A stretch of DNA of 64,000 nucleotides from Alphaproteobacteria bacterium (GCA_965205265.1 CBDBGH010000003.1:3104001-3168000); one strand, 5' to 3'; positions 1-64,000 are shown, counted from the first letter of the stretch. The notes: a model not told the origin generated them from the sequence alone. Made by a program: numbers and translations.

Positions 1-1062
1 GTGGCTCGGTCCGTCCATGACCGGCGAGAAGCAGCCGCCGTCGAAAGCGGGCGAGCGGCGCCCCTGCTGCATCCGCTCGACGACGCCCACATCCTCTGCG
101 AACACCTCTTGCCAGCGGTCGCGAAGCCGGTCCCGCGCCCCGCCATAAGCGGACGCCGCCGCCGCCGCCTCCAGGCACCAGAGCCGCGCATCCTCCGCCG
201 TCAGGTCCGGGGCCAGCGGGTCGAGGCGCATGGCGAAGAAATGGTCCATATGCGCGCCCAGCAGCAGGTTGGGATAGAGGGCCACATATTCGGCGATCGG
301 GCGGTCTTCGGCTGCGGGCAGTTCGCTGCGGGCCGCATAGCAATGCGACCCCTGGCCGGAGAAGGACGCCTCGACGATGGGATAGTGGTCGGCCAGCGGG
401 GAAATGCGGTTCAGCTCCGGATGGATCCAGGGCAGGTGGTAGGCCTCGCAATAGTTCTCGACCGCAAGCTTCCAGTTGGCGCCGAGCCGCAGGCGGATCG
501 GCTCGACGTCCGCCGGTCGGTAGCGCGCCAGCGGGAAGTGCCGCCACCGCGCCAGCAGCGGCGCGAGCCAGTCCTCCAGCGCAGGCGCGGCGCCGGACAG
601 GTCCGCGAACACCATGTCGAGCCACACGGCCGCGCGCACCGGCACGAGCCCGCGTTCGCTCTTGCGGAAGCCCGGCGCCTCATGGCGGCCGACGCCGCCG
701 ATATGCGGCGTGGCGCGCAGCCGGCCTTCCAGGTCGTAGGTCCAGCTGTGGTAGGGGCAGCGCACGGCGGTCCTGCCGCGTTCCGGCTTGTCCACAAGGC
801 GGACGCCGCGATGGCGGCAGACATTGTGGAAGCAGCGGATTTCACCCTCGTCTGTCCGCACCAGCAACAGCGCCATACCCATCGCGTCCACCGGCATGAG
901 GTCGCCGGGCGCGGCGAGGTCGCTCGCAAAGCCGATGCAGAACCAGCCCCGGCCGAAGAGGCGCCGGCGCTCGTCGTCGAAGGCGGAGGCTTCGGTGTAG
1001 CAGCGCCCGGGCAGGCCGCGCGCCGTCTCGATGGGCCTGAGGACACTCGCCAGGTCGTTCAT
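1..1062 (-). CDS. Rieske aromatic ring-hydroxylating oxygenase alpha subunit (choline monooxygenase/CntA-like); 3' end runs off the window
   Basis: Not in the ORF track. Hand translation from ATG 1062: MNDLASVLRPIETARGLPG...FHNVCRHRG...RCPYHSWTYDLEG (Rieske CxH...CxxH); the window-edge end reads ...FDGGCFSPVMDGPSH in the same frame. Confidence 0.9.
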   Translation of the reverse strand, partial: MNDLASVLRPIETARGLPGRCYTEASAFDDERRRLFGRGWFCIGFASDLAAPGDLMPVDAMGMALLLVRTDEGEIRCFHNVCRHRGVRLVDKPERGRTAVRCPYHSWTYDLEGRLRATPHIGGVGRHEAPGFRKSERGLVPVRAAVWLDMVFADLSGAAPALEDWLAPLLARWRHFPLARYRPADVEPIRLRLGANWKLAVENYCEAYHLPWIHPELNRISPLADHYPIVEASFSGQGSHCYAARSELPAAEDRPIAEYVALYPNLLLGAHMDHFFAMRLDPLAPDLTAEDARLWCLEAAAAASAYGGARDRLRDRWQEVFAEDVGVVERMQQGRRSPAFDGGCFSPVMDGPSH

Positions 1063-1179
1063 CTCGGGATCGCTCCGCCAGATTCGGGCAGGCTCGAGTC
1101 TGCCGCGTTGCGGGGGAAGTCCCGCGCCCGGATGCGACGCCGAACGGGCGGGAATGCGACCGCGAAGCCCGGTCGTCGT

Positions 1180-1563
1180 TCAGATGTCCCCCTCCGCCCC
1201 GGCGAGGACCACGACATAGCCGTCCGGGTCGCCGAGCCAGCATTCGCGGTGGCGGGCATTCGGATTGACATGCGGCTCCTCGAGAATGTCCGCGCCGAGC
1301 GCACGCGCGCGGGCGACCGCGGCGTCGAAAGCATCCGTGCGGAACCAGAGCAGCACGCCGTTGCCGTATGGCTTCGACGCCGGGTCGCCCATATGGGGAT
1401 GGTCGTGCGCGTCCCAGCGGTGAAGCTGGAGGATGAGCCGGCCGCCGGAAAGCAGCCGCTCGTAGTCCGGCCCGCCATGCCCGCTCTCGCATCCGAGCAG
1501 TGCCCGGTACCAGAGGCTGCTCGCCTCCACATCGGCCACGGCGATCGGAGGCTGCGGTTCCAT
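1180..1563 (-). CDS. VOC/glyoxalase family protein
   Basis: IAVADVEASSLWY...ECWLGDPDGYVVVL VOC pattern. Confidence 0.85.
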   Translation of the reverse strand: MEPQPPIAVADVEASSLWYRALLGCESGHGGPDYERLLSGGRLILQLHRWDAHDHPHMGDPASKPYGNGVLLWFRTDAFDAAVARARALGADILEEPHVNPNARHRECWLGDPDGYVVVLAGAEGDI

Positions 1564-1592
1564 GCGTCCTCCCTGCCCTCGCCCGGTAGCCC

Positions 1593-3185
1593 TCACACCC
1601 CTGTCAGGATCATCTCGGCGGCCTTCTCCCCGATCATGATGGAGGGGGCGTTGGTGTTGCCGGAGGTGAGGGTGGGCATGATCGAGGCGTCGGCGACGCG
1701 CAGCCCCTCCATGCCGCGGACCCGCAGCCGGTCGTCCACGACAGCCATCGGGTCCGAGCCCATCTTGCAGGTGCCGACCGGATGGTAGGTGGTCTCCGCG
1801 TTCTCCTTTACCCAGGCGATCAGGTCGTCGTCGCTCTCCAGCTTTTCACCGGGCGCCATTTCCTCGCCGACGATGCCTTCCAGCGCCGCCGCGCCCATCA
1901 TACGGCGCGTCATGCGCATGCCGCCGAGCGTGACGGTGCGGTCGAGCTCGGCGGAGAGGAAGTTGAAGCGGATTTCCGGCGGCGCGGCCGGGTCGGCGGA
2001 GGCCGCATGGATGCTGCCGGTGCTCTCCGAGCGCAGCGGATGGGTGATGACCGTGATCCCCGATTCCTTCGCCAGCTTGAAATTCGGCGTGGCGAGGAAA
2101 GGAATGAAAGACATCATGGCGTCGGGGCTCGCCAGCCCCGGCCGGGTGCGGATATAGGCGCGGACCGGCGAGGCCGGCAGGCTGAGCAGGCCGGTCCGGG
2201 CGCCCGCGAATTTCAGCGCCTGCCAGACGAGGCCGAGACCGCGGGCCCTGTCATTGTAGGTCAGGCCCCTGGCGGGGATGCGCCATTTCATGCGCGGCGC
2301 GTAATGGTCGCGCAGGTTCTCGCCGACGCCCGGCAGGTCGTGGACGACGGGGATGCCGAGCGCCTTCAGCCGCTCCGCCTGGCCGATGCCGGAGACTTCC
2401 AGCAATTGCGGCGAGGCGACGGCACCTGCGCTTACGACCACCTCGGCCCCGGCGCGGGCCTCGTGGACCTCGCCGCCGCGCCGGTAGCGCACGCCCGTGC
2501 AGCGCCGGCCTTCGAACAGCAGCGCCTCCGTCGCGGCATTGGCGCGGATGTCGAGATTGGGCCGCGAGCGCACCGGGTCCAGATAGCAATGCGCCGTGCT
2601 CATGCGCCGCCCGCCGGAGATCGACGCCTGCGTCATGGAGATGCCGTCCTGCGAGGCGCCGTTATAGTCGGGATTGTAATCGAGGCCGATTTCCTGCCCC
2701 GCCCGGATGATGGCGTCGTAAAGCGGGCCGCTTTCGGCAAGGTCGGAGACGCGGAGCGGGCCGTCCCGGCCCCGGTATTCGTCCTCGCCGCCGGCATAGC
2801 TCTCCATCTTGCGGAACAGCGGCAGCACGTCGCGGTAGGACCAGCCGCGATTGCCGAGCTGCGCCCAGCCGTCGAAATCCTCCGCCTGGCCGCGCACGAA
2901 CACCATGCCGTTGATGGCCGACGAGCCGCCGAGCAGCCGCCCGCGCGGCACGGGGATGCGCCGGCCGCCCGTGCTCTCCTCGGGCTCGGAGGAGTAGAGC
3001 CAATTGGCGGCGGGGTTGTCGATCAGGCGGGCGAAGCCGATGGGGACGGGCGACCAGGGATGGCTCGGCCGGCCCGCCTCCAGCAGCAGCACACGACGGG
3101 CCGGGTCCGCCGAAAGCCGGTTCGCCAGCGCCGAGCCCGCAGACCCCGCCCCCACGACGATATAGTCGAAACGCTCTTCCGCCAT
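1593..3185 (-). CDS. GMC oxidoreductase (choline dehydrogenase-like)
   Basis: DYIVVGAGSAG, GRLLGGSSAINGM, YHPVGTCKMG, SGNTNAP motifs. Confidence 0.93.
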   Translation of the reverse strand: MAEERFDYIVVGAGSAGSALANRLSADPARRVLLLEAGRPSHPWSPVPIGFARLIDNPAANWLYSSEPEESTGGRRIPVPRGRLLGGSSAINGMVFVRGQAEDFDGWAQLGNRGWSYRDVLPLFRKMESYAGGEDEYRGRDGPLRVSDLAESGPLYDAIIRAGQEIGLDYNPDYNGASQDGISMTQASISGGRRMSTAHCYLDPVRSRPNLDIRANAATEALLFEGRRCTGVRYRRGGEVHEARAGAEVVVSAGAVASPQLLEVSGIGQAERLKALGIPVVHDLPGVGENLRDHYAPRMKWRIPARGLTYNDRARGLGLVWQALKFAGARTGLLSLPASPVRAYIRTRPGLASPDAMMSFIPFLATPNFKLAKESGITVITHPLRSESTGSIHAASADPAAPPEIRFNFLSAELDRTVTLGGMRMTRRMMGAAALEGIVGEEMAPGEKLESDDDLIAWVKENAETTYHPVGTCKMGSDPMAVVDDRLRVRGMEGLRVADASIMPTLTSGNTNAPSIMIGEKAAEMILTGV

Positions 3186-3266
3186 GCCGCTTTCCTCCCC
3201 CGGCACCCGTCCGTCCTTCGATTGTTGCCCCGGAGGCGGCCCGGGGTCCAGCCTTGCCGATCCGCT

Positions 3267-4088
3267 CTAACCGGCCCGGTCGCGGTGCTTCGCGAGGAAG
3301 GCAAGGAGTGCTGTATTGAACGCTTCGGGGCGCTCGATGTTGGTGAGGTGGCCGGCGCCTTCGATCTCCACGAATTCCGAGCCGGGGATGCGTTCGTGCA
3401 GCGCCCTGCCGATGGCGGGCGGGGTGAGCGTGTCGTGCTCGCCGTAGATGAGGAGCGTCGGGACCCGGATGCGCTCGATTTCGGCGGATCGGTCGAAGGT
3501 GAGCGAGGCTTCGATGGTCTTCAGGTAGGAGTCCTTGTGAAGGGCGGCGATGCTCTCCCACAGCTTCCGGCGCGCCGCACCGTCTGCGCCGGGCGCGACC
3601 AGGCTCTCCACCAGCGCATCCGCGATGTCGCGCGGCTCCCTGCCCGCCTTGAGCGGCGCCTGGCGCAGCCGGATGAATTCGGCGCGCTGTTCCGGCGTCA
3701 TGGACTCCTGGAAGTCCGCCCTCGTGTCGCACAGCACCAGGGTGGCGACCCGTTCCGGGAAGCGCGCATGGAAGTCCTGCGCGATCCGTCCGCCCATGGA
3801 GAGGCCGACGAAATGCGCCCGTTCCGCCCCGAACCGGTCGAGCACCCGAAGCGCGTCCTCGGTGAAATCGCCGAAATCGAGCGGGCCTTCATAGTCGTCC
3901 GAGCCGCCATAGCCGCGCGCATCCCAGGCGACGGCGTGGTAGCTGCCGCTGAGCGCTTCGATCTGCGCCGTCCAGTTCCTCCGGTTGCCGCCGATACCAT
4001 GGAGGAAGAACACCAGCGGGCCGGACCCCGCCCGGTCGAGGGCGAGCCGGGGCGTCCCCTCGACGAAGACCGTCTCGATGTCCGTCAT
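3267..4088 (-). CDS. alpha/beta fold hydrolase
   Basis: LHGIGG, GLSMGG nucleophile elbow, GEHD, AGH; GGAGG RBS before ATG 4088. Confidence 0.9.
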   Translation of the reverse strand: MTDIETVFVEGTPRLALDRAGSGPLVFFLHGIGGNRRNWTAQIEALSGSYHAVAWDARGYGGSDDYEGPLDFGDFTEDALRVLDRFGAERAHFVGLSMGGRIAQDFHARFPERVATLVLCDTRADFQESMTPEQRAEFIRLRQAPLKAGREPRDIADALVESLVAPGADGAARRKLWESIAALHKDSYLKTIEASLTFDRSAEIERIRVPTLLIYGEHDTLTPPAIGRALHERIPGSEFVEIEGAGHLTNIERPEAFNTALLAFLAKHRDRAG

Positions 4089-4187
4089 GCCCGAACGCCT
4101 CCCTTCGTCGTGCCCGAACGCCTTTCCGGCAGGCTCAGGGGCAGTCCCCCCTCCGCCATGCCCCAACGTCCCCCTTCGTCATACCCG
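4083..4187. repeat. Degenerate 23-bp direct repeat units (cgtcatgcccgaacgcctccctt-like) starting at 4083, 4106, 4154 and 4177 (the last matches only at its start)
   Basis: Direct reading: cgtcatgcccgaacgcct / cgtcgtgcccgaacgcct / cgccatgccccaacgtcc / cgtcatacccg. Confidence 0.65.
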
Positions 4188-4266
4188 GACTTGTTCCGGG
4201 TATCCATGCGGCCCTCCGGCGGAAGGGGCGGCAGGAGATGCCCGGAACAAGTCCGGGCATGACGAA
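4175..4266. repeat. REP-like palindromic intergenic element with 30-bp inverted arms
   Basis: ttcgtcatacccggacttgttccgggtatc (4175-4204) and gatgcccggaacaagtccgggcatgacgaa (4237-4266); each arm is itself a hairpin; resembles common alphaproteobacterial intergenic repeats. Confidence 0.85.
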
Positions 4267-4320
4267 TAGGGGCCCGATATGGCTGGAAGTAAGCCGGACG
4301 ACGATGCTCTCCGGCCGCCT

Positions 4321-5748
4321 TCAGACCGAGAAGCCGCCGAGCTTGGTTTCCAGATATTCGGCGATGCCCTCATGGCCGCCCTCGCGGCCGAGGCCGCTTT
4401 CCTTGGAGCCGCCGAAGGGGGCGGCCGCGGCCGTCGGGTTGATGTCGTTGATGCCGACAATGCCGAATTTCAGGCCCTCGAACATGCGGAAGCCCTTGGC
4501 CATGTCGCGGGTATAGACATAGGAGGCGAGGCCGTAATGGGTGTCGTTGGCCATGGCGAGCGCCTCCTCCTCGTCCCGGAAGGCGATGATCGGCGCGACC
4601 GGCCCGAAGGTCTCCTCGCGGTAGATCTGCATGTCGGGCGCAACGCCGGAGAGCACAGTCGGCGCATAGAAGGTGCCCTTCGCGAGCGCACCGTCGGTCA
4701 TGCGGTGGCCGCCGCAGAGTACCTCCGCCCCGCGTCCGGCGGCGTCCGCAACCTGGCGCTCGACCTTCTCTATCGCCGCCTCATCGACCAGCGGGCCGAT
4801 CTGCACGCCGTCCTCCAGCCCGTTGCCGGCGCGCATGCGCCCGACGCGCGAGACGAACTCGTCCGTGAAGGCCTCGACCGCATTCTCATGCACGAAGATG
4901 CGGTTCGGGCAGATGCAGGCCTGGCCCGTATTCAGGAACTTGACCAGCGCAGCACCCTTGGCCGCGTGGACGGGGTCCGCATCCTCCAGCACCAGGAAAG
5001 GCGCATGGCCGCCGAGCTCCAGCGAAACGCGCTTCATGCTCGCAGCGGCGCGCGCGGCGATCGTCTTGCCGACCTCGGTCGAGCCGGTGAAGGTGATCTT
5101 GCGGACCCTCGGGTCGGTCAGGAACACGTCGCCGATGGGCGCGGGGTCCTCCGCCGTCACGAGATTGACGACGCCCGCCGGGACGCCCGCCGCCTCCAGG
5201 CACTCGAACACCTTGACCGCCGAGAGCGGCGTCGCCTCGGCGGGCTTCAGCACGATGGTGCAGCCGGCGGCGATGGCGGGCGCCACCTTCCGCGTCACCA
5301 TCGAAACCGGATAATTCCATGGCGTGACCGCAGCGACGACGCCCACCGGCTGGCGCAGCACCATGAAGCGCTGGTCGCCGCGCGGGGCCGGGATGGTCTC
5401 GCCATAGACGCGCTTCGCCTCCTCGGCATACCAGAGCAGGAAGTCCGCGCCGTAGCGCACCTCGTTGCGGGCCGCGCGCAGCGGCTTGCCCTGTTCGAGC
5501 GTCATGGTGCGGGCGAGATCCTCCGCCCGCTCGGTCATGATCTCCCAGGCGCGGTAGAGGATGCGCGAGCGCTCATAGGCCGTCCGGCCCGCCCAGCCGG
5601 GAAAGGCGCGCTCCGCCGCCTCGATGGCGCGTGCTGCATCCGCGCCGCCGCCGTCCGGCGCCTCGCCGATGACATCGCCGTTTGCCGGGTTCGTCACCCG
5701 GAAGCGCCCGCCGCCCGCCGCCTCGCACCACACGCCGTCGATGAACAT
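4321..5748 (-). CDS. gabD: NAD(P)-dependent succinate-semialdehyde dehydrogenase family aldehyde dehydrogenase
   Basis: TPWNYP, FTGSTEVGK, LELGGHAP, GQACIC, EETFGP, PFGGSKESGLGREG. Confidence 0.85.
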   Translation of the reverse strand: MFIDGVWCEAAGGGRFRVTNPANGDVIGEAPDGGGADAARAIEAAERAFPGWAGRTAYERSRILYRAWEIMTERAEDLARTMTLEQGKPLRAARNEVRYGADFLLWYAEEAKRVYGETIPAPRGDQRFMVLRQPVGVVAAVTPWNYPVSMVTRKVAPAIAAGCTIVLKPAEATPLSAVKVFECLEAAGVPAGVVNLVTAEDPAPIGDVFLTDPRVRKITFTGSTEVGKTIAARAAASMKRVSLELGGHAPFLVLEDADPVHAAKGAALVKFLNTGQACICPNRIFVHENAVEAFTDEFVSRVGRMRAGNGLEDGVQIGPLVDEAAIEKVERQVADAAGRGAEVLCGGHRMTDGALAKGTFYAPTVLSGVAPDMQIYREETFGPVAPIIAFRDEEEALAMANDTHYGLASYVYTRDMAKGFRMFEGLKFGIVGINDINPTAAAAPFGGSKESGLGREGGHEGIAEYLETKLGGFSV

Positions 5749-5889
5749 GGCCCCGTTCCCCTCCGCTTTCCGTCGGCAAAAGAGGCCCTTACCCCGCCAG
5801 CGCCGCAGGCTCAAGGTTTCCGCCGCCGCTTGCGCCGGGCCGTTTCCCGCAACACCATGGAGGAAGAGGACCGGAAAGGGGATGGACCG

Positions 5890-6759
5890 ATGAAATTCGC
5901 GCTGCGCTATTGCAACACCGGACGCTACACCGACCCGGCGGAGGCGGTGGCCCTGCTGCAGGCCGGCGAGGCGGCGGGGTTCGAATCCGCCTGGACCATC
6001 GAGCACACCGTGGTGCCGAAGGGATACCGGTCCTCCTACCCTTATGCGGCCGGCGGCAGGATGCCCGGCGACGAGGCGGAGTTCGTAATGCCGGACCCGC
6101 TGATCTGGATGTCCTGGGCGGCGGCGCATACGGAGCGCATCCGCCTCGGCACCGCCATCCTGATCCTGCCGCAGCACAATCCCGTCGTCACCGCCAAGCA
6201 GGTGGCCACGCTGGACGCCATGTCGGGCGGGCGGATCGAGCTCGGCATCGGCGTCGGCTGGCTGCGCGAAGAGTTCGATGCACTCGGCGTGCCCTTCGAG
6301 GACCGGGGCGCGCGCACGGACGACTATGTGCATGCCATGCGCGAGCTCTGGCGGTCTCCCGCGCCGACCTACAGGGGCCGCTTCGTCTCCTTCGAGAACG
6401 CCTTCATGCGCCCGAAACCGGCGAACGGCACGGTGCCGATCACGGTGGGCGGCCACTCGAAGGCCGCAGCCCGGCGGGCCGGGCGGCTCGGCGACGGCTT
6501 CTTCCCGGCGCGCGGCGCACCCGAGGAGCTGTTCGACCTCGTGCGCGCGACGGCGCGCGAGCATGGGCGCGACCCCGACTCGATCACGCTCACCTGCTCG
6601 ATCCCGGACGATCTGGACGAACTGCCGCGCCTGACCGCGATGGGCGTCGGGCGCGTCACCGTGCCGGTGACCGGGGTTGCGGGCCTCGCCATGCGGGTGG
6701 ACGGACCGGAAGACGTGATGGCGTGGAAGGAAACCATCGAGCGCTACGCCGACCTCTGA
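5890..6759 (+). CDS. LLM class (luciferase-like, putatively F420-dependent) oxidoreductase
   Basis: GFESAWTIEHTVVP, DPLIWMSWAAAHTERIRLGT, LDAMSGGR, GWLREEF. Confidence 0.88.
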   Translation: MKFALRYCNTGRYTDPAEAVALLQAGEAAGFESAWTIEHTVVPKGYRSSYPYAAGGRMPGDEAEFVMPDPLIWMSWAAAHTERIRLGTAILILPQHNPVVTAKQVATLDAMSGGRIELGIGVGWLREEFDALGVPFEDRGARTDDYVHAMRELWRSPAPTYRGRFVSFENAFMRPKPANGTVPITVGGHSKAAARRAGRLGDGFFPARGAPEELFDLVRATAREHGRDPDSITLTCSIPDDLDELPRLTAMGVGRVTVPVTGVAGLAMRVDGPEDVMAWKETIERYADL

Positions 6760-6776
6760 GCAGGCGCGGGCCCGGG

Positions 6777-7511
6777 TCACGCCCGGACGGCGGCGATCAG
6801 GTATTCGACATTGCCTTCCGGGCCGCGCACCGGGCTTTCCTCCAGACCGAGCACGGACCAGCCGTCCAGGCCGTCGAGCCAGGCGCGGACGGCCTCGCAG
6901 ACCTCCCGGCGCACCTCCGGGTCGCGCACGACGCCGCCCTTGCCGACGCGCGCCCGCCCGGCTTCGAATTGCGGCTTGACGAGCGCCACCAGATGCGCGC
7001 CGGGGCGGGTGAGCGCGAGCGGCGCGGGCAGCACCGTCCCGAGCGGGATGAAGGAGGCGTCGCAGACGACCAGATCGATGAGGTCCGGGACTTCGGCCGC
7101 CGTCAGGTAGCGGGCATTGGTGCGCTCCAGCACGCGCACGCGGGCATCGTTGCGCAGCTTCCAGGCGAGCTGCCCGCGCCCGACATCGACGGCCCACACG
7201 CAGGCCGCGCCGTTGGCCAGCAGAACATCCGTGAAGCCGCCCGTGGAAGCCCCGACATCCAGGCATATCCGTTCCCGGACGGGAATCGCGAAGGCGTCGA
7301 GGCCGTGCGCCAGCTTCAGCCCGCCGCGCGAGACCCAGGGATGCGCCCGCCCGCGCACCTCCAGCGGCGTGTCCGGGCCGATGGCATGGCCCGCCTTGTC
7401 GAGCCTTCGCGCGCCGGAATAGACCTTGCCCCCGAGGACAAGCGCCTGCGCCTGCGTCCGGTTTTCCGCGAGGCCGCGCGCGACCAGAATCCGGTCGAGG
7501 CGGTCCTTCAC
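6777..7511 (-). CDS. tlyA: TlyA family rRNA 2'-O-methyltransferase
   Basis: S4 domain [37 protein letters not shown]. Confidence 0.95.
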
Positions 7512-9427
7512 CCCACTGCCGCGACCGGCGCAGGGCCGAAGGCGGCGAACACCGTCCGGAAAATGGCGTCCGTGTCCAGCCCCGCCTGGGCCACCTGCGC
7601 TTCCGGCTTGTCATGGTCGATGAAGACATCCGGCATGACCAGCGAGCGGACCTTCAGGCTGCCGTCCAGAAGGCCGCGGCCGGCCAGGAACTGGAGCACG
7701 AAGGCCCCGAAACCGCCGACCGAGCCCTCCTCGACCGTGACCAGCAGTTCGTGGTTCTCCGCCAGCCGGCGCACAAGGTCCTCGTCGAGCGGCTTGGCGA
7801 AACGCGCATCGGCGACCGTGGTCGAAATTCCCTCGGTCTCCAGCCGTTCCGCCGCCGCCAGCGCATCGTGGAGCCGCGCACCGTAGGAGAGGATGGCCGC
7901 CTTCGAGCCTTCGCGCATAATCCGGCCCCTGCCGATTTCCAGCGCCTCGCCGCGTTCCGGCAGGGGCACCCCGACGCCCTCGCCGCGCGCATAGCGCAGC
8001 GCCGAGGGTCCCTCGTCGATGCCCACGGCCGTTGCGACCATATGCACGAGGTCTGCTTCATCGGCGGCCGCCATCAGCACGAAATTCGGCAGGCAGCCGA
8101 GATAGGCGATATCGAAGGCGCCGCAATGGGTCGCGCCGTCGGCGCCGACATAGCCCGCCCGGTCGATGGCGAAACGCACCGGCAGCGACTGGATCGCGAC
8201 ATCGTGGACGACCTGGTCGTAGCCGCGCTGCAGGAAGGTCGAATAGATCGCCGCAAAGGGCTTCATGCCCTCGCAGGCGAGCCCCGCAGCGAAGGTCACC
8301 GCATGCTGCTCGGCGATGCCGACATCGAAAGCGCGGTCCGGGAAGCGCGCGCCGAACGCGTCCACGCCCGTGCCGGACGGCATGGCCGCGGTAATGGCGC
8401 AGACCGCCGGGTCGCGCTCCGCTTCGGCGATCAGGCTCTTCGCGAAAACCGAGGTGTAGGACGGCGCGGCGGGCTTCGACTTGGCCTGCACACCGGTGTC
8501 GAGGTCGAACTTGGAAACGCCGTGATACTTGTCGCCGGAGGTTTCCGCCGGCTCGTAGCCCTTGCCCTTCTGCGTGACCGCATGGATCAGCACCGGCCCG
8601 CGCCCGTCCGTGTCGCGGACATTGCGCAGGATGGGCAGCAGATGGTCGAGATTGTGGCCGTCGATCGGGCCCACATAGTAGAAGCCCATCTCCTCGAACA
8701 GCGTGCCCCCGGTGACGAGGCCGCGCGCATATTCCTCCGCTCTCAGCGCCGCGGTCTCGAACGGCTTCGGGAAGCGCCGCGCCACTTCCTTGGCAACCTG
8801 CCTGAGCGAGCGGTAGGAACGCGACGAAATCAGCCGCGCGAGATAGTTGCTCATCGCCCCGACATTGGGCGCGATCGACATGTCGTTGTCGTTCAGCACC
8901 ACGACAAGCGGCAGTTCCATCGCGCCGGCATTGTTCATCGCCTCATAAGCCATGCCGGCCGTCATGGCGCCGTCGCCGATCACGGCGATGCACCGCCTGC
9001 TCTCGCCGCGAAGCTGGGCCCCCGCCGCCATGCCGAGCGCCGCCGAGATCGAGGTCGAGCTGTGCGCGGCGCCGAAGGGGTCGTAGGGGCTCTCCACGCG
9101 GCGGGTGAAGCCGGACAGGCCGCCGCCCTGGCGCAAGGTGCGCATCCCGGACCGCCGCCCGGTCAGGATCTTGTGCGGATAGGCCTGATGGCTCACATCC
9201 CAGATCAGCCGGTCATGCGGGGTTTCGAACACCGCATGCAGCGCCACGGTCAGTTCGATCACGCCGAGGCTGGCGCCCAGATGGCCGCCCGTCTGGGAAA
9301 CCGTGTCCACGGTCTCGAAACGCAGTTCGGCTGCCAGCTGCTTCAACTCGTTGTCGGAGAGTTCCCGGAGGTCCGCGGGAGAGTCGATGCGGTCCAGCAA
9401 CGGGGTCGTTCGGTTGGACAGGTACAT
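7508..9427 (-). CDS. dxs: 1-deoxy-D-xylulose-5-phosphate synthase
   Basis: [42 protein letters not shown]. Confidence 0.97.
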
Positions 9428-9437
9428 GGGATACCTC

Positions 9438-10325
9438 TCAACTGCTGCGTTCGACAGCGAACCGGGCGGCGTCCCGCAGCGGGTCCGCGCGGGCGCCGAA
9501 ACAATCCAGATGCGCGGCCGCCTGTTCGCTCAGAATCTTCGCCCGCGCCCGCGCCGCCTCAATGCCGAGAAGCGAGACGACCGTGGCCTTGCCCTGCCCG
9601 GCGTCCTTGCGCAGGCGCTTGCCCGCCTCTTCTTCGGAGCCGTCGGCGTCGATCAGGTCGTCTGCGATCTGGAAGGCGAAACCCAGGTCCTGGGCATAGG
9701 CGGTGAGCGCCCGCTCCGCATCGGCCGCCGCCCCGCCCAGCAGCGCGCCCGCCCGGCAGCAGAAGGCAATGAGCGCGCCGGTCTTCATGCGCTCCAGACG
9801 GGCGATCTCGCCATATTCGAAATCGGTCCGCTCGGCGAGCATGTCGAGCATCTGGCCGCCGCACATGCCCTCGGCGCCGGCGGCGCGCGCCAGCCCGGCG
9901 ACCAGCCTCAGGCGAACGGTCGGGCTCGGATGCGTTTCGGCATCGGCCAGCACTTCGAAGGCCAGCGTCAGCAGGGCGTCGCCCGCCAGAATGGCGGTCG
10001 CCTCGTCCCAGGCGGCGTGGACTGTCGGCCGGCCGCGCCGGAGGTCGTCATCGTCCATGGCCGGCAAGTCGTCATGGACCAGCGAATAGCAATGCACCAG
10101 CTCGACCGCCGCGCCGCAGCGCAGCGCAAAGCGTTCCTCCACGCCGAACAGGTCCGCCGAGGCGACCGCCAGAAACGGCCTGAGACGCTTGCCGGGGCCG
10201 AGCGCGGCATAGCGCATGGCATCGAAGAGCCGCCTCTCCGCGCGCCCCGTTTCCGGCAGCAGGCCGGCCAGTATCCGGTCAACCCTGGCGCGAACCCGGC
10301 CGAGACGGTCGGAAAAGCCCGTCAC
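9438..10325 (-). CDS. ispA: Farnesyl/geranyl diphosphate synthase
   Basis: [27 protein letters not shown]; GTG start overlapping the xseB stop. Confidence 0.93.
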
Positions 10326-10576
10326 CCGCCGGCTTCCGGGTCGAGCGGTTCGGCAGCGGGAACGCCATTGCGGTCGAGCGCGATTTTCTCGACCTTCTCC
10401 TGCGCCAGACGCAGCTTGTCCTCGCAATGGCGTTTGAGCGCCGCGCCCCGCTCATAGGCAGCGATCGCCTCTTCGAGCGGCGTCCGGCCCTGCTCCAGCC
10501 GCTGGACGATCTGCTCCAGTTCCGCCATGGCGTCCTCGAAGCTCATCGCCGAAATTTCGGTCGTTCCGGCCGTCAA
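10322..10576 (-). CDS. xseB: Exodeoxyribonuclease VII small subunit
   Basis: SFEDAMAELEQIVQRLE...LEEAIAAYERG; TTG start with GGAGG RBS. Confidence 0.93.
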   Translation of the reverse strand: MTAGTTEISAMSFEDAMAELEQIVQRLEQGRTPLEEAIAAYERGAALKRHCEDKLRLAQEKVEKIALDRNGVPAAEPLDPEAGG

Positions 10577-10611
10577 AAGCCAACCTCCGCACCAAGCCAG
10601 AAAGCTCGTCT

Positions 10612-10640
10612 ATCCTACTATGTTTACTGCGCATATTCAA
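10612..10640 (-). promoter_or_regulatory. sigma70-like promoter of the xseB-ispA-dxs-tlyA operon
   Basis: Minus strand TTGAAT-N17-TAGGAT in an AT-rich islet. Confidence 0.55.
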
Positions 10641-10747
10641 TTCGCAGGGGCCGGAGTCCGCCTCGCCAACTCAGGTCAGCGCCTCCGACAACCGCCGCGA
10701 ACGCCCGCAATCAGCTGCCCGCAACCAACCGAATTCCGGGCTATCGG

Positions 10748-11737
10748 TCAGCCTGCGGTTTCGCCTGTCGTGAGCACAATCTTGCCGGCGACCTTGCGGG
10801 AGAGAAGGCGGCGCAAGGCGTCGGCCGCCCCTTCGAGCGGCCAGGTCTCGGCAATGCGCGGCTTCAGCGCGCCGTCCTCGTAAAGCCTGAAGAGACCGGC
10901 GAAGCTCTGTTGCAGCCGCTCGGGCTCGCGTTCCCGGTGCGAGCTCCAGTAAACGCCGATGGCGGCTATGTTCTTGACCAGCAGCAGGTTGGCCGGGGCC
11001 TGCGGAATGCGCCCGGCCGCAAAGCCGACCACCAGCAGCCGCCCGCCCCAGGCGATGCAGCGCATGGAAGCATCGAAGACATCGCCGCCCACGGGATCGT
11101 AGATCACATCCGCGCCGCGGCCCTCCGTCAGGTCCCTCACCCGCGCGCGGATATCCTCGCTCCTGTAGTCGATGCCGTGGTCCGCGCCGTGTTCGAGGGC
11201 GACGGCCAGCTTTTCCGGCCCGCCGGCGGTCGCGATGACGGTCGCGCCCATGGCCTTGCCGATCTCGACCGCGGTGAGCCCGACGCCTCCGGCCGCGCCG
11301 TGCACCAGCAGGGTCTCGCCGGCCTTGAGGCCGCCGCGATGGTCGAGGCCGATATGGCTCGTGCCATAGGTCACGGGAAAGCCTGCCGCGGTGACGAAGT
11401 CCATGCTCTCCGGCAGGCGGTAAACATGAACGGCGGGCACGCAGACCTGCTCGCGATAAGCGCCGTAGTCCATCACCGCCATCACGCGCTCGCCGATCTC
11501 CCGGCCCTCGACGCCGGGCCCGAGCGCATCGATATGCCCCGCGCATTCGAAGCCGGGGCTGAAGGGAAAGTCGGGCCTCGTCTGGTATTGGCCGGCGGCC
11601 ACAAGGGAGTCCGCGAAATTGACGCCGATGGCCGCGGCGCGCACCCGCACCTCGCCGGGGCCGGGCTCGTCCGGGGCGATGTCCTCGACGGTGACCGCGT
11701 CGATCCCGTCGAAGGACCGGCAAAGCACTGCGCGCAT
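10748..11737 (-). CDS. NADPH:quinone oxidoreductase (MDR family)
   Basis: GVNFAD, PGFECAG, HGAAGGVG, YDPVGG. Confidence 0.92.
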   Translation of the reverse strand: MRAVLCRSFDGIDAVTVEDIAPDEPGPGEVRVRAAAIGVNFADSLVAAGQYQTRPDFPFSPGFECAGHIDALGPGVEGREIGERVMAVMDYGAYREQVCVPAVHVYRLPESMDFVTAAGFPVTYGTSHIGLDHRGGLKAGETLLVHGAAGGVGLTAVEIGKAMGATVIATAGGPEKLAVALEHGADHGIDYRSEDIRARVRDLTEGRGADVIYDPVGGDVFDASMRCIAWGGRLLVVGFAAGRIPQAPANLLLVKNIAAIGVYWSSHREREPERLQQSFAGLFRLYEDGALKPRIAETWPLEGAADALRRLLSRKVAGKIVLTTGETAG

Positions 11738-12435
11738 CAGCGCAGCACCCGGCCCAGCATCGCCTCGGAGCGCCCGTTGGCGAGTTCCTTCATGGCCCTG
11801 ACCTCGGTGACCGCGCCTTCGCGCGCGAAAGCATGGTCGGTTTCCGGATATGTATAGATTTCGGCGCCTTCATGGCCGGCCAGCGCCGCCGCGGTGGCAT
11901 CGCGGACCGGCGCGGGCGTCCAGGGGTCCGCCTCGCCGATATGCAGCATGACGGGCCGCGCGATCCGCGCCGCCTCGTCCAGATAGTCCTCTATGCCGAC
12001 GCCGTAATAGGAGATGTCGCAATCCGCCTCGCCGCGCGCGGCATGCAGGAAGGCGAGCAGCCCGCCAAGGCAGTAGCCCTGCGTCGCGACCCTGCCGTTG
12101 CATTCGGGCATGTCCCTGAGTCGCGCAACCGCCGCCGCCGTGTCCGAGACCGCGAGATCGACATCGAAGTCCGAGCGCGTCGCGAGCGCCCGGTCCCGGT
12201 GGCCCGGGGTTTCCGGGTCGAGCTCGAATTCCGGGTCGATGCGCCAGTAAAGCTTCGGGCAGACGGCGAGGAAGCCCCTGCCGGCCCAGTAGTCGGCAAT
12301 CGCGCGCATGAAGCGGTTGACGCCGAACACCTCGTTCAGCAGCAGGAGGCCGGGCGCGGGCCCGCCGGCGTCGGGGAAGGCCGCATAGGCGCCGAAGGTC
12401 TCGCCGGCGCTGGTGGTGATCGTAAGCTCGGACAT
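11737..12435 (-). CDS. Dienelactone hydrolase family protein
   Basis: EVFGVN, GYCLGG, SYYG, HAF. Confidence 0.9.
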   Translation of the reverse strand: MSELTITTSAGETFGAYAAFPDAGGPAPGLLLLNEVFGVNRFMRAIADYWAGRGFLAVCPKLYWRIDPEFELDPETPGHRDRALATRSDFDVDLAVSDTAAAVARLRDMPECNGRVATQGYCLGGLLAFLHAARGEADCDISYYGVGIEDYLDEAARIARPVMLHIGEADPWTPAPVRDATAAALAGHEGAEIYTYPETDHAFAREGAVTEVRAMKELANGRSEAMLGRVLR

Positions 12436-12557
12436 GGAGTGAAGGGCCTCGTTGCGGGGAGCGGCGCGCATTGTAGCAGGCGGTTTCGGCACGGCGGACA
12501 TCCGGGTCGTTTTGCGTGACAATGGGCAGGCTGGTAGAGACAGGGGGAGCCGAAGGC

Positions 12558-13391
12558 ATGGCCGAGCTCGAAGGGAAGACCGCCGTCATCACGGGGGGTG
12601 CCAGCGGGATCGGCGAGGCGACGGCGCGGCTGTTCACCGCCGAGGGCGCGCGGGTCGTGATCGCCGACATGCAGCGCGAGCGGGGCGAGGCGCTGGCGGA
12701 AGAGCTCGGCGAGGCGGCGCTGTTCGCACCCTGCGAGGTCCGCGACGAGGCGGAGGTGAAGGCGGCCGTCGATCTGGCGCTCGACCGCTGGGGGCGGCTC
12801 GACTGCATGTTCAACAATGCCGGCTTCGGCGGCGCCCTCGGGCCGCTGGAGGCGATTCCGGCGGAGGAGTTCGACCTGTCCTTCGATGTGCTGGTGCGCG
12901 GCGTCTTCCTCGGCATGAAGCACGCCATCCCGGCGATGAAGGCGCAGGGCTCGGGCAGCATCGTCAACACGGGCAGCATCGCCGGCATCACGGCCGGGCG
13001 GGGCCCGCAGGTCTATTCGGCCGCCAAGGCGGCCGTGGTGCATCTTTCCAGGGTCTCCGCGATGGAACTCGGCGAGCACTCGGTCCGGGTGAATTGCGTC
13101 TGCCCCGGCTATATCGCGACACCGCTTTCGGCCAACACGGTCGGCAGGCCGGACAGCCTGATCGAGGAGCGGCTCGACGACTACGCCCTGCAGCAGCCGA
13201 TCCCGCGCGTCGGCCGGCCGCGCGACATTGCCGAAACCGTGCTGTTCCTGGCGAGCGACCGGTCGAGCTTCGTCACCGGCCAGGCGATCACCGTGGATGG
13301 TGGCGCGGCCACAGGCGTGCTCTGGCGCGACCAGAAACCCTTCTACAAGCAATACCGCCCCATCCGCGTCTATCATCCCGACCGCCGCTAG
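12558..13391 (+). CDS. Short-chain dehydrogenase/reductase
   Basis: TGGASGIG, NNAG, YSAAK. Confidence 0.93.
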   Translation: MAELEGKTAVITGGASGIGEATARLFTAEGARVVIADMQRERGEALAEELGEAALFAPCEVRDEAEVKAAVDLALDRWGRLDCMFNNAGFGGALGPLEAIPAEEFDLSFDVLVRGVFLGMKHAIPAMKAQGSGSIVNTGSIAGITAGRGPQVYSAAKAAVVHLSRVSAMELGEHSVRVNCVCPGYIATPLSANTVGRPDSLIEERLDDYALQQPIPRVGRPRDIAETVLFLASDRSSFVTGQAITVDGGAATGVLWRDQKPFYKQYRPIRVYHPDRR

Positions 13392-13396
13392 GGCCG

Positions 13397-14344
13397 GTGC
13401 CGCTCTTCGACACTCACATCGTCGTGGACTGGTCGGCGCGCTCGAAGCCGAGTCCGGCCCGGCCGAGCCGCGACTCGATCTGGTGGGCCGCAGTACGAGA
13501 CGGGCGGGCGCTCAAGCCCGAATATATGCGCACGCGCCACGATGCCGTCGAACGCCTTGCCGTCTTCGTCGCCGGGGAACTGGATGCCGGGCGCCGCGTT
13601 CTGGCCGGCTTCGATTTCCCGTTCGGCTATCCGGCGGGCGTTGCCGAACGCCTGACGGGCCGGGCCTCTGCCTGTGCGCTTTGGGACTGGCTTGCGGAGC
13701 GGGTGGAGGACAAGCCGGACAATGGTAACAACCGCTTTGCCGTAGCCGAGGAGATGAACCGATGCTGGCCGGGCGTCGGGCCGTTCTGGGGCCGCCCGCC
13801 GGCATGGCGTTACCCGCAAATCCCGGTCCGGGCGCGCGACCGCACCTGCCGGGAAGGGCGCCCGGCGGAGCGCCGTATCGCCGACAGGCGGGCAAAGGAG
13901 GCCAAAACCGTCTGGCAATTGGCCTATTCCGGCTCCGTCGGCTCGCAGGTGCTTGTGGGCCTGCCGGCCTTGAAACGGCTGCTGGCGGACCCGCGCATCG
14001 GCGGGCGCGGCGGGGTCTGGCCCTTCGATACCGGGCTGAGGCCGCCGGATACCTGCAAAGCGCCGCTCGTGCTCGCGGAAATCTACCCCTCGCTTCTCCG
14101 GAAAGAGGTTGCCGAACGCCGGGGCGACGGCGAAATCCTCGACTGCGCCCAGGTCCGCGTCAACGCAGCGGCATTTGCGCGGCTGGACAGGCGGGGCGGC
14201 CTTGCGCCACTGTTCGGGGGCGCGCCCGATCTTGGGCCGAATGAACGCCGCCTGATCGAACGAGAAGAGGCATGGATACTCGGCCTCGGCCATGAGGACG
14301 GGATTCGCGACGCTGCGAGAACGGATTGCCATGAACAGGGATAA
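13397..14344 (+). CDS. Conserved hypothetical protein, DUF429-like (predicted RNase H fold)
   Basis: VVDWSA, GFDFPFGYP, GSVGSQ, EIYPS, LDCAQV, EEAWILG; GTG start inferred. Confidence 0.7.
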   Translation: MPLFDTHIVVDWSARSKPSPARPSRDSIWWAAVRDGRALKPEYMRTRHDAVERLAVFVAGELDAGRRVLAGFDFPFGYPAGVAERLTGRASACALWDWLAERVEDKPDNGNNRFAVAEEMNRCWPGVGPFWGRPPAWRYPQIPVRARDRTCREGRPAERRIADRRAKEAKTVWQLAYSGSVGSQVLVGLPALKRLLADPRIGGRGGVWPFDTGLRPPDTCKAPLVLAEIYPSLLRKEVAERRGDGEILDCAQVRVNAAAFARLDRRGGLAPLFGGAPDLGPNERRLIEREEAWILGLGHEDGIRDAARTDCHEQG

Positions 14345-16409
14345 CCCCGCCTGCCGCATCGGCGTCGATGTCGGCGGGACCTTTACCGATGTCGTCATCG
14401 ACCATGCCGGCGCGCGCACCTCCGCCAAGGTGCCGACGACGGCCGATGCACCCGAAACCGGGGTGATCGAGGGCATCGGCGCAGCGCTCGAACGCGCCGG
14501 CATTGCGCCGGAAGCGGTCGATCTCGTCATCCACGGCACGACGCTCGCCACCAATGCGCTGATCGAGCGCAAGGGGGCGAGGACCGCGCTGCTGACCACC
14601 GAGGGGTTCCGCGACTCCATCGAGATGGCCTATGAGCACCGGTTCGAGCAATACGACCTCTATATGGAGCGCCCGGAGCCGCTGGTGCCGCGCGAACTCC
14701 GTCTCGGCGTGCCGGAGCGGCTGGCGGCCGACGGCGCCCTGCTCATGGCGCTCGACGAGGCGGCGGTCGCCGCCCATGCCGCGTTTTTCCGCGAGGAGGG
14801 CGTCGAGGCGGTCGCCGTCGGCTTCCTGCATTCCTATGTGGACGATTCCCACGAGCGCCGCGCGGCCGCCATCCTGAGCCGGGAACTGCCGGGGGCGACG
14901 ATCTGCCTGTCGTCAGAAGTGTCGCCGGAGATCCGCGAATACGACCGCCTTTCGACCACGGTCGCCAATGCCTATGTCCGCCCGCTGATCGCGGGCTATG
15001 TCGGCCGGCTGGAAGCCGCGCTGCGGGAACGCGGGCTCGCCTGCCCGCTGCTGCTCACCATGTCGAGCGGCGCGGTGACGACGGTGGAGACGGCGCAGCG
15101 CTTCCCGATCCGGCTGGTGGAGTCCGGCCCGGCCGGCGGCGCCGTGCTCGCCCGCAATGTCGCCGCCGAGCACGGCCTCGACAAGGCGCTCTCCTTCGAC
15201 ATGGGCGGCACCACGGCGAAAATCTGCCTGATCGACGACTACCGCCCGCAACTGTCGCGCAATTTCGAGGTGGCGCGGCAATACCGGTTCCTGAAGGGCA
15301 GCGGACTGCCGCTGCGCATCCCGGCCATCGAGATGGTCGAGATCGGCGCGGGCGGCGGCTCCATCGCGCGCACCGATGCGCTCCGGCGGATCGTCGTCGG
15401 CCCCGACAGCGCGGGCGCCGCCCCGGGCCCGGCCTGCTACGGGCGCGGCGGCGAGGCGCCGACCGTGACCGACGCGGACCTGATGCTGGGGCGCATCGAC
15501 CCGGCCCGGTTCGCCGGCGGGACCATGGCGCTGGACAGGGATGCCGCCCTCCATGCCGTCCGGCGCGATGTGGGCGGCCCGCTGGGCATGACGGACGAGG
15601 TGGCCGCAGCCGGCGTCAGTGAGATCGTGGACGAGGCCATGGCCAATGCCGCCCGCGTCCACGCGATCGAGAGCGGCAAGCCGCTGGGCGGGCGGGCGCT
15701 CATCGCATTCGGCGGCGCCGCCCCGCTCCACGCCGCGCGCCTCGCCGTCAAGCTCGGGATCGGCACGGTGGTCGTGCCGCCGGGGGCGGGTGTGGGCTCG
15801 GCCATCGGCTTCCTGTCCGCGCCCATCGCCTATGAGGTCGTGCGCTCGCGCTTCATGGCGCTCGACAATTTCGCGCCGGCGGTCGTGGATGCGCTGTTCG
15901 ACGAGATGCGCGTGGAAGCGGAAGCCGTGGTGCGGCTCGGCGCGCCCGACGCCGAACTGGAGGAGGTGCGGACCGGCTACATGCGCTATCGCGGCCAGGG
16001 CCATGAGATTGCGGTCGAGCTGCCGGAACGCGCCGACGCGGAAGAATACCGCCGCCGCTTCGACGACGCCTATCGCCGTCTCTACGGCCGCACCATCCCG
16101 GCGCTGGAGGTGGAGGCGATGTCCTGGAGCCTGGCGCTCGGGGCTGCGGACCGGTTGCCGGCCCGCCTGCCTGCGGCGGCTCCTACGGACGCCGGCCCGC
16201 CTTCCGGCCGGCGGATGCTTTACAACACGGAGTCGGGCGGGCCGGTAAAGGCGGTCGTCCACGCGCGCGCCGACCTCGCGCCCGGCGTCCGGCTTGCCGG
16301 CCCGGCGGTCGTGGTAGAGGATGAAACCGCCACCGTCGCGCCGGAAGGCTTCGACCTCACGGTCGCCGCTTCCGGCGCCCTGGTGCTGACGCGGAGGACG
16401 CCTGCGTGA
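14331..16409 (+). CDS. Hydantoinase/oxoprolinase subunit A
   Basis: IGVDVGGTFTD, HGTTLATNALIER, ESGPAGG, DMGGTT, IGAGGGSI. Confidence 0.95.
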   Translation: MNRDNPACRIGVDVGGTFTDVVIDHAGARTSAKVPTTADAPETGVIEGIGAALERAGIAPEAVDLVIHGTTLATNALIERKGARTALLTTEGFRDSIEMAYEHRFEQYDLYMERPEPLVPRELRLGVPERLAADGALLMALDEAAVAAHAAFFREEGVEAVAVGFLHSYVDDSHERRAAAILSRELPGATICLSSEVSPEIREYDRLSTTVANAYVRPLIAGYVGRLEAALRERGLACPLLLTMSSGAVTTVETAQRFPIRLVESGPAGGAVLARNVAAEHGLDKALSFDMGGTTAKICLIDDYRPQLSRNFEVARQYRFLKGSGLPLRIPAIEMVEIGAGGGSIARTDALRRIVVGPDSAGAAPGPACYGRGGEAPTVTDADLMLGRIDPARFAGGTMALDRDAALHAVRRDVGGPLGMTDEVAAAGVSEIVDEAMANAARVHAIESGKPLGGRALIAFGGAAPLHAARLAVKLGIGTVVVPPGAGVGSAIGFLSAPIAYEVVRSRFMALDNFAPAVVDALFDEMRVEAEAVVRLGAPDAELEEVRTGYMRYRGQGHEIAVELPERADAEEYRRRFDDAYRRLYGRTIPALEVEAMSWSLALGAADRLPARLPAAAPTDAGPPSGRRMLYNTESGGPVKAVVHARADLAPGVRLAGPAVVVEDETATVAPEGFDLTVAASGALVLTRRTPA

Positions 16410-17648
16410 ACCCGGATTCCCTGAGGCTCGACGATGCCGAACTCGCCCGCCTCGCGGCTGGCGGGGAGAGCGCGCGGGTCGAGTTCAAGGAACGGCTTTC
16501 AGGCAGCGCAACCAGGCAGATCGAAGAGGCGATCTGCGCTTTCGCAAATGATTTAGGAGGTAGCGGCAAGCCCGGCATTGTAATAGTCGGCCTTCGGGAC
16601 GATGGTACGCCGGCCCATACCGCAATTACGGACGAACTGCTTCTTACGCTTACGAATATTCGTAGCAACGGCGATGTATTGCCGCCGCCGATGCTGCTAG
16701 TGGAGAGACGCCACATGATTGGTGTCGAGGTCGCAGTCGTAGCTGTCGCGCCCTCCAGACTCTCCTCCCGTGCGCTGCCGTGGCCGCATCCATGTCCGCA
16801 GCGGCCCGAGACGCGGCATCGCCACGGCACAGGAAGAGCGTGTGCTGAATGAGCGTCGGCGTTTCGCAGACCGGCCGTTCGATCTTCGACCGATTGCGAG
16901 TGCCGATCTCTCTGATTTGAACCGGCGACAATTCGAAGACGAATATTTGCCCGCCGCTGTTGCCCCTGACGTGCTTGAGATGAATGACCGCAGTTACCAG
17001 CAACAGCTTGAGGCCACGAAGATGGTCACAGTAATTGAAGACCCACAGCCAACGCTGGTCGGTCTTCTTGTATTAGGGATCAGTCCGCGTGATTTTATAG
17101 ATGGCGCTCGAGTTCAATTTCTTCGCATAGATGGCAAAGAATTCGGTGACGAAATTATCGACACCATGACGATAGATGGCACCGTTTTGGATATGGTGAG
17201 GCAGCTTGAGGACAAGCTGCGTTCTCACAACTACCATAGTGTAGATTTCATGGGTGCCGATCGTGAACATCGTCAGGAATTTTACCCACTCCCTGCATTA
17301 CAACAATTATTCCGAAACGCCTTGATACACCGTAGCTACGAAGGCACCAAAGCGCCGGTCCAAGTAACCTGGTTCAATGACCGAATTGAGATTCAGAGTC
17401 CTGGCGGCCCATATGGTCAAGTCACTATAGACAATTTTGGTGATCCTGGTAAGGTCGATTACAGGAACCCGAATCTTGCGGAGGCTATGCGAAATCTTGG
17501 ATATGTTCAGCGGTTCGGTGCTGGAATTGGCACGGCTCAACGTCTCCTGCGCCAATCAGGTCACATGGAGGCGCAATTCGATGTCAATCAAACACATGTT
17601 CTTGTTACGGTAATGTCAGCCACCAGCACGACGGGAGAAGAGAAATGA
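16406..17648 (+). pseudogene. Schlafen/AlbA_2 domain plus HATPase_c_4 (RecG C-terminal-like) protein, split by a +1 frameshift near 16757
   Basis: ORF 16406..16852 has GESARVEFKE...ICAFAND...VGLRDDG; ORF 16770..17648 has RNALIHRSY, DRIEIQSPGG, YRNPNLA, VQRFGAGI; removing one base gives continuous VAPSDSPPVRCRGRIHVR (about 413 aa). Confidence 0.8.
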
Positions 17649-18676
17649 GCGTGCCCGTCCTTACCTTTTTCAACAACAAGGGAGGTGTGGGAAAGACCTC
17701 GTTGGTCTATCACCTTGCATGGATGCTTTCTGAGCAAGCAAAGCGAATTCTGGCTGGCGATTTGGACCCGCAGGCGAATCTCACGGCGTCCTTTGTGGAT
17801 GATGAGTCTCTAGAGCCTCTGTGGATCGGTAGTTCCGACGACTCGAACGCCACAATTTATCAATGCGTACAGCCGTTGGCGGCGGTTGGCGATCTGAAAC
17901 GGCCTGCAATCCATATGATTTCAAACGCGCTTGGCGTCATCCCCGGGGATTTGGCGCTGTCCAGCTTCGAGGAACGGCTGTCTGTAGAATGGCCTAACGC
18001 GCTCGGTTCAAGCAGCTTGTTTCGACCGTTCAGGGTGCTGACCGCGTTTTGGCAGGTGATGCAGATGGGCGCGGAGCAGATGCAGGCCGACATGATCCTG
18101 GTGGATGTCGGGCCCAATCTCGGCGCCATCAACCGCTCGGCATTGATTGCGACGGACTATGTTGTCGTGCCTGTCGCTGCCGACATGTTTTCCCTTCAGG
18201 GGTTGCGCAATCTTGTGCCGACCCTGAGAGGATGGCGGGAAGAATGGCGCCGGCGTAAGGAAAATTGGCCGTCCCCCGACTTTCCCTTGCCGAGTGGCGG
18301 GATGCGGCCGATTGGGTATGTGGTGCAGCAGCATGGCGAACGCCAGGGCAGGCCCGTGAAGGCATATGGAAAATGGGTCGAGAGAATCCCCAGGGAATAC
18401 GCCCGTATCGTGGACGGCGAAGAAGGCCGGAGCATAGCCGACCTGCCGGAGGGCGACGCCAATTGTCTGGCGACAGTCCGACACTACCGCAGCCTGGTGC
18501 CTATGGCCCAAGAGGCGCGAAAGCCGATCTTTGCGTTGAAACCTGCCGATGGCGCCATTGGTAGCCATGCTGCTGCGACCATCAAGGCTTACGGTGACTT
18601 TCGTGACCTGGCCGGACGCATCGCGGATCAGGTGGAACGGATGGAACTGGAACAGAGGGAAAGGGCAGACGGATGA
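17645..18676 (+). CDS. Orphan ParA/MinD-family ATPase (AAA_31)
   Basis: Deviant Walker A FNNKGGVGKT, DLDPQANLT, DVGPNLG; no parB nearby. Confidence 0.9.
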   Translation: MSVPVLTFFNNKGGVGKTSLVYHLAWMLSEQAKRILAGDLDPQANLTASFVDDESLEPLWIGSSDDSNATIYQCVQPLAAVGDLKRPAIHMISNALGVIPGDLALSSFEERLSVEWPNALGSSSLFRPFRVLTAFWQVMQMGAEQMQADMILVDVGPNLGAINRSALIATDYVVVPVAADMFSLQGLRNLVPTLRGWREEWRRRKENWPSPDFPLPSGGMRPIGYVVQQHGERQGRPVKAYGKWVERIPREYARIVDGEEGRSIADLPEGDANCLATVRHYRSLVPMAQEARKPIFALKPADGAIGSHAAATIKAYGDFRDLAGRIADQVERMELEQRERADG

Positions 18677-20361
18677 CCGCGACATTCGATGACGTGCGCC
18701 ATCAGGTGATGTGGAACCGGCTGCTTTCGGTGGTCGAGGAGCAGGCGCAGACGCTCGTGCGCACGGCGTTTTCCACGTCCGCGCGGGAGGCCGGCGACAT
18801 TTCCGCGGGCGTCTTCGACCTTACAGGGCGGATGCTGGCCCAGGCGGTCACCGGCACGCCCGGCCATGTGAACTCCATGGCGCTCTCGGTGGAGCATTTC
18901 GTTGCGAAATTCCCGCCGGAGACCATGCGCGAGGGCGATGTCTTCATCACCAACGACCCGTGGAAGGGCACCGGCCACCTGAACGACTTCACCGTCGTGT
19001 CGCCGACCTTCCGCGACGGGCGGATCGTGGCGCTGTTCGCGTCCACCAGCCATGTCGTCGACGTCGGCGGCCTCGGACAAGGCCCCGACGCCCGCCAGGT
19101 CTATCAGGAGGGCCTGTTCGTGCCCCTCATGCCGTTCGCCGAAGCCGGGCGGGTGAACGAGTGGTTCCTCGAGATGGTGCGCGCCAATGTGCGCGAGCCG
19201 CGCATGGTGATCGGCGACCTCTACGCGCTTGCCGCCTGCAACGACACGGGCAGCGAGCGGCTGCTGGCGATGATGGACGAATACGGCCTCGAGGACCTTT
19301 CCGCGCTGGCGGACTTCATCGTGGACAGCAGCCGGCAGGCGATGGCCGATGCGATAGGCGCCCTGCCGCAGGGAAGCTGGAGCCACTCGATGACAATCGA
19401 CGGCTTCGACCGCGAGGTCGAACTGGTCGCGCGGCTGACGGTCGGCAACGGCGTCATCGACGTCGATTTCGACGGAACCTCCGGGCTCTCCGACTTCGGC
19501 ATCAACTGCCCGCTCTGCTACACCATCGCCTATACGAGCTTCGGCGTGAAATGCATCGTGGCGCCGGAGCTTCCCAACAATGCGGGCGCGCTCGACGCCA
19601 TCCGCGTGACGGCGCCCGAGAACTGCATCCTCAACCCGCCGCATCCCTGCGCCGTCTATGCGCGCTCCAATATCGGCCACATGCTGCCGGACGTGGTGTT
19701 CGGCTGCCTGCACCAGTCGATTCCGGACCGGGTGCCGGCGGAGGGCTGCTCGGCGCTCTGGACGCTCAGGCTCGGCGCCGGCCAGGGGATTACGGCGCGC
19801 GCCGGCTCGCAGTCCACGCCGTTCCAGATCATGAGCTTCCATTCCGGCGGCGCGGGCGCGCGGCCGGGGCTGGACGGCCTCTCGGCGACGCCCTTCCCCT
19901 CCGGCGTGCGCAACGTGCCCGTCGAGGCGACCGAGGCGATCACGCCGCTGGTGTTCTGGAAGAAGGAGCTGCGCCCCGACAGCGGCGGCGCGGGCCGGAC
20001 GCGCGGCGGCCTCGGCCAGACCATCGAGGTGGAGAACCGGGAAGGCGCGCCCTTCGGCATCTACGCCACCTTCGAGCGCACCGTGCATGCCGCGCGGGGG
20101 CGGGGCGGCGGGGGGCCCGGCGCGCTCGGGCGCCTCAGCCTCGCCTCGGGCCGGAAGCTGCGCAACAAGGGCTTCCAGGTCATCCCCGAAGGGGAGCGGC
20201 TGGTCGTCGAGATGCCGGGCGGCGGCGGGCTCGGGGACGCCGGCTCGCGGGACCCGGCGGCGGTGGAACGGGACGTGCGGCGCGGCCTGGTCAGCCCCGA
20301 AGCGGCCCGGCGGGACTACGGGTTCGATCCAGGCTCCAGCCGGACTTCGCCCAGCCGCTGA
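18673..20361 (+). CDS. Hydantoinase B/oxoprolinase subunit B
   Basis: RTAFSTSAREAGD, TNDPWKGTGHLND, HVVDVGG, DSGGAG..RGGLG, PGGGG. Confidence 0.95.
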   Translation: MTATFDDVRHQVMWNRLLSVVEEQAQTLVRTAFSTSAREAGDISAGVFDLTGRMLAQAVTGTPGHVNSMALSVEHFVAKFPPETMREGDVFITNDPWKGTGHLNDFTVVSPTFRDGRIVALFASTSHVVDVGGLGQGPDARQVYQEGLFVPLMPFAEAGRVNEWFLEMVRANVREPRMVIGDLYALAACNDTGSERLLAMMDEYGLEDLSALADFIVDSSRQAMADAIGALPQGSWSHSMTIDGFDREVELVARLTVGNGVIDVDFDGTSGLSDFGINCPLCYTIAYTSFGVKCIVAPELPNNAGALDAIRVTAPENCILNPPHPCAVYARSNIGHMLPDVVFGCLHQSIPDRVPAEGCSALWTLRLGAGQGITARAGSQSTPFQIMSFHSGGAGARPGLDGLSATPFPSGVRNVPVEATEAITPLVFWKKELRPDSGGAGRTRGGLGQTIEVENREGAPFGIYATFERTVHAARGRGGGGPGALGRLSLASGRKLRNKGFQVIPEGERLVVEMPGGGGLGDAGSRDPAAVERDVRRGLVSPEAARRDYGFDPGSSRTSPSR

Positions 20362-20597
20362 CCGGAGCGCCGGTCGAAGGTCCAGAACAGCACCGCGCCG
20401 CCCTGCTCCAGCCGGATGACCAGCTCGTCGCCGGCCACGCGCCAGTCCGTGACCTCGGCATCCTGCGGCAATTGCCAGCGGACCTCGCCGACGCCGGCAG
20501 GGGGTGCCAGGGACCGGTTGACGATCGTGACCAGGACGACCGCAACGCCGGCGACGATCGCCACGCCCATGCCTATGACCAGGGCCTTCAGACCCAT
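20316..20597 (-). CDS. Small single-TM protein typical of the position next to rluD in alphaproteobacteria (DUF6476-like)
   Basis: MGLKALVIGMGVAIVAGVAVVLVTIVNR hydrophobic N-terminus. Confidence 0.75.
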   Translation of the reverse strand: MGLKALVIGMGVAIVAGVAVVLVTIVNRSLAPPAGVGEVRWQLPQDAEVTDWRVAGDELVIRLEQGGAVLFWTFDRRSGQRLGEVRLEPGSNP

Positions 20598-20675
20598 GAA
20601 TTGCTCTCCGCCGCTCGTCCCGGCCGCGGATTTGCCATAGTTGTGCGCACAAGTCATCGCCATGGAGCGGGTTCT

Positions 20676-21602
20676 GTGACAACGGGCGAGGAAAGCACCG
20701 TCTTCGAGGCCGTCGCGCCGCCGGAGGCCGACGGCGAGCGGCTGGACCGCATGCTGGCCCGCGCGATCCCCGAGCTCTCGCGTTCGCGCATCCAGGCGCT
20801 GATGGCGGAGGGGCGGGTGACGCCCGCGGCCCGCAAGGCGGTCGCGGGGCAGCGCTACCGGGTGAGCGTTCCGCCGGCCCGGCCCGCCGAGCCCGCGGCC
20901 GAAGCGATTCCGCTGGCGGTGGTCCATGAGGACGCGCATCTGGTCGTCGTGGACAAGCCGGCGGGCATGGTGGTGCATCCCGGCCCCGGCCATGACGGCG
21001 GCACGCTCGTGAACGCGCTCCTGGACCGTTGCGGCCCGGAGCTGACGGGCGTGGGAGGCGTTGCCCGGCCGGGCATCGTCCACCGGCTGGACAAGGACAC
21101 CTCCGGCCTCATCGTGGCCGCCAAGACCGAAGCGGCCCATGCGGGACTCCGCCGGCTGTTCGAGACGCATAACATCGACCGGGGCTATCTCGCGCTGGCG
21201 CAGGGCCTGCCTTCCCCCGTTGCAGGGAGGATCGAGGCGCCCATCGGCCGCGACCCGCGCCATCGCAAGCGCATGGCGGTGGTCGAGCGGGGGCGCGCAG
21301 CCGTCACCCGCTACCGGGTCGAGCAGGCGTACGGCACGCGGGCCTCGCTGGTCGCCTGCCGGCTGGAGACCGGCCGCACCCACCAGGTGCGGGTCCATAT
21401 GGCCCATATCGGCCATGCGCTCATCGGGGACCCGCTCTATGGCGGGCGGCGGCGCGGCATGCCGGCCTTTCCCCGCCAGGCGCTGCATGCCGCGCGGCTC
21501 GGCTTCCGCCATCCGGCGACCGGGGAAGAGATGCTGTTCGAAAGTCGGCCTCCGGCGGACTTTCATGAACTCGCGGTAATGTTGGAAGACTTGAATTTAT
21601 AG
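20676..21602 (+). CDS. rluD: RluA/RluD family pseudouridine synthase
   Basis: RLDRML, DKPAGMVVHPG, GIVHRLDKDTSG, TGRTHQVRVH, RQALHA; start codon approximate. Confidence 0.92.
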   Translation: MTTGEESTVFEAVAPPEADGERLDRMLARAIPELSRSRIQALMAEGRVTPAARKAVAGQRYRVSVPPARPAEPAAEAIPLAVVHEDAHLVVVDKPAGMVVHPGPGHDGGTLVNALLDRCGPELTGVGGVARPGIVHRLDKDTSGLIVAAKTEAAHAGLRRLFETHNIDRGYLALAQGLPSPVAGRIEAPIGRDPRHRKRMAVVERGRAAVTRYRVEQAYGTRASLVACRLETGRTHQVRVHMAHIGHALIGDPLYGGRRRGMPAFPRQALHAARLGFRHPATGEEMLFESRPPADFHELAVMLEDLNL

Positions 21603-21618
21603 GCTGTTCTTCCTATAT
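21590..21618 (+). promoter_or_regulatory. RpoH-type promoter upstream of rpoH
   Basis: CTTGAA-N16-CCTATAT matches the alphaproteobacterial sigma32 consensus. Confidence 0.65.
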
Positions 21619-21645
21619 TCAGGGCGTGTCGAGAGGGTTCGGACC

Positions 21646-22584
21646 ATGGCCGAAAACATCGCAGCCAGCCGCAATATCCCCGCGCTCAACGGCGAGAGCA
21701 ATCTCTCCCGCTACCTGCATGAAATCCGCCAGTTCCCGATGCTGGAGCAGGAAGAGGAATACATGCTGGCGAAGCGCTGGGTCGAGCATCAGGACGTGGA
21801 TGCGGCGCACCAGCTGGTGACCAGCCATCTGCGGCTGGTCGCGCGTATCGCCATGGGCTATCGCGGCTACGGGCTTCCGGTGAGCGAACTGATCTCCGAA
21901 GGCAATGTGGGCATGATGCAGGCGGTCAAGCGCTTCGACCCGGAAAGGGGTTTCCGCCTCGCGACTTATGCCATGTGGTGGATCAGGGCCTCGATCCAGG
22001 AATATATCCTGCACTCCTGGTCGCTAGTGAAGATGGGCACGACCGCAGCCCAGAAGAAGCTGTTCTTCAACCTGCGCCGGATGAAGCAAAGGATCCAGGC
22101 CATCGAGGATGGCGACCTGTCGCCCGAGCATGTCACGAAGATCGCCGACGAGCTCAGGGTATCCGAGGACGAGGTCGTGCAGATGAACCGCCGCCTCGCC
22201 GCGCCGGACCGCTCGCTGAACGCGCCGATGCGCATCGAGGGCGAGGGCGAGTGGCAGGACTGGCTGGCCGACGAAAGCGAGAGCCAGGAGGTGCTTTACG
22301 GCGAACGCGAGGAGCTTGAGCGCCGCCGGCGGATGCTCGCCGGCGCGATGGAGGCGCTGAACGAGCGCGAGCGGCGCATCCTGCAGGAACGCCGCCTGCG
22401 CGAGGACCCGGCGACGCTTGAGGACCTCAGCGGCGAATTCGGCGTGAGCCGCGAGCGCATCCGCCAGATCGAGGTGCGCGCCTTCGAGAAGCTCCAGCGC
22501 GCCGTCCGCGATGCGGTCGTGCAGGACCGGTTGCACGCCGAGCGGGCGATAGACGCAGGCGTGGGCGCCGCTACAGGGGCGTAA
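21646..22584 (+). CDS. rpoH: RNA polymerase sigma factor RpoH (sigma32)
   Basis: RpoH box QKKLFFNLR, GFRLATYAMWWIRA, VSRERIRQIE. Confidence 0.97.
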   Translation: MAENIAASRNIPALNGESNLSRYLHEIRQFPMLEQEEEYMLAKRWVEHQDVDAAHQLVTSHLRLVARIAMGYRGYGLPVSELISEGNVGMMQAVKRFDPERGFRLATYAMWWIRASIQEYILHSWSLVKMGTTAAQKKLFFNLRRMKQRIQAIEDGDLSPEHVTKIADELRVSEDEVVQMNRRLAAPDRSLNAPMRIEGEGEWQDWLADESESQEVLYGEREELERRRRMLAGAMEALNERERRILQERRLREDPATLEDLSGEFGVSRERIRQIEVRAFEKLQRAVRDAVVQDRLHAERAIDAGVGAATGA

Positions 22585-22598
22585 GCGCCGCCGCGGCT

Positions 22599-23237
22599 CT
22601 ACCCCGCCTTCGAGAAGTCTCCGGTCTCCGGGTCCATCGTCCAGAGGTCCCCTTCGGCGATGTCGAACCAGGCGCCGTGCAGGCTGAGGCCGCCGCGCCC
22701 CTCTAGGATCGAGACGAAGGGGAAGGTCCGGAGATTCGCGACCGACTGGCGGATCGAGGCGCGTTCGAGCGCGGTCTGCCGCTCCGCATCGCTCAGCTCC
22801 CCGCGGCCCGTTACCGCCTCGGCGGCGGGGCCGAGCCGGTTCATCCACCTGCCGATGAAGTCATCCGGGGACAACGGGTCCTCCGGCGGCTGGAGCGCCG
22901 CGCCGATGCCGCCGCAGCGTGCATGTCCGAGCACGACGATATGCCGGACCTTCAGGCCCTGCACCGCGAATTCGAGCGCGGCGGAAGTCGAACGGCAGCC
23001 ATCGTCCGACCCGCAGGGCGGCACCAGATTGGCGACATTGCGGAGGACGAAGAGCGCGCCCGGCCCGGCATCGAAGATCGTCTCCGGGGCCGCCCGCGAG
23101 TCGCAGCAGGCGATGACCATGACCTCTGGCGCCTGCCCCTGCTCGGCAAGCCGGCGGTAGCGGTCCTGTTCCCTGGCGTAGCGGCCGTCCCTGAACGAGC
23201 GGTAGCCCTCGAGGAGCGGTTCCGGGAAACCTGTCAT
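22599..23237 (-). CDS. beta-class carbonic anhydrase
   Basis: ACCDSR, RNVAN, HARCGG zinc ligands. Confidence 0.93.
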   Translation of the reverse strand: MTGFPEPLLEGYRSFRDGRYAREQDRYRRLAEQGQAPEVMVIACCDSRAAPETIFDAGPGALFVLRNVANLVPPCGSDDGCRSTSAALEFAVQGLKVRHIVVLGHARCGGIGAALQPPEDPLSPDDFIGRWMNRLGPAAEAVTGRGELSDAERQTALERASIRQSVANLRTFPFVSILEGRGGLSLHGAWFDIAEGDLWTMDPETGDFSKAG

Positions 23238-23334
23238 GGCGGATAACCTTCCTGGGCGCCGGCTTGAAGCGGATGCAAGGCGCTCCATATCGCCTGCGAG
23301 CGACAACGACAACCGACGGACCCGGGAGCGCCCC

Positions 23335-24021
23335 ATGCCATTCCACACAGGCTTCCTGCTCTTTCCCGACATCACCCAGCTCGACATGACGGGCCCGTAT
23401 GAGGTCTTCGCCAAGTTCCCGGATTCGCGGGTCCACCTTCTCTGGAAGACCCTCGACCCCGTAACGGCCGCGGGCGGCATGCAGCTGCTGCCCAGCACGA
23501 CCTTCGCCGAGTGCCCGCAGCTCGATCTCGTCTGCGTGCCGGGCGGCGCGGGCATGAACGCGCTCCTCAACGACGAAGAGGTGCTGGACTTCCTGCGCCG
23601 CCAGGCGCCGGGCGCGCGCTATGTCACCTCCGTGTGCACGGGCTCGCTGGTGCTGGGCGCGGCGGGGCTGCTGCGCGGCAGGCGGGCCACGACGCACTGG
23701 ATGTCGCTGCCGATGCTGGCCGCCTTCGGCTGCGAGCCGGTGGCCGAGCGCGTGGTCGTCGATGGCAATATCGTCACGGGCGGCGGCGTGACGGCCGGCA
23801 TCGATTTCGCCCTGACCGTGGCGGGTGAGCTGCTCGGCGCCGAGGCGGCGCAGCAGATCCAGCTCGGCATCGAGTACAACCCGGACCCGCCCTTCGACGC
23901 CGGCAGCCCGGAACGGGCCGCGCCTTCGGTCGTGGCGGCGGCGCGCGCAGCGGCGGCAATGCGGCAGACGGAGCGCGAGGTCGAGGTCGAACGGGCGGTC
24001 GCGCGGCTCCAGGCCGGCTAA
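23335..24021 (+). CDS. DJ-1/PfpI family protein (isonitrile hydratase InhA-like)
   Basis: TQLDMTGPYEV, SVCTGS, ATTHW, GGVTAGIDF, EYNPDPPF. Confidence 0.9.
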   Translation: MPFHTGFLLFPDITQLDMTGPYEVFAKFPDSRVHLLWKTLDPVTAAGGMQLLPSTTFAECPQLDLVCVPGGAGMNALLNDEEVLDFLRRQAPGARYVTSVCTGSLVLGAAGLLRGRRATTHWMSLPMLAAFGCEPVAERVVVDGNIVTGGGVTAGIDFALTVAGELLGAEAAQQIQLGIEYNPDPPFDAGSPERAAPSVVAAARAAAAMRQTEREVEVERAVARLQAG

Positions 24022-24893
24022 TCGCGTATCCAGCCGGGGCCCCAGAGGTTCAGCGTGCGCTCCTCCGCCGGCCAGAGGCGGGGCGCCATCTCGCGCGGCA
24101 TACGCTCGATCTCGGCCGAGAGCTCGACCGGGTCGCCATGCGGGTCCCGGATCATGAAGAACAGGTTGTTGCCGGGGCCGTGGCGGCCGGGGCCCCACCA
24201 GATTTTCGCGCCGCTATTGGAGAGGTGGTCTGCCCAGTCGCGGATATCGGTCCAGCCGCCGGTCTCATAGGCGTGGTGGTCCGCCTTGGTCTCCGAGGCG
24301 GCGAAGACGGCGAAGCTGTGATGCTCCTCGTCCGAGCGGTAGAAGGCCACCCGGCGCGACGAAGGGTCGCCCATGTCCGAGAGCACATAGTCCGAAGGGG
24401 CGAAGCCCAGCACGTCCTCGTACCAGCGCATCATCGGGCCGAGGTCCCGGCTCGCCACCACGACATGCTGCAGGCGTGCGGTGAAGCTGCGGCCCGGCAC
24501 GCCGTTCACCGTCCGGATCGCCGGCAGGTCCCCGCGCGGCAGGCCGAAGACCGAAAGCCAGCCGTCCGGGTCGCGTACCGCCACCGCATCCGGTTCGAAC
24601 GCTTCCGACGGCGACGGTTCCATATTGATTCCCTGCGCCGCGATGAAGGCGCGCACGGCATCCAGCTGCGCGCGGTCCCGGAGCCGGAAGCCGTGATAGG
24701 GCCGGGCGCCGGGCTCGCCGCGACCGATCACGAGGCGCCGGCCGGGCCCCTGCAGCAGCCGGCCGCCATCCGGCAGGTCGAAGCTGTCGAAGCCGAGAAG
24801 GCCGGCATAGAAATCCGCGAGCCGGTCCGGGGCATCGCTGTCGAGGCGCAGATGGTCCAGCGGCGCGGGCCAGATGGGCGAGTCTGTCGGCAT
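24018..24893 (-). CDS. Two-domain VOC family protein (extradiol dioxygenase-like)
   Basis: LQHVVV, EEHHS, HHAYE, WGPGRHGPGNNLF. Confidence 0.85.
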   Translation of the reverse strand: MPTDSPIWPAPLDHLRLDSDAPDRLADFYAGLLGFDSFDLPDGGRLLQGPGRRLVIGRGEPGARPYHGFRLRDRAQLDAVRAFIAAQGINMEPSPSEAFEPDAVAVRDPDGWLSVFGLPRGDLPAIRTVNGVPGRSFTARLQHVVVASRDLGPMMRWYEDVLGFAPSDYVLSDMGDPSSRRVAFYRSDEEHHSFAVFAASETKADHHAYETGGWTDIRDWADHLSNSGAKIWWGPGRHGPGNNLFFMIRDPHGDPVELSAEIERMPREMAPRLWPAEERTLNLWGPGWIRD

Positions 24894-24977
24894 GCCTTGC
24901 CTCGCTTTCTTGCCTTCGGGCCCGGGGAGGAGGAAGATGGCGCCGGAAACCCTGAACGTTCGGGAGGATAGGCGAAA

Positions 24978-25961
24978 ATGGGCGCGGCACCTATTCCGGT
25001 CATCGATATCGGCCCCGTTCTGGCGGGCGAAGCCGGCGCGGCAGAGAAAGCGGCGGCCGAACTGTCCCATGCCTGCCGCAATGTCGGCTTCTACTATCTC
25101 GGCGGGCATGGCGTGCCGCGCGCGCTCGTCGATGCGGTGTTCGGGGAGGCGCGGCGCTTCCATGCGCAGCCGCTGGACGACAAGCTGGCGCTCCGGGCCG
25201 GGGCCGACAATGTCGGCTACATGCCCTATGAGGGCAGCGTTTCCAGGGCGTCGCGCATCTATCACGGCGACCGGCCGAACAAGAACGAGGCCTTCTTCCT
25301 CAAGCGGGACCTGCCGCCCGACCATCCGGACGTGTTGGCCGGCAAGCGCTTTCGTCCGCTGAACCGCTGGCCGGAAGAAGCGGCGCTGCCGGGCTTCCGT
25401 TCAACCGTGCTCGCCTATGCGGGGGCGATGGAGGGCGTCGCGATGGCGTTGATGCCGCTCTATGCCCGGGCGCTCGACCTCGCGCCGGACTTCTTCGACC
25501 AGGCTTTCGCCGACCCGCAATTCACGCTGCGGCTCACCCGCTACGCCGCGCATGAGCGTTTCGAGGAAGACGAATTCAGCCTGGCCCCGCATACCGACAG
25601 TTCGTTCATGACCCTGCTCGCGACGACCGATGTGCCCGGCCTTTCGATCCGGCTGCCCTCGGGCGAGTGGGTCGAGGCACCGTCGGAGCCCGACTGTTTC
25701 ATCGTCAATATCGGCGACCTGGGCCACCGCTGGACCAACGGGCGCTTCCTTTCAACGCCGCACCGGGTTCTCAACCGGTCGGGCCGGGAGCGCTACGCCA
25801 TTCCGTTTTTCTTCGACTGCAATATCGATTACGAGATGGTCTGCCTGCCGACCTGCTGCGGCCCCGACGACCCTCCAAAATTTCCGCCGACCACCTATAT
25901 GGACTACATGCTTTGGTTCACCGGCGTGAACTACGCCCATGCGCGGGAAAACGCCGCCTGA
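24978..25961 (+). CDS. Isopenicillin N synthase family 2OG-Fe(II) oxygenase
   Basis: IPVIDI, HTD, NIGD, STPHRV, RYAIPFF. Confidence 0.9.
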   Translation: MGAAPIPVIDIGPVLAGEAGAAEKAAAELSHACRNVGFYYLGGHGVPRALVDAVFGEARRFHAQPLDDKLALRAGADNVGYMPYEGSVSRASRIYHGDRPNKNEAFFLKRDLPPDHPDVLAGKRFRPLNRWPEEAALPGFRSTVLAYAGAMEGVAMALMPLYARALDLAPDFFDQAFADPQFTLRLTRYAAHERFEEDEFSLAPHTDSSFMTLLATTDVPGLSIRLPSGEWVEAPSEPDCFIVNIGDLGHRWTNGRFLSTPHRVLNRSGRERYAIPFFFDCNIDYEMVCLPTCCGPDDPPKFPPTTYMDYMLWFTGVNYAHARENAA

Positions 25962-26003
25962 ACCGGCGCCCGCCCGGTAACACGAAGACAACGGTCCAAC
26001 GCC

Positions 26004-27452
26004 ATGCGCCTTGCCATCGCCCTGATCCTGTTTGCAGCCATGGCGGCCGCCGCGCCGCCGCTTCGCGCCCACGGCACGCCGGAGAGCTTCGCCGAACTCG
26101 CCGAAAAGGCGCTGCCGGCCGTCGTCAATATCTCCACCCGGCAAACCGTGGAGCAGCGGCAGGTGCCGGACCTGCCGCAATTCCCGCCCGGTTCGCCCTT
26201 CGAGGAGTTCTTCAAGAAGTTCTTCGGCGACCGCGACGACCGCGAGGGCCGGCCGCCGCGCCGGGCAACATCGCTCGGTTCGGGCTTCGTCATCGATCCC
26301 TCCGGCATCATCGTCACCAACAACCATGTCATCGAAGAAGCGGACGAAATCCATATCCGCCTTCACGACGACAGGGAGTTCAAGGCGGAAGTCGTGGGCC
26401 GCGACCCCAAGACCGATCTGGCGGTGCTCAAGGTCGAGGCGGACGGCCCGCTGCCCTTCCTGGAGTTCGGAAACTCGGACGAGACCCGGGTCGGCGACTG
26501 GGTTATCGCCATCGGCAATCCCTTCGGCTTCAGCAGCACGGTGACGGCCGGCATCGTCTCGGCGCGCAAGCGCGATATCCGCGCCGGGCCCTATGACGAC
26601 TTCATCCAGACCGATGCGGCGATCAACAAGGGCAATTCCGGCGGTCCGATGCTGAATCTCGACGGCAAGGTGATCGGGGTGAACACCGCGATAACGTCGC
26701 CGTCGGGCGGCAGCGTCGGCATCGGCTTCGCCGTGCCGGCCTCGCTCGCCGCTCCCGTCATCGACCAGCTTCGCCGCTTCCGCGAGACCCGGCGCGGCTG
26801 GCTCGGCGTGCGCATCCAGAGCGTCACCGACGAAATCGCCGCAACATTCGAGGGATTCGGCGAGGCGCGCGGCGCGCTGGTCGCCGCCGTGATGCCGGAC
26901 AGCCCCGCCGACAAGGGCGGCATGCAGGCGGGCGACATCGTGCTGTCCTTCGACAGCAGGCCGGTGCCGAAAATGCGCGCCCTGCCGCGTATCGTCTCCG
27001 ATGCCGAAGTGGGCACGGCGGTGCCGGTCGAGGTATGGCGAAACGGCAGGGTCGAGCGCCTGGAGATCGTCGTGGGGCGCCTGGAGGAGAACGATCCGGC
27101 CAGCGCCCCGGCGGGGGGCGAAGCGAAGGAACACCCGATCGAGCTGCTGGGCCTCGTGGTCGCGCAGCCGAACGACGAACTCCGCAAGGAATACGAACTG
27201 GACGAGGAAACCCTCGAACGGGGCGGCGTGGTCGTTGTCGGGGTGGCGCCGGGCAGCGATGCGGAAGAAAAGGGCCTCGAACCCGGCGACCTCATCCTCG
27301 AAGCCGACCACAATCTGGTGCGGAGCGCGAAGGAACTGGAGGAGCGCGTCGCCGCCGTCGGCGAGGTGGGACGCAATTCCGTCCTGCTGCTGTTGAACCG
27401 CGGCGGCGACGACCGGTTCGTGGCGCTGCTGCTGAAGGCCGAAGCGGAGTAG
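26004..27452 (+). CDS. Do/DegP-DegQ family periplasmic serine protease with two PDZ domains
   Basis: Signal peptide; GSGF, TNNHV, TDAAINKGNSGGP, RGWLGV. Confidence 0.95.
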   Translation: MRLAIALILFAAMAAAAPPLRAHGTPESFAELAEKALPAVVNISTRQTVEQRQVPDLPQFPPGSPFEEFFKKFFGDRDDREGRPPRRATSLGSGFVIDPSGIIVTNNHVIEEADEIHIRLHDDREFKAEVVGRDPKTDLAVLKVEADGPLPFLEFGNSDETRVGDWVIAIGNPFGFSSTVTAGIVSARKRDIRAGPYDDFIQTDAAINKGNSGGPMLNLDGKVIGVNTAITSPSGGSVGIGFAVPASLAAPVIDQLRRFRETRRGWLGVRIQSVTDEIAATFEGFGEARGALVAAVMPDSPADKGGMQAGDIVLSFDSRPVPKMRALPRIVSDAEVGTAVPVEVWRNGRVERLEIVVGRLEENDPASAPAGGEAKEHPIELLGLVVAQPNDELRKEYELDEETLERGGVVVVGVAPGSDAEEKGLEPGDLILEADHNLVRSAKELEERVAAVGEVGRNSVLLLLNRGGDDRFVALLLKAEAE

Positions 27453-27457
27453 CGGTC

Positions 27458-28744
27458 TTGAACGGGCAGGCTGCCGGCCCGATCCGGGTCGCGCGTATCC
27501 GGATCGAGGTCTTCCGCGCGCCGATGCCGAGCCCCGTGGTGGTGTCGTTCGGTTCCATCGCCGAGCGGGCCGTCGCGATGGTGGCGCTTGAGGACGGCGA
27601 CGGCGTCGTCGGCCGGGGCGACATCTGGGGCAATTTCCCCTCGATCACCACCGAATACCGCGCGCGCCTCGCAGGCCGGCTGCTGCCGGACCTGCTTCTG
27701 GGCCGGACCGTGGACGACATTCCGGCGCATTACGCCCGGACGATGCGGCAATTGCGCGTGCTGGCGATCCAGTCGGGAGAATATGGGCCTGTGGCGGCGG
27801 TGGTCGCGGCGGCGGACCAGGCGCTCTGGGACCTTGCGGCCAGGCGCCGGGGCGTGTCCCTGCGCCGCCTGCTCGACGCCGCCGCGCCGAACGCGGCGAA
27901 TATTACGGATGGCGGCGTTGGCGCCGCCGCGCCGAACGCGGCGAATATCACGGATGGCGGCGTTGGCGCCGCCGCGCCGAACGCGGCGAATATTGCGAAT
28001 GGCGGCGTTGGCGCCGCCGCGCGGGACCGCATCCCCGCCTATGCAAGCGGCCTCAACCCCGATGACGGGCCGGAAATGGCGGGACGGGCGCGGGAGGCGG
28101 GCCACCGCAATTTCAAGCTCAAGGTCGGGTTCGGCGAGAAGACCGACCGGGGCAATGTCGAGGCGATCCGCCGGGACATGGGCGAAGGCGAGCGCCTGTT
28201 CGTGGACGCGAACCAGAGATGGGACCTGGAAACGGCGGAGGAGGCCGCCGGCTGGCTGGCGGATGCGGGCGTCGGCTGGCTGGAGGAGCCGATGCAGGCC
28301 GATGCGCCGGACGAACACTGGCAGCGGCTCCGCGCCGCCATGCGCCTGCCGCTCGCCGGCGGCGAGAACCTGCCCGACCACGGGCTCATCGACCGGGCGC
28401 TCGGCTGGCTGGACATCATGCAGCCCGATGTCGGCAAGTGGGGCGGCGTTTCCGACAATGCCGCCATTGCGCGCCGGGCGCTCGCCCGCGGCAGGACCTA
28501 CTGCCCGCACTGGCTGGCCGGCGGGTTGGGGCTGCTCCACTCGGCCCATATCCTGGCGGCGGTCGGCGGCGACGGGCTGCTGGAGATGGATGTCAACGCC
28601 AACCCGCTCCGCGACGCCGTGATCGGGGACGCGCTCAAGGTGGAGGACGGCCATGTCCGCCTGCCGGACGGGCCGGGCCTCGGCGTCGAAATCGACCCGG
28701 AGGCGATGGCCCGCTGGCGGACCGCTTCGGAAGAGTTCGCCTGA
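27458..28744 (+). CDS. Mandelate racemase/muconate lactonizing enzyme (enolase superfamily)
   Basis: ALWDL, YASG, FKLKVG, VDAN, WLEEP, GGEN, QPDVGKWGG, PDGPGLG; start uncertain (TTG). Confidence 0.88.
   Translation: MNGQAAGPIRVARIRIEVFRAPMPSPVVVSFGSIAERAVAMVALEDGDGVVGRGDIWGNFPSITTEYRARLAGRLLPDLLLGRTVDDIPAHYARTMRQLRVLAIQSGEYGPVAAVVAAADQALWDLAARRRGVSLRRLLDAAAPNAANITDGGVGAAAPNAANITDGGVGAAAPNAANIANGGVGAAARDRIPAYASGLNPDDGPEMAGRAREAGHRNFKLKVGFGEKTDRGNVEAIRRDMGEGERLFVDANQRWDLETAEEAAGWLADAGVGWLEEPMQADAPDEHWQRLRAAMRLPLAGGENLPDHGLIDRALGWLDIMQPDVGKWGGVSDNAAIARRALARGRTYCPHWLAGGLGLLHSAHILAAVGGDGLLEMDVNANPLRDAVIGDALKVEDGHVRLPDGPGLGVEIDPEAMARWRTASEEFA
27878..28022 (+). repeat. In-frame 45-bp tandem repeat, about 3.2 copies (AAAPNAANITDGGVG)
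   Basis: gccgccgcgccgaacgcggcgaatattacggatggcggcgttggc-like units at 27878, 27923 and 27968. Confidence 0.95.
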
Positions 28745-28838
28745 AGCCGGGCCGGGGTCCCGTTTGCGAGGGCCGGATGCTTCAGGGCCGGACCGGCGGC
28801 CGCCTCGGGCCCCGGACACCCCTCCGCGTCCATTTCGC

Positions 28839-28912
28839 CCTCATTCCGAGCAGCGGCGCCGGCCGCGTATCGAAGGAAGTCCGCGCCCTCTTCCACCTGG
28901 AACGGCCTTCGA
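28839..28912. repeat. Degenerate/truncated palindromic intergenic repeat (RIME/REP-like)
   Basis: cctcattccgagcagcggcgccggccgcgtatcgaagg...ccttcga; inner stem tcgaagg/ccttcga retained; family resemblance is from memory. Confidence 0.4.
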
Positions 28913-28973
28913 AGACATTCCGGACACTTACGGCGCGCTGTTCCGAGGAACGCTCCCTGGCGGCGAACAAACG

Positions 28974-29219
28974 TCAGGGAAGCCCCGCCGCCTTTCGGAG
29001 CGCGTCGTTAATGCGGGTTTGCCACCCGGGCCCGCCGGAGCGGAAGGCGGCAAGGATATCGGGATCGAGACGGAGCGTGGTCCGAACCTTCCTCACATCG
29101 GATTTCGGCCGCCCGCGGCGCAGCGGGGCCCTGGCGAACTTCGCTTGCCATTCGAGGGTGCTGAAATCCGGCAGGTCATCGTCGGAATCGGAGGGCATAG
29201 AGCTCTTGTTCACGGGCAT
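28974..29219 (-). CDS. brnA: BrnA antitoxin
   Basis: RRGRPKS...TLRLDPDILAAFRSGGPGWQTRINDALR. Confidence 0.92.
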   Translation of the reverse strand: MPVNKSSMPSDSDDDLPDFSTLEWQAKFARAPLRRGRPKSDVRKVRTTLRLDPDILAAFRSGGPGWQTRINDALRKAAGLP

Positions 29220-29454
29220 TGGCCTTTCTCATGCTGATGATACGGCGAGCGCCGCCACGCGGAGTCCACGCGACGAACACCATGCGGCCGGCCTGGAATC
29301 CGACTGTGATGTACCGGGTCTCGCCATAATCCCTGCGGTCGTCCTCGACCGTGATGGTATCGCCTTCGAACACGTCGCCTGCATCGGCCATGTCCAGACC
29401 GCGATCGCGAAGCGTGGCGCTGCGCTTGGCGGGATCGTATTCGATCCTCATCAT
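29176..29454 (-). CDS. brnT: BrnT toxin
   Basis: IEYDPAKR...RGLD...DYGETRYITVG...RIISMRKANARE. Confidence 0.92.
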   Translation of the reverse strand: MMRIEYDPAKRSATLRDRGLDMADAGDVFEGDTITVEDDRRDYGETRYITVGFQAGRMVFVAWTPRGGARRIISMRKANAREQELYALRFRR

Positions 29455-29653
29455 TTATGTCACTACAAAAAACAGGCGCCGTCAAGAGAGTCCATGCCGC
29501 TGGGAACCGTACAGACCGGGTGATCGTCCGCAAGTTACCGGTAACTGCCTTGAGTGCGCGTGCCTCGCGTTCTACGTTGCGCAGAAAGTCGACTGTCCCG
29601 GGCTGGACCTGCACAACATCAATGAATGGGGGCGGGCGGCAAGCGGGGCTAAC

Positions 29654-30823
29654 ATGAAATACGATGTCATCGTCATCGGCGGCGGGCTGCACGGGTGCAG
29701 CACCGCATACCACCTGATCCGGCGGGAGCCCGGGCTCCGCATCGCGGTGGTGGAGCGCGACCCGGCCTATGAGCATGCCGCCTCCATCCGCTCCACCGCC
29801 GGCGTCCGCGTCATGTTCTCGCAGGAAGAGAATGTGCGCATGTCGCAATACGGCCATGAGTTCTACGGCAGCTACGAAGAGGCGATGGCGGTGGATGGCG
29901 AGCCGGCGACCGTCTCCTTCCGCCGCCAGGGCTACCTCTTCATCGCGACCTCCGCCCGGGCCGCCGCCGACATGCGGGAGAACCATGCGCTCCAGACGGG
30001 CCTCGGCTGCCATGTCGATCTCCTCGACGCGGGCGGGCTGGCGGCACGCTTCCCCTCGCTGCGCACGGACGACGCGGTCTGCGCCGCCCATTCGCCGGGC
30101 GACGGCTGGATCGATTCCCACGCCGCGCTCATGGGGCTGCGCCGCAAGATGCGGGCGCTCGGCGTTGCCTATGTCGATGGCGCCGTCGCCGGGTTGAATG
30201 CCGCCTCCGGCCTGGTCCGCTCCGTGGCGCTCGAAAGCGGCGAGGTTCTGGAGGGCGGCTGGATCGTCAACAATGCCGGCGGCTGGGCGCATGAAATCTG
30301 CGCGACGATCGGCCTCGACATTCCGGTCCGCCCGATGCCGCGCACGACCTGGTATTTCGAGTGCCGGGCGGAGATCGAGCCGATGCCGCTCACCATCGAT
30401 GCGGAATCGATCAGCTTTCGGCCGGAAGGTGCGGGCTTCATCGCCGGCATGTCCGATTATGAGCGCGCCGGCGACTTCGACTGGGAGCCGGACCTGGAGG
30501 CGTTCGAAAGCACGGCATGGCCGCGCCTCGCGCACCGCCTGCCGGCCTTCGAGGCAATCCGGCTCCGGAACGCCTGGGCCTGCCACTATGCTTACAACAT
30601 CTTCGACGGCAACATGATTATCGGCGCATGGCCGGGCGCGCCGGAGAACTTTCTGATGGCGACCGGATTTTCCGGCCACGGCCTCCAGCATGCGCCGGCG
30701 GCGGGCCGGGCGCTCTCGGAACTGATCCTGGACGGGCGCTTCACGACCATCGACCTCGACCGTTTCCATTGCCGCCGCGTCCCCGAAGGCAGGCGAGAGC
30801 CGGAGCGCGGCGTGACCGCCTGA
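29654..30823 (+). CDS. FAD-dependent oxidoreductase (DAO/sarcosine oxidase-like)
   Basis: DVIVIGGG, VNNAGGWA, ATGFSGHGLQHAPAAGR. Confidence 0.9.
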   Translation: MKYDVIVIGGGLHGCSTAYHLIRREPGLRIAVVERDPAYEHAASIRSTAGVRVMFSQEENVRMSQYGHEFYGSYEEAMAVDGEPATVSFRRQGYLFIATSARAAADMRENHALQTGLGCHVDLLDAGGLAARFPSLRTDDAVCAAHSPGDGWIDSHAALMGLRRKMRALGVAYVDGAVAGLNAASGLVRSVALESGEVLEGGWIVNNAGGWAHEICATIGLDIPVRPMPRTTWYFECRAEIEPMPLTIDAESISFRPEGAGFIAGMSDYERAGDFDWEPDLEAFESTAWPRLAHRLPAFEAIRLRNAWACHYAYNIFDGNMIIGAWPGAPENFLMATGFSGHGLQHAPAAGRALSELILDGRFTTIDLDRFHCRRVPEGRREPERGVTA

Positions 30824-30922
30824 AGCGCTCGCCCGGCGGCAGGCACAAAGCTGGATTCTTTCAATCGGTCACTCATTGACTTTCAATTGGTCAACCGATG
30901 CAAGGGTTACGCCGCGCCATGT

Positions 30923-31552
30923 TCAGAACAGCGGATGGCCGAGGGCGGCTTGCAGATCGGCCAGCGCCTGCGCCTCGGTCTCGACCTTGATGGTCGCCAT
31001 GCCCATGGCGCGGGCCGGCTTGAGGTTGATGCCGAGATCGTCGAGGAAGACGCAGGCCGACGGTTCCACGCCAAGGCGCTCGCAGGCGATGCGGTAGAAG
31101 GCCGGCTCCGGCTTGCGCACACCCGCCTCGCGCGACTCGACCACCGTGTCGAACAGCGCCATCGCGTCCGCGATCTGCCGGGCGCGGGGGCCGTCTTCGC
31201 CCGGCGCGCGCATATTGTTGGTGAGGCAGGCCGTCCGGTAGCGGGCCGCGACCGCCCGGAGCGCCGCCACCATGCGCGGCCGCACCGGGCCCTGTATGAG
31301 GTCCAGGATTTCGCCGGCGTCGAGCCTGTAGCCGAGCGCCGCCGCCTCGGCCTCGAAGCGCCCGCAGAACGCCGCCCGGTCGATGTCGCTGCGCTCGAAC
31401 AGCGCCCAGGCATTGCCGTCCGGATTGCGGCTGTTGATGCGCCGGATCGCCCCTTCCGGCAGGCCGTTGGCGCGCTCGTAGCGGGCGAAGGCGTCGAAGG
31501 GGCTCTCCGTCAGCACGCCGCCGAAATCCCAGAGCACCGCCCCGACGGTCAC
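30923..31552 (-). CDS. HAD-superfamily hydrolase (IA)
   Basis: WDFGGV, LTNN, RKPEP, FLDDLGINLKPA. Confidence 0.9.
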   Translation of the reverse strand: MTVGAVLWDFGGVLTESPFDAFARYERANGLPEGAIRRINSRNPDGNAWALFERSDIDRAAFCGRFEAEAAALGYRLDAGEILDLIQGPVRPRMVAALRAVAARYRTACLTNNMRAPGEDGPRARQIADAMALFDTVVESREAGVRKPEPAFYRIACERLGVEPSACVFLDDLGINLKPARAMGMATIKVETEAQALADLQAALGHPLF

Positions 31553-32647
31553 GACGCGCCTTCCTGGCAGCGGGCCGGGCTGAGCGCCGCCTCCTCCAGG
31601 CCAAGCTCCCGGACCTCCGGCGGCAGGCCCTCGCCGGCCGCCAGCGAAGCCACCGCCATGCCCATGGCGGGCGCGGTCTGGATGCCGTAGCCGCCCTGTC
31701 CCGCGCACCAGAAAAAGCCCGGCGCCCCGGAGTCGAAGCCCACGACCGGCGTCTTGTCGGCAACGAAGCTGCGCAGCCCCGCCCAGCGGCGTTCTATGCG
31801 GCGAATCCGGAATGTCGTCGCATGCTCGATCCGGTCCACCGCCATCGCCACGTCGATCTCCTCCGGCTGCGCATCGCAGGGCGGCGACGGCGTCTCGTCG
31901 GCGAGCGAGCCGAGCGCGCGGCCCGATTCCGGCTTGAAGTAGAACTGCTCATCGACATCGACCGCCATCGGCCAATCCCCGGTCTCGGCCGGGAAGGTGA
32001 AGGCGGTCCGCCGCTTCGGCACAAGGCCGACAGGTGCTGCGCCGGCAAGCGCCGCCATTTCGTCCGCCCAGGCCCCGGCGGCGTTCACCACGATGGGGGC
32101 CTCCAATGCGTCCCCGCCCCGGAGCGCCACCCGCCAGCCGCTTCCGCGCCGTTCAAGCCCTTCCACCTCCGCATTGCGCCGGAGCGGCACGCCGCGAAGG
32201 AAGCCCCGGTGCATGGCATGCACGTCGATATCCGCCGCCTCCGGCTCGAATACCGCGCCCGCCACATAGTCCGGCCGGAGCGCCGGAATGAGTTCGCAAA
32301 CGCCTGCGCTGTCCAGCATCCGGATTTCCGGCACGAACCGCCGGCCGTCTTGGAATGCGCCTTCCAGCGAGTCCGCCTGGTCGCGGCGTCCGAACAGCGC
32401 CAGCCCCCGCGGCAGGAGCAGCGGCACCTCGGAAAAGCCGCCAGGAGGCGCGTCGAAAAACGGCTTCGAGGCAACCGTCAGCGCCCGGATCGCAGCGTTG
32501 CCATAGGCCTGGGTATAGAGCGCCGCCGAACGCCCGGTGGTGTGGTAGCCCGGCTGGTCTTCCCGCTCCAGCAACAGCACGTCGAAACGCCGGGCGAGGA
32601 AGTGCGCAGCGGACGCCCCGGCCATGCCGGCGCCGATGACCGCGATG

Positions 32648-32655
<8 letters not shown>
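31549..32655 (-). CDS. FAD-dependent oxidoreductase (D-amino acid dehydrogenase DauA-like)
   Basis: IGAGMAG, GYHTTGRSAA, WAGLRSF, GQGGYGIQT. Confidence 0.88.
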
Positions 32656-34425
<1,770 letters not shown>

Positions 34426-34437
34426 GGGAGCCGCCTT

Positions 34438-35304
34438 TTGCAGGAACACCGCGCAGGGCCGGAGGTAAAGGCCGAAACGCCGGTTCAGGCGACCCTGCGC
34501 CGGGCCGTGTTCGCCCTGCTCGTTACCGTGTCCCTGGTCGCGCTGGTCGTCGGCAAGGCGGAAGTCTATGTCTTCGACTGGGTCAAGAGCGGTGTGGGGG
34601 ACCTGCTGGCTCCCGTTCTGCAGACGGTGACCCTGCCGGTGCGGGCCGCGCGCGATATCGGCAGCAATCTCGGCCGGGTGGCGGCGCTTACCGAGGAAAA
34701 TACCCGGCTCCGGGAGGAGAATGCGCGCCTGCGCCAATGGCAGTCGCTCGCACTCAGGCTGGATGGGCAGAACCGCGAACTGCGCCGCCTGCTGCGCTTC
34801 GATCCGGGCGAGGAGGTTCACACAGTGGCCGCGCGGGTCATCGCCGACACGGGCGGCCCCTACGCCCGCAGCATGCTGATGGACGCCGGCAGCCGCCAGG
34901 GCGTTCGCGCCGACCAGGCGGTGATCTCCGGCGAGGGACTGGTCGGACGGGTGATGTCGGCGGGCGCGCGCAGCGCGCGCGTGCTGCTGATTACCGACCG
35001 GCGCTCGCATGTTCCGGTGCTGGCGGGTCCGGACCGGGTCCATGCCATTCTGGTCGGCAATAACAGCGCCCGGCCCAATCTGCGCTTCCTGCCGCGGAAT
35101 GCCGCTCTGGCAGCCGGAGATGTCATCGTCACTTCCGGTCGCGGCGGGCTATTTCCTCCCGGCCTTCCCGTCGGCGATGTCAGCGCTGCCGCGCGCTCGG
35201 GCGGCGGCGTGGAAGTGGTGCCGCATGTGGACTGGACGCGGCTGGAGTTCGTTCGGGTCATTGACCGGGACGCGCCGGACGTCGCCGCGCTTGCCGGGGA
35301 ATAA
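34438..35304 (+). CDS. mreC: Rod shape-determining protein MreC
   Basis: TM plus coiled coil ENARLR, GLVGRV, TSG.GGLFPPGLPVG; operon position; start uncertain. Confidence 0.92.
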   Translation: MQEHRAGPEVKAETPVQATLRRAVFALLVTVSLVALVVGKAEVYVFDWVKSGVGDLLAPVLQTVTLPVRAARDIGSNLGRVAALTEENTRLREENARLRQWQSLALRLDGQNRELRRLLRFDPGEEVHTVAARVIADTGGPYARSMLMDAGSRQGVRADQAVISGEGLVGRVMSAGARSARVLLITDRRSHVPVLAGPDRVHAILVGNNSARPNLRFLPRNAALAAGDVIVTSGRGGLFPPGLPVGDVSAAARSGGGVEVVPHVDWTRLEFVRVIDRDAPDVAALAGE

Positions 35305-35801
35305 TGCTGGCGCATCTCGACCGGGCGGCGCGCGCGGCGGTTCCCGCAGCAAGCATTATCGTGTTGCTGCTCATCTCGCTCGTGCCCTGGATCGGCGACC
35401 GCGCCGCGCCCGCCCTTGCCGTTGCGGCAGTGCATTACTGGGCCGGGCGGCGCCCGGACCTCGTGCCGGCCCCCTTCGTCTTCGCTGTCGGCCTCACACA
35501 TGACAGCGTCGCGGACGCGCCGTTCGGCCTCATGGCGCTCGTCTATCTGTTCGTGCTCGGGGCCGCGCGCAGCCAGCGCTTCCTGGTGGTCGGCCAACCC
35601 TTTGTCTCCGGCTGGGCGGTGTTCACCGTCGTGGCGTGCGCGGCAAGCGCGATCGCATGGCTCGGGGCTTCCCTCTATTACGGCGCGGCGCTCTCGGTCG
35701 GAGCGCCCCTGGCCGTGCTCCTGCTTACCGTGCTGACCTTCCCGGCCGTTGCGGGCGCGCTGGCCGTTCTGGATTCCGCGGCGTTGAAACGGAGCGCCTG
35801 A
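35304..35801 (+). CDS. mreD: Rod shape-determining protein MreD
   Basis: Hydrophobic, HYWA..RPD; between mreC and mrdA. Confidence 0.85.
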   Translation: MLAHLDRAARAAVPAASIIVLLLISLVPWIGDRAAPALAVAAVHYWAGRRPDLVPAPFVFAVGLTHDSVADAPFGLMALVYLFVLGAARSQRFLVVGQPFVSGWAVFTVVACAASAIAWLGASLYYGAALSVGAPLAVLLLTVLTFPAVAGALAVLDSAALKRSA

Positions 35802-37612
35802 TGACGGGCGTTCGCAGCAGGACCCAGTCGATCCGCCGCCGCGCCCTGCTCGTCGGCGGCGTCCAGGTCGGCCTGATCGGGCTGCTGGCGGGGCGCCTGG
35901 TGCAGCTGCAGGTGGTGGAGGGCGAGCGCTATTCGCGCCGCGCCGAGGACAACCGCACCACCGAACGCCCGCTGGTGCCCGAACGCGGCGAGATTCTGGA
36001 TCGCCGGGGCCGGCCGCTGGCCCGCAACCGGGAGACCTACCGCCTGCTGCTGGTCCCGGAAAAGGCCGGCCCGATCGATGTCGCGCTGGATGAAATCGGG
36101 CGTCTCGCGACACTCGGCCCGGCGGCGCGCGAGCGGGTCCGAAGACTGGTGCGAAAGCAGCCGGGCTTCGAGCCGGTCGTCGTTCTCGACGACATGTCAT
36201 GGGAGGAAATGGCCCGTCTTTCGCTGGCAATTGCAGAACGCGAGGGCATTTTCACGAATGCCGCGCAGCGCCGGATCTATCCGCTCGGACCGGCGGCCGC
36301 CCACGCCATCGGCTATGTCGGCCGTGTGTCGCAAAAGGATCTGGAACGGTCCGACTCAGCCTCCCTGCTGCGCATGCCCGATTTCCGTATCGGGAAAACA
36401 GGCGTCGAGCGCACCCAGGACGATACATTGCGGGGCGCGGCCGGCACACGCCTGATGGAGATTACCTCCACCGGCCGCCAGCGGCGGGAGTTGGGGCGGC
36501 AGGAAGGCCTGTCCGGCGAAACGCTTCGCCTCACGCTCGACGCCGAGCTCCAGCGTTTCGCAGCCGGCCTGTTCGGGGAGGAGACGGGCGCGGCCGTATT
36601 GATGGATGTGCACAGCGGCGCCCTGCTGGCCACCGTGTCGGCGCCCAGTTTCGACCCCGGCGCCTTCCACGACGGCATCGCAGACCGGCAGGAGTGGCTG
36701 TCTCTCGCCGGCGACCCCCTGCATCCGCTCAGCAACCGCGCCGTTTCCGGCCAGTATGCGCCCGGATCGACCTTCAAGATCGCCGTCGCGCTGGCGGCGC
36801 TCGAAGCGCGGGTGGTGTCGGCGGACCAGCGCTTTTTCTGCAACGGCGTCCACGAGCTCGGCACCGGGCGGTTCCACTGCTGGCGCCGCGGCGGACACGG
36901 GCATGTCGATCTCTTCAAGGCGCTCCAGCAGTCCTGCGACATCTACTTTTACGAAATCGCGCGCCGGACGGGCATCGACCGGATCGCGGCAATGGCGAGG
37001 AAGCTGGGCCTCGGGGCGGCAACCGGCGTCGAACTTCCCGGAGAGCATGACGGGCTCATTCCCACCAAGGCGTGGAAGCGCCAGGCGCGCAACGAATCCT
37101 GGCAGGTAGGAGAGACGCTGCTCGCCGGGATCGGCCAGGGCTACGTGCTCGCCACGCCGCTCCAGCTGGCGACCATGACCGCCCGGCTCGCCAATGGCGC
37201 CCATGCAGTCCTCCCCAGGCTGATCGGCGGCGGGAACGCCCCCGAGCTCAAAATCGACAGACGATTTCTGAGGGTTGTGCGCAAGGGCCTGACCGCCGTC
37301 ACCGGCTCGCGGCGGGGCACCGCCTGGAATGCCCGCATCGAGGAAGCCGGGTTCGAGATGGCAGGCAAGACCGGCACCTCCCAGGTCAGGCGCATCTCCA
37401 GGCTCGAGCGCCGGCTCGGCGTTCGCAAGAACGAGGACCTGCCGCGGGAACAGCGCGACCATGCGCTCTTCGTCGGCTACGCGCCTGCCGACAAGCCGCG
37501 CTACGCCGCCGCCGTCGTCGTTGAGCATGGCGGCAGCGGGTCCAAGGCAGCCGCGCCCATCGCGCGCGACCTGCTGCTGGCCGCCCAGAAGGCGGAGACC
37601 GTCGCATCATGA
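35801..37612 (+). CDS. mrdA: Penicillin-binding protein 2
   Basis: PERGEILDR, PGSTFK (SxxK), SCD, GKTGT. Confidence 0.95.
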   Translation: MTGVRSRTQSIRRRALLVGGVQVGLIGLLAGRLVQLQVVEGERYSRRAEDNRTTERPLVPERGEILDRRGRPLARNRETYRLLLVPEKAGPIDVALDEIGRLATLGPAARERVRRLVRKQPGFEPVVVLDDMSWEEMARLSLAIAEREGIFTNAAQRRIYPLGPAAAHAIGYVGRVSQKDLERSDSASLLRMPDFRIGKTGVERTQDDTLRGAAGTRLMEITSTGRQRRELGRQEGLSGETLRLTLDAELQRFAAGLFGEETGAAVLMDVHSGALLATVSAPSFDPGAFHDGIADRQEWLSLAGDPLHPLSNRAVSGQYAPGSTFKIAVALAALEARVVSADQRFFCNGVHELGTGRFHCWRRGGHGHVDLFKALQQSCDIYFYEIARRTGIDRIAAMARKLGLGAATGVELPGEHDGLIPTKAWKRQARNESWQVGETLLAGIGQGYVLATPLQLATMTARLANGAHAVLPRLIGGGNAPELKIDRRFLRVVRKGLTAVTGSRRGTAWNARIEEAGFEMAGKTGTSQVRRISRLERRLGVRKNEDLPREQRDHALFVGYAPADKPRYAAAVVVEHGGSGSKAAAPIARDLLLAAQKAETVAS

Positions 37613-38784
37613 AAGCCTGGGAAGTGCGCGAGCCGGGCCTCGGCGTCGGCGGACTGCTGCTGCGGATAGACTGGGTGCTGGTCATTCTCCTGGCGCTCAC
37701 GACCGCAGTCGGGTTCGCCATGCTGTATTCGGCCGCCGGGGGCGACATCCGGCCCTGGGCCGGCCCGCATGCCCTGCGTTTCGGCGCCGGCCTGGCGGTC
37801 ATGATGGCCGTTGCGCTGATCGATATCCGGTTCTGGCTGCGTTGCGCCTATCCGATCTATGCCGCCTCCCTCCTGCTCATTGTCGGGGTGGAGTTCCTGG
37901 GCGAGGTCGGCATGGGGGCCCAGCGCTGGCTGAAGCTCGGCCCGCTGTCGGTCCAGCCGTCCGAATTCATGAAGATCGCGCTGGTGCTCGCACTCGCCCG
38001 CCATTTCCACGCCCTCGACGAAAGGGAGGCGAACGGCTGGCCCCGGCTGCTGCTGGCGCTGGCGCTGATTGCGGTCCCGGCGATGCTGGTGGCGCGGCAA
38101 CCGGATCTCGGCACGGCGGCCATGATCGGGGCCGGCGGCATGGCGCTGCTCTTCCTAGGCGGCATCTCCTGGCGGCTGTTCGCGCTTTTCGCCGTCGCGG
38201 CGGGGGCGCTGGTGCCGGCGGTCTGGTACGGGCTGAAGGACTATCAGCGCGACAGGGTGCTCACCTTCCTCGATCCCGGGCGCGACCTCACCGGCGCCGG
38301 CTATCACGGCTTTCAGTCGAAAATCGGCATCGGTTCGGGCGGCGAATTCGGAAAGGGTTATCTGGAGGGCACGCAAAGCCATCTGGGCTTCCTGCCGGAA
38401 AGCCACACGGACTTTATCTTCACCGTCATTTCCGAGGAATTCGGCCTTGCCGGCGGCCTGTTCGTGCTCGCGCTCTATCTGGCCATCATGGGCTACGGCT
38501 TCGCCATCGGCTTCATGGCGCGCAACGATTTCGCCCGGCTGCTGGCTTTCGGCGTCACCTTCACCTTCTTCCTGTTCGTGTTCGCCAATGTCGCCATGGT
38601 CGCCGGCCTGATCCCGGTGGTCGGCGTGCCGCTGCCGTTCATTTCCTATGGCGGCACGGCGATGCTGACGCTCCAGATCGGCTTCGGCCTCGTGCTCTCG
38701 GCCAAGGTTTACCGGGATGTCGAAATGGAGGAGGACGCCTCCGGCCGACCGGCGGGTCCGGGGTCGATCGCCGCGATGCGCTGA
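37609..38784 (+). CDS. rodA: Rod shape-determining protein RodA (SEDS)
   Basis: GAQRW, QPSEFMK, QPDLGT, LPESHTDFIF, PFISYGG. Confidence 0.95.
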   Translation: MKAWEVREPGLGVGGLLLRIDWVLVILLALTTAVGFAMLYSAAGGDIRPWAGPHALRFGAGLAVMMAVALIDIRFWLRCAYPIYAASLLLIVGVEFLGEVGMGAQRWLKLGPLSVQPSEFMKIALVLALARHFHALDEREANGWPRLLLALALIAVPAMLVARQPDLGTAAMIGAGGMALLFLGGISWRLFALFAVAAGALVPAVWYGLKDYQRDRVLTFLDPGRDLTGAGYHGFQSKIGIGSGGEFGKGYLEGTQSHLGFLPESHTDFIFTVISEEFGLAGGLFVLALYLAIMGYGFAIGFMARNDFARLLAFGVTFTFFLFVFANVAMVAGLIPVVGVPLPFISYGGTAMLTLQIGFGLVLSAKVYRDVEMEEDASGRPAGPGSIAAMR

Positions 38785-39245
38785 ACCATCCTCGGGCCTT
38801 CCACCCTCCCGTGCTCATAGGCCAGCACGACAAGGCGGCCAGCGACCGCCCGGAGCAGTTCGCCCGGCCGCAAAAGGAAGTCCGGATTGCGCGGACGCCC
38901 GAAGGCCTCCTGACCCCGGGCGAATGTTTCGTAGAGCAGGAGGCCGCCCGGCGCGACAAGCGAAACCGCGGCGGGAAGCGTCGGGCGGTGGAGGTAGTTG
39001 ACCACCACCACGGCCCCGAACCGCCGGTCGGCGAAAGGCCAGGGGCTGCCGTCCTCGAGGTCCCAGGCAAGGCCGCCCGGCAGCCGGGAGACGTCCCTGT
39101 CCACGGCGAGCACCGGATGGCCGCGGGCGGCGAAGAACCGCGTATGCCGGCCTCCGCCGGCGGCAAGGTCGAGCACGGGCGCGGCGGGCGGCACGAGATG
39201 GGCGAACCGCGCGATCCAGTCCGAGACTGGCGTCGGTCCCTTCAT
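38709..39245 (-). CDS. Class I SAM-dependent methyltransferase
   Basis: VLDLAAGGGRH, VNYLHR, YETF, FLLRPGEL. Confidence 0.85.
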   Translation of the reverse strand: MKGPTPVSDWIARFAHLVPPAAPVLDLAAGGGRHTRFFAARGHPVLAVDRDVSRLPGGLAWDLEDGSPWPFADRRFGAVVVVNYLHRPTLPAAVSLVAPGGLLLYETFARGQEAFGRPRNPDFLLRPGELLRAVAGRLVVLAYEHGRVEGPRMVQRIAAIDPGPAGRPEASSSISTSR

Positions 39246-39262
39246 GACACTATATGTGAAGC

Positions 39263-39685
39263 ATGATCGTTTACCGGCTCACCTGCACGAACGAACACGA
39301 GTTCGAAGCCTGGTTCCGCGACAGCGCCGCCTGCGACGCGCAGATTGCGGAGGGCAAGGTGATGTGCCCGCATTGCGGCGACAGCTCGGCGCGCAAAAGC
39401 CTGATGACGCCCAATGTCGCGCCCAAGGGAACGGACAACGCCGCCGACGAGTCCTCGGCGCGACGGGCCGCCATGATGCGGGAGCTCCGGGAGCTGCGCC
39501 GCAAGGTCGAGGAAAACTGCGATTATGTCGGCCCCCGCTTCGCGGAAGAGGCGCGCCGCATCCATTACGGCGAGACCGACAGCCATGCGATCTACGGCGA
39601 AACGACGCCTGACGAGGCGAAGTCGCTGACCGAGGAAGGCATCGAATTCGGCCGCATCCCCTGGGCGCCCAGGCTGGACAGCTGA
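39263..39685 (+). CDS. DUF1178 family protein
   Basis: MIVYRLTC..HEFEAWF, CPHCG, YVGPRFAEEARRIHYGE. Confidence 0.92.
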   Translation: MIVYRLTCTNEHEFEAWFRDSAACDAQIAEGKVMCPHCGDSSARKSLMTPNVAPKGTDNAADESSARRAAMMRELRELRRKVEENCDYVGPRFAEEARRIHYGETDSHAIYGETTPDEAKSLTEEGIEFGRIPWAPRLDS

Positions 39686-39705
39686 GCGGCCGGACCACCC
39701 CTTCC

Positions 39706-41043
39706 TCATCGCCCCCCGACCGTCATGGCCTCGACCCGCAGGGTGGGGGCATTCACCGTGCCGCGGAATACCAGATCGTCGGCGGCGTCGAGGCCGAGCA
39801 GCATGTCGCGCAGCTCCCCGGCTATGGTGATCTCGCTCACCGGCTCGGCGAGCTCGCCGCCCCGAATCGCGAAACCCGCCGCGCCCTGGCTGTAGCGCCC
39901 GGCGACGAGATCGACGCCGTGCCCCATCAGCGCGGTCACGAACAGGCCGTTTTCTATCTCCCCGATCAGCTCTTCCGGCGAAAGGCGGCCCGGTTCGAGG
40001 TAGAGATTGGACGATGCGGGGCCGGGCGCAGACCCGGCGCCGCGGGAGGCATGGCCGGTCGGCTCAAGGCCCAGCTGACGGGCGGAGCGCAGGTCCAGCA
40101 GCCATGAACGAAGCACGCCGCCCTCGACCAGCGCCCGGCGCTTGCAGGGCAGGCCTTCGGCGTCGAACGGGCGCGAGCCGAGGCCCCGCCCCCGGCCCGG
40201 ATCGTCGATCAGGTTCATGCCGTCCTTCAGCACCGCCTCGCCCATGGCGTCCTTGAGGAAGCTGGTGCCGCGCGCAACGGCCGCGCCGTTGATGGCGCCG
40301 GCAATCGCGCCGACCAGGCCCCCGGCCAGCCGCTGCTCGAAGACCACCGGCATTAAGGCCGTGTCGGGCTTGACCGGCCCGAGCCGCTTCACCGCGCGCT
40401 CGCCCGCGCTGCGGCCCACCGCCACCGGCTCCGCGAGGTCCGAAGCATGGACGGCGCGGGACCAGTCATATCCGCTTTCCATCGCCGTGCCCTCGCCCGC
40501 CAGGACGGACACCGACAGCCCGCATCCCGACCTCCGGTAGCCGCCCGAGAACCCGTTGCTCGAGACGAGCGCGATACGGGTCTCGCTGCGGCTGGCGCCG
40601 GCGCCCTCGGAATTGGTGACGCCCGCGACATCGAGCGCCGCCGCCTCGGCTTCCAGGGCGTTGCGGACAAGGTCTTCCGAAGCCGTTTCGGCGCCGTCGT
40701 AAAGGTCGAGTTCCGGCCACTGCTGCGCCAGAAGCGCCGGCTCCGCCAGCCCGGCATGGGGGTCTTCGGGCGCGGCCCGCGCCATGGCGACCGCCCGCTC
40801 GACCAGCGCGGACGCGGTTTCCGCCTGCCGGTCGGCGGTGGCGACGATCGCCTGGCGGCGCCCGACCAGCACGCGCAGCCCGGTCTTGCGCAGCTCGGAG
40901 CGCTCCATATGTTCGATCTTGCCGAGCCGCACCGCCGCATCCAGCGAGCGGCTGTCGATATCGACGGCATCGGCCTCGTCGGCGCCCCGGGCGCGGGCTT
41001 CGCGCACAAGGCCGCCCAGGAAGTTCAGGACATCGTTTTCCAT
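39706..41043 (-). CDS. pmbA: TldD/PmbA family protein (PmbA-like)
   Basis: GLRVLVG, NSEGA, SRPFDAEG, TGHASR, PVSEITIAG. Confidence 0.88.
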   Translation of the reverse strand: MENDVLNFLGGLVREARARGADEADAVDIDSRSLDAAVRLGKIEHMERSELRKTGLRVLVGRRQAIVATADRQAETASALVERAVAMARAAPEDPHAGLAEPALLAQQWPELDLYDGAETASEDLVRNALEAEAAALDVAGVTNSEGAGASRSETRIALVSSNGFSGGYRRSGCGLSVSVLAGEGTAMESGYDWSRAVHASDLAEPVAVGRSAGERAVKRLGPVKPDTALMPVVFEQRLAGGLVGAIAGAINGAAVARGTSFLKDAMGEAVLKDGMNLIDDPGRGRGLGSRPFDAEGLPCKRRALVEGGVLRSWLLDLRSARQLGLEPTGHASRGAGSAPGPASSNLYLEPGRLSPEELIGEIENGLFVTALMGHGVDLVAGRYSQGAAGFAIRGGELAEPVSEITIAGELRDMLLGLDAADDLVFRGTVNAPTLRVEAMTVGGR

Positions 41044-41109
41044 GGCGCGCCGAACATAGCCCACGGAACCGCCGCCGTCTTCCGACGGAACGTCATTCCG
41101 CAACGCAAC

Positions 41110-41141
41110 AAAAAAGGGCCGCCCCCTTTCGGGAGCGGCCC
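41110..41141 (-). terminator. Rho-independent terminator of the phasin gene
   Basis: Minus strand gggccgctcccgaaagggggcggccc followed by tttttt. Confidence 0.85.
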
Positions 41142-41166
41142 GGCGCGAAGGGGAGGAACAACGCGC

Positions 41167-41625
41167 CTATGATTTTGCAGGTGCGGCCTTCTCTGCGGGC
41201 TTGGGGGCCGGCGGGACGACCATGGCGGCCGTCTCGTCCATGGCCTCGCGGACGCGCTTGTCGATCAGGCCGAACACCTCGCGGCCGGTCCTGGCCGACA
41301 TGTCCGCAAGTTCCCCGGCGCCCGCGACCGCGGAGTCCCAGGCGCCCCTGGCGAAGGCTGCGCCGCGCTCCGCCTTGTCCTCGAAGCTCGCATCGCCGGA
41401 GAACAGGTTCATGTTGGCGGCGGAGGCCTCGACCGCCTCGCGCGCCAGTTCGCCCTGCCGGCGCATGAAGGCGCCCGCGCCCTCGAAGGCCGTCTGGCCG
41501 GCGGCCGTCATGGCCTCGACATTCTTGCGGTGCAGCGCCATGGCGCCTTCGGCGTCGAAGGCCGGGATCTTGAAATCGGCCATGAACCGGGCCGGATCGA
41601 AGTCGGCGAAGGGCATCTTGTACAT
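41167..41625 (-). CDS. phaP: Phasin (PHA granule-associated protein)
   Basis: RKNVEAMTAAGQTAFEG...RRQGE; Ala/Lys-rich tail; PhaR-like sites upstream. Confidence 0.88.
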   Translation of the reverse strand: MYKMPFADFDPARFMADFKIPAFDAEGAMALHRKNVEAMTAAGQTAFEGAGAFMRRQGELAREAVEASAANMNLFSGDASFEDKAERGAAFARGAWDSAVAGAGELADMSARTGREVFGLIDKRVREAMDETAAMVVPPAPKPAEKAAPAKS

Positions 41626-41690
41626 CGGTCTCTTGGTCTCCGTTCCAGTCTCGCAAGCCGCCCGCCGCTAAAGGCATGCGACCGTCTTCT

Positions 41691-41752
41691 CGCAGCGCAA
41701 TATGATTATGCTGCGATGCAGCGTCAAGTCTTTTTTTGTGCGCCGCACAAAT
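41691..41752 (-). promoter_or_regulatory. Phasin promoter with PhaR-type operator palindromes
   Basis: TTGACG-N17-CATATT on the minus strand; palindromes gctgcgatgcagc and ttgtgcgccgcacaa (TGC-N3-GCA cores). Confidence 0.7.
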
Positions 41753-41755
41753 TTT

Positions 41756-42313
41756 TCAGCAGCGCCGCCCTTCCAGCATGGGCGCCCAGCGCTTCAGGGC
41801 CTTGTCGAGACTGGCCATGGTGCGCCCGAGGTCCTCGCTGTCGTCCCGCAGCCAGACCCGCAAGACGGAGAGGTGGATGCCGGCCAGCAGCTTCACGCGC
41901 AGGAGGTCGATGGGCCTCTGCGCCGGCGCGCCGGCGGCTTCCAGCATCCAGGCCATGGACCGGGCGAGCGCCGGCGCCAGCGGCGCGCCGGACAACGGGT
42001 CGCGCCGCAGGTCGCGCCAGCACGCCCGGACAAGCTCGCGATGCGGCTTGAGCGCGTCATAACGGCGCATCAAAAGGTCGAAGAGCCGGTCGCGAAAGGA
42101 CTCCTCCCCGCCCCCCGCCCCGGCTTCCGACAACACCGCCGCGTCGATGCGCGCGACCGACGCCCGCATGACTGCGCCCTTCGACGGGAAGTGGCGATAG
42201 ACCTCCGCGAGCCCGCATCCGGCCTGCGCCGCAATATCGGAGAGCGTCGCATGGCGCCAGCCGCGTTCGGCGGCGACCGCGAGCGCCGCGTCGAGAATGG
42301 TATCGGCATCCAT
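41756..42313 (-). CDS. TetR family transcriptional regulator
   Basis: ILDAALAVAAERGW..ATLSDIA...YRHFPSK; DEDLGRTMA-type C-terminus (DDSEDLGRTMASLD). Confidence 0.88.
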   Translation of the reverse strand: MDADTILDAALAVAAERGWRHATLSDIAAQAGCGLAEVYRHFPSKGAVMRASVARIDAAVLSEAGAGGGEESFRDRLFDLLMRRYDALKPHRELVRACWRDLRRDPLSGAPLAPALARSMAWMLEAAGAPAQRPIDLLRVKLLAGIHLSVLRVWLRDDSEDLGRTMASLDKALKRWAPMLEGRRC

Positions 42314-42374
42314 GACATATCCTCCTTCAGGCCCCAATATGGGGCGCAGCAGCGACCGAGGGGAGGGTTGCCCC

Positions 42375-42767
42375 GTGAGTTTTCGCATCCGTCATCTGGA
42401 CCATGTCGTGCTCCGGGTCCGCGACATGGACGCGGCGATAGCCTTCTATACCGGCGTGCTCGGCTGCCGGGAGGAGCGCCGCCTGGAGGAAATCGGCCTG
42501 GTGCAGTTGCGCGCCGGCGCCAGCCTGATCGACCTCGTGCCGGGCGAACCGGACGCCTCCGGCGCCAATATGGACCACTTCGCGGTCCGCATTGCGCCCT
42601 TCGACGAAGCAAGCCTCCGCGCCTGGCTGGCGGAGCACGGCATTGAGACGGAAGCGGCGCTCCCGCGCTACGGCGCCGAGGGCACGGGCCCGTCGATCTA
42701 TATCCGCGACCCGGACGGCAACACCGTGGAACTGAAGGGCCCGCCCACGGGCCTGGGCGCCGCATAG
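42375..42767 (+). CDS. VOC family protein
   Basis: LDHVVLRV, FYTGVLG, SIYIRDPDGNTVELK. Confidence 0.9.
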   Translation: MSFRIRHLDHVVLRVRDMDAAIAFYTGVLGCREERRLEEIGLVQLRAGASLIDLVPGEPDASGANMDHFAVRIAPFDEASLRAWLAEHGIETEAALPRYGAEGTGPSIYIRDPDGNTVELKGPPTGLGAA

Positions 42768-42806
42768 GGGCCGCTGTCCCGGGCCGGCTGCGCCTCGGCG
42801 GCGGCG

Positions 42807-43508
42807 CTACACGCCGAGCCAGCGTTCGAGGTCGGCACCGCCGCCGGTCAGTTCCCCGCTGGTGCCGGTCCACACGATCCGGCCCTTTTCGACGATATAG
42901 TGGCGGTCTGCGAGGCGGGCGAGATCCGCCACATTCCGGTCGATGACGAGGATCGCCTGTCCTTCTTCCTTCAGGCTGGCAAGGCACTCCCAGATGCGCC
43001 GGCGGACCAGGGGCGCCAGCCCTTCGGTCGCCTCGTCCAGCACAAGCAGCCTGGGGTTGGTCATGAGCGCGCGGCCGATCGCCAGCATCTGCTGCTCGCC
43101 GCCGGAAAGCAGATTGCCCATATTGCGCCGGCGCGCTTCCAGCTCCGGGAACATCTCGAAAATGCGCGGGGCCGTCCATGGATTGGCGCGCCCGCCGCGG
43201 TTGGCGGCCGCCGCGACCAGATTCTCCTCCGCCGTCAGGTTGGGGAACACCTGCCGGCCCTCGGGCACAAGCCCGAGCCCGAGGCGGCCGATGCGATGGG
43301 AGGGCATGTCGCGCAGCTCGCGGCCCTCGAACAGGACCCTGCCCGCCGCGGACGGCACGATGCCGAACAGCGAGTTCACGGTGGTCGTCTTGCCCATGCC
43401 GTTGCGGCCCATGAAGCCGACCGCCTCGCCCTCGCCCACCTCCAGCGAAATGCCGAACAGCGCCTGGCTGCGCCCGTAAAACGTCTCAAGCCCTTCGATC
43501 CGCAGCAT
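42807..43508 (-). CDS. Branched-chain-type ABC transporter ATPase (LivF-like)
   Basis: GRNGMGKTT, LSGGEQQMLAIGRAL, DEATEGLAP. Confidence 0.93.
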   Translation of the reverse strand: MLRIEGLETFYGRSQALFGISLEVGEGEAVGFMGRNGMGKTTTVNSLFGIVPSAAGRVLFEGRELRDMPSHRIGRLGLGLVPEGRQVFPNLTAEENLVAAAANRGGRANPWTAPRIFEMFPELEARRRNMGNLLSGGEQQMLAIGRALMTNPRLLVLDEATEGLAPLVRRRIWECLASLKEEGQAILVIDRNVADLARLADRHYIVEKGRIVWTGTSGELTGGGADLERWLGV

Positions 43509-43509
43509 G

Positions 43510-44265
43510 TCAGGCGGCCTCGTCGCCGAGATAGGCGCGGCGCACGGCCTCGTCCGCCCGCACCGCCTCCGGGGCCCCCGACGCCGCGATGCGCCCGCCC
43601 ACGAGCACGCTGATCCGGTCGGCGAGTGCGAACACGACATCCATGTCATGCTCGACCAGCAGCATGGTCTTCTCGCCCTTCAGGCCTTCGAGAATGCCGG
43701 TCATGCGCCGGCTTTCCTCCGCGCTCATGCCCGCCATCGGCTCGTCCAGCAGCAGCAGTTCCGGCTCCGCCGCCAGCGTCATCGCGATTTCGAGCTGGCG
43801 GTGCTCGCCATGGCTGACGGCGCCCGCCCGCTCTTCGGCCACCCCGGCGAGACCCACCCGCTCGAGCGCCGCCATTGCCGGCCGGATGAGCGCCGGGTCG
43901 TTTCTCGCCGGGCGCCAGAAGCGGAAACTGCGGGCGTCGCGCGCCAGCACCGCCAGCATCACATTGTCCACCACCCGCATTCCCGGCACGACGCTGGTGA
44001 TCTGGAACGAGCGCGCGAAACCCAGCCTGGCCCGGGCATGAGCCGGGCGGCGGGCGATGTCGCGCCCGCCGAACAGCACGCGGCCCCGGTCCGGCTTGAG
44101 CTCCCCGGCGAGCAGGGAGATCAGGGTTGTCTTGCCGGCCCCGTTCGGCCCGATCACGGCATGGACCTCGCCGCGCTCAACTTCCATCGACACGCCATCG
44201 ACGGCGGCGACGCCGCCGAAGCTTTTTTGCAGGTCCTCGACCCGGAGCAGCGGTTCGTCAGCCAC
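43510..44265 (-). CDS. Branched-chain-type ABC transporter ATPase (LivG-like)
   Basis: GPNGAGKTT, SHGEHRQLEI, DEPMAG, VEHDM. Confidence 0.93.
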   Translation of the reverse strand: MADEPLLRVEDLQKSFGGVAAVDGVSMEVERGEVHAVIGPNGAGKTTLISLLAGELKPDRGRVLFGGRDIARRPAHARARLGFARSFQITSVVPGMRVVDNVMLAVLARDARSFRFWRPARNDPALIRPAMAALERVGLAGVAEERAGAVSHGEHRQLEIAMTLAAEPELLLLDEPMAGMSAEESRRMTGILEGLKGEKTMLLVEHDMDVVFALADRISVLVGGRIAASGAPEAVRADEAVRRAYLGDEAA

Positions 44266-45181
44266 GGCGCCCCTCCAGCAGCCCCGCGAGCCCGCCGCGC
44301 GCGAACAGCACAACCAGGATGAGCAGCAGGCCGAAGGGAAGCTGCCAGTAGATCGTCCAGCCGGACAGCAGCTCCTCCAGCAGCAGGAAGGCGGCCGCGC
44401 CCATCAACGGCCCGAACAGCGCGCCCGTCCCGCCCAGCACCACCATGAAGATCAGCTCGCCCGAGCGCGTCCAGTCCATCATTTCGGGGCTGATGAAATT
44501 GGTGAAATTGCCGAGCATGGCGCCGCTGAGGCCGCAGAGCGCCCCGGCGAGCGTATAGGCGGCGAGGCGGTGGCGGTAAAACGCGAAGCCGAGCGCGGCC
44601 ATCCGGCGTTCATTGCCCCTGGCACCCTCGATCACCATGCCGAAGCGCGAGCGCACCAGCCGGTGCACCAGGTAGAGCGTGCCGAGCAGGACCGCGAAAC
44701 AGGCATAGTAGAGGGTAAGGCTGTCCTCGAGATCGACCAGCGGGAACTCCGAGCGGATGTCGATCACGAGCCCGTCATCGCCTCCGTATTCCTCGATGCT
44801 GACGACGGCGAAGAACACCATCTGCGCGAACGCCATCGTGATCATGATGAAATAGACGCCGCGCGTGCGCAGCGCGATGGCGCCCGTGGCGAGCGCGAAG
44901 AGCGCGGAGCAGGCCACCGCGATCAGGATATGCAGCCAGCCGTCGTAAATTTCGTAATAGGCCGGGATGCCGACCGCATAGGCGCCGATGCCGATATAGG
45001 CCGCATGGCCGAAGCTGATCATGCCGCCATGGCCGAGGATGAGATTGAGCGAAGTGGCGGCTGCGGCGAGGCAGACGAGGCGCGTCAGGATATCGACATA
45101 GAAGGGCTGGCCGGCGGCGAGCGCCAGCGGCGGCGCGGCGGCGAGCGCGGCCAGCAGCGCCCAGCCGACCGCCCGGCTCAT
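44258..45181 (-). CDS. ABC transporter permease (LivM-like)
   Basis: SFGHAAY, GVYFIMITMAF, MVVLGG. Confidence 0.92.
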   Translation of the reverse strand: MSRAVGWALLAALAAAPPLALAAGQPFYVDILTRLVCLAAAATSLNLILGHGGMISFGHAAYIGIGAYAVGIPAYYEIYDGWLHILIAVACSALFALATGAIALRTRGVYFIMITMAFAQMVFFAVVSIEEYGGDDGLVIDIRSEFPLVDLEDSLTLYYACFAVLLGTLYLVHRLVRSRFGMVIEGARGNERRMAALGFAFYRHRLAAYTLAGALCGLSGAMLGNFTNFISPEMMDWTRSGELIFMVVLGGTGALFGPLMGAAAFLLLEELLSGWTIYWQLPFGLLLILVVLFARGGLAGLLEGRRG

Positions 45182-46101
45182 CGCGCCTTCGGCGGGAAGA
45201 GGCCCTGCGGACGGAACGCCAGCACGGCCGCCATCAGGATGTAGATCAGCATCGCCGAGAGCGCCGGCGCGGAGGTCTCGGCGGCCTGGACGTCGATGAT
45301 GAGCTTGAGACCCATGTCGAGGAAGGACCGGCCCATCGTGTCGATGAGCCCGATCAGCAGCGCTGCGACGAAGGCGCCCCGGATCGACCCGATGCCGCCG
45401 ACGATGACGACGACGAAGGCGGTGATGATGATCTCGTTGCCCATGCCGATGGAGGCTTCGGTGATGGGCGCGATCATCATGCCGGCGAGTCCTGCCATGA
45501 CGGCGCCGAGCGCGAACACCAGGGTGAACAGGAGGCCGATATCGATGCCGAGCGCGCCGGCCATGGCCGGGTTGGAGGCGCCGGCGCGGATGCGCATACC
45601 GAGCTTCGTCTTCACCACCAGCACATAGAGCCCGGCGGCCACCGCAAGCCCGGCCCCGATAATCAGCAGCCGGTAGGTCGGGAAAACCAGCCCGCCCGGC
45701 AGGTGCTGCTGCCCGTCCGCCCAGGCTGGCAGGCGGATCGCCATGCCCTCCGGACCCCACAATATCTGCACCAGGGTGTCGAAGCAGAGGATGAGCCCGA
45801 AGGTCGCCAGCACATGGTCCAGATGGTCCCGCCGGTAGAGCCGGCGCACCACGAGAAGCTCGACCGCAGCCCCGACCAGCGCCGTGGCCGGCAGCGCCAG
45901 CGCCACCGCCAGCAGGAAGGAGCCGGTCGCGTCCGTCAAGGTGGCGCAGAAATAGGCGCCCACCATGTAGAGCGAACCGTGCGCCAGATTGACGAAGTCC
46001 ATGATGCCGAAGATGAGCGTCAGCCCGGAGGCGAGCAGGAACAGCAGCACTCCGAGCTGAAGCCCGTTCAGCAATTGCGCGGCGACGAGACCCGCATCCA
46101 T
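45178..46101 (-). CDS. ABC transporter permease (LivH-like)
   Basis: GLTLIFG, VNLAHG, VGGIGS. Confidence 0.93.
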   Translation of the reverse strand: MDAGLVAAQLLNGLQLGVLLFLLASGLTLIFGIMDFVNLAHGSLYMVGAYFCATLTDATGSFLLAVALALPATALVGAAVELLVVRRLYRRDHLDHVLATFGLILCFDTLVQILWGPEGMAIRLPAWADGQQHLPGGLVFPTYRLLIIGAGLAVAAGLYVLVVKTKLGMRIRAGASNPAMAGALGIDIGLLFTLVFALGAVMAGLAGMMIAPITEASIGMGNEIIITAFVVVIVGGIGSIRGAFVAALLIGLIDTMGRSFLDMGLKLIIDVQAAETSAPALSAMLIYILMAAVLAFRPQGLFPPKAR

Positions 46102-46122
46102 GGGAGCGGGCCGGCTCCCCGG

Positions 46123-47307
46123 TTACATCTTGCACTCGGCGGCGTACACGTCCTTGTGGTCCTCCAGCACGGTATCGACCACCGTCGTCGTCCACACGCC
46201 GTCCGCATCCTCGACCACCTTGCGGAGGTAGAAGTTCTGGATCGGGAAGTGGTTGTTGCCGTAGCGGAACGGCCCGCGCACGGAGGGGAAGTCGGCCTTC
46301 TTCATGGCCGCGCGCATGCCGTCCATGTCGTCGAGGTTCCCGCCGACGGCCTCGACCGCGCTCTTGATGAGGAAGATCGTGTCGTAGGACTGCGCGGCGT
46401 AGAAGGACGGATAGCGCCCATAGGCCTTCTTGAAGCCGGAGACGAATTTCCTGTTCTGCGGCGTGTCGAGGTCGGGGCCCCAGAACTGCGTGTTGAGCGA
46501 GCCGAGCACGCCCGACATGCCGGCCTTCTGGAGGTTCGGCAGCGCGATCGAATCGACGGTGAACACCGTGTAGAGCGCGATTTCGCCCTGCAGGCCGGCC
46601 TGCTGGTACTGCTTGATGAAGGCGCCGCCCGCCTTGCCGGGATAGAACACGAAGATCCCGTCCGCGCCGGAGGCCTTGGCCTTGGCGAGCTCGGCCGAGA
46701 AGTCGAGCTGGGCGTCCTTGCCCCACTTGGTCATGTCCTTGCCGAGGATCTCGCCCTTGAAGGTGCGCTCGACGCCGGAGACCATGTTCTTGCCGGCGGC
46801 GTAGTTGGGCGCCATCACATAGAGCGACTTCACGCCCTGCCGGTTCAGCACCTCGCCCATCGCCATCGGCGTCTGGTCGTTCTGCCAGGAAGTCGAGAAG
46901 AAGTTCTCGTGGCAGAGCTTGCCGGCGATCTGCGAGGGGCCGGCATTGGAGCTGATGAGGAATTTGCCGCCGTCCAGCGCCGACTTGCGCGAGGCGAGCA
47001 GCACATGCGACCAGATGAACCCGGCGACGAAATGCACATCGTCCTGCTTGACGAGCTTGTCGGTCTTCTGCTTGCCGATCTCCGGCTTGAAGCCGTCGTC
47101 CTCGACGATGAGCTCGACTTCGAGGCCGCCCATCATGCCGCCGATGTCCTGCATGGCGAGATTGACAGCATCGACCATGTCGCGCCCGATGACGCCCGCA
47201 GGCGTGGTGACCGTGGTGACGAAGCCGATCTTCACCTTGTCGGCCCCGAAGGACGGCGATGCAAGCAGCGCGGCGGCAGCCGCCAGCGCAAGCGCGGTTT
47301 TTCTCAT
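46123..47307 (-). CDS. ABC transporter substrate-binding protein (type I, LivJ-like superfamily)
   Basis: Signal peptide; VKIGFVTT, EDDGFKPE, NAGPSQ, PNYAAG, SVRGPF. Confidence 0.92.
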   Translation of the reverse strand: MRKTALALAAAAALLASPSFGADKVKIGFVTTVTTPAGVIGRDMVDAVNLAMQDIGGMMGGLEVELIVEDDGFKPEIGKQKTDKLVKQDDVHFVAGFIWSHVLLASRKSALDGGKFLISSNAGPSQIAGKLCHENFFSTSWQNDQTPMAMGEVLNRQGVKSLYVMAPNYAAGKNMVSGVERTFKGEILGKDMTKWGKDAQLDFSAELAKAKASGADGIFVFYPGKAGGAFIKQYQQAGLQGEIALYTVFTVDSIALPNLQKAGMSGVLGSLNTQFWGPDLDTPQNRKFVSGFKKAYGRYPSFYAAQSYDTIFLIKSAVEAVGGNLDDMDGMRAAMKKADFPSVRGPFRYGNNHFPIQNFYLRKVVEDADGVWTTTVVDTVLEDHKDVYAAECKM

Positions 47308-47403
47308 GTCATGAACCCTCCCCGGTTTGGCGGCAGGCCGCCGGACCGCCCCAATCTACCGCCTTTCCCCCCCGGACGGAAACCGTTGCGACGGTGGCGT
47401 TCG

Positions 47404-47584
47404 GGGCGGGCGTGCGGCGCCATGTGACGCGGCTGCGGCGCTGGAGGCCGTGGCGTTTCAGGAAGCGCTGCAGCGAGGCCGCGTCGATAGACCAAGCCCT
47501 CGGCGACGAGCGCCCGTTGCAGCGCGCATACGGAAAGGTCCGGCCAGCTCTCCAATAGGCGGAAAATCCACTTCCGCTCCGGCC
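47404..47584 (-). mobile_element. Frameshifted IS630-like winged-HTH fragment (no DDE domain)
   Basis: PERKWIFRLLESWPDLSVCALQRALVAEGLV / IDAASLQRFLKRHGLQRR with a frameshift near 47489; homologous to 62111..62320. Confidence 0.6.
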
Positions 47585-48099
47585 CTGTATTTCTCCAATG
47601 GAACATTGCACGCTCCTGTCCGGCCGGCGCGCGCCGCTCTTCCGTTTATACCCTCGGCGCATTCCGCTCCCCACATCCCGTCGCGTGGCCGTAATGCAGT
47701 GCATTTCGTCAGATCATCATTCCTGCTTCATCCCAATTCAGGCGAGAATTTAGTGTTCATTTTAGGAAATATATCTATTAGTCACATCGTTGCTGTTTCG
47801 AGTGGTTATGACGGGGGCAGTCACATATCGGTAAAAGTCCTCCTTTTCCCGGGACCTTATCCGCCTCCCCTGACGAACACCAAGGTACGAAAAGAAACAA
47901 TGACATGAACAATGACCGTAGCCGCCCGACGCCAGCGCCAAAGCGAGAGCCGCGCGGCAGAAAGAAATTCGTCAAGACTTATGCTTGTCTGCTGTAGGGG
48001 TATTTTCCTAAAGAGCGGGAAACGCGTCTTTGGCGTTCTGAGTTTACTCTTACCTTTTCCAAGGAAGCCGCCGCATGGTCAGGTCGTCCGTTAGACGAA

Positions 48100-49629
48100 T
48101 TAATTGTCACTTTGGTTGAGCGCGCTGAGAAGTTGCTGGGCCGCTCCAGTCGCACCTTTTCTTCTCAGGACCCTTTGAAGGACGTCCTTCGGATCACGCA
48201 CCCCCTTGGTCTCCGACGATAGTTCATTCACGAATTCCAGCAATATTTCTTGGAGATAATCCGTTTCCCGTTGATACTTCTCTTCCAAATCTCGCCCTAG
48301 ACTAAGGGTATTGACATCCTGACCCTCTTCTCGAAGCATTTTGCTAATACCATCCCGGCATATGTCTCTGCCTTTCGAATGCAATTCATGTATTTCTGCT
48401 TCTGATGGTACTTCCCCTCTCCCGTGAATAACACTTGATGCGCCGTCATATATGTGTTGTAGCAATTTCCTATATTTTTGCCTTTCAGCAAAAGTTTCTC
48501 CCAAATGCCATGCGCCATTTGTAGAGACCCGGAACCTATATTCCATTCTTCCTTCCGTCACATATAGAGCTTCCATTGCCATACGCAGGTCTGGGAGCCC
48601 ATCTGCTGCCCAGTTGCGTCGGCTGTTTCTCCACCCTACTGCGGCTCTTGTCAGTCTGTGCCGCCTATTCGTGAACTTCTGCATTGCAGTATTAAGATCG
48701 TTTGCATATCTTGGACTAAGGAGTTGTACGGGACTGTCCGGGATACGGTGCAAGTGCTGTCGTGCGCTTCCATGCCCGGAGAAATCGAAGAACTTGCTGT
48801 TGTCTTCTTTCCACCATGACAAATCCCAATATGCATTGGTATCCAAGTAGACCGATACTGCCAGCAGCAAGGCATCTACTTCTTTTTCGGTCATAGCTTG
48901 TTTGGCGTCTGCCACCAGATCTAGTTTTTGCGTCTCTTTAGACATAATCCGGTTGGGATGAAAGAATGACGGGTCAAATGTAGTGTCAACACACAACACG
49001 GTCTTATTTGGAAAGTCGAAATACGATGTTGCCTCGTCGTTCGGCTTGACATAAGATATTTCGTTTCTATCCCTCTCTACAAACATCTGCTCGACTAGAG
49101 CTTGATCAACATGGTCGAACAGTAATCCATCATCGTCGGGAAGCCGGATAAACCGAACACCGTCGCGAAGACAAAAGGGTTCCTCAATGGAAACACCTCT
49201 GAGCATATAGTATCGAGTGATAGTGATTGGATTCCCATCGCGCCAGGAAAATAATTGTGCGCTAGCTGCATCGGATGTGGTTGCAGCGGCCATACGCAAA
49301 ATGCAAAGTGCAAGCTGCTCGATTGATATCAAGCTATCTTCGCTAAAGGTTCTGGGGCCAAAGCCAATCTTGGGCGGATTACCAAGCCTTACATTCTCGG
49401 ACATGATGTCGTTCACGGCATCAATAAGTGCTCTCTTCGGTTCTTCCAACGAGAAATGAGTGTTAGCTATTTCCAAGTAATATCGGGAATGGTAAGGATT
49501 GGGAATGGCATCTTGATATAGACTACGATAGACGTTGTGCCGAAAGTTACCTACTTCGGATAAACGCGGGGAGAAAGTTGCAAAAGGCAACACGCTGTCG
49601 AGCAGGCGCGCGAAGGCGGCATTGTCCAT
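48100..49629 (-). CDS. Low-GC hypothetical protein with C-terminal ApeA-like HEPN domain
   Basis: DLRMAMEALY...FRVSTNGAWHLG...ERQKYRKLLQHIYDGASSVIHG; AT-rich codon usage. Confidence 0.7.
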   Translation of the reverse strand: MDNAAFARLLDSVLPFATFSPRLSEVGNFRHNVYRSLYQDAIPNPYHSRYYLEIANTHFSLEEPKRALIDAVNDIMSENVRLGNPPKIGFGPRTFSEDSLISIEQLALCILRMAAATTSDAASAQLFSWRDGNPITITRYYMLRGVSIEEPFCLRDGVRFIRLPDDDGLLFDHVDQALVEQMFVERDRNEISYVKPNDEATSYFDFPNKTVLCVDTTFDPSFFHPNRIMSKETQKLDLVADAKQAMTEKEVDALLLAVSVYLDTNAYWDLSWWKEDNSKFFDFSGHGSARQHLHRIPDSPVQLLSPRYANDLNTAMQKFTNRRHRLTRAAVGWRNSRRNWAADGLPDLRMAMEALYVTEGRMEYRFRVSTNGAWHLGETFAERQKYRKLLQHIYDGASSVIHGRGEVPSEAEIHELHSKGRDICRDGISKMLREEGQDVNTLSLGRDLEEKYQRETDYLQEILLEFVNELSSETKGVRDPKDVLQRVLRRKGATGAAQQLLSALNQSDN

Positions 49630-49797
49630 GGTATCCTCGCGATGGTTGCGAGGCTACGGTAGTGCTTTCGGGCACTCCTGACTACCCCTGCCGCTTTCAG
49701 CTAGAAGGGCATATAAATCGCCTTATTTTCTTTAATTGCAGTCCCGGAAAGGGAAAATATCCATAAGACTTGGCGTTCCTATGACGGCGCCGGGCCC

Positions 49798-51261
49798 TCA
49801 GCCGGAATAGCGCTGCCCGATGTGGCGGATGAAGGCGCCGGTGTCGAGCGGGCGGCCCGTGGCCTGCTCCGCGAGATCGTCCGAGGACGCATCGAGGCAG
49901 CCCCGGCTGTGGACATGCTCCCTCAGCCAGCCGGTAAGCGGCTCGAAATTGCCGCGCTCGATCTCCCGGTCGAGATCGGGGACGGCCGCGCGTATGGCTT
50001 CGGCAAGCTGGGCCGCCATGAGCGCGCCGAGCGTGTATGTGGGGAAATAGCCGAAGGAGCCGCCCGACCAGTGGATGTCCTGCATGCAGCCTTCGCCCGG
50101 CCCCGGCGGGCGGATGCCGAGCAGCGATTCCATAGCGTCGTCGAAGGCGCCGGGCAGGTCCGCCGGGTCGAGCGCGCCGGAGATCAGGGCGGTCTCGCAG
50201 CGGTGGCGGACGACGATGTGCAGCGGATAGCTGACCTCGTCCGCCTCGACGCGGACGAGCCCCGGCTCGACATGGTTGAGCACACGGTAGAGCCCGGCCG
50301 GCGCCCACTCGTCCGCCGGCGCCAGCTCCTCGTTGAGCAGCCGCGCATAGGGGACGGCGAAGGCTTCCGAGCGGCAGGCCTGCATTTCGATGGACAGCGA
50401 CTGGCTTTCATGCGCGGTCATGCCCCGGTTGCGGCCGACCGGCTGCCGGCGCCAGTCCTCCGGCAGCCCGCGCGTGTAGAGCGCATGGCCGCTCTCGTGC
50501 AGCACCGCCATCAGCGCCTCGCCCGGCGGCCCCGAATAGCGGGTGGTGATGCGCACGTCGTCCCGTTCGCCGGTCGAGAACGGGTGCGCCGATTCGTCGA
50601 GCCGTACATGCCGCTCCTCCAGGCCCAGCATGGCCATCAGCCGCCGGGCGAGGCGCTCCAGGTCCTCCCGCGACCCCTCGGGCCCCGGCGGTTTCGGGCC
50701 GCCCCGCACGCGGTCGAGGACGCCGGGCAGGAACGCCTCCAGCTCCGCGAACATGGCGGCGACGCCTTCGCCCCGCCGGCCGGGGTCGTAGCTGTCCAGC
50801 AGCGCGTCGTAAGGTGCCAGGCCCAGCGCCTCGCCCCTGATCCCGGCTTCCTCCCGGACGCGCTCCACGACGTCGCGAAGCGCCGGCAGGAAGGCCGCGA
50901 AATCGCCGTCATGCCGCGTCCTGTGCCAGACCCCTTGCGCCCTGGAGACGGCCCGCGCCTTCGCCTCCACCAGATCGGTCGGCAGGGCGGCGGCGGCCCC
51001 GTGCAGGCGGCGCATCTCGCGCAGATTGGCCGCCTGCCAGGGCTCGTCCGCCCGGGCGGCCGCCAGCGCCTCGGCGCATTCCGGCGCGGTGAACAGCTCA
51101 TGCGCGAGGCCGCCCAGCGTCGCCTGCTGGTGGCCCCGCGCGGCCTCGCCGCCGGGCGGCCCGTAAGTGAGCGAATACCACCGCACGGTCCGCGACGCCG
51201 CATTGAGATCCGCAATGCGCGCGAACCGGCGCTCCAGCCGCTCATAGCTCCTATTGCCCAT
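49798..51261 (-). CDS. Carboxypeptidase M32 (Taq family)
   Basis: HPF, DVRITT, HESGH, HESQSL, VRVEADE, QDIHW, GYFPTY. Confidence 0.95.
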   Translation of the reverse strand: MGNRSYERLERRFARIADLNAASRTVRWYSLTYGPPGGEAARGHQQATLGGLAHELFTAPECAEALAAARADEPWQAANLREMRRLHGAAAALPTDLVEAKARAVSRAQGVWHRTRHDGDFAAFLPALRDVVERVREEAGIRGEALGLAPYDALLDSYDPGRRGEGVAAMFAELEAFLPGVLDRVRGGPKPPGPEGSREDLERLARRLMAMLGLEERHVRLDESAHPFSTGERDDVRITTRYSGPPGEALMAVLHESGHALYTRGLPEDWRRQPVGRNRGMTAHESQSLSIEMQACRSEAFAVPYARLLNEELAPADEWAPAGLYRVLNHVEPGLVRVEADEVSYPLHIVVRHRCETALISGALDPADLPGAFDDAMESLLGIRPPGPGEGCMQDIHWSGGSFGYFPTYTLGALMAAQLAEAIRAAVPDLDREIERGNFEPLTGWLREHVHSRGCLDASSDDLAEQATGRPLDTGAFIRHIGQRYSG

Positions 51262-51361
51262 CCAGTGCCCCCCTTCGCGCATGCCCGTTTCCGGGCTGGA
51301 CCCCGGCACCGTAGCCGGTCCATGCTCGGAAGTCGCGACATGAGAGGGAGGAATCGCACCG

Positions 51362-52402
51362 ATGCCGAAAATCGCCGCCGGGAAACTGGAAGACACCATC
51401 CGCCGCCTGCTGGCGGCCTGCGGCACGCCGGCCGGGGAGGCGGAGACCGTCGCCCGGCATGTCGTGGACGCCAATCTCTGCGGCCATGACAGCCACGGCG
51501 CGATCCAGATCCCGATCTATATCGACCGGGTCGAGAAGGGGCATATCGTGCCCGGCGCGCCTTTCGAGATCGTCCGCGAGAGCCCGACGACCACGGTGGT
51601 GGACGGCCATTGGGGCTTCGGCTATGCGATTGCCGAGCGGGCGCTGAAGCTGACGATGGAAAAGGCCGAGGCGCAGAACGTCGCCGCCTGCACGATCTTC
51701 CGCCAGAGCCATGTCGGGCGTCTCGGCGCCTATCCGACCATGGCCGCGAAGGCAGGCTTCATCGCCATGATGACCGCCGACTCCGGCCGCTCGGCCAAGA
51801 GCGTGGCGCCGTTCGGCGGCACCGAGGCGCGGCTCGGGACCAACCCGATCGCCATGGCGGTGCCGTCCGCGCGCGGCGAGCCGGTGCTGATCGACATGGC
51901 GACCTCGGCCGTCGCGGCCGGCAAGATCAAGCTCGCCCAGGCGCGCGGCAAGGACATTCCCGAAGGCTGGATCGTGCGCGCGGACGGCGGGGCCTCGACG
52001 GACCCGAACGATTTCGGCAAGGGCGCGGTGCTGCTGCCGCTCGGCGGGAGCGAGGGCCACAAAGGCTACGGCCTCTCCGCGATGGTCGAGATCCTCTCAG
52101 GCCTGCTGACCGGTCTCGGTTTCGGCGTCGAGCCGACGGGCCGGCACAATGACGGCTGCTTCCTCGCGCTCTTCAAGGCCGCCGCCTTCCGGGACCCCGG
52201 CGAGTTCGGGCGCGAGGTGGACGAGTTCGTGGACTATCTGAAGGACACGCGCGCGGCCGCCGGCTTCGGGGAAGTGCTGGCGCCCGGCGAGATCGAGCGG
52301 CGCACCGCCGAAGCCCGCCGGGCGGACGGCATCGACATCGAGGACGCCACCTGGAACCAGTTCAGGGCGCTCGGCGAGAAATACGGCGTGGCGGTGGACT
52401 GA
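51362..52402 (+). CDS. Ldh_2 family (malate/lactate/ureidoglycolate) dehydrogenase
   Basis: GHDSHG, HVGRLG, GTNPI, DMATS, HKGYGL. Confidence 0.92.
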   Translation: MPKIAAGKLEDTIRRLLAACGTPAGEAETVARHVVDANLCGHDSHGAIQIPIYIDRVEKGHIVPGAPFEIVRESPTTTVVDGHWGFGYAIAERALKLTMEKAEAQNVAACTIFRQSHVGRLGAYPTMAAKAGFIAMMTADSGRSAKSVAPFGGTEARLGTNPIAMAVPSARGEPVLIDMATSAVAAGKIKLAQARGKDIPEGWIVRADGGASTDPNDFGKGAVLLPLGGSEGHKGYGLSAMVEILSGLLTGLGFGVEPTGRHNDGCFLALFKAAAFRDPGEFGREVDEFVDYLKDTRAAAGFGEVLAPGEIERRTAEARRADGIDIEDATWNQFRALGEKYGVAVD

Positions 52403-52409
52403 GGCCTGG

Positions 52410-53960
52410 CTACTCCCACTCGATGGTGCCGGGCGGCTTGGAGGTTATGTCGTAAACCACGCGGTTGATGCCGGGCACCTCATTGACAATGCGCACGGCG
52501 ACCCGGCCGAGGAAGCCCGCGTCGAAGGGGTAGAAGTCCGCCGTCATGCCGTCGGCGGAGGTGACGGCGCGGAGCGCGCAGGCCTGCTCATAGGTGCGGT
52601 CGTCGCCCATGACGCCCACCGTGCGCACCGGCAGCAGCACCGCGAAGGCCTGCCAGATGTCGTCATAGAGCCCCGCGCGGCGGATCTCCTCCAGGAAGAC
52701 AGCGTCGGCCCGCCGGAGCGCCTCCAGCTTGTCCGGCTCCACCGCGCCCGGCATCCGGATCGCCAGCCCCGGCCCCGGAAAGGGATGGCGGCCGACGAAC
52801 CGGTCCGGCAGGCCGAGCTCCCGGCCGAGCGCGCGCACCTCGTCCTTGAACAGCATCCTGAGCGGCTCGACCAGCCTGAGGCCCATGCGCTCGGGCAGGC
52901 CGCCGACATTGTGGTGCGACTTGATCGTGACCGACGGGCCGCCGTCGAAGGCGACCGACTCGATGACGTCCGGATAGAGCGTTCCCTGGGCGAGAAAGTC
53001 CGCGCCGCCGAGCTTCGCGGCCTCTTCCTCGAACACCTCGATGAAGGCGGCGCCGATGATCTTGCGCTTGCTCTCCGGGTCCTCGACGCCGGCCAGCCGC
53101 CCCAGGAACAGCGGGCCCGCCTCGGCATGCACGAGCGGGATGTTGAAATGGCCGCGGAACAGGCCCACCACTTCATCCGCCTCGCCGGCGCGCATCAGGC
53201 CGGTATCCACGAAGATGCAGCTGAGCCGGTCCCCGACCGCTTCATGCAGCAGCAGCGCGGCGACGGTGCTGTCCACGCCGCCGGAGAGCCCGCACACGAC
53301 CCGTCCGCCGCCGACCGCCGCCCGGATTTGCGCCACGGCCGTTTCCCGGAAGGCCGCCATCGACCAGTCGCCCTTCGCCCCGGCGATACGGCGCACGAAG
53401 TTGCGGATCAGCCCGGCGCCGTCGGGGGTATGCACGACCTCGGGGTGGAACTGCACGCCGTAGAGCCGCCGGCTCTCATCTGCGATGGCGGCATAGGGCG
53501 CGGCTTCGCTGCGCGCGGCGACCCGGAACCCCTCCGGCAGCGTCTCGACCCGGTCGCCGTGGCTCATCCATACCGGGTAGCGCCCGCCCGGCTCCCAGAC
53601 GCCCTCGAACAGCGCGCTCTCGGCGACCGCTTCCACCGTTGCGCGCCCGAACTCCCGGTGGTCGGCGGACCGGACGCGGGCGCCCATCTGCGCCGCCATG
53701 ACCTGCTGCCCGTAACAGATTCCCAGCACCGGCGCGCCCGCCTCGAACAGCGCCGGATGGGCCGACGGCGCCGAGGATGAGAGCACCGAGGCCGGCCCGC
53801 CCGAAAGAATGACCGCGACCGGCGCGAAGTCGGCAAGGAAGGCGCCGTCCACCCTGTTGAAGGGATGGACCTCCGAATAGACGCCCGCCTCGCGAACCCG
53901 GCGGGCGATGAGTTGCGTAACCTGACTGCCGAAATCGACGATCAGGACCCGTTCGCTCAC
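52410..53960 (-). CDS. guaA: GMP synthase (glutamine-hydrolysing)
   Basis: [38 protein letters not shown]. Confidence 0.98.
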
Positions 53961-55096
53961 CGGCGGTCCTCCAGGCGGGCGGACACGGTGCGGGCCAGCA
54001 GCTTGATCTCGGTGCGCAGATCCTCCGTCAGTTCGCTGCGCCCCGCCCGCAGCTCATCGCGCATCTGCAGGAGCGCCGAATCCAGGCTCGCGATATGCCG
54101 GCGGGTGGTCTCGTCCATGCCGCCGCGCTGCCCGGTTTCCAGCAGCCGGCGCAACAGCGTCTGGGTCTCGATCTGCTCTTCCGCGAGCCGGGCATGGGCA
54201 GCCTGGCTGGTACTCAGCTGTTCGGCGAGGCCGGCCAGCGTCTCCGACAGGGCCTCGAGATTGCGGTTCACCGAATGGCGGCCCTCTTCCGCCCTGCCGA
54301 CGATGCGGCGCAGGTCCTCCAGGTTCTCCGCCGTGGTTTCGAGCAGCGCCTGGATGTAGGTCGGCACCGAATGGTCGCCGTCCACGAAGCCCGGGCCGCT
54401 GGTGCCGAGGCGGGTGAGCGAGGACAGCCACTCCTCCAGTTCGTTCACGAACCGGCTCGACGCCTGCGACGCCTGGAGGTCGAGGAATCCGAGCACCAGC
54501 GCCCCGGACAGCCCGAACAGCGAGGAGCTGAACGCCGTGCCCATGCCCGCCAGCGGCGCATCGAGGCCGGATTTGAGTTCTTCGAAGACGCCGGTGAGGC
54601 TGCCCGCGGCAATCTCCAGCCCGCCTATGACATCGCCTATGGCGGAGACCGTCTGGATGAGGCCCCAGAAGGTGCCGATGAGGCCGAGGAAGATGAGCAG
54701 CCCGGCAAGGTAGCGCGCCGTCTCGCTCGCCTCGTCGACGCGCGAGGCCACGCCGTCGAGGATCGAGCGCATGGAGACGGCCGAGAACCGCACCGGGGCT
54801 TCCGAGGAAAAGGCCGTGGCGAGCGTCGCCAGCAATTGCGGCCGCGCGGGTTCCGGCGCACCGCGGCCGGGCGCGGGGCCCTGGATCGAGCGTATCCACG
54901 CGATTTCCCGGAACAGCCGCAGCACATGGCGGAAATTATAGGCGATGCCGATCGACAGCACGCCGAGGATCAGGCCGTTCAGGGCCGGATTGGCCATGAA
55001 TGCGTCCGCGACCGGGCCGAACAGCAGCGCCGTCGCCGCAACGACCACCGCGACGAACACGGCCATCCGTATCAGATACTGGGTCGGACGGGTCAT
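53957..55096 (-). CDS. MotA/TolQ/ExbB-like membrane protein
   Basis: [35 protein letters not shown]. Confidence 0.85.
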
Positions 55097-55145
55097 GGTT
55101 CCCGGTCGATCCCTGCCGGGCGGCCCGCTTTTTCAGCCCGGTTCT

Positions 55146-56690
55146 TCAACTTCGCCCGACCGGGACGACATCGACGCGCGCCCCGGCCTCCCCGCCGGCG
55201 CCTGCCGCCCGCGCCACGATGCGGGCCTCCGGCACGCCGGCAGCGATCAGCAGGCGGCGGACTTCCATGGCGCGCGACAACGCTTCGCGCCGGGCCTCGA
55301 CGCCGTCGCGTTCGGCGGAGCCGGAATAAGCGCGGATCTCGACACCGGTCCCGCTGCTTCGGACGAGCCTTGCGGCAAGGCTGCCGAGCCGTGCGCGGTC
55401 CTCCGCGCCGAGAACCGTTCCGCCCGCTTCGTAGAAGAACGTCTCGGACGGCATACCCGTCCCGACCGGCGCGGCGATCGCCGCGAGGCCGGGCGCATCG
55501 AGCACCAGCGCCCGGCGCCGCGTTTCGGGCGCGCCGGCCCCGGACTCGGCGGGAGGCGGCAGGACACCGGCCCCGGACGCTCCGGTCGCCGGGGGCGGCG
55601 GCGGCAACCCGCCTGCAGGCGCCGGTGAAGCGGTGGCGCTGCGGGGCGCATCCGTCGCCGGAGCCGGGGGCGGCAGGCGGAACCGCATTTCGAACCCGGC
55701 GGACATTGCGGCGCCGCTTTCCGTTCGGCGCGGCTGGATCGGCCGGGGCGTCGGCAGTTTCGCCCGAAGCGGTTGCTCCGGGCGAGCCGCGCCGTTCGTC
55801 TCGTTGGCGCGGTTCAGGAACGCCTGGAGCGTCGGGGTTGCCTCTGTCTTCCCGGCAGGCGTGCGGCGCACGGGCAAGGCGGCGACCCGCGCCGGCTCGG
55901 CCGATGCGGCCGGCGCGGGCGCTGCCGGCTTCGACAAGGGTGGGGTCGATGGTCCGGCGGCCGTTTCGGGCTGTAAGTCAGCAGCGGGCGCGACCGGCGG
56001 GTCGGCGCGCCGGGCCGATGGCGGCGTTTGCGCTTCCGGCTCCAAGTCCCCAGCAGACACGGCCGCCAGTTCCGGCGTATCCGGCAGCGCCGGAGGCTGC
56101 GCCTCGGGCGGCGGGGCAACGCGCTCGGGCGAAGGCAGCGTTGGCGCTTCCGGCTGCAAGTCCGCAGCAGGGGCGGCCGCCAGTTCCGGCGTGTCCGGCA
56201 GCGCCGGAGGCTGCGCCTCGGGCAGCGGGGCGACGCGCTCGGGCCGAGGCGGCGTTTGCGTCTCCGGATGCAAAGCCTCGGCGGGAACGGCTGCCAGTTC
56301 CGTCGAGTCCGGCGGCACCGGAGGCTGTGTTTCGGATGCCGGGTCCGGAACAGGCGCAGCCGGCGGCTCGGGACGCGCTTCCGCCATGGGCGGGGCCGGC
56401 GGGTCGTAGCGCTCGGGCAAGGCCGGCGGCTCCGGCTGCGGAACGCTGAGGGTCAGATATCGCCGGGCCCGGCGGTCCTGCCTGCGCAACGCGCTCCGCC
56501 GGCGGTCCGCCGACAGGTTGTCGATCACGCCGAAATCGACGGTCACGGACGGCTTCCTGCTTTCGCCGCTCTTCCAGCGCGCCCCGCCGCTGTCGATTAC
56601 CAGCATGTCCTGCGCATCGGCGCGCCAGGCGGCCGTGAGGAGCAGAACCAGCGCCACTGCCGCTCGTGGAATGCCTCGGTAGCGCGCCAT
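55146..56690 (-). CDS. Exported Pro/Ala-rich protein with C-terminal OmpA-like domain
   Basis: Signal peptide; C-terminal EIRAYS...ARREALSRAMEVRRLLIAAGV...RVDV. Confidence 0.78.
   Translation of the reverse strand: MARYRGIPRAAVALVLLLTAAWRADAQDMLVIDSGGARWKSGESRKPSVTVDFGVIDNLSADRRRSALRRQDRRARRYLTLSVPQPEPPALPERYDPPAPPMAEARPEPPAAPVPDPASETQPPVPPDSTELAAVPAEALHPETQTPPRPERVAPLPEAQPPALPDTPELAAAPAADLQPEAPTLPSPERVAPPPEAQPPALPDTPELAAVSAGDLEPEAQTPPSARRADPPVAPAADLQPETAAGPSTPPLSKPAAPAPAASAEPARVAALPVRRTPAGKTEATPTLQAFLNRANETNGAARPEQPLRAKLPTPRPIQPRRTESGAAMSAGFEMRFRLPPPAPATDAPRSATASPAPAGGLPPPPPATGASGAGVLPPPAESGAGAPETRRRALVLDAPGLAAIAAPVGTGMPSETFFYEAGGTVLGAEDRARLGSLAARLVRSSGTGVEIRAYSGSAERDGVEARREALSRAMEVRRLLIAAGVPEARIVARAAGAGGEAGARVDVVPVGRS
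55965..56340 (-). repeat. In-frame 114-bp (38-aa) tandem repeat, about 3 diverged copies
   Basis: ggc(c/t)gccagttccg at 56061, 56175 and 56289; PEAQPPALPDTPELAA... units; boundaries approximate. Confidence 0.85.
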
Positions 56691-56729
56691 CTCCCCTTCC
56701 GCTGCAGCGTCGGCAGCATGGCCCGCACT

Positions 56730-57560
56730 CTATGCCGCCCGCCCTGACGGCGCAACCGGAGCGGGCCCCGCCGCCTTCTCCATGAGGCGGAGCAAAGGGC
56801 CGTGCAGGCGGTCGTTGGCGGCAAGGATGTCGCCTGTCTCCAGCATGGTTCCGGACCCGTCGGTATGGGACACCGCGCCGCCGGCTTCGCGCACCAGCAG
56901 CACGCCTGCCGCGATGTCCCACCGGTTGAGGCCCGAATGCCAGAAGCCGTCGAGGCGCCCGTCCGCGACCCAGGCGAGGTCGAGCGCCGCCGCGCCGAGC
57001 CGGCGCAGGCTCGCGCCCGCGCCCTTCAGCGCCGCATGCTGGCGGAGGTAGCGGGCCCTCGCCTCGGCCCCGCCGCCCGCCTCTTCGCCGCTGGCCAGGA
57101 TGCAATGCGTCAGGCGCGTCCGCGCCGAGACGCGCAGCCGCCGGTTGTTCGCATAGGCGCCGACGCCCCGCGCGGCCCAGTAGGTGTCGTCGGTGAGCGG
57201 GTTATAGACGAGCGCGGCAACCGGCTCGCCGTCGCGTTCGAGCGCGATGGATATGCAGAAATGCGGGATGCCGTGCAGGAAATTCCCCGTCCCGTCGAGC
57301 GGATCGACGACCCACCGGTTGCTGGTGTCGGCGCCCGCGACGGCGCCGCTTTCCTCGAGCAGGAAGCCGTATCGCGGCCGCGCGCGCTCCAGCTCCTCGA
57401 CGATCCGGCGTTCGGCCTGCCGGTCCGCGACCGAGACGAAATCGCCCGGCCCCTTCTCCGAAACCTGGAGGTTCTCGACCTCGCCGAAATCGCGCGCGAG
57501 CCCGCGTCCGGCGGCATGCGCCGCCCGCAGCATGACGTTGATTTCGGCCGGGCGGCGCAT
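56730..57560 (-). CDS. suhB: Inositol monophosphatase
   Basis: RDFGEVENLQVS, WVVDPLDGT.NF, GAAALDL, WDIAAG. Confidence 0.93.
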   Translation of the reverse strand: MRRPAEINVMLRAAHAAGRGLARDFGEVENLQVSEKGPGDFVSVADRQAERRIVEELERARPRYGFLLEESGAVAGADTSNRWVVDPLDGTGNFLHGIPHFCISIALERDGEPVAALVYNPLTDDTYWAARGVGAYANNRRLRVSARTRLTHCILASGEEAGGGAEARARYLRQHAALKGAGASLRRLGAAALDLAWVADGRLDGFWHSGLNRWDIAAGVLLVREAGGAVSHTDGSGTMLETGDILAANDRLHGPLLRLMEKAAGPAPVAPSGRAA

Positions 57561-57566
57561 TCAGGG

Positions 57567-58133
57567 TCAGTCCTTGGCCCGCTCGACATAGCTGAGGTCG
57601 TTCGGGTTCACGACGATGCGCGCGCCGACCTTGATATGCGGCGGCACCATCACCTTCACGCCGTTCTCCAGCAGTGCCGGCTTGTAGGAGGAAGACGCCG
57701 TCTGCCCCTTCACCACGGGCTCCGCCTCCACGACCTCGAGCGAAATCCGCGTCGGCAGTTCGAGGCCGACCGGGCTGCCGTCCACCGTCATCACCTTGAC
57801 CTCCAGCCCGTCCTGGAGGAACGGCGCGCCGTCGCCGACCGTGCCGGCGTCGAGCGAGAACTGGTCGTAGGTCTCGTTATCCATGAAGGTGTAGCCGTCG
57901 GCCTCGGCATAGAGGAACTGGCAGGGCCGCTCTTCCGTCGTCAGCCGCTCCACGCTGTCGGCCGTGCGCCAGCGTTCCTGGGTCTTCACGCCGGTCTTCA
58001 GGTCGCGCATTTCGACGGCGATGAAGGCATTGCCCTTGCCGGGCAGGATCAGGTCGATCTTGATGACGACGCACTGCTTGCCGTCATGCTCGATCACATT
58101 GCCGGGACGGATGGTGTTCGCCTGGATTCGCAT
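57567..58133 (-). CDS. efp: Elongation factor P
   Basis: PGKG loop, FMD.ETYDQ, KGQTASSSYKPA, YVER. Confidence 0.96.
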   Translation of the reverse strand: MRIQANTIRPGNVIEHDGKQCVVIKIDLILPGKGNAFIAVEMRDLKTGVKTQERWRTADSVERLTTEERPCQFLYAEADGYTFMDNETYDQFSLDAGTVGDGAPFLQDGLEVKVMTVDGSPVGLELPTRISLEVVEAEPVVKGQTASSSYKPALLENGVKVMVPPHIKVGARIVVNPNDLSYVERAKD

Positions 58134-58314
58134 GCGTGCCCTCGGGCCGGGAAAATCGAGCGCCCTTCTAGCAAGCCGGGCCCGCGCCGACAAATGCGGC
58201 CGGCTTGCCGAGGGCGGGACGACGGGCGGCTGCGGGACGGTGGCAGATCGGCGGAGTCTGCGCTAACCTTCCGGCTGCGGCGCATGCCGGCGCCTACCGG
58301 CCGCGGAACATCCC

Positions 58315-59100
58315 ATGAAACTGACGGATACGCAGCTCGCGCGGTTCCGGGAGGACGGGTTCCTCATTCTCCCGTCGCTGTTCTCGCCCGGGGAGGTCGA
58401 GGTGCTGAAGGCGGAACTGCCGCGCCTGTTCGCCGAGCGCCGGCCGGAGAACTTCCGGGAGAAGCGGAGCGATGCCGTGCGCACGGCCATGGCCCTGCAC
58501 CGGCGCAGCGAGGTCTATGCCCGCCTCGTCCGCCATCCGCGGCTCGTGGAGCCCGCCCGGCAAATCCTGGGCGACGATCTCTACATCCAGCAGGTCAAGG
58601 TGAATGCCAAGGAGGCGTTCTCGGGCGATGTCTGGCAATGGCACTACGATTTCGCCACCCATCGCGGCGAGGACGGCGTGCCGGAGCCGCTCGCGCTCAA
58701 CCTTCACGTGCTGCTCGACGAAGCGACGGAGTTCAACGGGCCGATCGTCTTCATCCGCGGCTCGCACAGGCGCGGGGCCGCGCCGGCGGTGCTGGATACC
58801 GAGACGACGAGCTATCCGCTCTGGGTGGTCGATAACGAGACCGTGGCCGGCCTGGCGGCCGAAGGCGGCCTGGTCGCCGCCAAGGGGCCGCCCGGCACGG
58901 TGCTGATCTTCGGCGACGCGCTGGTGCACGGCTCATCCATCAACATGTCGCCCTGGCCGCGCACGATCTTCTCGCTGATCCTGAACCCGGTCTCCAACGC
59001 ACTGACCCGCCACAAACGGCCGGAGCACCAGCATCACCGCGACCTGACCCCGGTCGCGCCGCTCGACGACGCCTGCCTGCTCGCAGACGCGACCGGGTAA
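58315..59100 (+). CDS. Phytanoyl-CoA dioxygenase family 2OG-Fe(II) enzyme (ectoine/proline hydroxylase-like)
   Basis: KVNAK, WQWHYD, NGP...GSH, VHGS..N. Confidence 0.85.
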   Translation: MKLTDTQLARFREDGFLILPSLFSPGEVEVLKAELPRLFAERRPENFREKRSDAVRTAMALHRRSEVYARLVRHPRLVEPARQILGDDLYIQQVKVNAKEAFSGDVWQWHYDFATHRGEDGVPEPLALNLHVLLDEATEFNGPIVFIRGSHRRGAAPAVLDTETTSYPLWVVDNETVAGLAAEGGLVAAKGPPGTVLIFGDALVHGSSINMSPWPRTIFSLILNPVSNALTRHKRPEHQHHRDLTPVAPLDDACLLADATG

Positions 59101-59128
59101 GACGGCCCGGTCCGGCTGTTTCCGGCGC

Positions 59129-59162
59129 CGGGGCGCCGCCGTCCGGGAACGGCGGCGCCCCG
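59129..59162. terminator. 14-bp GC-rich hairpin between convergent genes (likely terminator)
   Basis: cggggcgccgccgt-ccggga-acggcggcgccccg; weak U tracts. Confidence 0.6.
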
Positions 59163-59176
59163 CCCGTTTCGAGCGG

Positions 59177-60811
59177 TCAGGCCTGCGCCGGTTGCGCTTC
59201 GGCTTCCGCCGGTACGGCCGAGCTGTCCTCCTGCAGCGACTTGACGAGGCCGTAGGTCATGAACAGCATGATGACCGAGATCGGCAACGCCGCCGCGATC
59301 GAGGCCGTTTGCAGCGCCTTCAGGCCGCCGGCCGCCAGCAGCGCCGCGGCAACGCAGCCTTCTCCCATGCCCCAGACGATGCGGAAGCGCTGCGGCGGGT
59401 TGTCGTCGCCCATGGACAGCATCGTCGTGATGACCAGCGTGCCCGAGTCCGACGAGGTGATGAACCAGGTCGCCAGCAACAGCGTCGCCAGCGCCGAGAC
59501 GATCCACTGCAACATCGAAATGTCGGTCAGGCGCTCGATGGTGCCGTAGAGCGCCGCCGGCAGGTTCCATGCACGCACCAGGTCGACGATGCCGGCCGTG
59601 CCCGCGCCGCCCTCGGCCATGAGCTCCATATAGATGGCGTTGCCGCCGAACATGCACAGCCAGAAGAACGAGATCGAGGTCGGAACGAACAGCACGCCCA
59701 CCATGAACTGGCGGATCGTGCGGCCGCGGCTGATGCGGGCGATGAACATGCCGACGAAGGGCGCCCAGGAAATCCACCAGCCCCAGTAGAAGATGGTCCA
59801 GCCGCCCTGCCAGGCGATTTCCTTGTCGGTTCCGGCGGTCCAGAAACCCACCGGCACGAAGTTCCAGAGGTAGTCGCCGATGGAAGTGACGAAGAAGCCC
59901 ATCAGCCACTTGAACGGGCCGAAGAACAGGAAGAAGGCCAGCAGCACGATCGAGAGCCAGATATTCCACTCCGAGATGATGCGGATGCCGTTGCCGACGC
60001 CCGAGACCGCCGACAGCGTGGCGACGATCGAGATGACCAGGATAAGCACCAGCTGAGTCGCCAGTCCGGGGTCGATCCCGAACAGCACATTCAGGCCGGT
60101 CGCCATCTGCTGCACGCCGAGGCCGAGCGAGGTGGCGACGCCGAACACCGTGCCGAACACGGCCAGCAGATCGACGCCGTGGCCGATCGGACCGTAGATC
60201 TTGTCGCCGATGACGGGATAAAGCGCCGAACGCAGGGTGAGCGGCAGCTTCTTGCGGAACCCGAAATAGGCCAAGCACAGCCCGATCATCACGTACATCG
60301 CCCAGGCGTGGAAACCCCAGTGGAAGTAGGTGACGCGCATGGCGTGGACCGCACGGTTCACGTCCATGTCGGTCGCGCCGGCGGCATCGGCATGGGGATT
60401 GTTCGGGTATCCCCAGGGCGCGCTGTTGTCGAAGTAGAACATCGGCTCGGCGACGCCGAAGAACAGGATGCCGATGCCGACGCCGGCGGAGAACAGCATG
60501 GCGAACCAGGAAAAATTGCTGAACTCCGGTCGCGACTCGTCGCCCCCGAGACGGATCGAGCCGTGGCGCGAGAACATCAGGAAGATGCAGACGGTCAGAA
60601 ATACCACGCCGATCAGGATGTAGTACCAGGCCAGCGAAGCCTCGACCCAGCCGCGGACCGCCTGGTAGATGCTGCTGGCGAAGTCCACGTTCAGGATCGT
60701 GAACACGACGAAGGCGACGACCATGCCTTTCGCCGCGAATCCCATGCCGCTGTGCAGGCCCTTCATCAGCCCTGCATCGGCCACGAGCGCTTCCCGCCTG
60801 TTCTCCGCCAT
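59177..60811 (-). CDS. BCCT (betaine/carnitine/choline) transporter
   Basis: WFAMLFSAGVGIG, FHWGFHAW, GWTIFYWGWWISWAPFVGMFIARISRGRT, TSSDS. Confidence 0.95.
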   Translation of the reverse strand: MAENRREALVADAGLMKGLHSGMGFAAKGMVVAFVVFTILNVDFASSIYQAVRGWVEASLAWYYILIGVVFLTVCIFLMFSRHGSIRLGGDESRPEFSNFSWFAMLFSAGVGIGILFFGVAEPMFYFDNSAPWGYPNNPHADAAGATDMDVNRAVHAMRVTYFHWGFHAWAMYVMIGLCLAYFGFRKKLPLTLRSALYPVIGDKIYGPIGHGVDLLAVFGTVFGVATSLGLGVQQMATGLNVLFGIDPGLATQLVLILVISIVATLSAVSGVGNGIRIISEWNIWLSIVLLAFFLFFGPFKWLMGFFVTSIGDYLWNFVPVGFWTAGTDKEIAWQGGWTIFYWGWWISWAPFVGMFIARISRGRTIRQFMVGVLFVPTSISFFWLCMFGGNAIYMELMAEGGAGTAGIVDLVRAWNLPAALYGTIERLTDISMLQWIVSALATLLLATWFITSSDSGTLVITTMLSMGDDNPPQRFRIVWGMGEGCVAAALLAAGGLKALQTASIAAALPISVIMLFMTYGLVKSLQEDSSAVPAEAEAQPAQA

Positions 60812-61029
60812 GACGCCGTCTCCTCTTTCGCTGTCGCGAGGTCCTCCATGAAGCCCTGCCGGTTCGTCGGCAGGCATAACAAACGCGCTCCCTCCCCATG
60901 CTTCGGGAGCGCGGCGACGCCGGTGAATCGACGACTCGAATGCAAGCCTGCACCGGATGGCAGCCGGTCTGCAAGCAAAAATGTCGCACCCGCCGCATGC
61001 CGCCGGGGACAGCGCGGGCCGGGCGCGAC

Positions 61030-61305
61030 CTAACCCGGCCGCGGCCGGCGATAGGTCGTGGAAGACCGCCGGGAGATGTTTGCGATGGTCACCCGCCTGG
61101 AGTCACCGTCAATTTCAAAAAGGATTCTCCACGATCCGACGCGCCGCCGGAACGCGCCGTGGAGCCCTTTCAATTTGCGCACATCGCCGGCAAGCGGATC
61201 GCTCGACATTTCTTCCAGGGCCCGGCGAATTCGCAGGAGATCGGGTCCCGCAATCGAACGAAAGTCTCGTTCAGCCCGCCGCCCTACGACGACCGTCCAA
61301 GTCAT
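61030..61305 (-). CDS. RelE/ParE family toxin
   Basis: RAERDFR...DVRKLKG...FRRRVGSWRILF...ISRR. Confidence 0.85.
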   Translation of the reverse strand: MTWTVVVGRRAERDFRSIAGPDLLRIRRALEEMSSDPLAGDVRKLKGLHGAFRRRVGSWRILFEIDGDSRRVTIANISRRSSTTYRRPRPG

Positions 61306-61495
61306 TCAAAAGATCGTCCAAAAGAACATAGTCTCCGCTTTGCACGTCTTCTCGCGCCTGCCGCAGGGCCTGCCGGTCCCCCTCGTCCGGTTCCTCTTCG
61401 GGGAACGGCTTCACGCGATTCAGGGCGCTTTCGACATCTTCCGGCAATCCGGTCGAACGATGCGCCGCGTGGGTTTTCGGATTCCTGCCCGCCAA
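61271..61495 (-). CDS. Putative antitoxin upstream of RelE (N-terminus possibly degraded)
   Basis: Acidic EEEPDEGDRQALRQAREDVQSGDYVLLDDL, overlapping the toxin start. Confidence 0.55.
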   Translation of the reverse strand: MAGRNPKTHAAHRSTGLPEDVESALNRVKPFPEEEPDEGDRQALRQAREDVQSGDYVLLDDLLNDLDGRRRAAG

Positions 61496-61671
61496 GATGA
61501 GATTCCATGTCGCGAGTATTGAACATTAGAACATGGGGAGTCGTCCGTTCAAATGAAAATTCCGCCGTGACCCGGCCCCGCCGCCGCCAGGGCCGCGCAC
61601 TGGCGGGCCGGAAGATGCCGGTTTCGAAGCAAGCGGCCCACTCGACCGGAAGCGGAGTGTCGCGAGGCAGC

Positions 61672-61965
61672 CTAGCCAACCGCGGCAGCGCGGGTGGGAA
61701 GTTCGCGAATCGCCGCCCCTGTCTCCCTGTCGGCCTGCGCCAGATCGTATTGGGCCTGAAGGTTCAACCAGAATTGCGGCTCCGACCCGAACCAGTGGCC
61801 CAGGCGCAATGCGGTATCGCCGGTGATCGAGCGCTTGCCGGCGATGATCTGGCCGATCCGGTTCGGGGGCACGCCGATCTGGCGGGCGAGCCCGGTGGGA
61901 GTAACAGCCAGTTCTTCCAACTCGTCCCTGAGGACCTCGCCCGGGTGGACTGCGTTCCCGAACAT
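61672..61965 (-). CDS. higA: HigA family antitoxin
   Basis: VHPGEVL, RIGQIIAGKRSIT.DTALRL..WFG.EPQFWLNLQ..YDL. Confidence 0.92.
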   Translation of the reverse strand: MFGNAVHPGEVLRDELEELAVTPTGLARQIGVPPNRIGQIIAGKRSITGDTALRLGHWFGSEPQFWLNLQAQYDLAQADRETGAAIRELPTRAAAVG

Positions 61966-61977
61966 CGGCGTGTCCTT

Positions 61978-62019
61978 TCACTCGTGGTAATCGACAATCT
62001 CGACATTGTACGGTCCCGG
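61978..62019 (-). pseudogene. higB: C-terminal stub of a HigB toxin
   Basis: PGPYNVEIVDYHE* just before higA; NVEIVDYH is the typical HigB C-terminus. Confidence 0.75.
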
Positions 62020-62110
62020 CCGGCCCAGGCTCCAGCCCCCGCCCCCACTGCGCCGGCCCGGATTCGATGCGGCGCGGTGCAACGGGAAAGCCGGGCGTCT
62101 CCTTCCACCG

Positions 62111-62320
62111 CTACCGCCCGTCCGCGCGATGGCGGCGGAGGCGGGCGAGGCGGCTGTTGCGCTCCAGGCCGTGGCGCTGCAGGAAGCACTGCACCGTGGA
62201 GGCGTTGAACGCCACGCCTTCGGCGGCCAGCGCAGCGCGCAGCGCCCGCCCGGAAATCGCCGGACGCTCCTCCAGGATGCGGAACATGCGCTCCCGCTCG
62301 CGCTCGATCAGCGACGGACG
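62111..62320 (-). mobile_element. IS630-like winged-HTH fragment, 5'-truncated, no DDE domain
   Basis: RPSLIERERERMFRILEERPAISGRALRAALAAEGVAFNASTVQCFLQRHGLERNSRLARLRRHRADGR*. Confidence 0.62.
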
Positions 62321-62321
62321 A

Positions 62322-62350
62322 TAGACCCCGGATCAAGTCCAGGGTGACGG
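62322..62350 (-). repeat. Single arm of the palindromic repeat family seen at 4175-4266
   Basis: Minus strand ccgtcaccctggacttgatccggggtcta versus cgtcatacccggacttgttccgggtatc. Confidence 0.6.
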
Positions 62351-62414
62351 CTAGGGGAAGGCGGGAACGCGTGCGGGGGGGGGGGGGAACAGCACAGCCG
62401 AACAGGGCCCGGCC

Positions 62415-63749
62415 TTACTCCAGCCCCGCCGCCTCCAGGGCTGCGGCCTGGCGGGCTGCGAGAGCGTCCGCGTCGAAGCCGTCGATGAGGCCGTGGAAGA
62501 GGCGGTGCCAGTTCACCTCCGCCCTGAGCCGCATGAAGACCGAGCCGAGGCCGATGGCGGCGCGGTCCATGAGCACGAATTCGCGCGGCGGGCGCACCCC
62601 GCCGACCCGCCTCAACTCCCGGTGCACCCGGGCCGCGACGGTTGCGCCGTACAGGCCGCTCTCGCTCTCCTGGATGCGCTGGACGCGGTCCTGAAGCAAG
62701 GGCGCGTAAAGGAACTCCGCCCAGATGTTCAGCACCTCGATCAGTTCGCGCGACGGGTTCTCGAAGCCCCAGGTCTCATAGGCCGAGACCGCCAGCGCTT
62801 CGTCGCCGTCCCGGAGCGCCCGGTAGAGGTCGATCACGCCCTTGACGAAGGAGGGCGGGAACACCCGGATGCAGCCGAAGTCCAGCAGGTTGATGGCGAA
62901 ATCCTCCCGCATCGAGTAGTTGCCGAGATGCGGGTCGCCGTGGATGACGCCGCAATCGTAGAAGGGCACATACCAGGCGCGGAACATGTTCTCGGCCAGC
63001 CGGTTGCGTGCCTCCACGGCCAGGTCCACCGCCTCCAGCAGCGGGCGGCCGTCGATCCAGGTCATGGTGAGCAGGCGGCCGGTCGAAAGCGCCTCCACCG
63101 GCTCCGGCACGGTCACGCCGGCCTCGCCGGCCAGCATTGCCCCGTAGAGGCGCATATGCTTCGCCTCGCGGTGGTAGTCGAGCTCCTCCCTGAGCCGCTC
63201 CGAAAGCTCCTGGAAGATGCTTTCCGTGCGCACCGCCCGGTCGCGGCGCTCATAGATGGACAGCACCACCCGCAACTGCCGGAGGTCCGCTTCCACGGCC
63301 GCGGCCATGTCGGGATATTGCAGCTTGCAGGCAAGGCGCGCGCCGTCGGGCGCGGTCGCGCGGTGGACCTGGCCGAGCGAGGCCGCATGGGCGGCGCTGC
63401 GCTCGAACTCGCGGAAGCGCTTCGGCCATTCCGGGCCGAGCTCGCCCGCCATCCGCCGGCGCACGAACGGCCAGCCCATCGACGGCGCGTCGGCCTGCAA
63501 TTGCCGCAATTCCTCCGCATAGGCCGACGGCAGCGCATCGGGAATGGTGGCGAGGATCTGCGCCACCTTCATCAGCGGCCCCTTGAGGCCGCCCACCGCA
63601 GCCGCAAGCTCGCGCGCATGGGCGTCATGCTCGATCTTTCGCCCGAGAAGCCGCCGCCCGGCATAGTTCGCCGCGAGGCCGCCGACCGCGCCGCCGACCC
63701 GCGCATAGCGGCGCAACTGGCCGCCGAGGCCGCCCGAATCGTCGCTCAT
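62415..63749 (-). CDS. AarF/ABC1/UbiB kinase family protein
   Basis: KGPLMKVAQ, AASLGQVH, KLQYP, EELDY, HGDPHLGN, LDFG. Confidence 0.93.
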   Translation of the reverse strand: MSDDSGGLGGQLRRYARVGGAVGGLAANYAGRRLLGRKIEHDAHARELAAAVGGLKGPLMKVAQILATIPDALPSAYAEELRQLQADAPSMGWPFVRRRMAGELGPEWPKRFREFERSAAHAASLGQVHRATAPDGARLACKLQYPDMAAAVEADLRQLRVVLSIYERRDRAVRTESIFQELSERLREELDYHREAKHMRLYGAMLAGEAGVTVPEPVEALSTGRLLTMTWIDGRPLLEAVDLAVEARNRLAENMFRAWYVPFYDCGVIHGDPHLGNYSMREDFAINLLDFGCIRVFPPSFVKGVIDLYRALRDGDEALAVSAYETWGFENPSRELIEVLNIWAEFLYAPLLQDRVQRIQESESGLYGATVAARVHRELRRVGGVRPPREFVLMDRAAIGLGSVFMRLRAEVNWHRLFHGLIDGFDADALAARQAAALEAAGLE

Positions 63750-64000
63750 GCGGCCTCCAGCTCGTCCACGAAGCCGGCAATGCGCGCCAGGCCCCGGTCC
63801 CAGAACGCCGGGTCGCGGGCGTCGAGGCCGAAGGGGGCCAGCAACGCGCCGTGATGCTTCGACCCGCCGGCGGCGAGCATGTCGAGATATTTGCCCTCGA
63901 AGCCCTCGCTCCCGTCCTCATAGGCCGCGTAGAGCGCGTTCACCAGGCAGTCGCCGAAGGCATAGGCATAGACATAGAAGGGCGCATGGATGAAATGGCC
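63746..64000 (-). CDS. pepF: M3 family oligoendopeptidase F, C-terminal part (start outside the window)
   Basis: HFIHAPFYVYAYAFGDCLVNALY...LAAGGS...FGLDARDPAFW. Confidence 0.88.
   Translation of the reverse strand, partial: GHFIHAPFYVYAYAFGDCLVNALYAAYEDGSEGFEGKYLDMLAAGGSKHHGALLAPFGLDARDPAFWDRGLARIAGFVDELEAA

Follow-up and report, generated by a model that had tools for sequence, protein, structure and literature searches.

A Schlafen-GHKL nuclease gene and a ParA-like ATPase gene between hyuA and hyuB: a probable two-gene immune module with a broken local effector

Why do two low-GC genes sit exactly between the A and B subunit genes of a hydantoinase/oxoprolinase operon? The arrangement was found in 64,000 nucleotides of an Alphaproteobacteria bacterium (GCA_965205265.1, CBDBGH010000003.1:3104001-3168000), referred to here as the window, where the cassette occupies positions 16406-18676. 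With a probability of roughly 0.6, we read it as a horizontally acquired, two-gene 'Schlatpase + ParA' immune module that inserted exactly at the hyuA/hyuB junction and whose local effector gene is broken. The features on which this reading is built are as follows.

14292..16409, plus strand: hyuA-type gene, hydantoinase/oxoprolinase A subunit family (Pfam Hydant_A_N, Hydantoinase_A, Hydant_A_C)
16406..16756, plus strand: gene 1, first frame, Schlafen/AlbA_2 nuclease domain (Pfam PF04326, 38.3 bits, residues 21-116)
16757..16757, plus strand: approximate site of a surplus base (TCC-A-GAC), from the frame continuity of homologues and the local sequence
16758..17648, plus strand: gene 1, second frame, linker/middle region and GHKL-type HATPase_c_4 domain (Pfam PF13749, 66.5 bits)
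17645..18676, plus strand: gene 2, ParA-like (SIMIBI) ATPase of 343 aa, intact (Pfam AAA_31, 98.6 bits; CbiA)
18673..20361, plus strand: hyuB-type gene, hydantoinase B/oxoprolinase family (Pfam Hydantoinase_B, 477.9 bits)

The cassette is compositionally foreign. GC content is 0.70-0.78 in the flanks and drops to 0.475 at 17000-17399, and GC3 is 0.50-0.67 in the cassette versus 0.83-0.92 in five host genes. The junctions read GTGA (hyuA/gene 1), ATGA (gene 1/ParA) and ATGA (ParA/hyuB), so that a 4-bp start/stop overlap lies at each of the three. In the nearest hyuAB operon found, on a Shinella plasmid, hyuA and hyuB are 2 bp apart and the cassette is missing. Both window genes align with this plasmid pair to their very ends: the hyuA alignment reaches residue 702 of 705 and that of hyuB begins at residue 5. 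The best matches of the flanking genes are on Rhizobiaceae and Paracoccus plasmids, and hyuA scores 473 bits against the NCBIfam caprolactamase alpha model, under its 1000-bit cut-off. Profile scans of 22 ORF translations from 9.3-26 kb (18 against Pfam and five against NCBIfam, one of them against both; seven matched no family) returned no parB, integrase or transposase. The whole window holds no tRNA gene, and a scan of the plus strand inside the cassette found no sigma-70-like promoter. The original prediction, made from the sequence alone, had described two lower-GC genes separating the A and B subunit genes with no parB, integrase or transposase nearby, and both statements are borne out.

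Gene 1 was called as two ORFs in different frames, 16406-16852 and 16770-17648, and a 268-aa protein of the source (P0121) matches the second of these. The first frame matches SLFN_AlbA_2 at 38.3 bits (cut-off 25.3) and the second matches HATPase_c_4 at 66.5 bits (cut-off 26), over residues 199-284 of 296, or about 17352-17609. Only 12 residues follow the latter domain, which leaves no space where a helix-turn-helix (HTH) could fit; a Schlafen/AlbA_2 motif joined to HATPase_c_4 without an HTH is what had been foreseen. The GESARVEFKE stretch supplies E21, E26 and K28 of an Ex4ExK motif at 16466-16489, and the corresponding residues, E16, E21 and K23, hardly vary among 52 homologues. The GHKL motif positions N299, H303, G328, G329, G366 and G368, numbered as in the homologue from locus L001, are likewise nearly invariant. 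An AlphaFold2 model of that homologue (pLDDT 92.3) matches the nuclease domains of SLFN11/12/14, the SAMD9 tRNase domain and histidine-kinase CA domains. Its best solved-structure match is DIP2311 of Corynebacterium diphtheriae (PDB 3LMM, TM 0.65), a structural-genomics entry with no function described.

Gene 2 has proved to be the ParA-like ATPase that was expected to overlap gene 1 by 4 bp. It carries a Walker A motif (KGGVGKT, 17678-17698) and the sequence DLDPQ (residues 39-43); across 26 aligned sequences FNNKGGVGKT and DLDPQ show little or no variation, and mean column identity is 70%. Variation is limited to short patches (residues 61-75, 256-270 and the tail), and a conserved extra C-terminal region spans about 140 residues. 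The available part of a preprint by Li, Burroughs and Aravind (bioRxiv, 22 Oct 2026, 10.64898/2026.10.19.760177) characterizes PriB1/ConB1 ATPases by a deviant Walker A motif with a signature lysine, a preceding Asn, an internal Val, and a DxD followed two positions on by Gln. ParA shows the signature Walker A together with the Asn, Val and DxD-x-Q features, and by these motifs it would belong to the ConB1 branch. The AlphaFold2 model of ParA (pLDDT 81) finds its matches in 3PG5 and in structures of Soj and ParA. The best solved-structure match, DIP2308 (PDB 3PG5; E = 7.7e-30 by sequence, TM 0.64), is again a C. diphtheriae structural-genomics entry. Its locus tag lies three away from that of DIP2311, so that, judged by tags, the two genes are non-adjacent. 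Identity to the C. diphtheriae proteins is only 17-28%, and DIP2311, at 583 aa, has extra C-terminal sequence.

Does the pair recur elsewhere? Eighty loci from many phyla were fetched with the ParA protein as seed, and in 78 of them ParA is immediately preceded by a gene-1 homologue; the pair does recur together, which the original prediction had asked to be checked. Gene 1 is intact in 69 loci, broken or truncated in eight, cut by a contig edge in one and absent from two. ParA is full length in seven of the eight loci with a broken gene 1, an excess of broken effectors that is biased by seeding the loci on ParA. The 4-bp ATGA overlap is retained in 48 of 63 intact pairs. The ParA ORF is shared by 77 loci and the gene-1 ORF by 71, and the next gene cluster by nine; no third conserved gene emerged over the 80 loci. 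The pairwise-identity matrix of the one protein correlates with that of the other (r = 0.73, a value that 0 of 2000 label shuffles reached), and conservation is even and strong in both, with median pairwise identities of 54-56%. The pair is a tightly conserved module and not a chance neighbourhood. Similarity between copies ends at the two ORFs, where neither recombinase nor repeats were found.

The spread of the family across phyla is patchy and its similarity departs from taxonomy. At least 522 relatives were confirmed among 185,579 species genomes, and among the matches listed the window copy shares 65% identity with one from Pseudomonadales and 64% with one from Nitrospira. No family member was found on 72,556 plasmids, where the best match is 33.7% identical, or in the phage collection.

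In other genomes the pair is flanked for the most part by housekeeping genes (ffh, infA, mutS, purA, lgt, tyrS, thrS, uvrA, ftsK, pyk, RNR, kdpA). By a reading of Pfam names, an immediate neighbour is defence-, mobile- or toxin-antitoxin-like in about 19 of 77 loci; the defence-island context once suggested for the cassette applies to a minority. The mostly housekeeping neighbours weaken the immune reading, as does the even conservation, which is unlike that of a fast-evolving sensor. Neighbours co-directional with the pair stand upstream in 45 of 62 loci and downstream in 30 of 58, proportions close to those seen for any bacterial gene. Some copies also have their own promoter-like leader, and borrowing the expression of a host operon, as had been proposed, is no family trait.

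Six of the 80 loci have the pair within an Hma (helicase-methylase-ATPase) defence gene cluster. In four of these (L036, L042, L074 and L061), hmaA- and hmaB-like genes immediately flank the pair, much as hyuA and hyuB do here. PADLOC identified HmaA (2e-157) and HmaB (9e-119) at L036, and HmaC at L042 (8e-107) and L074 (5e-237). DNA methylases or other defence-type genes stand beside the pair in further loci. The window, however, is free of Hma genes, and in the other 74 loci the pair is no Hma component. No system model in PADLOC-DB v2.0.0 was matched by both proteins. Gene 1 matched only pAgo or pAgo-associated models, over their Schlafen-GHKL parts; the window ParA matched PDC-M28B and no other model, along 39 residues in the Walker A region, and the ParA proteins of L001 and L036 had no matches.

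The gene combination is nonetheless already in print. The available part of the Li, Burroughs and Aravind preprint lists "ParA + Histidine-kinase-Schlafen" among ParA-effector systems that are predicted to be immune and that occur in many lineages, including filamentous ones. In such systems a PriB1/ConB1-type ParA is operon-coupled to a gene for a Schlafen RNase and histidine-kinase ATPase, and the pair, matched by the combination described there, would be their Histidine-kinase-Schlafen variant. Two points set it apart: the model in that part of the preprint invokes 'rapidly evolving C-terminal extensions', whereas the C-terminal part of ParA is well conserved here, and the window effector is frameshifted. 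A May 2026 preprint (bioRxiv, 10.64898/2026.05.29.728809), in the portion available, names the SLFN+GHKL architecture "Schlatpase" and shows for a fused relative, the SLFN-pAgo RzAgo, that ATP binding drives tetramerisation and tRNA cleavage. Gene 1 shares the domain order, SLFN_AlbA_2 and then the PF13749 GHKL ATPase, which is contiguous in 69 homologues. By comparison with that account it is a stand-alone Schlatpase without the Argonaute sensor, the presumed sensor or switch being a separate ParA.

Single-gene Schlafen fusions in bacteria, pSlfn5 and pSlfn7, protect against phage, according to the accessible text of Perez Taboada et al. (Nat Microbiol 2026, PMC13056530). That text defines the Schlafen catalytic motif as Ex4(E/D)xK, which gene 1 shares, and gives the HisKinase fusion as the commonest bacterial Schlafen architecture (34.0%). 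The protective Schlafens described in it are DUF262 and Ig-like fusions, those domains being their sensors, while no HisKinase type protected in the panel and 'ParA' does not occur there as a protein name. The literature searched yielded no experiments on the Schlatpase and ParA pair. The pair is, in short, already published as a computational prediction, and the window holds an ordinary, locally decayed member of a newly described kind. The idea of a nuclease effector with an ATPase partner, anti-phage or toxin-antitoxin-like, is partly supported: the two genes form a conserved module, and the first of these preprints proposes much the same in its available part. It is weakened for the local copy, whose effector is frameshifted. 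With the pair catalogued in that preprint, which the original prediction had counted as a refutation, the system is not an unrecognised one, although PADLOC has no v2 model for it. What is new is the frameshift in the local effector gene, the mostly housekeeping flanks in other genomes, the placement in Hma clusters in six of 80 loci, and the absence of the family from the plasmid and phage collections.

How should the two frames of gene 1 be read? Homologues run unbroken across the joint (in L001, for example, s4771-5109 is followed by s5110-5976), which places one surplus base at about 16757; a hint in the original prediction that the pair needed frame repair was correct. Read unshifted, the first frame meets a stop at 16850-16852. 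With its effector gene frameshifted, the local copy is probably not a working system, and most likely a recently inactivated remnant, the effector broken and ParA whole. That gene 1 is not truly broken, and the system works, strikes us as unlikely. The frameshift would then be an assembly error, or would be bypassed by a +1 ribosomal shift at the very rare AGA codon that the insertion creates. It is indeed the only defect in the gene, and the catalytic and ATP-binding motifs, the latter downstream of it, are intact. In the protein collection the 148-aa gene-1 fragment stands as a singleton, so a second assembly does not confirm the frameshift and an assembly error could explain it; the 5.46-Mb contig, moreover, may stem from long reads. 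The 0-frame codon at the site, AGA, is absent from the 2,202 codons of the five host genes. Yet the site lies outside any homopolymer run, and the P-site codon UCC could not, by its sequence, re-pair one base downstream. Because 69 of 80 homologues read in one frame, a frame shift is no family trait, and about one locus in ten elsewhere is likewise decayed.

Other readings concern what the pair does, and each shares some of the observations above. A toxin-antitoxin-like addiction or selfish module, in which ParA constantly neutralises the RNase and loss of the cassette or of its expression kills the cell, would let two ORFs persist wherever they landed. The housekeeping flanks, the similarity confined to two ORFs, the tight and coupled overlap, the absence of a hypervariable sensor region, and the decay of the effector beside a full-length ParA, in seven of eight broken loci and in the window, all accord with it. 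We consider it improbable all the same: plasmids, where addiction modules thrive, lack the family, six copies sit inside Hma defence clusters, the asymmetry of decay is biased by the ParA-seeded sampling, and a ParA of 343 aa is far bigger than typical antitoxins. A housekeeping or regulatory role outside conflict, in RNA turnover or the positioning of complexes, is very unlikely. Database names such as 'transcriptional regulator' and 'ATP-dependent DNA helicase RecG' hint at it, and it would agree with the high cross-phylum conservation, the kind of neighbours and the absence from phage and plasmid collections. It sits badly with the patchy distribution, the foreign composition, the nearest hyuAB operon lacking the pair, the frequent decay, the lack of a DNA-binding HTH in gene 1 and a similarity that departs from taxonomy. 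Finally, gene 1 might replace ParB as the adaptor of a DNA partition system. ParA does share its classical fold with ParA/Soj of ParABS, as well as the DxD sensor motif and a deviant Walker A that has the signature lysine, and it weakly matches NCBIfam partition models. These matches (RepA, ParA_partition, SopA) all fall far under the cut-offs, however, with 64.9 versus 348 bits for RepA; gene 1 has neither an HTH nor a ParB domain, the pair lacks a ParB and plasmid carriage, and its chromosomal sites are scattered. We regard partition as extremely improbable.

Under the preferred reading, that of an immune module, gene 1 would be the effector, a Schlafen-type RNase. By analogy with RzAgo, the fused relative in which alone this has been seen, the GHKL domain would need to bind ATP and oligomerise to yield an active tRNA-cleaving nuclease. 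The co-translated ParA-like ATPase would act as switch or sensor and keep the RNase inactive until its own ATP/DNA cycle is upset by foreign DNA or a phage factor. Cleavage of tRNA would then stop translation, an outcome amounting to abortive infection. We infer that the two proteins bind each other, and likewise what triggers them, which RNA is targeted and any protection against phage.

A broader, quite doubtful idea is that the pair is a bare 'plug-in' cassette, which moves between phyla as little more than two ORFs and settles into the gene junctions of operons with overlaps on both sides. The hyuA|hyuB junction here and the hmaA|hmaB-type flanks in the four loci named above would be examples. 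If true, this would point to a dedicated insertion route, or to an RNase/ParA pair of the addiction type that maintains itself by riding on host transcription.

Five co-directional reading frames were called in the window between 14292 and 20361, where the cassette lies between the A- and B-type genes of a hydantoinase/oxoprolinase operon:

14292-16409, +, hydantoinase/oxoprolinase A-type gene (Pfam Hydant_A_N, Hydantoinase_A, Hydant_A_C)
16406-16852 and 16770-17648, +, gene 1 in two overlapping frames (Pfam SLFN_AlbA_2, then HATPase_c_4)
17645-18676, +, gene 2, the ParA-like gene (Pfam AAA_31, 98.6 bits)
18673-20361, +, hydantoinase B-type gene (Pfam Hydantoinase_B)

All three cassette junctions are 4-bp overlaps (GTGA, ATGA and ATGA), and Shine-Dalgarno-like purine-rich stretches precede all three starts. 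GC falls from 0.70-0.78 to 0.475 at the cassette, and third-position GC (GC3) is 0.50-0.67 versus 0.83-0.92 in five host genes; both cassette genes are thus compositionally foreign. SLFN_AlbA_2 scored 38.3 bits on the first frame of gene 1 (cut-off 25.3) and HATPase_c_4 66.5 bits near the end of the second (cut-off 26), and since only 12 residues follow the latter domain, gene 1 has no HTH. Its ESARVEFK motif reads as Ex4ExK, the catalytic signature defined for Schlafen nucleases in PMC13056530. The original prediction had described two low-GC genes separating the subunit genes, the first with a Schlafen motif, a HATPase_c_4-type domain and no C-terminal HTH, the second a ParA-like ATPase overlapping it by 4 bp. 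Composition, junctions and Pfam profiles confirmed each of these points.

The two halves of the cassette differ in GC3, which is mostly 0.42-0.57 in the second frame of gene 1 (0.70 in the first 40 codons) versus 0.60-0.82 in ParA. They also differ in their nearest relatives. ParA has relatives at 96% identity in the protein collection (P0001, P0002), and the closest relative of the gene-1 second frame (16758-17648), the window's own fragment aside, is only 79% identical (P0122). These differences may reflect a mosaic cassette, or closest relatives that lack gene 1 or carry a broken one.

On a Shinella plasmid, found by megablast against plasmids, the two hydantoinase genes lie 2 bp apart with nothing in between, and both subunits encoded in the window can be aligned with their Shinella counterparts to within three (A) and four (B) residues of the ends. 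Thus, the cassette fills an intergenic junction from which nothing was removed. Direct and inverted repeats at the cassette ends amounted to short, imperfect, chance-like matches. A scan of the cassette found no sigma-70-like promoter on the + strand, and terminator-like sites showed no excess over shuffled sequence. Rfam families had no match in 13000-22000, and no tRNA gene was found in the whole window. The idea of an integron cassette was dropped, since the locus shows neither an array nor attC-like repeats and lacks an integrase.

The surroundings at 9-26 kb are those of ordinary metabolism: an FPP synthase, a Zn-ADH, a hydrolase, an SDR and a carbonic anhydrase, along with a MobB-fusion-like domain, an RluD-type pseudouridine synthase and a sigma-70 family factor. 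Models of ParB, integrase and transposase matched none of 22 ORF translations from 9.3-26 kb (18 searched against Pfam and 5 against NCBIfam, one in both; seven without a family match), and the earlier remark that no such gene is nearby was borne out to that extent. The ORF directly upstream of the A-type gene (13406-14341, +) had no Pfam match and matched NF011066 at E = 2e-72, below cut-off and confined to the uncharacterised C-terminal part of this 'MobB/unknown domain fusion protein' model. GC dips again, more mildly (to 0.61-0.62), at 21400-22200, where the sigma-70 family gene (21646-22584) starts. High GC also creates long spurious ORFs over real genes, such as a 963-aa frame (18711-21602, +) that crosses the B-type gene into the RluD-type pseudouridine synthase gene (~20601-21599).

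Gene 1 is broken in the window. When its halves were searched against 80 related loci, fetched from other genomes with the window's ParA protein, their matches met precisely at the joint, both in a single frame (4771-5109 and then 5110-5976 in locus L001), which places one surplus base at ~16757. The context, TCC-A-GAC, is not a homopolymer run. Downstream of this site gene 1 is intact, including GHKL motif positions that are nearly invariant across the family, so the defect is single and probably recent, or else an assembly error. Both of the window's own gene-1 fragments are present in the protein collection, the 148-aa fragment as a singleton and the 268-aa fragment as a member of a two-protein cluster. 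A translational rescue was also weighed, in which ribosomes shift +1 at the unshifted codon, AGA, and so restore gene 1. This is conceivable because AGA does not occur among the 2,202 codons of the five host genes, but it is unlikely, as the preceding UCC cannot re-pair one base downstream and 69 of the 80 homologues read in one frame. The cassette in the window is probably a recent remnant that carries a pseudogene.

Elsewhere the two genes travel together. The ParA-like family is large and well conserved, with the best 120 of at least 8000 scored candidates 63-96% identical. A scan of one genome per species confirmed at least 522 ParA relatives, and the 80 loci analysed are the best of these, seeded on ParA. 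By record titles they span several Pseudomonadota classes, Nitrospirota, Acidobacteriota, Verrucomicrobiota, Gemmatimonadota, Cyanobacteriota, Actinomycetota, Chloroflexota, Desulfobacterota, Campylobacterota, Elusimicrobiota, Poribacteria and other phyla. A gene-1 homologue lies directly upstream of ParA in 78 of the 80, an obligate adjacency; the original prediction had asked whether the pair recurs in unrelated loci, and it does. Gene 1 is intact in 69 loci, broken or truncated in eight (L007, L015, L025, L028, L035, L053, L057, L068), cut off by the end of a contig in one (L011) and absent from two (L052, L070), where a HicA-like gene and a TPR protein, and no effector, stand upstream of a solitary ParA. 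ParA is full length in 79/80.

When 744 ORFs of these loci were clustered all against all, no third conserved gene emerged: the ParA cluster covers 77 loci and that of gene 1 covers 71, and the next cluster, a generic two-component family, covers nine. The translational overlap is also retained, with ATGA kept in 48 of 63 intact pairs. Pairwise-identity matrices of the two proteins correlate (r = 0.73, reached by 0/2000 label shuffles), which fits a pair inherited and transferred as a unit, a pattern that shared ancestry alone gives too. By our own tally, ~24 of the best 119 gene-1 matches lie on contigs equal in length to one in the ParA top-120 list. Extra genes occasionally accompany the pair. 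In L035 (1-1039, -) and L038 (1-1417, -) another gene-1-like ORF, read from the opposite strand, lies a few kb ahead of the pair; both were assigned by gene-1 ORF-cluster membership only. L048 has a second, short ParA/CbiA-type gene (7167-7820, -; 217 aa) on the opposite strand just downstream.

Neither 72,556 plasmids nor 50,697 phage records contained the ParA family (best matches 33.7% and 25.1% identical, respectively). The plasmid locus is a solitary ParA relative of 33.7% identity on the Vibrio campbellii plasmid NZ_OX411214.1 (3989-4996), with no Schlafen gene beside it; its neighbours are a small recombinase gene, 'mobile mystery protein A/B' genes and a type I restriction R subunit. 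The phage locus, in Salmonella phage ST160 (NC_014900.1, 2509-4062), has a ParA-like gene with 25% identity to that of the window. In the P22-like phages ST160 and SE1 this gene and an adjacent DUF3024 gene are flanked by the c2 repressor and gene 24.

Structure prediction agreed with the domain assignments. The intact gene-1 homologue of L001, 61% identical to both window pieces, was modelled by AlphaFold2 at a mean pLDDT of 92.3. Its best PDB match in Foldseek was C. diphtheriae DIP2311 (3LMM, TM 0.65), followed by the nuclease domains of SLFN11, SLFN12 and SLFN14, the SAMD9 tRNase domain and histidine-kinase catalytic domains. The window's ParA model (pLDDT 81.1) matched DIP2308 (3PG5) and then Soj/ParA proteins, and 3PG5 was also its best PDB match by sequence (7.7e-30). 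Both top matches are structural-genomics entries with no known function; they belong to one organism, where their locus tags are three apart. Gene 1 and ParA are evenly conserved, including active-site and nucleotide-binding positions, and vary only in ParA residues 61-75 and 256-270 and at its extreme C-terminus. ParA has a deviant Walker A with both lysines and carries the Asn, Val and DxD-x-Q features that Li, Burroughs and Aravind (10.64898/2026.10.19.760177) give for the PriB1/ConB1 branches. All curated partition models scored it far below their cut-offs, and a partition role is very unlikely. Complex prediction for the L001 gene-1 and ParA proteins, each with an alignment, gave 0.00 in both runs, which speaks neither for nor against binding.

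Defence context is occasional. In a Pfam scan of 140 immediate neighbours of the pair, most were housekeeping genes: ffh and infA (L006), mutS (L008), CTP synthase (L005), purA (L019), lgt (L030), aconitase and tyrS (L033), thrS (L044), uvrA (L059), pyruvate kinase (L064), ribonucleotide reductase (L065), ftsK (L066) and kdpA (L079). By our reading of Pfam names, a neighbour of defence, mobile or TA type occurs in ~19 of 77 loci; among such neighbours are N6_N4 DNA methylases, DUF1016, DUF4365, WYL, Fic, PIN, AAA_21, a PLD-SNF2 protein and an integrase. A defence-island setting is the minority. Its clearest case is a set of six loci with clusters of the Hma type (helicase-methylase-ATPase).

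In those six loci (L036, L042, L058, L061, L074, L075) the pair is embedded in a cluster where a large SNF2/NOV_C helicase and a DUF1156 methylase are joined, in five of the loci, by a DUF499-type ATPase. PADLOC models identified HmaA (2e-157) and HmaB (9e-119) in L036 and HmaC in L042 (8e-107) and L074 (5e-237); the remaining loci were assigned by cluster membership only. The helicase and methylase immediately flank the pair in L036, L042, L074 and L061, and other genes (a Ser/Thr kinase, an AAA_21 ATPase) share the gap in L058 and L075. The hosts come from several phyla, and the pair occupies ~4800-7000 of each locus. Downstream overlaps of -4 to -22 bp occur in four of the six.

With hmaA- and hmaB-like flanks, the pair is again placed between two genes of one operon, as it is in the window. 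Such placement is not general: just 8/57 loci have two co-directional neighbours that each lie within 75 bp. With crude ORF starts, the upstream neighbour was co-directional in 45/62 loci and the downstream one in 30/58, rates close to background for bacterial genes. The DNA of copies from different genomes is alike between the gene-1 start and the ParA stop but not beyond. In some lineages the shared stretch takes in an extra 31-149-bp leader with promoter-like and Shine-Dalgarno-like sequence, and up to ~37 bp past the stop. Comparison of flanks between copies revealed no att-like site at their ends.

Among bacterial Schlafen proteins, the stand-alone Schlafen-GHKL type is the most frequent architecture, at 34.0% of 5,930 proteins in one survey (as HisKinase fusions; PMC13056530) and 58.6% of 103,533 in another (10.64898/2026.05.29.728809). 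The latter, a preprint on SLFN-pAgo proteins, coins 'Schlatpase' for SLFN plus PF13749 GHKL and describes most such proteins as small, stand-alone or HTH-tailed. Perez Taboada et al. (PMC13056530) reported phage defence by bacterial Schlafen fusions through tRNA cleavage, with two protective systems in their panel, the DUF262 and Ig-like fusions. In the model proposed by Li et al. (10.64898/2026.10.19.760177), invader DNA is intercepted by ParA, and failure to do so releases the effector. From their description and the Walker A and sensor-1 markers, we infer that the window's pair belongs to their family. The original reading of a nuclease effector with an ATPase regulator is essentially their prediction, published weeks earlier. 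PADLOC v2.0.0 has no system model for the pair. In their accessible parts, the relevant works found (Perez Taboada et al., the SLFN-pAgo preprint and Li et al.) report no experiment on the pair, and a literature search on AlbA_2 with HATPase_c_4 returned only an unrelated Photorhabdus paper.

By analogy with RzAgo, an SLFN-pAgo protein that contains a Schlatpase and cleaves tRNA, gene 1 would be active as a tRNase only after ATP-dependent GHKL oligomerisation. Gene coupling and general ParA biology suggest that a ParA dimer cycle, run on DNA or perturbed by a phage factor, could decide this assembly. A toxin-antitoxin-like, selfish module is a live alternative to defence, favoured by the even conservation of both proteins and by the housekeeping flanks. 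The effector is broken and ParA whole in the window and in seven of the eight loci with a decayed gene 1, an asymmetry that is only suggestive because the sample was seeded on ParA.

The local cassette is a decayed example of a predicted, already described kind, and the window itself adds little beyond one more, broken, example. The neighbourhoods offer testable leads in the obligate pairing, the Hma-cluster slot, the absence from plasmids and phages, and the effector-first decay. The ParA-coupled Schlatpase clade offers a clean system of two proteins in which to ask how an RNase could be gated by a ParA-type ATPase.
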